35,650 nt of DNA from Candidatus Aenigmatarchaeota archaeon (GTDB lineage Archaea > Aenigmatarchaeota > Aenigmatarchaeia > CG10238-14 > SpSt-28). Position 1 is the stretch's first letter. Each line of letters opens with the position of its first letter. The translations under genes and the position numbers were made by a program. Location: the NCBI GenBank assembly GCA_049976365.1, contig JBMFIJ010000003.1, forward strand, positions 1 through 35,650, given 5' to 3'. Of this stretch, positions 1-35,650 are shown piece after piece. The notes below the pieces were generated by a model that was given only the letters and a program-made list of their open reading frames with translations, was not told where the DNA came from and searched no databases.

Positions 1-276
1 GGTTTATTCTTTAGAGGATATGGAATTGCAAGAAAAGAATATGCATTGACTTTAAAAACTTATGAGAGCGTGGGTAAAGAATTATCGGATATGCTTTCTG
101 AGCTTCAAAAAAGAGTAGGTGAGCTTAGTTCTTCTGATATAGAAAGAGAAGTGAGTAGATTAGCAGAAAAGTATGGTGGCTTATATCCAAAAATAAAGGA
201 TTTGGCTGCTCAAGTCCTTCAAGCTTCAGATGTTAATGGAAAAAGAAAAGCGGTTAAAGAGTTTAAATTGCAATAA
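1..276 (+). CDS. Hypothetical protein, 3' part (5'-truncated by window edge)
   Basis: Frame is open from base 1 (GLFFRGYGIARKEYALTLKTY...) to TAA at 274-276; helical, charged composition; no recognised motif. Confidence 0.6.
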   Translation, partial: GLFFRGYGIARKEYALTLKTYESVGKELSDMLSELQKRVGELSSSDIEREVSRLAEKYGGLYPKIKDLAAQVLQASDVNGKRKAVKEFKLQ

Positions 277-327
277 ATTTAAATCTACATAGCAAATCTT
301 TTAATAGAAACAGAAGGAGGTGTTTAG

Positions 328-618
328 ATGGCTGAAGAAACAAAAGAACAGCAAGATAATGTTGTTTTCATAGGAAAGAAGCCAACAATGAGTTATGTGT
401 TGGCAGTAATAACTCAGTTCACTAATGGCCAAAAAGAAGTTCACATTAAGGCAAGAGGAAGAAGTATATCTAGAGCAGTAGATGTTGCTCAGATAGTTCA
501 AAGAAGGTTCATGCAAGACGTAAAAATCAAGAAAATTGATCTAGGAACTGAAGAAAGAGAAGTTGAAGGAAAAGGAAAAGTGAATGTTTCAACAATAGAT
601 ATTGTTCTAGCCAAGTAA
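328..618 (+). CDS. albA: Archaeal chromatin protein Alba
   Basis: [30 protein letters not shown] and VSTIDIVL match Alba; strong SD aaggaggtg upstream. Confidence 0.96.
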
Positions 619-1677
619 GGTTTTCTCTTTCTTTTTATTTTTTAAAAATTCTATCAATTCTTTCAAATCTTCAACTCTCATTCCTGCAGCTGTCGGATGC
701 CCACCACCTTTCGCTCTAATACTCTTTGTTATTTCAGAAACAATTTTTGATAAGTCATCTTTTCTTTTCAATCCTCTTCTAACACTGACTTCATAATAGC
801 TATTAGATTTTTGAGCAACGAAAATTATTTTATTTTTGAAAATTTTTGGCAAATAGCTTGCAAAAGAAGATTTCAAATTGTATTTACTTTTAATTTCATA
901 AATCAAGAAATCATCAATTTCTATCTTATTTTTATTCAGTCTTTTTAATTCTTTTTTGAACTCTGTATTAAGTTTCTTGTAAAGATTTCTGATTTTTCTG
1001 TCGTTTAAAACATCTTTGTAGCTTTTAGAATTCGCTACAACTTTACTAGCATATTTTACTCCTTTTAACCCTTCAAATATTCTGCAGGCATCAATCATTT
1101 TTGCAATTTTTCCAATTAAGCTTCTTTCAAAAAGAACCCTATCTTTTATCTTATTTTCTCCAATTAGTTCAGGAAAATTTTTCTTTAGACTTAAAAATAA
1201 ATCTTTGTTTTCTTCAGCTCCAAAATCGCCAAGTGTACCAAAGGCAGCTATCCATTCTATTTCTTTACTATCAAAAAATTGTTTGTAGATTAACCAAGAA
1301 ATATAGCTTGCTGGCATATAAATTTCTTTTTTAACTAACCTTGGATTAACGTAAAGACAATTGTATTTTTTTGGAAGGTGATGGTCTACAATTAATAAAA
1401 GTTTTTTTCTAGAAAGTTTGTTTATTCTTTCTTCTGGAGTATCTCCTATATCAGTTATCAGTATGTTTTTGAATTTTTCTAATTTTTTTGCAGTTTTTTC
1501 ATCTACTTCAAAATTTTGAAAAGAGACTATTAGCTTTGGCTTTAATTTTAATTTTTTTGCAAGTTTGAAGAAAACGGAAGAAGATGCAATGCTATCATCA
1601 TCATGTCCAAAAACTATAGCAATTTCACCTTTAGCTTTTTTGAAAAATTCAATTGCAGGTCTTGTAAAATCTTCCAT
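607..1677 (-). CDS. DHH/DHHA1 family phosphoesterase (RecJ-like)
   Basis: GHDDDS, ITD, VDHH, GTLGD motifs and C-terminal GGGHPTAAG (DHHA1). Confidence 0.88.
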
Positions 1678-1684
1678 TTACTCT

Positions 1685-2236
1685 TTATTCTTCCCCTTTT
1701 ATTAATTGTTGTGAAGTAGAAAATTCTATTAATGCCATTAAAGTATCTGCATAATGTAAAATAATTGCTTCTATTGTTTTTGGCGGGTTTGTAGAAGGAG
1801 CTGGATGAGAAATTATTAAATGTAAGACTTCTTCAGGAAAATCTCTTTTGTATAATTCAGCTAGACCTAAAGCTGAATGATCTAACAATATTCCAGTGTG
1901 CTGACCATCTTTAAATTCATAAACCTTCATGATATCATGTAATAAAGAGCCTGCAATCAAGACATCATGATTGACTTTAATTCCATAATTTTCTTCAATA
2001 ACTTTTGCTAGCTCCAAACAAGCTTTAGTTACAGCAACAGTATGATTTGTTAATTCTCTTATGGAAATAATATCATTAACAATAAATGGAGTTTTTACTT
2101 TTTCAGGGTCTTCTCTTGGATATTTTGAAAATGAAGGATGAGTCAATTTTATATCTTTAAGTATTTCTATTGTTTTTTCTCTCAGCTTTTCATCTTTTAT
2201 TTTTTTCGCCAATTCTATCATTTTTTCCAATGTCAT
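1685..2236 (-). CDS. HD-domain metal-dependent phosphohydrolase (YhaM/MptB-like)
   Basis: NHTVAV, LLHDIMK, LDHS, IISH, LHYAD. Start moved to ATG 2236 (MTLEKM) because the longer ORF runs antisense over the NTPase. Confidence 0.85.
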   Translation of the reverse strand: MTLEKMIELAKKIKDEKLREKTIEILKDIKLTHPSFSKYPREDPEKVKTPFIVNDIISIRELTNHTVAVTKACLELAKVIEENYGIKVNHDVLIAGSLLHDIMKVYEFKDGQHTGILLDHSALGLAELYKRDFPEEVLHLIISHPAPSTNPPKTIEAIILHYADTLMALIEFSTSQQLIKGEE

Positions 2237-2270
2237 TAGATTCTTTTTTACTTGAATTTTAAAAGTTTTT

Positions 2271-2795
2271 ATGAAAATTTTCATTACTGGTTTACCTGGT
2301 TCAGGAAAATCTACTGTTTTAATTAAAGTTTTAGATTTTCTAAAAAGTAAAAATTTGAGAGTAGGTGGAATTATTTCTCCAGAAATTAAAGAAAAAGGAA
2401 GAAGAATTGGCTTTGAAGTTGTTGATATATTTTCTAACAAAAGAAAAGTTTTTGCTAGCATTTATTTTAAAAGCAATTACAAAGTTTCAAAATATTTTGT
2501 TGACATCAATGCTTTTGAAGAAGTAGCTACAAATGCTTTAGAATTTGCATTTGAAAATTGTGATGTGATTGCAATCGATGAGATTGGAAAAATGGAGCTT
2601 TTAAGCAAAAAATTTGAAGAGATTGTCTATAAGATTGTACATTCAAACAAGCCATTAATTGCAGTTGTTCATAGAAATTATATTGATGATTTTAGGGAAT
2701 TTGGAAAGACATTTGTTGTTACTCAAGAAAACAGAAATGAGTTGCTAAAAGCAATTTTGAATTATATCATTCAAAATCTTGGAATAAAAACTTAG
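2271..2795 (+). CDS. NTPase (THEP1/NTPase_1 family)
   Basis: KIFITGLPGSGKST Walker A, GRRIGF, IAIDEIGKMEL, VTQENRN. Confidence 0.93.
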   Translation: MKIFITGLPGSGKSTVLIKVLDFLKSKNLRVGGIISPEIKEKGRRIGFEVVDIFSNKRKVFASIYFKSNYKVSKYFVDINAFEEVATNALEFAFENCDVIAIDEIGKMELLSKKFEEIVYKIVHSNKPLIAVVHRNYIDDFREFGKTFVVTQENRNELLKAILNYIIQNLGIKT

Positions 2796-3125
2796 TTTCT
2801 AAATTGTCTGATATTTATTTCAATTTTTATCTACTTGTGAATTTTTGCTTTTTTAATTGTTATTAGATTGTTAATATTTTTGCTCTAATGATTGTTCATT
2901 CTTTCAGAAAATTTTGAAATTATCTCTAGTCTAAAAACTCAATTTTTTCCAATATTTTTAACATTTAAGGTTACACTTACATCCCTTTTTTTATATTTTT
3001 TGCTACTCTTTAAAGATAAAAACATGTCGAAAAGTACCGACAACTCAAAGCCAATTTTATGCAGGAATTAAGGCTCAGAAATGAAAAATAAGAAAAGTAT
3101 GAACAGACAAATCGACACTTTATAA

Positions 3126-4607
3126 TTATTGGATAGAGAGAGAATTGGCTTTCTCTCTTAAAAATTCTTTCAAATCCTTTAAGCTAACTCTAAGTTGTTG
3201 TGTTGTATTTCTATTCCTAACAGTTACTGTATTATCCTCTAAGCTTTGATAATCAACAGTTATACAAAACGGTATTCCAATTTCATCCGCTCTCGCATAT
3301 CTTTTTCCTATAGAGCCACTTTTATCAAAAATAGAGTCAAATTCCATTTTTAAATTCTCAAAAATTTCTTCAGCTTTTTTAATCATCTCTTCTTTATTCA
3401 ATAAAGGAAATACGGCTACGCTTATAGGAGCAATTTTTGGAGCAAAATTAAACCAATCCCACCCTCTTTTTTCATCTTCTACAAAAGAATAAAGAAGTAT
3501 TGCATAAATTGTTCTTTCAATACCAAAACTTGGTTCAATTACATGAGGAATAACTTGTTTACCATTATCTAAAGTCACAATTAGTTTTTCTCCAGAAAAT
3601 TCAGAATGCTTTTTTAAATCATAATCGCTTCTATAAGCATTCCCAACAACTTCCTTCCAACCAAAATCAAATTTTATTTCCATATCGACATTTCCCTTAC
3701 TATAATGAGGAGTTTCTTCTGGCAGCAAATGTCTAAACCTTATTGCTTCCTTAGGAATTCCCAAATTTTCGTAGAATATCTGTTCTTTTGCTATGAAGTA
3801 TGCCATGTATTCTGAAGGAATTATGTTTTTTTCTAAAGCTTCTTTAATGCTCATTTCTTCTTCTTTACCATTGTTCTTTTGAGCTTCTCTAGTTAAAACC
3901 CTAATTTTAACATTCTCATATTTTTTCAATTTCTCAAATTTCTTCTCTTCAGGATTAATAAAAAATTCTATTTCCATTTGTGTGAATTCTCTCATTCTTA
4001 TTAGCCATTGCCTTGGTGCTATTTCATTTCTAAAAGACTTTCCAATTTGTGCAATTCCAAAGGGAAGTTTTGCTCTTAAAGAATTGAAAACGTTTTTAAA
4101 ATTCACAAAAATACCCTGAGCAGTTTCTGGTCTTAAATAACCTTTTGAATCTTTTAGTGGTCCTATTCCAAGCTCAAACATTAAATTAAAAACTTTGACT
4201 TCTTCTAGTTCGCCACCACATTTAGGGCATTTAATATTGTTTTCCTTTATGATTTTCGTTAATTCTTCTATGCTTAATCCTTCTGTAAAAATATGCAATG
4301 ATTCTTCAATTAGATGATCTGCTCTGTATAAAGCCTTACATTTTTTACATTGTGTTATTGGGTCAACAAATCCTTTTAAATGACCAGAAGCTTCGAAAAC
4401 TTTTTCTGGCATTATTAGACTAGTTTCTATTTCAAAAATGTTATCATCTTTAAGGAAAAATTCTCTCCAATATTCAATAATTTTTTTCTTTAACAAGAAT
4501 CCTATTGGACCAAAATCATAGGTCCCGCTAATACCTCCATATATTTCGCTAGACGGGAAAATAAATCCCCTTTTTTTAGCAATTTGAATTATCTTTTCAA
4601 CATTCAT
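3126..4607 (-). CDS. glyS: Glycine--tRNA ligase (archaeal/eukaryotic type)
   Basis: KRGFIFPSSEIYGG, YLRPETAQGIF, GKSFRNEI, REFTQMEIEFF, VIEPSFGIER, SGSIGKRYARADEIG. Confidence 0.97.
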   Translation of the reverse strand: MNVEKIIQIAKKRGFIFPSSEIYGGISGTYDFGPIGFLLKKKIIEYWREFFLKDDNIFEIETSLIMPEKVFEASGHLKGFVDPITQCKKCKALYRADHLIEESLHIFTEGLSIEELTKIIKENNIKCPKCGGELEEVKVFNLMFELGIGPLKDSKGYLRPETAQGIFVNFKNVFNSLRAKLPFGIAQIGKSFRNEIAPRQWLIRMREFTQMEIEFFINPEEKKFEKLKKYENVKIRVLTREAQKNNGKEEEMSIKEALEKNIIPSEYMAYFIAKEQIFYENLGIPKEAIRFRHLLPEETPHYSKGNVDMEIKFDFGWKEVVGNAYRSDYDLKKHSEFSGEKLIVTLDNGKQVIPHVIEPSFGIERTIYAILLYSFVEDEKRGWDWFNFAPKIAPISVAVFPLLNKEEMIKKAEEIFENLKMEFDSIFDKSGSIGKRYARADEIGIPFCITVDYQSLEDNTVTVRNRNTTQQLRVSLKDLKEFLREKANSLSIQ

Positions 4608-4622
4608 TTTTTAAATTAAGTT

Positions 4623-5906
4623 CTAAGTTTTTATTTTTCCAATAAGGTAATTAGATTTTGCATCTATTATTTCAACATTAACAATTTTTCCAAGCAAATT
4701 TTCTTCACTTTCTATAACTACTGGCTTATAATTGAATGTTCTACCAACGAATGTTTTTCCTTTACCCTTTTCATCAACAAAGACTTCGAGATCTTTGTTA
4801 ACATACTTACTGTTAATTTCAAATTGAATTTTTCTAACAAGTTCAAAAGCGGCTTTACTCCTCCTTTTAACAATTTCTGGATTTAGCTCTTTTAGTTTTT
4901 CTGCTGGCGTTTTAGGTCTAGGAGAGAATTTTGAGATATTAACAAAATCAAACTTTATTCTCTTTAACGCTTCTAAAGTTTTTTCAAAATCTTCATCTCT
5001 TTCAGTAGGATAGCCAACAATTATATCAGTTTCTATGGAAATTGAGGGAATTTCATTTCTAAAAAGTTTTACAACTTCTTCAAATTCTTCAATTGTATAA
5101 TTTCTATTCATATCTTTCAATACTTTATTGCTTCCAGATTGTAAAGGCAAGTGAACAAACTTGAATATTTTTTCGTTTTTGTATACATTTACCAGTTTTT
5201 CTAGAATATTTCTATTTTTTATAAGATGGTAAGGATTCATCATTCCAACTCTAACAAAAAATTTTCCATCTATTTTAACAATGTTTTCTAACAAGTTTGC
5301 TATGTTTGTTTTAATATCAAACCCATAGCAAGCATTATCTTGCGAAGTAATCCAAAACTCTTTAAATCCTTTTTTCAAATCTTCTTCTATCCTTCTAACT
5401 ATTGATGCTTGAGAATAGCTTTTTAAAATTCCTCTTGCCAATCTAGTTTCACAAAAGCTGCAGGCAGATAAACAGCCAGAAGAAATTTGAATTATTGATA
5501 TTATTTTACTGAAAGAAACTCTTGGCAAATTAACTTTCTCTATTTTATTTTCATCAAAAACTACTTTCCTTCCTTTTATTGTCTCTTTCACAGCTTCAAC
5601 TATTTTATGTATAGATTCTGGCGTTACAATACTTGCTTTTGGAGAAATTTTTTCTATTCTTTCCCTTTCTGCTTTTGCCATACATCCAGCAACTATTAAT
5701 GGTCTATTTAAGGAAGATAGTTCCCTAATTCTTCTTTCCATTCTTTTGGCTGTAGGCGTTTTAACAATACAAGTATTTATTATTAAAACATCAGCTTCTT
5801 CTTTTTTATCAGTTATTTCAAATCCGTTTTCTTTTAGCAAACCAAGCATTATTTCTGAATCGGATTTGTTAGCAGAACAACCGTAGGTTTCTAAATAAAC
5901 TTTCAT
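4623..5906 (-). CDS. mtaB: tRNA t6A37 methylthiotransferase (MtaB/CDKAL1-like radical SAM enzyme)
   Basis: ETYGCSAN, INTC and AGC (UPF0004 domain); CxxxCxxC as GCLSACSFC; RVGMMNP; C-terminal TRAM domain. Confidence 0.9.
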   Translation of the reverse strand: MKVYLETYGCSANKSDSEIMLGLLKENGFEITDKKEEADVLIINTCIVKTPTAKRMERRIRELSSLNRPLIVAGCMAKAERERIEKISPKASIVTPESIHKIVEAVKETIKGRKVVFDENKIEKVNLPRVSFSKIISIIQISSGCLSACSFCETRLARGILKSYSQASIVRRIEEDLKKGFKEFWITSQDNACYGFDIKTNIANLLENIVKIDGKFFVRVGMMNPYHLIKNRNILEKLVNVYKNEKIFKFVHLPLQSGSNKVLKDMNRNYTIEEFEEVVKLFRNEIPSISIETDIIVGYPTERDEDFEKTLEALKRIKFDFVNISKFSPRPKTPAEKLKELNPEIVKRRSKAAFELVRKIQFEINSKYVNKDLEVFVDEKGKGKTFVGRTFNYKPVVIESEENLLGKIVNVEIIDAKSNYLIGKIKT

Positions 5907-5917
5907 AAAATCATCAG

Positions 5918-6361
5918 TTATTCTTTTTGGCCTCCTTTTGTTTTATTTTTTATAGTTTCATAAATTTCTTCAGGCTTTCTAATTCCTCTAATTACTATCT
6001 CTTTTTCTCCAGAGCCATGTATTATGATATTGCCATAATTTAGCAATCTTCCCCAAAAAGATTTGTATAGATTTACTTTCATTATGTTTGGATATGGTAT
6101 AAAAGTTTCTTTTTTTGAAAAAAGAACAAAAATTTCTCTTATTCCATCTTCTTCAATTTCATAAGTATATAGCAACTTAATTAAAATTTCATCAATCAGT
6201 ATAAAGGCAATTATAATTAAAACGTATGAAAAAATAGAGAGAGGAGTTATTGTAAATAAATTGACTTTAAAGCTTATGAAAAGCAGTAGAAGAATTATAC
6301 CAATTAAAGATATTAAAATCAGATTTAACATTTCAGATATTATCGATGGCTTTATTCTCAT
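5918..6361 (-). CDS. Membrane protein with bacterial PH (bPH_2)-like domain
   Basis: Two TM helices followed by YEIEEDGI...IPYPNI...SFWGRLLNYGNIII...IRKPEEIYETI. Start ATG 6361 chosen to avoid overlap with DUF72. Confidence 0.75.
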   Translation of the reverse strand: MRIKPSIISEMLNLILISLIGIILLLLFISFKVNLFTITPLSIFSYVLIIIAFILIDEILIKLLYTYEIEEDGIREIFVLFSKKETFIPYPNIMKVNLYKSFWGRLLNYGNIIIHGSGEKEIVIRGIRKPEEIYETIKNKTKGGQKE

Positions 6362-6386
6362 ATTTATATTTTTTCTAAAATTAATT

Positions 6387-7106
6387 ATGATTCTTGTTGG
6401 AACTTGTGGTTTTTCAGAAAGCATGAAAAAATATTTTAAAGATTATAAAACTGTTGAAATACAACAAACTTTTTATAAAATCTTGGAAAATAAAACGCTT
6501 GAAAAATGGAAAAGAATGGCACCAAAAGATTTTGTTTTTAATTTTAAAGTTTTTCAAGGAATAACACATCCTTATTATTCGAAAACTTGGAAAAGGTCTA
6601 ACATTGATGTTAATAAGATAAAAGATAAAGTAGGATTTCTGAAGCCGACAAAAGAAGTTTTCGATTTTTGGAATAAGATGATAGAATATGCGAAAATTTT
6701 AGAATCAAAAGTTCTTTTAATTCAACTACCAGAGAGCTTTACTGATACTGAAGAAAATTGGGAAAATGCTGAAAAATTTTTTAGAAATATAGAAAGAGAA
6801 AAGTTTGAGATAGGCATAGAGCTTAGAGGATGGAATGAAAAAAGAATTAAAAAATTTTGTAAGAAATTTGATTTAATTGATGTTTGTGATATAAATTTAA
6901 GGCTTCCTTTATACAAAAAAGAAATATCATATTTTCGCTTGCATGGTTCTTACAAAAACGGAAAGATAAATTATTATCACAATTATAGCTTGGAAGAATT
7001 GAAAAAAATAAAAGAAAAGATAGAAAAAATCAAGTCAAAGTATATTTTCGTTTACTTCAACAACATTTTTATGAGAGACAATTCTAAACAGTTTCTCCGC
7101 TTGTAG
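6387..7106 (+). CDS. DUF72 (YecE-like) TIM-barrel protein
   Basis: ILVGTCGF, TVEIQQTFY, FNFKVFQGITH, LIQLPESF, YFRLHG, VYFNN. Start at ATG 6387. Confidence 0.9.
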   Translation: MILVGTCGFSESMKKYFKDYKTVEIQQTFYKILENKTLEKWKRMAPKDFVFNFKVFQGITHPYYSKTWKRSNIDVNKIKDKVGFLKPTKEVFDFWNKMIEYAKILESKVLLIQLPESFTDTEENWENAEKFFRNIEREKFEIGIELRGWNEKRIKKFCKKFDLIDVCDINLRLPLYKKEISYFRLHGSYKNGKINYYHNYSLEELKKIKEKIEKIKSKYIFVYFNNIFMRDNSKQFLRL

Positions 7107-7344
7107 GTTCAGAACTTTCGGTGATTTCACCTATTGCGAACTTTCCTCTTACTTCTTTTATTTTTATGTGTTTCTTATCTCCCTTCTTGCTTCCTGGAAC
7201 AAACACTACAAAGTTTTTAATTCTAGCAATTCCGTCTCCTTTACTTCCAACTTCGTTTATTTCTACATCATATTCTTCTCCAACCTTAACAGGCTTTGGC
7301 AACTTTTCAAATCTTCTTCCGAAAGTTCTTCTTTCAAATGGCAT
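7084..7344 (-). CDS. Single TRAM-domain protein (RNA chaperone)
   Basis: PVKVGEEYDVEINEVGSKGDGIARIKNFVVFVPG...FAIGEI; SD aaaggaggt upstream. Confidence 0.92.
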   Translation of the reverse strand: MPFERRTFGRRFEKLPKPVKVGEEYDVEINEVGSKGDGIARIKNFVVFVPGSKKGDKKHIKIKEVRGKFAIGEITESSEPTSGETV

Positions 7345-7461
7345 TCAAACAAACCTCCTTTATTGGACTCTCATATCATCGAGTCAGTTAATACCATAGA
7401 AAGAATTCTTTCTATGGTAAGGCAATTTGCCTAAAAATTATTTGAAAGATAAGAATAAAAG
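7345..7461 (-). promoter_or_regulatory. Promoter and structured 5' leader of the TRAM gene
   Basis: TATA-like cttttatt (7454-7461); stems at 7420-7432, 7392-7419 (perfect 28-bp palindrome) and 7366-7385; then SD. Confidence 0.65.
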
Positions 7462-7473
7462 CCTTTGTTGGAA

Positions 7474-7731
7474 TCATAAACTTCTTGCAACTTCTACAAC
7501 TTCCACTTCTCCAACTCCATCCACTTCTTTAATTAATTTTTCTATTCTTTCAACTTCCCCTTCTTTGTCTTCAACAAATGTAGAAACATGCAAAGCTATT
7601 AAACCGAAAGCAATAGGCTCTTCTCTTATAAAACTGTTTGGTATTTTTGAGATTATTCCTTTCTCTATTTGTTTTATATCAATGCTTAAATCTGAAGGTA
7701 AAACTTTTAGTGCTACCAATACTTTTGACAT
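7474..7731 (-). CDS. ef1b: Translation elongation factor aEF-1beta
   Basis: KVLVALKVLPSD, EEPIAFGLIAL, VDGVGEVEVVEVARSL. Confidence 0.95.
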   Translation of the reverse strand: MSKVLVALKVLPSDLSIDIKQIEKGIISKIPNSFIREEPIAFGLIALHVSTFVEDKEGEVERIEKLIKEVDGVGEVEVVEVARSL

Positions 7732-7765
7732 TAAAAAAATAAGAAAAAGAAAAATAAAAAGGTTT
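7732..7765 (-). terminator. T-rich archaeal terminator-like tract after the acidic micro-ORF
   Basis: Minus strand reads aaacctttttatttttctttttcttattttttta. Confidence 0.45.
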
Positions 7766-7782
7766 GTTTTACTGTTTTTTAC

Positions 7783-7857
7783 TTACCATTCCTCTTCTGT
7801 TTCCTCTTCCTCTTCTTCGCTTTCTTCCTCTTCTTCATCCCATTCTTCTTCTGCCAT
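7783..7857 (-). CDS. 24-aa poly-Glu micropeptide MAEEEWDEEEEESEEEEEETEEEW
   Basis: ATG 7857 to TAA 7783; mixed GAA/GAG codons; upstream TATA-like ttttaaat (7884-7891); downstream T-tract. Absent from the ORF track. Confidence 0.65.
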   Translation of the reverse strand: MAEEEWDEEEEESEEEEEETEEEW

Positions 7858-7899
7858 GTTTCTCAATTTATAGTTTTTTACAAATTTAAAAGCTTTTTG

Positions 7900-9522
7900 T
7901 TACACAGAAGTTACATTAATTCTATAAATAGTTTGCCCATAACAACCTTGTAAACATTGCTCTATGGGTTGACCGTTTTCGTAAACTTTTACAAAGTATT
8001 TAGGATTATTAATAAGCATCTCGATGAATTTGCTTGGATAATTGTCTGCATATCCTCTATTTAAAGGATCTATACTATTCTTTTGAATCCAAAGATATTC
8101 AATTTTATTTTCTTTCAAAATTTTTAGTGTGTAATTCAGATCATAACTTAATAAAATATCGGCAAAAGCTGGTCCCATATTTCTATCGCTGCACCAAGCA
8201 CCATTATGTCCCCAAATGGTAGAAATTGTTTCATTAGGCAATGTATTTTCTTTTATCCATTTACAAGCTTCGAAAAAACTCGGATCCCAAGTTTTCACAT
8301 TGTATAAAGTATCTAATCTGTTTCTTACAGTATAAATTGAGAAAACAACAATAGCAAAAATTAAAATATAACCTAAATATTTGTGATATTTATACAAAAA
8401 TTCATAGAGTTCATTATAGAAAAATGCTGAAACAAAAGCAACAAACGAGGCGAATCCCAATGTATATCTTGCAGCATCTTCAGCTCTTCCCTTTCCAATT
8501 TCAGATAACAAAACAATGAAAATAAAAAGTGTTATAAAAATTATTGTTGATATTTTGTCTTTTCTTAGATAAAATAATACTAAGCTTGCTAAGAATGGTA
8601 AAATTGTTAGAAATGTATTTGCATAAGCAAAATCTAAATAATTCATAAAACCAATTGAAAAAGCGGATGCTTCGGTTCCTATTGGAATTGCTTGTCCTAC
8701 AAAATTGTATTTTCCTTGGAATTCTTTTAAGCTGCAATTACTAGTATTAAAAATTTTACCAATTATCGGGATTGAAAAGCAAATTGGAGTTTTATAAACT
8801 AAGATGTTTCTAATTAAATAACCAGAAGGTATTAGAATTAAAAGGAGGAAAGCTGGTAAATACTCTTTAACTGTGTTAAAGTATTTCTTTTCCCTGAAGA
8901 ATTCTAATAAGAAATAAATGAAATAGATTGCGTACAATGTTAAAGCAAACTGATTTGTCAATAAGCCTAAGGAAGCAAAAATTGCAGAAAGAATTAAGAA
9001 TCTTTTGTTTGATTCTTTTATGTAAATTAAGAATGAAAGAAAAGACGAAGTTGTAAAGAAAAGAAGCAAATCGGCATAGTAAAATAAAACAGTATATGTT
9101 ATCACGCTTTGAAAGCTTACTAATAGAATTGAGGCAAAAAATGCCACAATTTCATTACTAATTCGTTTTACCAATACAAAAGTAATCAGTCCTAAGAAAA
9201 AAGTTATTATTAAAGTTAAGATTTTTGCGATTATTTCATTGATGCCAAATATAAAGAAAAATGAAGCTAGCAAGAAATTCCAAAGTGGCGGCCTATAAAA
9301 TCCATCTCTCGATAAAACGCTTCCTTCAAAAGGAATGTATTTTGGGTATTCAAGATTTCTAGCTATATATCTTGCCATGCTTGTATGAAAACCTTCGTCT
9401 CCAAAAGAAATAGGCGTAGATAAAACAACTTTTAATTCATAATAGAAAAATAGAGTTAAAAGAGCGATTAGCAATAAAAGTATTGGCGACTTTATTACTA
9501 TTTCAATTTCTTTCTCTTCCAT
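7900..9522 (-). CDS. GT-C fold glycosyltransferase (ArnT/PMT-like) with STT3-like C-terminal domain
   Basis: Polytopic membrane protein; GDEGFH and YRPPLW in the first loop; C-terminal EACKWIKENT...TIWGHNG. Confidence 0.8.
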   Translation of the reverse strand: MEEKEIEIVIKSPILLLLIALLTLFFYYELKVVLSTPISFGDEGFHTSMARYIARNLEYPKYIPFEGSVLSRDGFYRPPLWNFLLASFFFIFGINEIIAKILTLIITFFLGLITFVLVKRISNEIVAFFASILLVSFQSVITYTVLFYYADLLLFFTTSSFLSFLIYIKESNKRFLILSAIFASLGLLTNQFALTLYAIYFIYFLLEFFREKKYFNTVKEYLPAFLLLILIPSGYLIRNILVYKTPICFSIPIIGKIFNTSNCSLKEFQGKYNFVGQAIPIGTEASAFSIGFMNYLDFAYANTFLTILPFLASLVLFYLRKDKISTIIFITLFIFIVLLSEIGKGRAEDAARYTLGFASFVAFVSAFFYNELYEFLYKYHKYLGYILIFAIVVFSIYTVRNRLDTLYNVKTWDPSFFEACKWIKENTLPNETISTIWGHNGAWCSDRNMGPAFADILLSYDLNYTLKILKENKIEYLWIQKNSIDPLNRGYADNYPSKFIEMLINNPKYFVKVYENGQPIEQCLQGCYGQTIYRINVTSV

Positions 9523-9567
9523 TAAATGTTATTGCAAGATTTAAATTAAAACTTGAATAATTGAATA

Positions 9568-11709
9568 ATGCAAGAACCGCTGAAAAAAATAAAGGAAAAT
9601 GCAGATTTGTTAATCTTATTAGTTATAGTTTATCTGGGGTTTTACATAAGAGCGATAAGTGTACCAAACATAGTAGCTGATTATGATCCATGGTGGTATT
9701 ATAGACATTCTGAAACCGTTTTAAAATATGGTTTAAATGTACCTAAATGGGATATACTAAGCTTTTATCCTCCAGGCAGACCTTATGAGGTTCATTTAGG
9801 AGTAGAATATACTCTAGTATTTTTCTACAGGTTAATTAGCATTTTCATTCATCTAACATTCATGCAATTCTTTATAATAGCACCCGCAATAATTTCTGGC
9901 TTATCGGCAATTCCAGCGTATATAGCAGTTAGATATATAACAAAAAATAAAATAGCAGCTTTGTTTTCGTCTTTTTTTGCTGTTTTAGCTCCTTCTTTCA
10001 TTGGTTATTCTGTAGCTGGCTATATGGATAGTAAAGCTTTTGTAGTTTTCTATTCTTTCCTTTCAATTTTTTCGTTAATGTTTGCTATGAAGAGAAAAGA
10101 TATTATTGGTTATTTAACAGCAATTATTGTTAATTTGCTTTTTATTTGGACTTGGTCAGGGGGAGGATGGTATCCTTTAATAGCATTTCTATTTTTCATT
10201 CCAGCAGTTTTCGTTTTTAGAATATTCGAAGAAATAGTTCATAAGAAAAGTTTGAAAATAAATTTCAAGCCGATAATAGAAGAAACAAAATCCCTTTTTT
10301 TACCATTTCTAATAGTTATGGTTACAATAAATACAATAACTGAACTTTGGCTTAAAGAGAATATTATTAAAGCTATTTTATCTGCCTTAGGTTTTGTTGG
10401 AGTAGCACCTTCTTTGCTTGTGAATGTTTCAGTCGCAGAATTACAAAGCATAAACATTTTTTCTATAGAAGGTTTCTCTAGAGTTGCTAATAGTGTTGGC
10501 TTCTTACCAACAGTTTTAACTTTGTTTGGTTTGCCAGTTTTAATGCTATTTAAAATCTTCAAAAAAGAAAAAATTCCATTCGAAGAAATATTTTTGTTCC
10601 TTTTTGCTTTAGTAACATTCTACATGATTCTACATGGAGTAAGATTTTCTCTAATTTTCTCAGTAGCTACTTCTCTTTCAGCAGGTTATGTCATTGGCAA
10701 TTTTTACAATTATTTGAAATCTTATAAAAATCAATTTCTCCTTGCAATTTTCTTTGGCACAATATTTTACTTTTCTCTTTCCCTTCTCTCAAACGCTTAC
10801 GTTTTTGGAGAACAGTATTCAAGAGGCTATGGCATAGATGAAAATTGGAGAAATGCGTTAGACTGGTTAAAAGAACATGGCAATTCATCAACTCTCGTAG
10901 CAACATGGTGGGATCCTGGACATATAATAGCAGGCTATACTGGTTTAAAAGTTCATGCTGATGGAGCACACTGTGGTCCAACAGCTTGCATACCATATGA
11001 TCACAACATAAGAATTCAAGATATGGGAAGAGTTTTTTCAACTAGCAATGAAGATGAAGCTTACGACATATTAAAAAAGTATACTTACTTAACTAAGGAG
11101 CAATGTGAAGAAGTTAAGAAAAAATATGGTGACATGATTTATGATAACATTTTAAAAGAAAATCCTTGTAGCAATATAACAAAAATATATTTCATTGCTA
11201 GCAATGATTTAATAGGAAAATATTATTGGCTTACCTACTTTTCTAGTTGCATAGAGAAATACGGCGAGCAAGCAGTATCAACATGTGCTCAATCCAATTA
11301 TTGGTGGAAAAATGAAGCTCCAAATTATGCTAGACAATATATTGTTCTACCTTTAACAGGAAGAGATAATTCAGGAAACTTGGTTTATGGCAATGGAATT
11401 TTAACTCTAGCTTTTAAAGATGATAAAATTGTTCCTATTTTAAATGTTCCTCAACAAGGAATTATTAACGCTATTGTTAAAAAATTAGTTTTTGTTTACA
11501 ATGGCAAGCAATATACTTTCGATTATTCCAACGTTACTAACAGTATAGATGGTTTAGTTTATAGTGACGGAACGACAGCTATTTACATGGATCCAAAAAC
11601 AGCGAATTCTATGCTAACTAAACTTTTCTTTTTCAATGGTGAAGGACTAAAATACTTTAAACTTGTTTATTCTAATCCCGAAGTAAAAATCTTTGAAGTA
11701 GATTTCTAG
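9568..11709 (+). CDS. aglB: Oligosaccharyltransferase AglB (STT3)
   Basis: DYDPWWYYR, SVAE, ALDWLK, TWWDPGH and DLIGK motifs; many TM helices. Confidence 0.93.
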   Translation: MQEPLKKIKENADLLILLVIVYLGFYIRAISVPNIVADYDPWWYYRHSETVLKYGLNVPKWDILSFYPPGRPYEVHLGVEYTLVFFYRLISIFIHLTFMQFFIIAPAIISGLSAIPAYIAVRYITKNKIAALFSSFFAVLAPSFIGYSVAGYMDSKAFVVFYSFLSIFSLMFAMKRKDIIGYLTAIIVNLLFIWTWSGGGWYPLIAFLFFIPAVFVFRIFEEIVHKKSLKINFKPIIEETKSLFLPFLIVMVTINTITELWLKENIIKAILSALGFVGVAPSLLVNVSVAELQSINIFSIEGFSRVANSVGFLPTVLTLFGLPVLMLFKIFKKEKIPFEEIFLFLFALVTFYMILHGVRFSLIFSVATSLSAGYVIGNFYNYLKSYKNQFLLAIFFGTIFYFSLSLLSNAYVFGEQYSRGYGIDENWRNALDWLKEHGNSSTLVATWWDPGHIIAGYTGLKVHADGAHCGPTACIPYDHNIRIQDMGRVFSTSNEDEAYDILKKYTYLTKEQCEEVKKKYGDMIYDNILKENPCSNITKIYFIASNDLIGKYYWLTYFSSCIEKYGEQAVSTCAQSNYWWKNEAPNYARQYIVLPLTGRDNSGNLVYGNGILTLAFKDDKIVPILNVPQQGIINAIVKKLVFVYNGKQYTFDYSNVTNSIDGLVYSDGTTAIYMDPKTANSMLTKLFFFNGEGLKYFKLVYSNPEVKIFEVDF

Positions 11710-12993
11710 CTATTTCAATCCATCTTTTGTAATTTTTTCTGCATTTAAGTATGGTTGCAAAACTTTTGGAATTAAAATACTTCCATCTTCTTGTTGATAA
11801 TTTTCCATTATTGCTATTATTGCTCTTTCAGTAGCTACTAAAGTTGAATTTAAAGTATGAACAAATTTTATCTCATTACCTTCTCTAAATCTTATGTTTG
11901 CTCTTCTCGCTTGATAATCTGTACAATTACTACATGAAACCACTTCTCTATATTTTCCTTGACCTGGAAGCCACGCTTCTATATCATATTTTTTAGCTGC
12001 TACACTTCCAATATCTCCACTGCAAATATTAACAACTCTATATGGAATTCCTAAACTTTGAAAGAATTCTTCAGCATTTTTTAGTAATTTTTCATGCCAA
12101 TCCCAACTTTCTTCCGGTTTACAAAAAACGAACTGCTCTACTTTTTCAAATTGATGAACTCTGAATATACCCTTAGTATCTTTTCCATGAGTTCCAGCTT
12201 CTTTTCTGAAGCACGGAGAAATTCCAGCATATAATAAAGGCAAGTCTTTTCCGTCTAAAATTTCATTCATATGGTAGGCAAGTAAAGCATGTTCAGCAGT
12301 TCCGATTAAATAAAGATTTTCTCCTTCAATTTTATATATCATATCTTCAAAATCCTGGAAAGCTATAGCTCCTTCTAATGCTTCTCTTCTTAGCATATAA
12401 GGAGGTTGAAATAATTTAAATCCTTTATTTTTTATAAAATCTAATCCGTATTTAATTAACGCCCAATTTAGCTCTACCAAAGCGTTTTTTAGATAATAAA
12501 ATCTTGATCCAGCAACTTTTGCTGCTCTCTCTATGTCTATTAAATCTAATGGAATAGCTAAATCTTGATGGTCTTTTGGTTTAAATTTAAATTCTGGTAT
12601 TTTACCCCAAGTTTTAACTACTACATTATCATTCTCATCTTTTCCAATAGGTACGCTCTCATGAAGTATATTCGGCAAAACCATTAGAATTTCCCTTATT
12701 CTTCTCTCCTTTTCTTCAACAGCCTTTTCTAGTATTTTAATTTCTTCTGGTAATTTTTCTGCTTCTTTCAAAAGTTCTGAAACGTCTTTACCTTCTTTTT
12801 TCATTTTGGCGATTTCAACGCTTAACTCATTTCTTTTCTTTCTAAGTTTATTAAGTTCGTTCAATTCTTCCCTCCATTTTTTATCTAGCTCTATAACTTC
12901 TTCTAACAATTTTATCTTTTCTTTGTCATTTCTTTTTTCCAGGTCTCTTCTAACAATTTCCGGATTTTTTCTGATTAGATTAATGTCTAACAT
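11710..12993 (-). CDS. serS: Serine--tRNA ligase
   Basis: MLDINLIR, N-terminal coiled coil, LIGTAEH, PCFRKEAG, GIFRVHQFEKVE, EVVSCSNCTDYQARR, HTLNST. Confidence 0.97.
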   Translation of the reverse strand: MLDINLIRKNPEIVRRDLEKRNDKEKIKLLEEVIELDKKWREELNELNKLRKKRNELSVEIAKMKKEGKDVSELLKEAEKLPEEIKILEKAVEEKERRIREILMVLPNILHESVPIGKDENDNVVVKTWGKIPEFKFKPKDHQDLAIPLDLIDIERAAKVAGSRFYYLKNALVELNWALIKYGLDFIKNKGFKLFQPPYMLRREALEGAIAFQDFEDMIYKIEGENLYLIGTAEHALLAYHMNEILDGKDLPLLYAGISPCFRKEAGTHGKDTKGIFRVHQFEKVEQFVFCKPEESWDWHEKLLKNAEEFFQSLGIPYRVVNICSGDIGSVAAKKYDIEAWLPGQGKYREVVSCSNCTDYQARRANIRFREGNEIKFVHTLNSTLVATERAIIAIMENYQQEDGSILIPKVLQPYLNAEKITKDGLK

Positions 12994-13067
12994 CTAAAAA
13001 CACCTCCTTAGAATTTTGAGTAGGAAAATTTTAAAGAAGTCTAAATGGATTGGAGTGGCATCGCCAT
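12991..13067 (-). promoter_or_regulatory. serS 5' leader: SD-sequestering hairpin with upstream ORF (candidate attenuator)
   Basis: acuucuuua (13040-13032) pairs with uaaggaggu (13010-13002); inner stem aaauuuu/aaaauuc; cauuuag pairs with uuagAUG. Confidence 0.65.
13041..13067 (-). CDS. Putative serS leader peptide MAMPLQSI
   Basis: ATG GCG ATG CCA CTC CAA TCC ATT TAG; ATG lies about 21 nt downstream of TATA-like cttaaata (13088-13095), a leaderless-start spacing. Confidence 0.5.
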   Translation of the reverse strand: MAMPLQSI

Positions 13068-13123
13068 ATTTCTTTTTAACTTTAGTATATTTAAGCTTTT
13101 AAAAATAGAAAAAAATAATCAAT

Positions 13124-13336
13124 ATGGCGAGAAAAGTAAAAAAAGAGAGTGCAGAATTTTTGAAATACATTTCTGTCGGAATTTTGATCATAGGTTTATT
13201 AATACTTATAGTAACTGCTTTAACTTGGCAGCCTTATGATCCTTCTCAACTTGCTACCAAAATAAACTTTTTAACACTTTCCTTGGGAATTCTTTACATC
13301 CTTTTCGGTTTTGTTTTGTATAAAATTAAAATCTAA
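13124..13336 (+). CDS. Small two-TM membrane protein
   Basis: Basic N-terminus and two hydrophobic helices; TATA ttttaaaa about 20 nt upstream. Confidence 0.7.
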   Translation: MARKVKKESAEFLKYISVGILIIGLLILIVTALTWQPYDPSQLATKINFLTLSLGILYILFGFVLYKIKI

Positions 13337-13753
13337 CTATTCAACCTTTATTTCTTTTCCTTTCTTCTTTTCCTTTTTCGGCAAGATAACTTCTAGGACT
13401 CCATCCTTCATTTTGGCTTTTGCTTTTTCTGGCTCAACTAATGCGGGCAAACTTAATACTCTTTTAAAAGAACCTACTCTTCTTTCTATTCTATAGAATT
13501 TTTCTCCTTTTTCTTCTCTCTTTTCTTTATGTTCCGCTGAAATTTCTATGCTATTCTCTGTTGCATTTACTGAAACTTCATCCTTAGAAAAACCAGGTAA
13601 ATCAGCTCTTACTATTATTTCATTTTCTGTTTCGCTAATATCAACAGGAAAACTTTCTACCTCACTTTCTAAATTACCAAAAGCGGTTTTCATTAATCTA
13701 TCAATTCTTCTTCTCATTCTGGCCAATTCTTCAAAAATATCCTCCTCAAACAT
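13337..13753 (-). CDS. hsp20: Small heat shock protein Hsp20
   Basis: PVDISETENEIIVRADLPG, ERRVGSFKRVLSLP, AKMKDGVLEV, C-terminal IKVE. Confidence 0.95.
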   Translation of the reverse strand: MFEEDIFEELARMRRRIDRLMKTAFGNLESEVESFPVDISETENEIIVRADLPGFSKDEVSVNATENSIEISAEHKEKREEKGEKFYRIERRVGSFKRVLSLPALVEPEKAKAKMKDGVLEVILPKKEKKKGKEIKVE

Positions 13754-13761
13754 AATAAAAA

Positions 13762-13953
13762 TTAACTTAATTCTTTAATAATTTTTGCATCTTTTATTTT
13801 TCCTTTTCCACCAGAAGGCTCCATCAGAATTTCCCCACAATTCAAACATTTTATTACAGTAGAAGGTTTGTTAAAAATTATTTGCTGATGCTTACACTTT
13901 TTACAAGCTACCAATAAAAACCTGCTTCTTGGCATCTCAATTATTCTTTTCAT
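13762..13953 (-). CDS. rps27e: 30S ribosomal protein S27e
   Basis: PRSRFLLVACKKC...CLNCGEILMEPSGGKGKI. Confidence 0.95.
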   Translation of the reverse strand: MKRIIEMPRSRFLLVACKKCKHQQIIFNKPSTVIKCLNCGEILMEPSGGKGKIKDAKIIKELS

Positions 13954-13983
13954 TAAGAACTATTTGTTTTAGAATTTAAAATT

Positions 13984-14271
13984 TTATTTACCCTTTTCTA
14001 TTAATTCAAATTTTTTTGCTCTCCACCCTTCGATAAAATGAGATTTTTTACAAGTTAAGCAAGTAAGTTTTAGATTGACTTTTTTAGTAGATTTCTCTCT
14101 GTTTCTAGGATTTTCCTTTGGAAAGCTTCCATAACCCTTCATTTTTCTCAAAAATCTTCTTTGACCAATAGCTAAAGTTCTTCTAGGCTTCTTTTTAGCT
14201 AATTCTACCTTATGCTCGGTATGCTTTTTACAATATGGGCAATATGTCCTTATAGTTTTAGGAAACTTCAT
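13984..14271 (-). CDS. rpl44e: 50S ribosomal protein L44e
   Basis: PKTIRTYCPYCKKHTEHKV, GQRRF, KGYGSFP, CLTCKKSH. Confidence 0.96.
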   Translation of the reverse strand: MKFPKTIRTYCPYCKKHTEHKVELAKKKPRRTLAIGQRRFLRKMKGYGSFPKENPRNREKSTKKVNLKLTCLTCKKSHFIEGWRAKKFELIEKGK

Positions 14272-14281
14272 TTACATTCTT

Positions 14282-14812
14282 CTATTTTTCAACTTTAAAT
14301 TCTTCAACTATACCTTTCTCTATAAGAATTTTCCTATTTTCTTCAGGTAGTTTAGCTATATCTCCCTTTTTGAATGGACCATAAACATTACCGTCAATAC
14401 CAACAAAAGATGGAAAATCTTGCTTAAAAACTACTAATATTTCTACTTCTTTCTTTTTTATTTCTTCTTCCTTCAGGCTTTCTAAAATTTTTCTTCTCTC
14501 TTTTATAATGTTAACTATTTTTTCAAAAAACTCTTTTTCATCTTTTGTCAGATTTTGAGGATAGCTTCCTATTCTAGCTGCTATAATTGCGAAGTTTACA
14601 ATTTTTCTTTCTCTCAAGTTAAATATATTTTCAATTACTCTTTCCATATTTCTTACTTCTATTTCGTCTCTTCTTTCTCTAGCGAGCATTTTTTTAGATT
14701 CTAGATATTGCTTAACTGCTGTATAAAAATCGTCAGAAATCTTAGTAAGGTTAGAATTCTTTTTTTCTTCATTCAAAATTTTTTTCAAGTATTCGAAGCT
14801 TATTACTTCCAT
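14282..14812 (-). CDS. DNA replication complex GINS subunit (Gins51/Gins15)
   Basis: LTKISDDFY, LRERKIV, NLTKDEKEFF, FVGIDGNVYGPFKKGDIAKLP; conserved position between primase and L44e. Confidence 0.88.
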   Translation of the reverse strand: MEVISFEYLKKILNEEKKNSNLTKISDDFYTAVKQYLESKKMLARERRDEIEVRNMERVIENIFNLRERKIVNFAIIAARIGSYPQNLTKDEKEFFEKIVNIIKERRKILESLKEEEIKKKEVEILVVFKQDFPSFVGIDGNVYGPFKKGDIAKLPEENRKILIEKGIVEEFKVEK

Positions 14813-14827
14813 ATGGTATTTTATAAG

Positions 14828-16126
14828 TTATCTTTTTCTCTTTTTCTTCTTCATACTTTTTAGCAAGTGGAAAGGATAATTTACAGGATTTTTTATTCCT
14901 AACTTTAAACACTCTTCACAATACTGTTTCAAGCCCATATCATCATAAAAAGATTTATTATCACAATTAGGTGGAAGAAGATTTCTGTCTTGCCTAAAAT
15001 GCCATCTTAGTTGCGTTCTAATATAGTTTGCTCTTAAAGGAGGCTTATTTTTTTCGTTCCATTCCAATATTTTTTTCTCTATTTCTTCCAAGTCCCAATT
15101 CATATTTCTTAAAAATGTAACAAGAATGAAAATTGCTCTCTTTCTACCATCGCTCAATCCTTCTAAAATTTTTTTAATACAAGGAGGGAAAAATTCTTCT
15201 GGAATTTTATCTTTTTTTGTAATTTTTTTTGGAATAGCAATTTTAACCTGAACTTTTTCTTCTACATGATTTTTCTCATACCAATCTAGCGCTTCTATAA
15301 CTAAAGCTGTAGCATCTTCCTTCGAAACAATTTTTATAAAACTTTCTTCTACTTTTGCTTTTTTTATTTCAGCTTGCTCTTTTTCAAAGGAGTCTATTTC
15401 TTCTATTTTTATAGGTAGGCTAACAAGCATCGTATTTTCATTTAGACTATAAGGCATTCTAAAGAGGTGGCGAGAACCAAATACATCAACGTTTATGACT
15501 TTAAATGGATTTAATTCGTTGTTCTCTACTATTTCGCTCAAAGGTTTCCCAATTCTTTGAGAAATATTATTTGGAGTATCTAAAGAGAGCAAGGCTTCTT
15601 TAAGTTGATCTTTAACATACCATTTTAAATATTCTAAAATTTTTTGTTGAAGTTCTGGATATAAGCTTTTAGTCGGTATATTATTAACTTTTTCAGGAAA
15701 TGATTCAAAAGGTACTATAATGTGAAAAGATTTACCACCAGTAAATTTTATTCCAATATTTTTAACATTATGGTCTTTTAGTGCCTCTACAAAATTTTTA
15801 GTTGCTATTTTTGCTATTTCAAAGTCTTTCACATCTAAATCTATAAGCAAATCCCACCCAATTCTTAAATTATCTAACTCTTCTCTTTTCATTCCTACAT
15901 CAAGTTTCATAGGATTTTCCCATCTTTCCACAGAGCAATGAAAGGCAACTGTACCTTCAGCAATAGCTTGTAGTACGTCACCTTCAAAATTTAAAGTATC
16001 TGGTCTTCTACCATAGCTGCCATCAGCAAATACAGAAACAACTTCTCTATTTTTACCAAATTCTAGTATAGCTCTTCTAACTCTTTCTCTAGAATACCAA
16101 TTCCAAACTTGAATAAAATCTACCAT
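14828..16126 (-). CDS. Fused DNA primase PriS-PriL
   Basis: PriS motifs LIDLD, FTGGKSFH and RHLFRMPYSL, then PriL C-terminal domain FPPCI...PPNC...YCEEC...NPVNY in one ORF. Confidence 0.88.
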   Translation of the reverse strand: MVDFIQVWNWYSRERVRRAILEFGKNREVVSVFADGSYGRRPDTLNFEGDVLQAIAEGTVAFHCSVERWENPMKLDVGMKREELDNLRIGWDLLIDLDVKDFEIAKIATKNFVEALKDHNVKNIGIKFTGGKSFHIIVPFESFPEKVNNIPTKSLYPELQQKILEYLKWYVKDQLKEALLSLDTPNNISQRIGKPLSEIVENNELNPFKVINVDVFGSRHLFRMPYSLNENTMLVSLPIKIEEIDSFEKEQAEIKKAKVEESFIKIVSKEDATALVIEALDWYEKNHVEEKVQVKIAIPKKITKKDKIPEEFFPPCIKKILEGLSDGRKRAIFILVTFLRNMNWDLEEIEKKILEWNEKNKPPLRANYIRTQLRWHFRQDRNLLPPNCDNKSFYDDMGLKQYCEECLKLGIKNPVNYPFHLLKSMKKKKRKR

Positions 16127-16136
16127 AATTTTTCAC

Positions 16137-16155
16137 TTGGGTGTTTTGCACCCAA
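16137..16155 (-). promoter_or_regulatory. 7-bp GC-rich hairpin in the primase 5' leader
   Basis: ttgggtg/cacccaa inverted repeat with a 5-nt loop, 10 nt before the ATG. Confidence 0.5.
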
Positions 16156-16201
16156 TTATAAGTTAGAAAAAAACTTTAATACTTTGAATTTAACTTTTTG
16201 A

Positions 16202-16954
16202 ATGAGAGTTATAAGCGTTATTTCTGGAAAAGGTGGAGTTGGAAAAACAACAATAACTGCAAATTTATCAGCGACTTTAACCAAATTTGGTTTTAATGTA
16301 ACAGCAATAGATGCAAATTTAACTACACCAAACCTTGGAATCCACTTTGGCTTACATTTAGCAGATATAACTCTTCATGATATTTTAAAAAATGCAGAGC
16401 TCTTAAAAAAAGGAATTTACATTTATCCAGGAGGATTGAAAGTAATTCCTGGAAGTCTAAAAGTAGAGAATATAATTGACGTTGATACCTCAAACTTAGG
16501 AAAAATAATCTCAAACCTTAACTCAGATTTTGTGTTTATAGATTCGGCTGCAGGTTTAGGTAGAGAAGCTTTAGCTTCTTTAAGCGTTGCTGATGAAATT
16601 TTGGTTGTTACAAATCCAGATATACCATCATTAACTGATGCTCTAAGAGCAATTAAGGTAGCAGAAACTGTTGGTAAGAGCATTAAAGGCATAGTTTTGA
16701 ATAGAGTTGGTAGATCTAGGGACGAATTGAAAAAAGTAGATGTAGAGAGTTTCTTAAGCTATCCAGTAATTGCTCAAGTTCCAGAAGATCCTTGGGTTTT
16801 AAGGTCTATAAATGAAAGAAAACCTTTAATCTTTCTGAATCCAAATTCCAAAGCTGCAATAGAAATACAAAATTTAGCATTTGCTATTATTGGAAGTAAA
16901 TACAGAATAAAGCAAAGTTTTATTGATAAATTATTCTCTTGGATTAGGATTTAG
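16202..16954 (+). CDS. minD: MinD/ParA-family ATPase
   Basis: SGKGGVGKTT deviant Walker A, IDSAAG, VLNR; C-terminal amphipathic helix SFIDKLFSWI. Confidence 0.88.
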   Translation: MRVISVISGKGGVGKTTITANLSATLTKFGFNVTAIDANLTTPNLGIHFGLHLADITLHDILKNAELLKKGIYIYPGGLKVIPGSLKVENIIDVDTSNLGKIISNLNSDFVFIDSAAGLGREALASLSVADEILVVTNPDIPSLTDALRAIKVAETVGKSIKGIVLNRVGRSRDELKKVDVESFLSYPVIAQVPEDPWVLRSINERKPLIFLNPNSKAAIEIQNLAFAIIGSKYRIKQSFIDKLFSWIRI

Positions 16955-18565
16955 CTCCATCTCTAAAGCTGCTACAGGAATATATACTTTAAAGTTTTCT
17001 AAAACTTCTGGATTTATTTCTCCAAAGAATCCTATTTCCTTTTTATTATGAATTATTTTTCCACATCTCCCATTAATAAAGCTTGGATGATTATAATCTT
17101 CAAAGCTTATTTCAATATTTAATTTTTTGGCAATTTCTAAAGCAATTCTTTTAACTTCAGCAAAAAAAGAACCAGAAGAAGCAATAGCTAAGGCAACTTT
17201 TCTAACATTTTTGCTTAACGTTTCTTCATTTTTTTCTGGCAATACTACATCTCCAATTTCGAATATTTTTTGGGGATATGGTTCTTTTGTGTTTTTAGAT
17301 AAAAATTCCATCAAATCTGGTAAAAGCCAAACTCTTAATTGGGTATAACTTTCTGAAACAGGATTCTCTATTTTTATTGTTTCTTTCTCCTCTAATAACA
17401 TTTTTTTGAATTGTTTTTCGCTGTTGGTTAAAGCAGGTCTAACAATTTCTTGAAAACCAAAACCAACTAAGGCTTCTCTTATTTCATCAGAAATTTTCTC
17501 AATTGGATGAATTCCGCCAACCGTAAAAATGTTTGGAAGTTCAGGTTCAAAATTATTGTAACCAAAAGCTATCGCTAAATCTTCTACAATATCAATTTTA
17601 GAAATAATGTCAGTTCTGTAAGGAGGAGTTATAACTATTATTTTGTCTTTTTTAAACAAAGTTTTGTAGCCCATTTTTTTTAGCAAATTTTCTATTTCAT
17701 TTTCTTTGAATTCTCTTCCAAGAATTTTTGCAAAATAACTTTTTTCTATTTCTAAAGGCTTTTCAATCCATTCTGGAGTATATTCTTCTTTCTTCCCTTT
17801 AATCTTAACTCCTTCAATTTTGTAGCCTCTTTCTGAAAAAGACAAAACTAGAATGTTTAAGACTTTATTGACTAAATTTTTATCAGTTCCTGTAACATCG
17901 ATAAAAATATTTTTTGTGTTCTCAGTAATTTTGGTTCTTTCTGAGTTTAATATTGGTGGAAAGCTAAAAATTCCCTCTTCATCTATAAAAGCGGGCCATT
18001 TATTTGCTTCGATAATTAATTTCCCATACTTTTTTCCTTTTTCAGTTTTTGCTAATACATCAATTAAACTCATTTCTTCTTTTTCCCCTAAGGGAACAAA
18101 TTTTTCGTTACGAGAAACGCCTTTATAAAAAATTTTTCCTTTTATTTTATCAAAATCATGCAAACCAATGGCAACTTTTTTTCTACCTCTTCCTATAGTT
18201 TCATGAAGAATTTCTTGGGAATTCATTAGACTTTTTATTAATAAATCGCTCATCTTTACATTTTTCACGATAGCACAAGCTATAAAAGGTCTTACAGGCA
18301 CATCTTCTTTAAAAACTGTAATTTTAGAATCATGAATTTTAACTTCATTCATTTTAATTCCAATAAGACCTTTCAAAACTCTAGCAAATCCTTCTATAGT
18401 AAACATATCTATTCTATCAGCAGTTAACTCTACTTTTATTTCCTCTTCTGTTATTTCTTCTATGTTTGATTTAAAAGAGTTTACAATTTCCTCTATTTCT
18501 TCATCTTTTAGTTCTCTTCCTATCAGATTGAACAAATCTTTTTTATTAAAGGTTATGACTGGCAT
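16931..18565 (-). CDS. pheT: Phenylalanine--tRNA ligase beta subunit
   Basis: MPVIT, DRIDM, GRKKVAIGLHD, SFPPILNS, PPYRTDI, DIVEDLAIAFGY; TAATG overlap with pheS sets the start at 18565. Confidence 0.95.
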   Translation of the reverse strand: MPVITFNKKDLFNLIGRELKDEEIEEIVNSFKSNIEEITEEEIKVELTADRIDMFTIEGFARVLKGLIGIKMNEVKIHDSKITVFKEDVPVRPFIACAIVKNVKMSDLLIKSLMNSQEILHETIGRGRKKVAIGLHDFDKIKGKIFYKGVSRNEKFVPLGEKEEMSLIDVLAKTEKGKKYGKLIIEANKWPAFIDEEGIFSFPPILNSERTKITENTKNIFIDVTGTDKNLVNKVLNILVLSFSERGYKIEGVKIKGKKEEYTPEWIEKPLEIEKSYFAKILGREFKENEIENLLKKMGYKTLFKKDKIIVITPPYRTDIISKIDIVEDLAIAFGYNNFEPELPNIFTVGGIHPIEKISDEIREALVGFGFQEIVRPALTNSEKQFKKMLLEEKETIKIENPVSESYTQLRVWLLPDLMEFLSKNTKEPYPQKIFEIGDVVLPEKNEETLSKNVRKVALAIASSGSFFAEVKRIALEIAKKLNIEISFEDYNHPSFINGRCGKIIHNKKEIGFFGEINPEVLENFKVYIPVAALEMELNPNPRE

Positions 18566-19773
18566 TATCTCTCCCTCAACCACTTCAAATCGTCAGAATA
18601 TAAATATCTTATATCATCTATGTTCATTTTAAGCATTGCTAACCTACCTAAGCCTAAACCCCAAGCTAATACAGGAACTTTTACTCCTAATGGATAAGTC
18701 ACTTCTTCTCTAAAAATTCCTGCACCACCAGCTTCAACCCATCCCAACTTCTCTATTTTAACATACATTTCAACGCTTGGTTCTGTAAAAGGAAAATACG
18801 ACGGCTTAAATTTGACTTCTTTTGAACCAAAAATCTTTGCTATTTCTTTTAGATATCCAAGTAAATGTTTAAAACTCAAATTTTCGTCAGCAACTATACC
18901 TTCACACTGTTCAAACTCTATAAAATGTTTGGCATCTATTGTATCAGGCCTGAAAACTTTATCAATTGCAAAGATTTTTATAGGCAAATTTTTACTTTTT
19001 GATAATTCTCTTGCAGATATTGCAGTGCAATGACTTCTTAGAATTAATTTTTTCGCAAGCTTTTCATCCCAATATCCCCATTTGCTTTCATGAGTTTCTT
19101 TTACATTTTTCCAAATTTCTTTTTCTTTTATTTTTCCCTCTCCACTAACAAAAAATATGTCGTGAATTTCTCTTGCAGGATGGTCGCTTGGCATAAAAAG
19201 AGCATCACAATTCCAAAAATTCAATTCAACTAATGGTCCTTTAGCCTCCTTAAAACCTAGACTTATTAAAAATTCCTTAACTTCTTTGATAACTTTTGTA
19301 TAAGGATGAATTTTTCCAGGATAGATTTCAGCAGGGGGAATATCAATAGAATATTTCTTTATTTTAACCTCTCTCCAAAAACCACTTTTTATTAGTTCGC
19401 TATTTAGAACTGGAATTTCTTTTCCTTTTAATTCTTCAAGATGTTCATATTTTGCTTTTTCTATAAGATTTCTTTGGAGTAAAATTTTTATCAGTTCATC
19501 GCTAATTTCTTTTTCTCTTCCCTCTTTTATTTTTTTTAGTGCTTCTTCTTCTGGAAAATTTTCAGGTTTTTTAATAAGCACTATTCTGTTAAACTTTATT
19601 TCAACAAAACCTTTTTTCTTAGCCCAAAGCAATGCAATATTTAAATCTTCAATTTCTCTTTCAGCCACCTCTATTTCTACATTTCCATTCTTTTCAAGAT
19701 ATTCGATTAATCTCTTTTCCGGCAATCCTATTTGCAGATATTTCTCCCCTTCTTCTGTCAAAAAATATTGCAT
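18565..19773 (-). CDS. pheS: Phenylalanine--tRNA ligase alpha subunit
   Basis: FWNCDALFMPSDHPAR, LRSHCT, KVFRPDTIDAKH, YFPFTEPS, AWGLGLGRLAM. Confidence 0.96.
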   Translation of the reverse strand: MQYFLTEEGEKYLQIGLPEKRLIEYLEKNGNVEIEVAEREIEDLNIALLWAKKKGFVEIKFNRIVLIKKPENFPEEEALKKIKEGREKEISDELIKILLQRNLIEKAKYEHLEELKGKEIPVLNSELIKSGFWREVKIKKYSIDIPPAEIYPGKIHPYTKVIKEVKEFLISLGFKEAKGPLVELNFWNCDALFMPSDHPAREIHDIFFVSGEGKIKEKEIWKNVKETHESKWGYWDEKLAKKLILRSHCTAISARELSKSKNLPIKIFAIDKVFRPDTIDAKHFIEFEQCEGIVADENLSFKHLLGYLKEIAKIFGSKEVKFKPSYFPFTEPSVEMYVKIEKLGWVEAGGAGIFREEVTYPLGVKVPVLAWGLGLGRLAMLKMNIDDIRYLYSDDLKWLRER

Positions 19774-19809
19774 AAAGTATATAGCTTCTTACATTAAAAA
19801 ATTGTTGAC

Positions 19810-20562
19810 TTATCTTATTGGTTTGTAAATTTTCCATCCTATATCTTTTCCAGTTAAAAGATAAGCTAAGTATATTCCGAGATATCTAGCTGCTCCTTTA
19901 ATTTTTCCCCATTTCTCAATTCTTCTTGGAGAAGTTAATACAAAAGACGAATTTATTATTTTTATCTTTCCATATTGAGATATTCTTTTAGAAAAATCAT
20001 AATCTTCCAATATTTTTAGCTTTTCGTTGAATCCTCCACATTTTAAAAACACATCCCTTTTTACAGCCATAAACATTCCAGCAACTTGTGGCTTATTCAT
20101 TCTTATACTATATTCTGAAAACTGATTGTAAAACCAATATAAAAAATAGTAGGAAGGCTTATATGAAGATGGGGCAACAGGAACAGAAACTAGTACTGTA
20201 TTTTTTTCTTTTAATGCTTTGTAAACTTCTTCTAGAGTATTTGGCAATACTATAGTATCAGCATCTATAAATACTAATATTTTTCCTTCTGCATATTTAG
20301 CACCCAAATTTCTTCCAAGAGAAATTCCCCTTCTTTTACAAATTATAATTTTGTTCGCATATTTTTTTGCAATTTTAATAGTTCTATCTTTACTGTTAGC
20401 ATCACTAATTATTATTTCATATGGTAGCTTAATGGTTTGTGATTTTAGAGCTAAAAGAGTTTTTTCTATGTATCTTTCTTCGTTTAGAGTCGGAATTATT
20501 ACAGATATTCTAGGATTTTTAACCCTCTTTATTATCAAAACTCTTTCTCTCTCCCTCTCCAT
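19810..20562 (-). CDS. Family 2 glycosyltransferase
   Basis: ISVIIPTLNEE, SDANSKDRT, RNLGA, FIDADT, GGFNE, EDYDF. Confidence 0.92.
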   Translation of the reverse strand: MERERERVLIIKRVKNPRISVIIPTLNEERYIEKTLLALKSQTIKLPYEIIISDANSKDRTIKIAKKYANKIIICKRRGISLGRNLGAKYAEGKILVFIDADTIVLPNTLEEVYKALKEKNTVLVSVPVAPSSYKPSYYFLYWFYNQFSEYSIRMNKPQVAGMFMAVKRDVFLKCGGFNEKLKILEDYDFSKRISQYGKIKIINSSFVLTSPRRIEKWGKIKGAARYLGIYLAYLLTGKDIGWKIYKPIR

Positions 20563-20589
20563 ATATTCTTAATTAGCAATTACAGAAAT

Positions 20590-21732
20590 TTATTGATGAA
20601 TTTTTTTCCACATTTCTCTAGCTAATTCTCCATCATACTTAAAAACATTAACTAGATCTTTGGCCTTTTCTCTATTTTCATTGTGTTTTTCTAGGAATTT
20701 TACAATTTTTTCAATTAACATATCTTTTAATTCCCCAGTTAGCAATTTACCGCTTCTATAATCTTCCTCAATCTTTTTTATTTTTTTATCATCTTCTTCA
20801 AAAAGAATTTTTAGCCACTGAAAACTAACATCTATATCTGGATTGCCACCCAATTTTCTATGTAACTCAATAGTCGGTTGACCTCCAGAAAAGGCATACT
20901 TGTAAATTTTTTCTCTAACGCTTTTTTCATCATCTGACAAATAAATTGCGGTTTCTGGCTTGCTAGATGACATTTTTCCTTCAATTCCTGTTAAAGGCGG
21001 TAAAAACTTGGAGTGTATTTGAGAGGATTTTATCTTTTCCAATTTTTCTGCTACATCTCTTTGCAATCGCCAAAATGGATCTTGATCTATTGCTGCAGGT
21101 ATTAAACATATTTTTTCTTCAAAGAATGTTGGTGCTATTTCCAAAGATGGAAAGAAAATTAACCCAATATTTGTTTCATTCGTGAAGCCAAAAACAGCTT
21201 TAACTGTTGAAAAGTTTATTTTCTTTGCTATTTTTAAGGCTAGAGGGTACATGTTTTTAATATACTCAGTATCTTGGAAAATGAAAGTTTTATTTGGGTC
21301 AAAACCAACAGCAATTATATCTAAGATGTTTTCGTAAGACCATTTTTTTGTTTCTTCTAGACTTAGCTTTCTTTTCGGTTCTAGAAATTTTTCATCATCG
21401 GTTAGTTCTATGTAAACATTAACCTTAAACTTTTCTTGCAGCCATTTTGTAAAAAGAAATGGGATTAAGTGACCAATATGCATCGGACCGCTAGGTCCCC
21501 TACCAGTATAAAGAAAAAATCCTCTTTTTCTTTCATATTCTTCCAAAACTATTTCTAAGTCTCTATGGGCGAAAAAATAGCCTCTTCTTACTAGTACATG
21601 CAAATCTTTGGTAAATTTCTTCAATCTTTCTAAAATTTTATCATCGATTTCCTTTAAGCCAAATTTTTCTATTAAGCTTTTATAATCTACTTTACCTTCT
21701 ACTTCCCATGGTGTTACTTTAAATTCTTCCAT
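20590..21732 (-). CDS. trpS: Tryptophan--tRNA ligase
   Basis: VTPWEV, YTGRGPSGPMHIGH, AIDQDPF, KMSSS, AFSGGQ. Confidence 0.97.
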   Translation of the reverse strand: MEEFKVTPWEVEGKVDYKSLIEKFGLKEIDDKILERLKKFTKDLHVLVRRGYFFAHRDLEIVLEEYERKRGFFLYTGRGPSGPMHIGHLIPFLFTKWLQEKFKVNVYIELTDDEKFLEPKRKLSLEETKKWSYENILDIIAVGFDPNKTFIFQDTEYIKNMYPLALKIAKKINFSTVKAVFGFTNETNIGLIFFPSLEIAPTFFEEKICLIPAAIDQDPFWRLQRDVAEKLEKIKSSQIHSKFLPPLTGIEGKMSSSKPETAIYLSDDEKSVREKIYKYAFSGGQPTIELHRKLGGNPDIDVSFQWLKILFEEDDKKIKKIEEDYRSGKLLTGELKDMLIEKIVKFLEKHNENREKAKDLVNVFKYDGELAREMWKKIHQ

Positions 21733-21785
21733 TAGAGATATTGGTTGCTAATTAAAAATTTAAATTCAAATTTGAAGAATTCTGT

Positions 21786-22190
21786 ATGCCAGTATTCAAG
21801 TTTGTAATAAGTGATCCTGAAACAAGAAAGGCTTATCAGTTAGAAGTAGATCAATCTAAAGCTACATTTCTAATAGGTAAAAAAATTGGCGAGGAATTTG
21901 ATGCCTCTCCACTTGGATTAACAGGTTATGTTTTAAAAATAACTGGTGGAACTGATAAAGACGGCTTTCCAATGCATCCTCAAATAGAAGGCGCAGTTAA
22001 AAAAAGAGTTCTTCTAGAAGGACCTCCTGGCTTTTATCCAGAGAGAAAAGGACAAAGAAAGAAAAAAACAGTTAGAGGTAATACCATATCTTTAGATATA
22101 GTTCAGATAAATTGTAAGGTTGTTAAAAAAGGAGAAAAATCTTTAGAAGAACTAGTTCCAAAAAAGGAAAAGAAGGAAGAGAAAAAATAA
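21786..22190 (+). CDS. rps6e: 30S ribosomal protein S6e
   Basis: FKFVISDP, LKITGGTDKDGFPM, GQRKKKTVRGN, QINCKV. Confidence 0.96.
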   Translation: MPVFKFVISDPETRKAYQLEVDQSKATFLIGKKIGEEFDASPLGLTGYVLKITGGTDKDGFPMHPQIEGAVKKRVLLEGPPGFYPERKGQRKKKTVRGNTISLDIVQINCKVVKKGEKSLEELVPKKEKKEEKK

Positions 22191-22214
22191 ATTTATAAAT
22201 TTAAATAGTATTCT

Positions 22215-22448
22215 ATGCCGTTCTTACAAAAAGAAATTTGGGAGTGTCCGTTTTGTGGGAAAGAAACAATAGAAGTTTTAGTCAGACCAGCAACTTATGT
22301 TGCAAAAAGAAGCGCAGTTAGAGGGGGAAGAAAAACCAGTTATCATAAAGTCTCTGCAGAAATAGTTATATTAAGCGAAAGCTGCTCTAACTGCGGAAAA
22401 AAGAAAGAAGAAATTGAGAAAAAATGGAGAGAAATGAAGATAATTTAA
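22215..22448 (+). CDS. Small zinc-ribbon protein
   Basis: CPFCG...CSNCG with a basic insert between the Cys pairs. Confidence 0.7.
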   Translation: MPFLQKEIWECPFCGKETIEVLVRPATYVAKRSAVRGGRKTSYHKVSAEIVILSESCSNCGKKKEEIEKKWREMKII

Positions 22449-22469
22449 GCTTAGAATTTAATTTTATAG

Positions 22470-22931
22470 ATGTTTGAAAAAATTTTGATAAATCTTTATA
22501 GAGAAGAACTTAATCAATCTGATATAGAGAAAGTTAAGAATCTGGTCTCAGATTTTTATAAAGTGCCGAGAGAAGTTCTAGATAAAGTTAAGATTTCATA
22601 TTCAAATCTTCCAACTTTTTATGCATGTGTAATAAGAAAAATCGGAGATTATGTTCAAGTGTTATATAGACCAATAGCAAAAATTCTTGGAGTTTACAAT
22701 CCAAAAACTAAAGAGGTTTATATAGATAAAAAAATTCCCTATAATTTGAAGGTTAAAACTTTAATTCACGAGTATGTACATGCAATACAAGATTATCTAG
22801 GAAAACTTTATACTAATAGCAAAAGAGAATTAGAAAAAGAAGCGCATAAAGTTTCAGATTATCTTTTTAAAATTTATAACCAAGCTTCTCAAAAATTTGC
22901 TTCATTTTTAAACTATCCAACTCTAGTTTAG
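22470..22931 (+). CDS. HExxH zincin-like metallopeptidase domain protein
   Basis: LGVYNP...VYID...TLIHEYVHAIQ...ELEKEAH. Confidence 0.75.
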   Translation: MFEKILINLYREELNQSDIEKVKNLVSDFYKVPREVLDKVKISYSNLPTFYACVIRKIGDYVQVLYRPIAKILGVYNPKTKEVYIDKKIPYNLKVKTLIHEYVHAIQDYLGKLYTNSKRELEKEAHKVSDYLFKIYNQASQKFASFLNYPTLV

Positions 22932-23691
22932 GAGATTCAGAAATTATTGCTATGTTTATTTTTCTTTTTAAAATCTCTTTTGCTAATGGTTCGAATGGTG
23001 GGTGAGAATTTATTGGTTCGTGTACATCAACAAATTTTTTTGTATTTATATTGTATTTCATGTTTGAAAAATGAGAAAAAACAATGTCAAAATTCTTAAC
23101 TTTTTCCAAAATTTCTGAATAATCAATTTTCCCGTTGTTTCTAGCATAAATGTGTGCAAAATCTACACATATTGTTAACATTTTTGATTTTACTTCTTTC
23201 ATAAGTTTTAACAATTCATCTAAATCTGCAAATTGGCTTTCTTTTGCCATAGTTTCATAAGCGATTTTTGTTTTCTTTATTCCCATTTTTTCTGCTTCAT
23301 AAATAATCTTCAATGTAATATCCTTCATTTTTTCAAAAGCTTCCTCTTTTTCTAATTTTCCATAGTAGGCAGCATGAACTACTACAACTTCTGCTTCCAT
23401 CCTTTCTGCTCTATCCAAGCTTTCTAAAATTCTTTTTATAGAAGCGTTTACGACGTCTTTTTTATCAGAAAGTAAATTTATAAAATAGGGTGCATGTACG
23501 CTTAATCTTATTTCATAATTTTTTGCTTGTCTTCCAACTTCTTCAGCGGCTTTTTGGGAAAGATAAATGCTTCTTACAAATTCTATTTCCTGTGCATTTA
23601 AACCAAGCTCTTTCAATCTTTCAAAAGAACCTAATGTTGTTTTTTCTTTTGCTGTTAGACAATTGCCACCAGGCCCCAAAAAAATCTTCAT
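22867..23691 (-). CDS. nfo: Endonuclease IV (AP endonuclease, TIM barrel)
   Basis: SVHAPYFINL, VVHAAYY, YETMAK, CVDFAH, SHFS, DVH, ISESP metal-ligand motifs. Confidence 0.88.
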   Translation of the reverse strand: MKIFLGPGGNCLTAKEKTTLGSFERLKELGLNAQEIEFVRSIYLSQKAAEEVGRQAKNYEIRLSVHAPYFINLLSDKKDVVNASIKRILESLDRAERMEAEVVVVHAAYYGKLEKEEAFEKMKDITLKIIYEAEKMGIKKTKIAYETMAKESQFADLDELLKLMKEVKSKMLTICVDFAHIYARNNGKIDYSEILEKVKNFDIVFSHFSNMKYNINTKKFVDVHEPINSHPPFEPLAKEILKRKINIAIISESPKLELDSLKMKQIFEKLGYKF

Positions 23692-23748
23692 AATATTTTT
23701 TCCTCAATATAAGTTAAGTATTTAAGCTTTTCTATCCATTAGTAATTA

Positions 23749-24081
23749 ATGGAAGATTGGAAAAATCTTTTGGACGATAAAACGAAAGAAGAGTTGAAAG
23801 AACTAATAGAAAGAGCAGCTAAACATAGATATGCTTATTCACAAGCAGATGATGTTAGAATTGCACAAATTTGGGCAGCATTAACAGAGATTGCTAAGGA
23901 TGTTAAGGAAATAAAAGAGAAACTAGGAAAAGTAGAAGAACCATTCAAGGCAATAATTGAAGTAGGAGAAGAAGAAAAAAGAAAAGCAATTCAAAGAATT
24001 GTTGAAGAAATAATAAGACCAGCTGATAAGGAAACTCAAGAAATAACTAAAAAGTTGGTAGACACTTTAATGAAATTTTAA
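23749..24081 (+). CDS. Hypothetical helical protein
   Basis: 110-aa ORF with host-like K/E composition; TATA-like tttaag upstream. Confidence 0.75.
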   Translation: MEDWKNLLDDKTKEELKELIERAAKHRYAYSQADDVRIAQIWAALTEIAKDVKEIKEKLGKVEEPFKAIIEVGEEEKRKAIQRIVEEIIRPADKETQEITKKLVDTLMKF

Positions 24082-24092
24082 AGGAGATTAGC

Positions 24093-24410
24093 TTGGTAAG
24101 AAAATACCTAGTAGAAATAGGAAAGAGAGACGGCTATCTTTTTGCAGATTTTAGAGGAAACGGCATAGTTTATAAAATTCCAGAAGCTTATGAGAAAGAA
24201 GTAGTGGATAAAATAAAAAAAGAAATAGAAAGATACAGAGGAATAAAAAGAAAATTAATTGAAGAAGCTTCGGCTTTAGGAGTAATAATAATTCCTACGA
24301 CGATTGGCGGCGATGATCCATACTTTTTGGAGTTAAAGCAAAACATAGAAAAAATTCTTAAAAAATATGCAATAGAAAGATATTCGAGTTTGGAAAATTA
24401 TATGAAATAA
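24093..24410 (+). CDS. Hypothetical protein
   Basis: TTG start preceded by SD aaggag; fills the gap between neighbours. Confidence 0.7.
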   Translation: MVRKYLVEIGKRDGYLFADFRGNGIVYKIPEAYEKEVVDKIKKEIERYRGIKRKLIEEASALGVIIIPTTIGGDDPYFLELKQNIEKILKKYAIERYSSLENYMK

Positions 24411-24458
24411 ACAGAGTCTTTTTAAATTAACTTTTATCTTCTCAGAAGGAAATAAAAT

Positions 24459-25004
24459 ATGGCTGTTTTTTTGGATATAGAAACAACAAGTTTAAATGCA
24501 GATGTAGGATTTTTGGTTTTAGTAGGTTTTGTTTCTGATAAGGAGGAAAAATTCTTTTTTGTTGACTCACCAATAAAAGAAAAAGAGGTTTTAGAGCAAG
24601 TATTAGATTATTTGGAAAAAATAAAGGGAGAGAAAATATATGTTTGGAATGCAAAGTTTGATATACCATTTTTAATTTCTAAATGCTCTAAGTACAACTT
24701 AAACCTAAAAATTTTCACAAAATTAAAGGTTTTTGATTTGCTAAATTTTTCAAGAGAATTTCTCAAACTTTCTAGTAATAGGTTAGATGATGTTTGTAGC
24801 TTTCTTGGCATTCAAAAGAACGTTTTGATTACAGGAAAAATGGTTCAAATTTTTTATGAGGAATACTTGTCTGGAAATCAAGAAAGAAAAAAAGATATTA
24901 TTGAACATTGCAGAGACGATTTAGTCGGATTAAAAAGTTTCTACGAAAAATTTAAAGAACTGATAAGTCATTGGGAAAAGAAATATAAGAATTTCTTATT
25001 TTAA
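24459..25004 (+). CDS. RNase H-like DEDD exonuclease (YprB/RNase_H_2 family)
   Basis: FLDIETT, WNAKFDIPFL, FDL, RLDDVCSFLG, HCRDDL. Confidence 0.85.
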   Translation: MAVFLDIETTSLNADVGFLVLVGFVSDKEEKFFFVDSPIKEKEVLEQVLDYLEKIKGEKIYVWNAKFDIPFLISKCSKYNLNLKIFTKLKVFDLLNFSREFLKLSSNRLDDVCSFLGIQKNVLITGKMVQIFYEEYLSGNQERKKDIIEHCRDDLVGLKSFYEKFKELISHWEKKYKNFLF

Positions 25005-26147
25005 CTCATTTATTGCTTCTTCTATTCTTATCATTTCATTTATCTTAACTATTCTTTCACCAGATATACCAAGTTTAAAATAGTCAGCTCCAAATCCGAC
25101 TGCAAGGTGTGATAATATATTATCATCAGTTTCAGCACTTCTATGAGATACGACTATCTTTAAATTATTCTTTTTAGCTTCTTTTACAAAATTTAGAGCA
25201 TCAGTTACTGTGCCAATTTGGTTTGGCTTAACTAAAACTGCGTTGGTAGCTTTTATGTCCAAGCCGAGCTTCAACCTTTTTACATTTGTAGCATATATGT
25301 CATCTCCAACCACAAGACAATTTGAATTTTTTGTAAAAACAGAAAAGCTTACGAAATCGTCTTGATGGAAAGGATCTTCAACGTAAAATAGTTTAAACTT
25401 CCTTTGTAAATCAACCATGTATTCTATTTGTTGCATTGTACTCAATTCTTTGTCTTTATATATGTATCTTTCTCCACTCCAAAGATTGCTAGCTGCCACA
25501 TCCAAGCCTAAAGCTATATTTTCTGTTTTTATTCTTTCTAAAATTTCTAAAATTTCTTCTGTCTTTAAAGAAGTTACCCAAGCTGATTCCAAATTTTTAG
25601 AGTAATTAAAATTCTTATCAGACTTTTTTAGTTCGTCTGCAAGCTTCAAGTATATATTTGAAATTTCTTCAATAGACTCTTGAAAACTCTCCTGATGAAT
25701 TGGTAAAAGTAAAAATTCTTGTATGTCGCTTTGTTTATTCCAACCACCAGCTACATTGCAAACAGGCTTTGGTATTTGGGGATTCTTATTTAAATAATAG
25801 AAAACTGGTAGATTTTCTTCCATAGCAAAAGCTTTTAGAAAAGAGTATGAGATAGCTAAAGCTAAATTACCGCCTATTTCTCTCAAATCTTCTGTTTTAT
25901 CTATTGAATGTATTAATTCATCAACATCTTTTAATTCATCAAAATCGTCAATCAAATATTTTTTTATTCTTAAGAAATTTTCCTTGACTTTTTCAAAAGG
26001 GAGATATTTTACTTCATATTTGCTTTTACTGGTTCCGAAAGGAACAGAAGAATAAACTACACCTTTACTAGTTTTTAATTCTACTTCTGTAGTTATTTTT
26101 GAATTAGAAGCTAAAACTTTTCTAAGTTTTATATCTAAAACTCTCAT
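24996..26147 (-). CDS. eno: Enolase (divergent)
   Basis: IQEFL, GLDVAAS, VEDPF, VGDDIYATN, LVKPNQIGT, VSHRSAET, ERIVKINE. Confidence 0.9.
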   Translation of the reverse strand: MRVLDIKLRKVLASNSKITTEVELKTSKGVVYSSVPFGTSKSKYEVKYLPFEKVKENFLRIKKYLIDDFDELKDVDELIHSIDKTEDLREIGGNLALAISYSFLKAFAMEENLPVFYYLNKNPQIPKPVCNVAGGWNKQSDIQEFLLLPIHQESFQESIEEISNIYLKLADELKKSDKNFNYSKNLESAWVTSLKTEEILEILERIKTENIALGLDVAASNLWSGERYIYKDKELSTMQQIEYMVDLQRKFKLFYVEDPFHQDDFVSFSVFTKNSNCLVVGDDIYATNVKRLKLGLDIKATNAVLVKPNQIGTVTDALNFVKEAKKNNLKIVVSHRSAETDDNILSHLAVGFGADYFKLGISGERIVKINEMIRIEEAINELK

Positions 26148-26167
26148 AAGTTATGTTTTGTTTTTAA

Positions 26168-27007
26168 TCAAATTAAATTTCCAACAAACTTTAATAACCA
26201 AAACAAAGAATTTCCAATCAAGAGGGTAAAGAGTAAGGCAATTAGAAAACTTGGAGCAAACGGAACTCCAATTTTTATATAAACATATTTTTTTCCACTT
26301 TTCTTTATTTTTTTGACTTCTTCTTCAGTTATTCCATCCCACCTTTTACTATCTTTTAAGACATCTCCAGCTTTAAGTTCAAATACTGGAATTTTTTTTA
26401 CAAAAGTTTTTTCTACGGATTTTGAAAAAATAAGAAGAATCATTAATAAGTATGTAAAAGCTATCGTTAACAGTATTAGTTTAAAGTATAATTGATTGAA
26501 AAGCCAATATGAAATGAAAATTGATAAAAACAGTAAAACAAAAAAGGAAATACCAATACTTAAAGCATTGTTACGTAAATCTTTTTCGAAAAATTTTAAA
26601 ACTTTTTTGTTTTTAATTGTGTAAATAAGAGAATAAAAAATCATGTATATCGTACCAAGAAAGAAAAGATTAGTTAAATAGTCGAAGAAAAAAGGAAATT
26701 CAGATTTAAAGTGTATGTTTATTGGAGATATGAATCCTATGGCAGAAAGTAAAAAAGCGTCTCCCATTCCCCATTGACCAAAAAAATACATTGAAAAGCC
26801 AATTATTGAAAATAAAAATCCATTAAATAACATTTGTCTAATTACCTCAAAGTTTTTGGTGAATGAATAGTTTAAAACATTCGTTATTATGCCAAGCAAA
26901 ATTAATAAAATTGGCAATAAATCAGGTATTTCCGTGGTTTTTAAATCATAGTAAGAAGCTATTAAAGTTCCAAAGAATGCTATCAAAAAAGATAAAATCT
27001 CAAACAT
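26168..27007 (-). CDS. A24 family prepilin peptidase (PibD/FlaK-like)
   Basis: YYDLKTTEIPD, GMGDA (GxGD), VPFAPSF; polytopic membrane protein. Confidence 0.85.
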   Translation of the reverse strand: MFEILSFLIAFFGTLIASYYDLKTTEIPDLLPILLILLGIITNVLNYSFTKNFEVIRQMLFNGFLFSIIGFSMYFFGQWGMGDAFLLSAIGFISPINIHFKSEFPFFFDYLTNLFFLGTIYMIFYSLIYTIKNKKVLKFFEKDLRNNALSIGISFFVLLFLSIFISYWLFNQLYFKLILLTIAFTYLLMILLIFSKSVEKTFVKKIPVFELKAGDVLKDSKRWDGITEEEVKKIKKSGKKYVYIKIGVPFAPSFLIALLFTLLIGNSLFWLLKFVGNLI

Positions 27008-27011
27008 CTTC

Positions 27012-27164
27012 TCAGCTATATTTTTTAAAACCTATACTTTCTGCAACTTCTCTGAAACACTTCCTACAATAATAAAGTCCGTATTTTCTTATTACTCCCC
27101 TAGTTGAGCCACATCTTCTACAAACATGAGTAGCCTTACCAAACTTTTTCGGCAGTTCAACCAC
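27012..27164 (-). CDS. rps14: 30S ribosomal protein S14 (zinc-binding type)
   Basis: Translated by hand: [50 protein letters not shown]; GTG start with SD aggag. Absent from the ORF track. Confidence 0.95.
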
Positions 27165-27336
27165 CTAAATCTCCTAAAATTTCTAAACTTCTAACATCAT
27201 CAGGATCTTCAATTTTTTGTAATCTGTCAAAAACTATAGAGTAAACTGAAAAAATGTTTTTTGATTCTTCAACTTTCTTCCATATTATTCCATTTAGTTT
27301 ATCTGATAATTCCCATATTTCCTCTCTATACAACAT
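27157..27336 (-). CDS. 59-aa hypothetical protein between rpl5 and rps14
   Basis: [59 protein letters not shown]; overlaps both neighbours; purine-rich gagaggggag before the ATG. Confidence 0.65.
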
Positions 27337-27826
27337 TAACTCCCCTCTCTTTTAACCAATTAATAACATCTTCCTTATTAATTTTATGTTTTTTACCTAT
27401 TTCAGCTTTTTTAACCTTTCTCCTTTTAACTCTAAATCCAGGCCTTTCTAAAGTTACTGTTACATCAAAACCTAAGCTTCCAATTTCATGTTGGTACTTA
27501 ATGCCAGGCAATTCTATATATTCTGAAATTCCTATGCTAAAGTTACCATTATTATCTATAGATGAAGCAGGAATAGTATATTTTTTGGCTTCAAAAACTT
27601 TTTTGAGGAAATCTTCAGCTTTCTTTTTCCTAAGAGTAACTTTAACTCCGACTGGCTTTCCTTTAGCTATTCCAAATGTTGATCTTTTTTTAGAACGCGT
27701 TACTACAGGTTTTTGATTAGTAAGCATTAATAAAAGTTTCTTTGCTCTTTCTATTTTTTCTAAATCTCCGCCACACCCAACATTAATCGTAACCTTTTCT
27801 ATTCTAATCTCTTTCATTTTATTCAT
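27326..27826 (-). CDS. rpl5: 50S ribosomal protein L5
   Basis: IRIEKVTINVG, PVGVKVTLR, GNFSIGISEYI, GFDVTVTLERPG. Confidence 0.96.
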   Translation of the reverse strand: MNKMKEIRIEKVTINVGCGGDLEKIERAKKLLLMLTNQKPVVTRSKKRSTFGIAKGKPVGVKVTLRKKKAEDFLKKVFEAKKYTIPASSIDNNGNFSIGISEYIELPGIKYQHEIGSLGFDVTVTLERPGFRVKRRKVKKAEIGKKHKINKEDVINWLKERGVNVV

Positions 27827-28533
27827 TCACTCACCTTAATCCAAGGCTCTTCCTTACCTATAACTATGGCATGTTCTTTTAGAACTTCTGTTTTTTTATT
27901 TTCTATTTCGCAAACAATTTTAGGTTTAACGTTAAATTTACCCTCCAAAACCTCTATAATTCTTCCAATTTTTCCAGAATTTTGACCAGATGTTATAAGA
28001 ACTGTATTGTTAATATCCATTTCAGCATAATCTAATATCTTAAGATTTGGTAATTCAACAAGTAAAGAAGCATTTGTTTTGAATTTATTTTCATTAACGA
28101 GTATATTTTTGCCATCATTCATGTTTAACTGGAATTTATTTCCTTTTACACTCCTCTTTCCTACTATTTTTAGAACTTTTTTATTGGCTTCCTCTTTATC
28201 AATTTCTATAAGTTTTAAACCTCTTTTAAATGGTATTACTCTATAGCTTTTTTCTAATTTTGGTATTGTTACAACATCCAAAATTCCAACTGGATATCTA
28301 GGATCAGTTCTAACCTTACCATCAACCAATATTTCTCTCGCTTTTATTATTCTTTTTGCCTCCTTTCCAGTTTCAGCAAGCTTCAATATATCTCTAACAA
28401 TAATTGCTAATGGAATACACTCATCTTTTTTATGAGGACCAGGAGACGGTGAAAATGTCCAAGTATAGCCTCTAGTTGAGGTTGGCCAAAATTCTGGTGC
28501 TGATAGCCTTTTAAGATGAGACAATTTTACCAC
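27823..28533 (-). CDS. rps4e: 30S ribosomal protein S4e
   Basis: HLKRLSAP, PSPGPH, IPLAIIVRD, VDGKVRTD, YPVGILDV. Exact start uncertain. Confidence 0.95.
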   Translation of the reverse strand: MVKLSHLKRLSAPEFWPTSTRGYTWTFSPSPGPHKKDECIPLAIIVRDILKLAETGKEAKRIIKAREILVDGKVRTDPRYPVGILDVVTIPKLEKSYRVIPFKRGLKLIEIDKEEANKKVLKIVGKRSVKGNKFQLNMNDGKNILVNENKFKTNASLLVELPNLKILDYAEMDINNTVLITSGQNSGKIGRIIEVLEGKFNVKPKIVCEIENKKTEVLKEHAIVIGKEEPWIKVSE

Positions 28534-28888
28534 GCTCCAATATCTTCATTCTATACTTATCATCTAAGTTTAATTTTATTATCATTAGGTTGCTTGGAGA
28601 AATTGGGACCAAATACTCTGTTCCAACGGTTCTCTTCTTTTTAGCAGTGTCTACATAAACTTTGTAATTCTTCGTATCTATTCTAACAATTTTTCCAATA
28701 GTTCCTTTAAATTCTCCTCTCATTATTTTAACCTCGTCGCCTTTTCTAAGAGGAAGACTCCTCCTTTTATACTTTTCCCTAAGTTCTTTAGATAAATGTG
28801 CAGAAATAATTTTTCTCCTTATATGTAAAGGAGCTTCTCTCAAGAACTTTCTCTGCTTTCTTGGTTTCTTTGACTTAGGTCTTTTCAT
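28511..28888 (-). CDS. rpl24: 50S ribosomal protein L24
   Basis: SKKPRKQRK, APLHIRRK, SAHLSKELR, LRKGDEVKIMRG; ATG 28888 follows SD aggtga. Confidence 0.95.
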   Translation of the reverse strand: MKRPKSKKPRKQRKFLREAPLHIRRKIISAHLSKELREKYKRRSLPLRKGDEVKIMRGEFKGTIGKIVRIDTKNYKVYVDTAKKKRTVGTEYLVPISPSNLMIIKLNLDDKYRMKILERGKIVSS

Positions 28889-28897
28889 TTTTTTCAC

Positions 28898-29035
28898 CTA
28901 ACTATAAAATCTAGCTATTGTTGTTGTTCTAATCTTTCCCTTTAACTCAGGTTCTTGAACTATATTATCAAATTTGTCAGCTTCACATATTAATACGCTA
29001 TCTTTTTTCAAACCTATAAAGGCATCTAAAGACAT
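28898..29035 (-). CDS. 45-aa hypothetical protein between rpl14 and rpl24
   Basis: MSLDAFIGLKKDSVLICEADKFDNIVQEPELKGKIRTTTIARFYS; TAATG overlap with the rpl14 stop; SD ggtga inside rpl14. Confidence 0.65.
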   Translation of the reverse strand: MSLDAFIGLKKDSVLICEADKFDNIVQEPELKGKIRTTTIARFYS

Positions 29036-29433
29036 TAAATCACCATGGTTGCGATTTTTCCTAAATTTGAAAATCTTTCTACTGCCTCTCTAGCTACAGG
29101 ACCTTTAATTTCTGTTCCTTTTGGTTCTCCTTCCTCATTAACTAATACAGCAGCATTATCCTCAAATGCTATTCTTGTTCCATCCGCTCTTCTATATTCT
29201 TTCTTTTGTCTGATGATGACAGCATTAAAAATCTGTTTTCTCACTTTAACATCACCTTCCTTTACTACAACTTTTACCATATCTCCAACTCCAGCTTTTG
29301 GCATTCTCCTCCTTTTACCTTTATAGCCTCTAACTGAGATTATTTGCAAAACTTTTGCACCAGTATTATCTGCACAATTCAAATAACTACCAACATTAAG
29401 CGCTTTTGTTATGCTAGCTTTTAGCGCTTTCAT
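29035..29433 (-). CDS. rpl14: 50S ribosomal protein L14
   Basis: CADNTGAK, AGVGDMV, AVIIRQKK, FEDNAAV, IKGPVARE. Confidence 0.97.
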   Translation of the reverse strand: MKALKASITKALNVGSYLNCADNTGAKVLQIISVRGYKGKRRRMPKAGVGDMVKVVVKEGDVKVRKQIFNAVIIRQKKEYRRADGTRIAFEDNAAVLVNEEGEPKGTEIKGPVAREAVERFSNLGKIATMVI

Positions 29434-29774
29434 TTTTTAACACCTAAGACTACAAAAGCTTTTGTTTTACTCAATTTTCTAGTTTCTCCTATAATTACTT
29501 TATCACCAACTTTAACATCTATACACGGTGGTAAATGAGCATAAAGTCTAGAATGTCTTCTTTCATATCTTTCATATTTTGGTATGTAATGAAAATATTC
29601 CCTTTCTATTATTGCCGTTTTTTGAGGCCTAATAGATACTACAATACCTTCAAAAATCCTTCCTCTAACTTTAATTTTTCCATGCCATGCACACTTTTCA
29701 TCTTTACACTCTTTTTCCGGAGGCGTTAGTCCTTCTATTCCAATATTGTTTACCATTCTGATCATCTTTCCCAT
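29430..29774 (-). CDS. rps17: 30S ribosomal protein S17
   Basis: CKDEKCAWHG, VRGRIFEG, PKYERYERR, AHLPPC, GETRKLSKTK. Exact start uncertain. Confidence 0.96.
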   Translation of the reverse strand: MGKMIRMVNNIGIEGLTPPEKECKDEKCAWHGKIKVRGRIFEGIVVSIRPQKTAIIEREYFHYIPKYERYERRHSRLYAHLPPCIDVKVGDKVIIGETRKLSKTKAFVVLGVKK

Positions 29775-29835
29775 TTCTCAATCTTTAGCGTTTAAGCTTA
29801 AAAATTATTACATGTCAGAATTTTTTACTCTCTGT

Positions 29836-29875
29836 ATAAATAAAAAATAAAAAATGAAAAAAGAAAGAAAAGGTT
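29836..29875 (-). terminator. T-rich terminator-like tract after the MAKKKKK micro-ORF
   Basis: Minus strand reads aaccttttctttcttttttcattttttattttttatttat. Confidence 0.5.
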
Positions 29876-29891
29876 ATATTTTTATTTTATC

Positions 29892-29915
29892 CTATTTCTT
29901 CTTCTTCTTTGCCAT
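29892..29915 (-). CDS. 7-aa basic micro-ORF MAKKKKK
   Basis: ATG GCA AAG AAG AAG AAG AAA TAG; preceded by aggtaagga, a 6-bp hairpin and BRE-TATA; followed by a T-tract. Confidence 0.5.
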   Translation of the reverse strand: MAKKKKK

Positions 29916-29926
29916 TTTCCTTACCT

Positions 29927-29982
29927 GGGTTCGTGTAAGAACCCTAATATTATTTTAGCATTCTTCTTTATAAAATTTCCCC
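29927..29982 (-). promoter_or_regulatory. BRE-TATA promoter and 5' hairpin for the micro-ORF
   Basis: ggggaaa-ttttataaa (29982-29967); gggttc/gaaccc stem at 29944-29927, starting about 23 nt downstream of the TATA. Confidence 0.6.
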
Positions 29983-30046
29983 AGTTAAAAATTTCTTTTT
30001 TTGCAGTTTTACAGGCATTTTTATTTTGAAAAATTAAAAATTAGAG

Positions 30047-30274
30047 GTGAGGATAAAAATTTCAGCCACGTTTTATGGAAAATGTGATATTTGTAAAAAG
30101 GAAGGTTTAGTTTTTAAGGTTGGAGACGAAGAAACAAAAAAGGTTGTTATTATTTGCGAAGAATGTTCAAAAAAATATGCTAATTCAAAAATAAGCGAAA
30201 TAATAGAGAATTTTGGTAGAATAGATGAAGATTCATTTTCTCAAGGAATAAGAAATCTAAGTGAAGATAATTAA
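30047..30274 (+). CDS. Small zinc-finger protein
   Basis: CDIC...CEEC; GTG start. Confidence 0.7.
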   Translation: MRIKISATFYGKCDICKKEGLVFKVGDEETKKVVIICEECSKKYANSKISEIIENFGRIDEDSFSQGIRNLSEDN

Positions 30275-30293
30275 TTAGAATCTAAAAATCTTA

Positions 30294-31052
30294 ATGCTTA
30301 CAATTAAAAAGGCAGTCTTAATTTCGTTTTTCATAACTTTGTTAATTTTTCTTTCTAACTTTTTGCAAAGCAACTCCCAGATAACCAAAACTAAGGCTTT
30401 TGTAATAAAGGTTATAGATGGCGATACACTCGAGCTTTCCAACGGTATTAAAGTAAGACTTTTGGGTATAAATGCACCAGAAGAAGGAGAAGCTTTCTTT
30501 GATGAAGCAAGAAATTATTTGTCTGAGCTAGTAGAGAATAAAGAAGTCTATTTAGAGGAAGATATCATAAAGAAAGACATATATGGAAGAAAATTGGCTT
30601 TTGTTTTTGTAAATGGAAAAAATGTAAATGTCGAAATTTTAAAGAAAGGTCTAGCTCATACCTTTGACTTAAATAAAATTTCTAAATATTTAGATGAGCT
30701 TAAAGATGCAGAAAAATATGCAATTAGAAATGAAATTGGAATCTGGAAAAAATCAAATATAACTTGTATCAGTCTAGATAATTTAATTTTTGTTGGTGAA
30801 GAAAAAGTTGTTTTGAAGAATAATTGTAATTTTTCTATTCAGCTGAAAAATTGGGTGTTAGAGGATGAAAGTCATAACAAGTTTATATTTCCTTCCTATA
30901 TCTTTAATCCAGGAGAAAAAATAGAAATTTTTTCAACAAATTTGAGTCAAAAATTCAGTTTTAAGAAAAAGTATCCAATATGGAATAAAGAAGGAGATAG
31001 TTTATTCCTAAGAGATTCTAGTGGTTCTCTAGTTTTGTTTTATCGATACTAA
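30294..31052 (+). CDS. Thermonuclease (SNase) fused to a lamin-tail domain, with N-terminal signal/anchor
   Basis: KVIDGDT, VRLLGINAPE, DIYGRKLAFV, GIW; then EKVVLKN...LKNWVLED...IWNKEGDSLFLRD (LTD). Confidence 0.9.
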   Translation: MLTIKKAVLISFFITLLIFLSNFLQSNSQITKTKAFVIKVIDGDTLELSNGIKVRLLGINAPEEGEAFFDEARNYLSELVENKEVYLEEDIIKKDIYGRKLAFVFVNGKNVNVEILKKGLAHTFDLNKISKYLDELKDAEKYAIRNEIGIWKKSNITCISLDNLIFVGEEKVVLKNNCNFSIQLKNWVLEDESHNKFIFPSYIFNPGEKIEIFSTNLSQKFSFKKKYPIWNKEGDSLFLRDSSGSLVLFYRY

Positions 31053-31477
31053 GCGCCACCAAATTTTCCTGCATTTAGGGAAATCAGAGAAGCCAAGCTT
31101 GCTATGATTTTTGGTTCTACTATTGCTATATCGCTAACTGTAATTATTCCAACCAACTTTTCGTTCATCAAAACTGGTAGCTTCTTTATTTTATTTTTTA
31201 TCATTAGATCTACTGCTTTATCTAAAGGTTCATCAGCTTGTATTGTTATAACGCTTTTAGTCATTATGTCTCCTATTGTAACTTTATCTGGATCTTTTCC
31301 ATCTCCAATTGCTTTAAGAATATCAGTACTCGTTACAATCCCTATTATCTTTTCCCCTTCCATCACTACTAAGCTGCCCATGTTCATTTCTCCCATAACT
31401 TTGGCTGCTTCCCTAAGGGTTACTATAGGCTTTGCAACTACTACATTTTTGTTCATGACATCTTTAACTAACAACAT
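31049..31477 (-). CDS. CBS-domain pair protein
   Basis: VKDVMNKNVV...GIVTSTDI...IGDIMTKSVI...LPV...GIITVSDI. Confidence 0.92.
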   Translation of the reverse strand: MLLVKDVMNKNVVVAKPIVTLREAAKVMGEMNMGSLVVMEGEKIIGIVTSTDILKAIGDGKDPDKVTIGDIMTKSVITIQADEPLDKAVDLMIKNKIKKLPVLMNEKLVGIITVSDIAIVEPKIIASLASLISLNAGKFGGA

Positions 31478-31485
31478 AATTTAAT

Positions 31486-32208
31486 TTATTTTTTCTTAAT
31501 AAACCTGTTTTTTACCATTAAAGCCAGATAGACAATCAAGAAGGCTAAACCCAGATAAAAAATGTAATAGATAAAGTTTAGCTCCTCTTTAATTTTTTGA
31601 CTGATTATTTCTAATGATTCTATGTTTAAAGTTCTATAAGGAATAATGTAATCAGAAAATAATATAGGTGCGGAGGATAGTAGGAATATTATTGCAAAAG
31701 ATAGAATTTTTTCTTCTAGCTTCTCTATCAATAAGAAATATAAAATTCCAAGAATTATAGTGGCTATAGCAATGTAAATTAAAAAAGAAGAAACGAAGCT
31801 GTTAAAATCAGCGCTTATTAAATACCCCATTTTACCATCTTTTAAACATTTAGTTAAGTCACAATCATACTTTTGAAAATATATCGAATCAAAAATTTTA
31901 GATGCAATGTATGTTTTTAAGTTATCTTTGTTTAAATTTTCTAACTCATCGCATTTGATGCTAATATTTGTTCCAAATTCTATAGTAATTTCTCTTTGAT
32001 TTTTACATTTTTCTTTTAGAAATAGTAATGCTAGATCTTTTTGCTCTTCGCTTATTTTAGTTTGATTTTCTATTAAAGGAACTGTTATGTTCTTTAGAGT
32101 TTGATAACTTGTAATTTTTTGCAAGGAAATTGTAAGTATTAGCAAAGAAAATGAAATTAAGAATAAAAAACTTATTAAAATTTTAAAAATTTTTCTGAAG
32201 ACTCCCAT
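31486..32208 (-). CDS. Hypothetical membrane protein
   Basis: N-terminal TM helix, Cys-containing soluble loop, three C-terminal TM helices. Confidence 0.75.
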   Translation of the reverse strand: MGVFRKIFKILISFLFLISFSLLILTISLQKITSYQTLKNITVPLIENQTKISEEQKDLALLFLKEKCKNQREITIEFGTNISIKCDELENLNKDNLKTYIASKIFDSIYFQKYDCDLTKCLKDGKMGYLISADFNSFVSSFLIYIAIATIILGILYFLLIEKLEEKILSFAIIFLLSSAPILFSDYIIPYRTLNIESLEIISQKIKEELNFIYYIFYLGLAFLIVYLALMVKNRFIKKK

Positions 32209-32229
32209 TATTTAGCTTGTTTTTCCTAT

Positions 32230-33012
32230 CTATAAAATGTATTCTAGCTTATTTTTTAATTCCATTATTTGTGAAAAAATCTTAAACTTTAAGCTTTGGT
32301 TATATTCTTCTTCGCTTATTTTAGAAGCAATAATTCTGAAACATTCAGCTGTAATGCTTTTTTTAGAATATTCCATTAAAGGAATTCTGTTTATTAAAGA
32401 TTTTTGAATTTTTTTGTCAGTTGGTATTATTCCTAAAACTTTCATTTTTGTCTTTTGTTCAATTTCTTCTATTTTGCTCTTTGAAGGCCAGAATCCCATG
32501 TTTAAAACTAAATGAGCCTTTTTGTTTCCGAAGTAGGACAAAATCTCCTTAAGCTTTAGTACATCTTCAATCATTTGATCAAAAGGATTAGTAACTAATA
32601 TTATATCATCTGAAGCTTCTATTATTGCTAAAGCTTCTTTACCTATTCCAGGAGCACCGTCAATTATTATAAAATCTATATTGCCGCTTTTCTTCAAAAT
32701 TTCAACATTTCTTTTCAACTTTTTAATATCAACATCTTTTAGGTCTTCTATTTTTGTGCTTGAAGGCAATATTTTTATTCCGTTAAAATTATAAAAAGCA
32801 TTTAAAATGTTTACTTTTTCTTTAAGGACATCATTTAATGTAAAATTAAAGTTTTCAATACCTAGATATTGGGCTACATGAGGCATAGTTATATTTCCAT
32901 CTATTAGAACAGTTTTTTTACCAAGCTGATTTAAAGCTATAGACAAATTAATAGAAAAAATAGTTTTTCCTGTACCTCCTTTACCAGATATAACACCTAT
33001 ACTTTTTGTCAT
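32230..33012 (-). CDS. minD: Second MinD/ParA-family ATPase
   Basis: SGKGGTGKT, IDGNIT, IIDGAPG, VLN. Confidence 0.82.
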   Translation of the reverse strand: MTKSIGVISGKGGTGKTIFSINLSIALNQLGKKTVLIDGNITMPHVAQYLGIENFNFTLNDVLKEKVNILNAFYNFNGIKILPSSTKIEDLKDVDIKKLKRNVEILKKSGNIDFIIIDGAPGIGKEALAIIEASDDIILVTNPFDQMIEDVLKLKEILSYFGNKKAHLVLNMGFWPSKSKIEEIEQKTKMKVLGIIPTDKKIQKSLINRIPLMEYSKKSITAECFRIIASKISEEEYNQSLKFKIFSQIMELKNKLEYIL

Positions 33013-33047
33013 ACAAGAAATTATAGCTTAGACAGTTAAAAATCTAT

Positions 33048-34313
33048 ATGCTAGATTTTTTGTTTAGAATATTCAAAAAGAAAGAAGAAAAGAAAGAGGA
33101 ACCAAAAAAGCTATTAATAGTTAGGGAAAATGAGTTAGAATCAGTTCTTAACAATTTTATTTCTATTAAGGAAGAAGAAATGAAAAATTCTTTAATCTCA
33201 ATTTATAAATCAATTGAATCAAAGGTCAAAAATTTAGAAAATTCTTTAAATAACCTTAAGAATGAAACTATAAGCTTGCCGGATAAACAAACTGAAACGT
33301 TGGTAAATGCCAAGAAAAAAGACTTTTTGGAAAAAATGGAGCTTGCAATAAATGCTTTTAAGTATGAAAATTTAACTTCGTCTGATTTAAGCAAGATCAT
33401 TAGCTTTTACAGAGAGTTTTATGAAAAGCTAAGAGAAGTAAATGCAATATCATTAAAAGATTTCTTAACTATAAAAAATTATTTTTCTTCTTCTGGTAAG
33501 GTTTTGGAAAATTTTAAAATTTTGATCGAAGAAGTCGAAAAACAAAAAAGAATATTTTATAGCGAGGAATCAAACAAAGTCTTGGATATAAAAAAACAAG
33601 TCTATGATTATTTATGGCTAAAAAAAGAAATTGAAAATTTGAAAGATTCAATCCAAAAGGAAAATGAGAAAATTGCTCAAAAAGAAAAAGAGATAGAGGT
33701 AAAGAAAGAAGAAATAGTAAGGTTGGAAAATTCGGAAGAATTAAGAAAGTTGAGGGAATTAGAAAAAGAAAAATCAAAGATATATTTTAGAGAAAAAGAG
33801 CTGTCATCTATCTGTATTGAGAAAGCATCTACAATAGAGCATATCCTTAAAAAAATTAGGAGAAAAGTAAATGAAAAAGATTCAGCTATTATAGAAAAAT
33901 TCATCTATTCTCCTTTTGATGCAGTAATTTCTCACGATATGCAAGGCTTTTTAAAGAAATTGTTAGAGAATGCAAAATCTTTAGATTTAAAAGAGGAAGA
34001 GTTAAGAAAGTTGCAGAATGTTATTGAAGAAAATATTTTTGATAAAGTTTCAAGTGAATATTTGCAATTAGAAAAAAGACTCAGAGAAATAGAGTCTGAA
34101 ATAGAGAAAATAAGTGTTATTAAAGAAAAATTAAGAATCGAAAATGAGATAAAATCGATCTCTTTTGATGTCGATGAAGAAAGAAAATCATTAGAAAAGA
34201 TGAAAAGAAAGTTGGAAGAATTGGAAAATCTTAGAGAAAACTTGAAATCAAGTTTAGAATCTGAAATTTCTGAATTTTTGAAGAGAGAAGTAAAAATAAT
34301 TCAGCCTATGTAA
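33048..34313 (+). CDS. Long coiled-coil protein
   Basis: E/K/L-rich heptad pattern over 421 aa; N-terminal [12 protein letters not shown]; no Walker motifs. Confidence 0.75.
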
Positions 34314-35650
34314 GGTTGAACCTCTTCCTTACTTACTTGCCTTTTTCTTTCTTCAAATCTTTTGTAATATTCTACTAATTCTTTTGATATACTTGGAGTT
34401 ATCTTCTTCATAGCCTCCTCAAAGTGTTTCCACTTTACTTCTTTAGCATTTATATCTTCTCTTAAGGCATTCATTGCAGCCTCTTTAACCAAAGCTTCTA
34501 AATCGGCTCCAGAATAGCCTTCTGTCCTTTTTGCTATTTCTTCTAAGCTAACATCTTTTGCTAGTGGTACCTTTCTTGTATGAACCTTTAATATTTCCAA
34601 CCTTCCTTTTTCGTCTGGAGGAGGAATAAAAACTAGTTTGTCTATTCTTCCTGGTCTTAAAAGCGCTGGATCTATCAAATCTGGTCTATTTGTTGCAGCT
34701 ATTAATACGACGTTTTTAACTTCTTCTATTCCAGAAATTTCAGTTAATAATTGAGAAACAACTCTTTCTGTTGCTTCATGCATTCCAATTCCTCTTCTTG
34801 GCGCTAATGCATCTAATTCATCAAAGAAAATTATACAAGGAGCTACTTGTTTTGCCTTTCTAAATAATTCTCTTACTTTCTTTTCACTTTCTCCAAACCA
34901 CTTACTAAGTAACTCTGGTCCTTTAACTGCTATAAAGTTGGCTCCGCTTTCTGTAGCAACGGCTTTAGCTAACAAAGTTTTTCCACATCCAGGAGGACCA
35001 TAAAGCAAAATTCCTTTAGGAGGAGTAATACCCATTCTTTCAAAAGATTGTGGATATTTCAAAGGCCATTCAATCATCTCTTTCAAAGTTTTTTTAACTT
35101 CTTCCAAACCTCCAATATCCTCCCATTTAACTTTTGGAACTTCAACCAAAACTTCTCTCATGGCAGATGGTTCAACAACTCTTAAAGCGTTTTCAAAATC
35201 CTCTTTTGTAACTACTAGCTTTTCTAAAACTTCTTTTGGAATTTCTTCTCCTTCTTTCAATTGATCTCTAATTTCAGGCAAAACTCTTCTTAAGGCACTC
35301 ATTGCAGCCTCTTTACATAAAGCCATTATGTCAGCACCAACAAATCCATGAGTTTTATCTGCAATTTCTTCTAAGTTAACATCTTTTCCTAGAGGCATAT
35401 TTCTTGTATGAATTTTTAGAATTTCTAATCTTCCATTTCTATCGGGAACTGGAACTTCAATTTCTCTATCAAATCTTCCAGGTCTCCTTAATGCAGGATC
35501 TATATCATTTGGTCTATTTGTTGCAGCTATTACTATAACTTTTCCTCTACTTTTTAGCCCGTCCATCAAGGAAAGCAAGGTTGCTACTATTCTTCTTTCT
35601 ACTTCACCACCAACTTCTTCTCTTTTTGGAGCTATGGCATCTATTTCGTC
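34301..35650 (-). CDS. cdc48: Cdc48/VCP AAA+ ATPase (5'-truncated by window edge)
   Basis: Frame open from 35650 ([12 protein letters not shown]...); ATNRP...[10 protein letters not shown]; second module [23 protein letters not shown]. Confidence 0.96.

Follow-up and report, generated by a model that had tools for sequence, protein, structure and literature searches.

A leader ORF upstream of an archaeal serS gene as a candidate single-codon amino-acid sensor acting through -1 frameshifting

The serS gene and its leader

The window analysed here comprises positions 1 to 35,650 of the forward strand of contig JBMFIJ010000003.1 (assembly GCA_049976365.1) from a Candidatus Aenigmatarchaeota archaeon. 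The host genome is 89% complete, and its intergenic DNA was taken at 30% GC in estimates of chance. On the minus strand, the window carries serS, whose product combines a Seryl_tRNA_N domain with a class II core domain (Pfam) and scores 567 bits against TIGR00414, for which the cut-off is 302. Its ATG lies at 12993-12991 and follows a leader of 75 nt. The initial annotation singled out serS as the only synthetase gene here with a long leader, and this roughly holds: trpS (20590-21732), pheS (18565-19773) and pheT (16931-18583) form a single minus-strand gene string, with a gap of only 53 nt upstream of trpS.

All sequence elements that the initial annotation named, including the TATA-like box and the uORF with Ser as its penultimate codon, are present on the minus strand where it had placed them (Table 1). 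The TATA-like box precedes the first AUG of the uORF by 28 nt, and 64 of 71 related leaders carry a loose TATA-like octamer upstream of the first in-frame start codon, at a median distance of 32 nt. This spacing is consistent with the prediction that the uORF is leaderless or nearly so. The uORF contains two in-frame AUGs (13067-13065 and 13061-13059) and ends at a UAG (13043-13041). Its Ser codon, UCC, is rare in the host genome (416 of 8098 Ser codons, 5.1%), in which aragorn identifies a gene for tRNA-Ser(GGA). GAGGTG and GGAGGT, hexamers of the Shine-Dalgarno (SD) type, are the most enriched among the leaders of the family described below.

Table 1. Coordinates of serS and of the elements of its leader in the window
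Feature	Coordinates	Strand	Basis or detail
serS (seryl-tRNA synthetase, 427 aa; regulated gene)	11710..12993	-	Pfam, TIGR00414
TATA-like box CTTAAATA, serS leader promoter	13088..13095	-	Read from sequence
Zero-frame leader ORF (uORF) MAMPLQSI*	13041..13067	-	ATG GCG ATG CCA CTC CAA TCC ATT TAG
C-CAA (Gln codon and preceding C; proposed P-site slip site, CAA to CCA)	13050..13053	-	Conservation; slip inferred
Sensor codon UCC (Ser)	13047..13049	-	Codon-to-gene match across the family
-1 frame ORF, CCA AUC ..., PIHLDFFKIFLLKILRRCF*	12994..13053	-	Frame translation
Pyrimidine-rich motif TTTTCCTACTC (family form about TTTTCTAGTTCT)	13018..13028	-	Hexamer enrichment
Shine-Dalgarno GGAGGTG of serS	13001..13007	-	Read from sequence
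Predicted hairpin over SD and serS AUG	12991..13047	-	Minimum-energy fold

A leader family with a gene-matched codon

The uORF recurs upstream of serS in six of seven genomes of the same genus and in other families and orders, with a conserved pattern of an in-frame start, three variable codons, CAA, a Ser codon and an early stop. Judged from these sequence comparisons, the uORF and its Ser codon are conserved far beyond chance. The pattern extends past serS. Sequence models of the motif also match TATA-proximal sites ahead of other genes, so that a family of the form (V)MPxQ-X-stop appears at predicted transcription starts in many genomes of one DPANN-like class. In the host genome itself, a search for further copies returned only the serS leader, besides a weak match on contig C15.

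Across this family, codon X follows the amino acid of the downstream gene. It encodes Ser in 19 of 21 serS leaders (UCC 17, UCA 1, UCU 1) and Phe in all 20 pheS leaders (UUU or UUC), and it reads ACA before thrS, CCA before proS and UGG before trpS. The match also holds for biosynthetic genes: X is Ser in six of six leaders of SerB-like genes, Phe before chorismate mutase (alone or with prephenate dehydratase), Tyr before a biopterin-dependent (aromatic) hydroxylase and Pro before ornithine cyclodeaminase-like and ProC-like genes. The sensor is thus one codon at a fixed position rather than a run of codons. Two serS leaders depart from the pattern, L050 (G046) with UUC at X and L042 (G040) with UAA where CAA is expected, and 36 of 50 serS upstream regions lack a sensor within 220 nt. 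The proposal of the initial annotation that the Ser codon of a leader ORF senses the supply of seryl-tRNA and controls serS is therefore supported by comparison, because the codon at this position varies synonymously while tracking the downstream gene. The route by which it had the signal transduced fared differently, as shown below, and its interpretation is partly supported as a whole.

Several candidate sites were set aside. A CCAATAT before the window's trpS (21738-21744) resembles a Tyr sensor; we take it as a coincidence because the gene encodes TrpRS and no in-frame start is present. Model matches dropped as coding or chance were L074, L079, L080, L082, L086, L088, L089, L090, L092, L102, L125, L128, L129, L132, L137, L140, L144, L145, L148, L151, L152, L153 (which resembles the start of a ribosomal protein gene), L160-L172, L329-L331 and L337, and three more (L077, L122 and L139) were left out of the classes. 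A pattern scan of genome contigs gave mostly chance bacterial matches, L234 being the sole useful one among the matches listed.

Conservation at the nucleotide level raises the question of whether the block GTGAnnGTGATGCCnnnCCAA-X is translated at all. In the 67 aligned leaders, the AA of CAA is invariant, both C positions are at least 90% conserved, CAA is never CAG, and the codon that ends in the conserved C varies at its first two bases while its third base is nearly always C. Such a pattern could reflect a DNA operator at the transcription start or a T-box-like, tRNA-binding RNA in which the reading frame is incidental, and a T-box-like element would likewise yield the match between codon and gene. 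Against this stand the frames themselves: in the 67 dereplicated leaders, an in-frame ATG or GTG is present in frame 0 in 67 of 67 and in each other frame in 1 of 67, frame-0 stops come early, and each of the four Pro codons is used at the Pro position, just as Phe and Ser codons vary synonymously. The motif is also 5'-terminal and too short for a tRNA scaffold, and it is not palindromic.

Comparison with known elements points the same way. T-box riboswitches share with the leader family the modular placement before many synthetase and amino-acid genes, the single-codon specificity and the niche. They are bacterial, however, and bind uncharged tRNA directly through a structured RNA of about 200 nt, whereas the serS leader presents translation signals. 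A Stem I specifier loop and an antiterminator are not found in this 75-nt leader, which has no conserved fold; an Rfam scan of the whole window at gathering thresholds gave 0 matches, and a tRNA scan of the window gave none. As for an operator, the report on Tar (TK0271), the aromatic amino-acid activator of Thermococcus kodakarensis, describes an unrelated palindrome, TGGACA-N8-TGTCCA, upstream of BRE/TATA (PMC6737238); the conserved motif here is non-palindromic and lies downstream of the TATA box, in a genome with no Tar-like gene. We therefore regard an untranslated element as very improbable.

Predicted folding around the serS ribosome-binding site

The initial annotation proposed that a ribosome paused at UCC holds the 5' arm of a hairpin (13047-13032) off the SD and the AUG, with no change of frame. 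The drawn structure is indeed the exact minimum-energy fold of 13067-12985 in RNAfold (-16.0 kcal/mol). Helices of 7, 9 and 6 bp, closed by the loop CCUACUC, run from the third base of UCC to the serS AUG and enclose the SD, and the 5' arm begins within the Ser codon. This resembles the attenuators of ermC and cat in that a hairpin encloses the SD and AUG and its 5' arm reaches into the end of the leader ORF. In those systems, the stall signal is a drug together with the nascent peptide.

Taken alone, the hairpin does not exceed chance and carries little weight as evidence (z = -1.42; 20 of 200 dinucleotide shuffles have a fold of equal or lower energy). Its upper part, folded locally, reaches z = -3.2 against mononucleotide shuffles in the host genome only and is absent from close relatives. 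In the genus-level leader alignment the hairpin is not kept, and RNAalifold yields a consensus of -1.24 kcal/mol with different pairs. Among the related leaders that we folded, the structures are mutually inconsistent. Comparison of upstream regions thus upholds the uORF and the position of its Ser codon and speaks against the stem.

The accessibility of the ribosome-binding site leads to the same result. In the window, accessibility equals that of shuffles (0.30 vs 0.30), and masking the footprint of a stalled ribosome lifts it from 0.30 to 0.40, as the pausing proposal would have it. Across 28 leaders, by contrast, burial of the site does not exceed that in shuffles, and its accessibility goes from 0.39 to 0.40 upon masking (shuffles, 0.40 to 0.42). 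We therefore dropped sequestration of the SD as a general mechanism; the claim that a paused ribosome holds the anti-SD arm open is not supported. The match between codon and gene fits any model that senses through translation, pausing included. Yet pausing does not explain why the -1 frame is open and lacks starts, why it ends at the main start or why the ORFs for Tar-like proteins and chorismate mutase described below have no start codon, and we consider it unlikely. The hairpin may still hold basal translation of serS down and be opened by ribosomes travelling in the -1 frame.

Other structural readings did not survive inspection. A conserved 5' hairpin within the uORF (UGG...CCA) was rejected because its pairing registers differ between genomes, and GUGAUG was considered as a K-turn or C/D box and CCAAUCC as a T-loop, both being dropped by eye because partner sequences were missing. 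Mutually exclusive hairpins, whether terminator and antiterminator or SD and anti-SD, found no conserved structure among relatives. The leader shares with bacterial attenuation leaders (trpL, hisL, pheL and the pheST leader) a short ORF, here with predicted translation, and a cognate regulatory codon, here a single one. It differs in being archaeal, in the fixed position of its sensor codon after a conserved M-P-x-Q, in its predicted leaderless start and in the lack of conserved alternative hairpins across the family; what it delivers is apparently a switch between reading frames. Also comparable are the polycysteine short ORFs of mycobacteria (bioRxiv 10.1101/834739), which are leaderless, carry cognate codons and act as amino-acid-responsive attenuators, much as we propose here. 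They are bacterial and use runs of Cys codons, and the accessible part of that preprint proposes no frameshift.

Reading frames behind the sensor codon and a proposed -1 shift

Upon comparison of the three frames past X, the -1 frame stands apart. Frame 0 stops at a median of 2-3 codons past X and frame +1 at 6-7 codons, whereas the -1 frame is open for at least 5 codons in 67 of 67 leaders and closes within 4 codons in none. No ATG or GTG lies upstream in the -1 frame in 66 of 67 leaders, and its median length is 26.5 codons in the 48 non-Tar leaders. In 28 of 36 leaders its stop is close to the main start as picked by a heuristic (-12 to +30 nt), compared with only 3 of 36 for frame +1. The shuffles averaged 4.68 and never exceeded 11; 0 of 2000 reached 28. 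In the remaining 8 of 36 the stop lies outside this range, in some cases because the main start codon is misassigned; in L005 it comes 29-32 nt too soon. In the window, the -1 ORF spans 19 codons without ATG, GTG or TTG, and its UAG (12996-12994) immediately adjoins the serS AUG. An open frame of this length is not rare in DNA of 30% GC (estimated at about 0.2), so the case for the -1 frame rests on the family.

In relatives, the -1 frame encodes whole proteins that lack a usable start. In seven Tar-like ORFs (L150, L155, L131, L099, L091, L073 and L156), the match to the TK0271-family model begins 6-20 residues past the slip site, and the first ATG, GTG or TTG comes only at codon 32-96. A complete CM_2 chorismate mutase begins 4 codons past a UUC sensor, with its sole start codon at codon 73 and a prephenate dehydratase gene next, and in another case the reading frame of TrpRS continues without a break from the -1 frame behind a UGG sensor. 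Small winged-helix (wHTH) ORFs in the -1 frame behind many of the relatives' sensors match NF053753 with E values of 1e-9 to 1e-23, below its cut-off, which relates them to Tar (PMC6737238). According to the same paper, Tar remains bound to DNA when Trp, Tyr and Phe are supplied at 10 mM. The short -1 ORFs might in part be relics of degraded Tar-like ORFs.

Taken together, the frame counts suggest that ribosomes shift into the -1 frame at C-CAA-UCC and that translational coupling then takes over. As the best explanation, to which we assign a probability of roughly 0.6, we propose that slow decoding of UCC triggers a -1 frameshift that would carry ribosomes to the serS AUG. The serS mRNA would start at or a few bases from the leader ORF M-A-M-P-L-Q-S-I-stop, and each ribosome that loads would arrive with CAA (Gln) in the P site and the rare UCC in the A site. 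With ample Ser-tRNA, UCC would be decoded and translation would stop two codons on at the uORF's UAG, 47 nt before serS, so that initiation at serS would depend on that gene's own ribosome-binding site, which may be structured. Under a shortage of Ser-tRNA(GGA), the A site would stay empty and the peptidyl-tRNA-Gln would slip one base back, from CAA to C-CA, so that AUC (Ile) would be the next codon read. The shifted ribosome would translate the 19-codon -1 frame, unwind any structure over the SD, terminate beside the serS AUG and reinitiate there. SerRS synthesis would thereby rise when its product is short.

Under this frameshift model, the concern that one Ser codon makes a weak sensor disappears. 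The invariant C before CAA, which is otherwise unexplained, would restore first-position pairing after a -1 slip. On CCA, tRNA-Gln(UUG) would pair at positions 1 and 3 with an unfavourable mismatch at the centre; aragorn found tRNA-Gln(CUG) as the only tRNA-Gln, and no tRNA-Gln(UUG), in the 89%-complete genome.

Two further readings concern the leader as a whole. A ribosome paused about 20 nt from the 5' end could block 5'-to-3' decay, or termination at the U-rich tract (13025-13028), and so raise the mRNA level. Stabilisation of ermC mRNA by a stalled ribosome provides a precedent. Throughout the family, the spacing between the predicted 5' end and the sensor is fixed, many leaders have a T4-T8 run 20-45 nt past X, and any arrangement of downstream genes would be compatible. 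T-runs are expected by chance in intergenic DNA of 30% GC, however, and their length is not conserved, for which reason we rejected a U-tract terminator; nor does protection account for the frame statistics and the start-less -1 ORFs. It is improbable as an alternative and could operate alongside frameshifting. The second reading holds that the leader has no regulatory function here and is the drifting remnant of a larger cassette of uORF, Tar-like ORF and target gene. The resemblance of leader motifs to Tar-like coding sequence favours it, as does the host genome, in which no match to NF053753 was found. Yet the uORF, C-CAA-UCC, the open -1 frame and the abutment of its stop on the AUG are all intact in the window, and six of seven congeners keep them in leaders that have otherwise diverged. 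A relic is thus scarcely credible.

The proposed shift has parallels in other systems. At prfB (RF2) and antizyme, a slow A-site codon sets the efficiency of a +1 shift, and the product of the shifted frame relieves the shortage. These shifts occur inside the regulated gene and sense release factor or polyamines, whereas the serS leader would use a -1 shift in a separate leader ORF, in a module re-used with different codons for different amino acids. Hungry-codon -1 frameshifting, the slippage of a P-site tRNA next to a vacant A site, is the same elementary event as the one proposed here; to our knowledge it has been treated as an error or as a laboratory effect and has not been described as a natural, conserved sensor linked to synthetase and biosynthesis genes. 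A 2021 review states that limitation of aminoacyl-tRNA sets it off and that no stimulatory structure is needed (PMC8211752). As in programmed -1 frameshifting, the zero-frame and -1 ORFs overlap and the -1 ORF lacks a start. That review gives fucA1 of Saccharolobus solfataricus as the only reported archaeal case; like our proposal, it joins two overlapping ORFs by a -1 shift, and unlike it, it uses a classical slippery heptamer and is not known to have a role in amino-acid sensing.

Taken across this class of small-genome archaea, we consider it somewhat better than an even chance that one portable module senses shortage of individual amino acids. In it, a leaderless M-P-x-Q-X mini-ORF with a C-CAA slip site would, at a hungry X, shift ribosomes into a -1 frame that either runs to the start of a synthetase gene or encodes a start-less biosynthetic enzyme or Tar-family activator. 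How archaea sense individual amino acids and adjust synthetase levels is poorly understood, and our literature search found no archaeal leader-peptide or T-box-like system. If the model is correct, the window holds one copy of a modular, codon-programmable sensor. Such a system would be the archaeal equivalent of T-boxes and attenuators as well as the first regulon in nature to rely on frameshifting induced by starvation, with an event commonly seen as an error serving as a regulatory signal. The design would be simple, as a one-codon swap would change its specificity, and it could offer a route for an amino-acid signal to reach Tar-type regulators. Dozens of start-less ORFs, among them those for Tar-like regulators and a chorismate mutase, would then probably have been missed or mis-started by gene callers. 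The module would also make the physiology of uncultured DPANN-type archaea more accessible; these organisms rely on hosts for their amino acids.

The pyrimidine-rich motif between the uORF and the SD also corresponds to enriched hexamers: TTTCTA is found in 19 of 50 leaders (1.9 expected) and TAGTTC in 11 of 50 (0.6 expected). The motif looks like the codons for the K-L-L-V-R start of the Tar-like ORFs of relatives.

The serS locus and conservation of its leader ORF

On the minus strand, a TATA-like box, a uORF, a Shine-Dalgarno sequence (SD) and the serS ATG all lie where the initial annotation had placed them, and its observation is confirmed. Domain searches of the window return the archaeal markers L44e, S27e, GINS, fused primase and STT3, and the source is probably an archaeon of DPANN type; Rfam and tRNA scans of it gave no matches. 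The assembly (571 kb, 86 contigs, 89% complete, 30% GC; the window is contig C3) encodes a tRNA-Ser(GGA) gene, and UCC makes up only 5.1% of its Ser codons.

Features of the serS locus and of a neighboring gene string in the window
Feature	Position	Strand	Remark
serS	11710-12993	minus	Seryl_tRNA_N and class II core domain; 567 bits vs TIGR00414
serS ATG	12993-12991	minus	
Strong SD, GGAGGTG	13007-13001	minus	
Pyrimidine-rich stretch	between uORF and SD	minus	
uORF, MAMPLQSI*	13067-13041	minus	ATG GCG ATG CCA CTC CAA TCC ATT TAG
TATA-like CTTAAATA	13095-13088	minus	direct reading
Divergent membrane ORF, 70 aa	13124-13336	plus	other border of the serS leader interval
trpS, family 2 glycosyltransferase, pheS, pheT	16931-21732	minus	TrpRS: NF008924, 657 bits

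SerRS was detected in 56 of 61 related genomes. When the 220 nt upstream of 50 serS genes were surveyed, 12 contained start-x-x-x-CAA-TCC with a stop 0-5 codons further on, namely in the window's own genome, six of its seven serS-bearing congeners (all but genome G007) and representatives of four further families, so that both the uORF and its Ser codon are conserved. CAATCC is invariant amid diverging flanks in the serS leaders carrying the motif. Two further leaders are variants: L050 (genome G046) reads CAA-TTC, with UUC (Phe) at the sensor position, and L042 (G040) reads TAA-TCC, so that UAA in place of CAA closes the uORF ahead of the Ser codon. In G040 a SerB-like gene is still preceded by an intact Ser sensor (L059). 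No sensor lay within 220 nt in the remaining 36 regions; in at least one of these, from G035, a sensor sits 350 nt upstream of serS with an ORF in between.

A terminator scan also flagged plus-strand GTGGCATCGCCAT with its T-rich tail (13055-13067), which is merely the complement of a small 5' hairpin in the uORF, with no plus-strand gene end nearby. No sensor leader was found before the window's trpS-glycosyltransferase-pheS-pheT string. Just ahead of the trpS ATG, CCAATAT (21738-21744) resembles a Tyr sensor core and has no in-frame start. All three stop codons are normally used (TAA 155, TGA 76, TAG 71 across 302 ORFs with a length of 200 aa or more). In this genome, where TAG is an ordinary stop, aragorn also calls a tRNA of 86 nt (contig C19, 255-340, minus) whose anticodon is given as CUA ('Pyl') and whose anticodon stem pairs poorly; it is probably a long-arm or intron-bearing tRNA folded wrongly.

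Sensor codons and downstream genes across the leader family

Three sequence-only models built from the leaders (R1, R2 and R3) matched 52 of the 118 genomes from the order (E ≤0.1), 44 of 151 of the class (E ≤0.05; 62 at E ≤0.3), 26 of 151 genomes sampled from the phylum (E ≤0.03) and 16 of 42 in another order, weak matches including chance ones that were inspected and set aside. As far as can be told from our literature search, the finding opens onto a large regulatory family that is undescribed. Its core is (GTGAnn)GTGATGCCnnnC-CAA-X, read as (V)MPxQ-X, where X is the sensor codon. Of 71 leaders, 64 have a loose TATA-like octamer ahead of the first in-frame start, at a median distance of 32 nt, a spacing that fits leaderless transcripts. 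Downstream genes were identified with Pfam and NCBIfam.

Sensor codon X and the gene behind it
Downstream gene	X	Leaders and remarks
serS	Ser in 19/21	UCC 17, UCA 1, UCU 1; exceptions L050, L042
pheS	UUU or UUC in 20/20	some with an intervening ORF
thrS	ACA	L146; NF003068, 616 bits
proS	CCA	L150; TIGR00408, 451 bits
trpS	UGG	L234/L328
SerB-like HAD phosphatase	Ser in 6/6	one fused to a class V aminotransferase
Chorismate mutase	Phe	L110, L336 (L336 with prephenate dehydratase)
Biopterin-dependent hydroxylase	UAU	L149
Ornithine cyclodeaminase-like, ProC-like	CCA	L154, L155
ThyA/MtrA-like fusion	Ser	less clear
Asp/Glu racemases	Tyr or Phe	less clear
PEP-mutase-family gene	Phe	less clear
GNAT genes	Ile or Phe	less clear
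B3/4-domain protein	Pro	less clear
277-aa protein of no family	Trp	less clear

The naive probability that five synthetase types match by chance is about 2e-7 (6/61 x 2/61 x 4/61 x 4/61 x 1/61); leader counts are non-independent given genome relatedness, but each of the five gene types is an independent test. In genome G234, two UGG sensors (L118 and L143) each precede a paralogous 277-aa protein; neither protein matches Pfam or NCBIfam, and a Trp-related function is a candidate for both. In G102, the gene behind a UCC sensor (L068) encodes a 479-aa protein in which MtrA-like, thymidylate-synthase and pterin-binding domains are fused, and the sensor may tie serine supply to one-carbon or dTMP metabolism.

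Leader folding, translation and the -1 frame

The initial annotation had proposed that a ribosome paused at UCC frees an SD and AUG buried in a hairpin. RNAfold returned exactly this hairpin as the minimum-energy fold (13047-12991, -16.0 kcal/mol), yet its z-score is only -1.42, with 20 of 200 dinucleotide shuffles equal or better. Instead of a conserved stem, RNAalifold of seven genus leaders gave another structure, in which CUCC..UCC pairs weakly with GGAGG (-1.24 kcal/mol). For 28 leaders that have an SD-led gene close by, constraining the footprint of a ribosome whose A site holds X to be single-stranded left mean ribosome-binding-site accessibility at 0.40, compared with 0.39 in the free fold (shuffled leaders, 0.42 and 0.40); the window itself gave 0.40 masked and 0.30 free (shuffles, 0.30). 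For the local fold just 3' of X, z is -3.2 in the window and -0.30 on average over 67 leaders. Neither folding nor RNAalifold of the genus leaders revealed conserved secondary structure among leaders, and by these models hairpin opening does not generalise across the family. The initial interpretation holds for the Ser codon as sensor, given the codon-to-gene match, and is probably wrong about the hairpin switch.

An in-frame ATG or GTG without a stop before CAA is present in all 67 dereplicated leaders, and in each other frame in 1 of 67. The uORF frame (frame 0) reaches its stop at a median of 2-3 codons past X; among the 48 leaders without a Tar-like ORF (a small wHTH ORF of the TK0271 family) in the -1 frame, a stop falls within 4 codons in 90% for frame 0 vs 38% for frame +1. 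The Pro position varies among CCA, CCG, CCC and CCT, and Phe and Ser sensor codons vary synonymously across leaders. Because of these in-frame starts, early stops and synonymous variation, and the lack of conserved structure, the leader is predicted to be translated; the features argue for more than a mere nucleic-acid motif.

The -1 frame behaves differently, closing within 4 codons of X in 0 of 67 leaders and staying open for a median of 26.5 codons in non-Tar and 94 in Tar-type leaders, compared with 6-7 in the +1 frame, which TGAs inside the GTGA repeats close. It lacks an upstream ATG or GTG in 66 of 67. Of 36 dereplicated leaders, 28 place its stop between -12 and +30 nt relative to the main gene's start (+1 frame, 3 of 36), and since main starts were called heuristically some of the 8 misses, such as L072, reflect start calls; shuffled X-to-start segments averaged 4.68 with a maximum of 11, and 0 of 2000 reached 28. 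In the window, the frame from CCA (13053) reads PIHLDFFKIFLLKILRRCF, has no canonical start and ends at UAG (12996-12994), the triplet adjoining the serS AUG.

Start-less genes and a proposed frameshift

Judged by homology, the -1 frame in relatives is a real gene without a start. In seven leaders (L150, L155, L131, L099, L091, L073 and L156), it encodes a Tar-like ORF of about 90 aa between sensor and pathway gene (proS, ProC-like, racemase, GNAT or serS), whose wHTH homology begins 6-20 residues past the slip site while the first ATG, GTG or TTG comes at codon 32-96; gene callers are likely to miss or truncate such ORFs. In L336 (G264, contig C43, about 1256-1504, minus), a chorismate mutase (CM_2) domain that is complete, covering positions 1-79 of the 80 in the profile, begins 4 codons past the UUC sensor, with the frame's sole start codon at codon 73 and prephenate dehydratase with an ACT domain next, and in L328 the -1 frame of the UGG sensor continues stop-free into TrpRS. 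Two motifs that recur in leaders, about TTTTCTAGTTCT and AATTCTAA (13008-13028 in the window), resemble DNA encoding K-L-L-V-R and I-L-I-L-N-E at Tar-like ORF starts, which suggests that the short -1 ORFs before synthetase genes descend from truncated Tar-like genes. Tar itself binds a palindrome upstream of BRE/TATA and is not released from DNA by Trp, Tyr or Phe (PMC6737238).

The open, start-less -1 frame, its stop by the main start and the start-less genes of relatives led us to propose a frameshift. A ribosome meeting a slowly decoded UCC would slip from CAA to C-CA, read AUC and translate the leader in the -1 frame, melting the local hairpin; it would then terminate against the serS AUG and reinitiate there. 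That the ribosome slips and reinitiates, and in which direction control runs, we infer from sequence. The C before CAA is near-invariant, though it occupies the third position of a codon that varies otherwise, and may be required if the G36-C pair is to survive a -1 slip. The main weakness of the proposal is the central mismatch after the slip, together with exceptions such as L050 (UUC at X) and L042 (UAA for CAA).

This family shares its sensing logic with bacterial leader peptides, and its re-use as a module is reminiscent of T-boxes. In its proposed output it resembles the prfB and antizyme frameshifts, which are autoregulatory. The nearest literature match is a preprint reportedly describing leaderless polycysteine ORFs in mycobacteria. 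The elementary event would be the same as 'hungry' P-site slippage, described in a review (PMC8211752) according to which fucA1 is the only -1 frameshift reported in Archaea. Titles and abstract openings yielded no archaeal leader-peptide sensor or starvation-driven regulatory frameshift, and a prior description is possible.

Four leaders (L066, L067, L085 and L096) carry tandem sensors, a leaderless VNVMPYQ-F uORF followed about 100 nt on by an SD-led MVTE[R/H]Q-F-I* that directly precedes a Tar-like ORF; the second sensor of L067 reads CGG instead of CAA. At L178 (G024, contig C69), a Tar-like ORF is followed by a 502-aa ORF whose start resembles a class I synthetase by eye. The SD-led uORF ahead of the Tar-like ORF, MKGVAVLRGEYKIYE*, lacks the CAA-X core and may be a different leader type.
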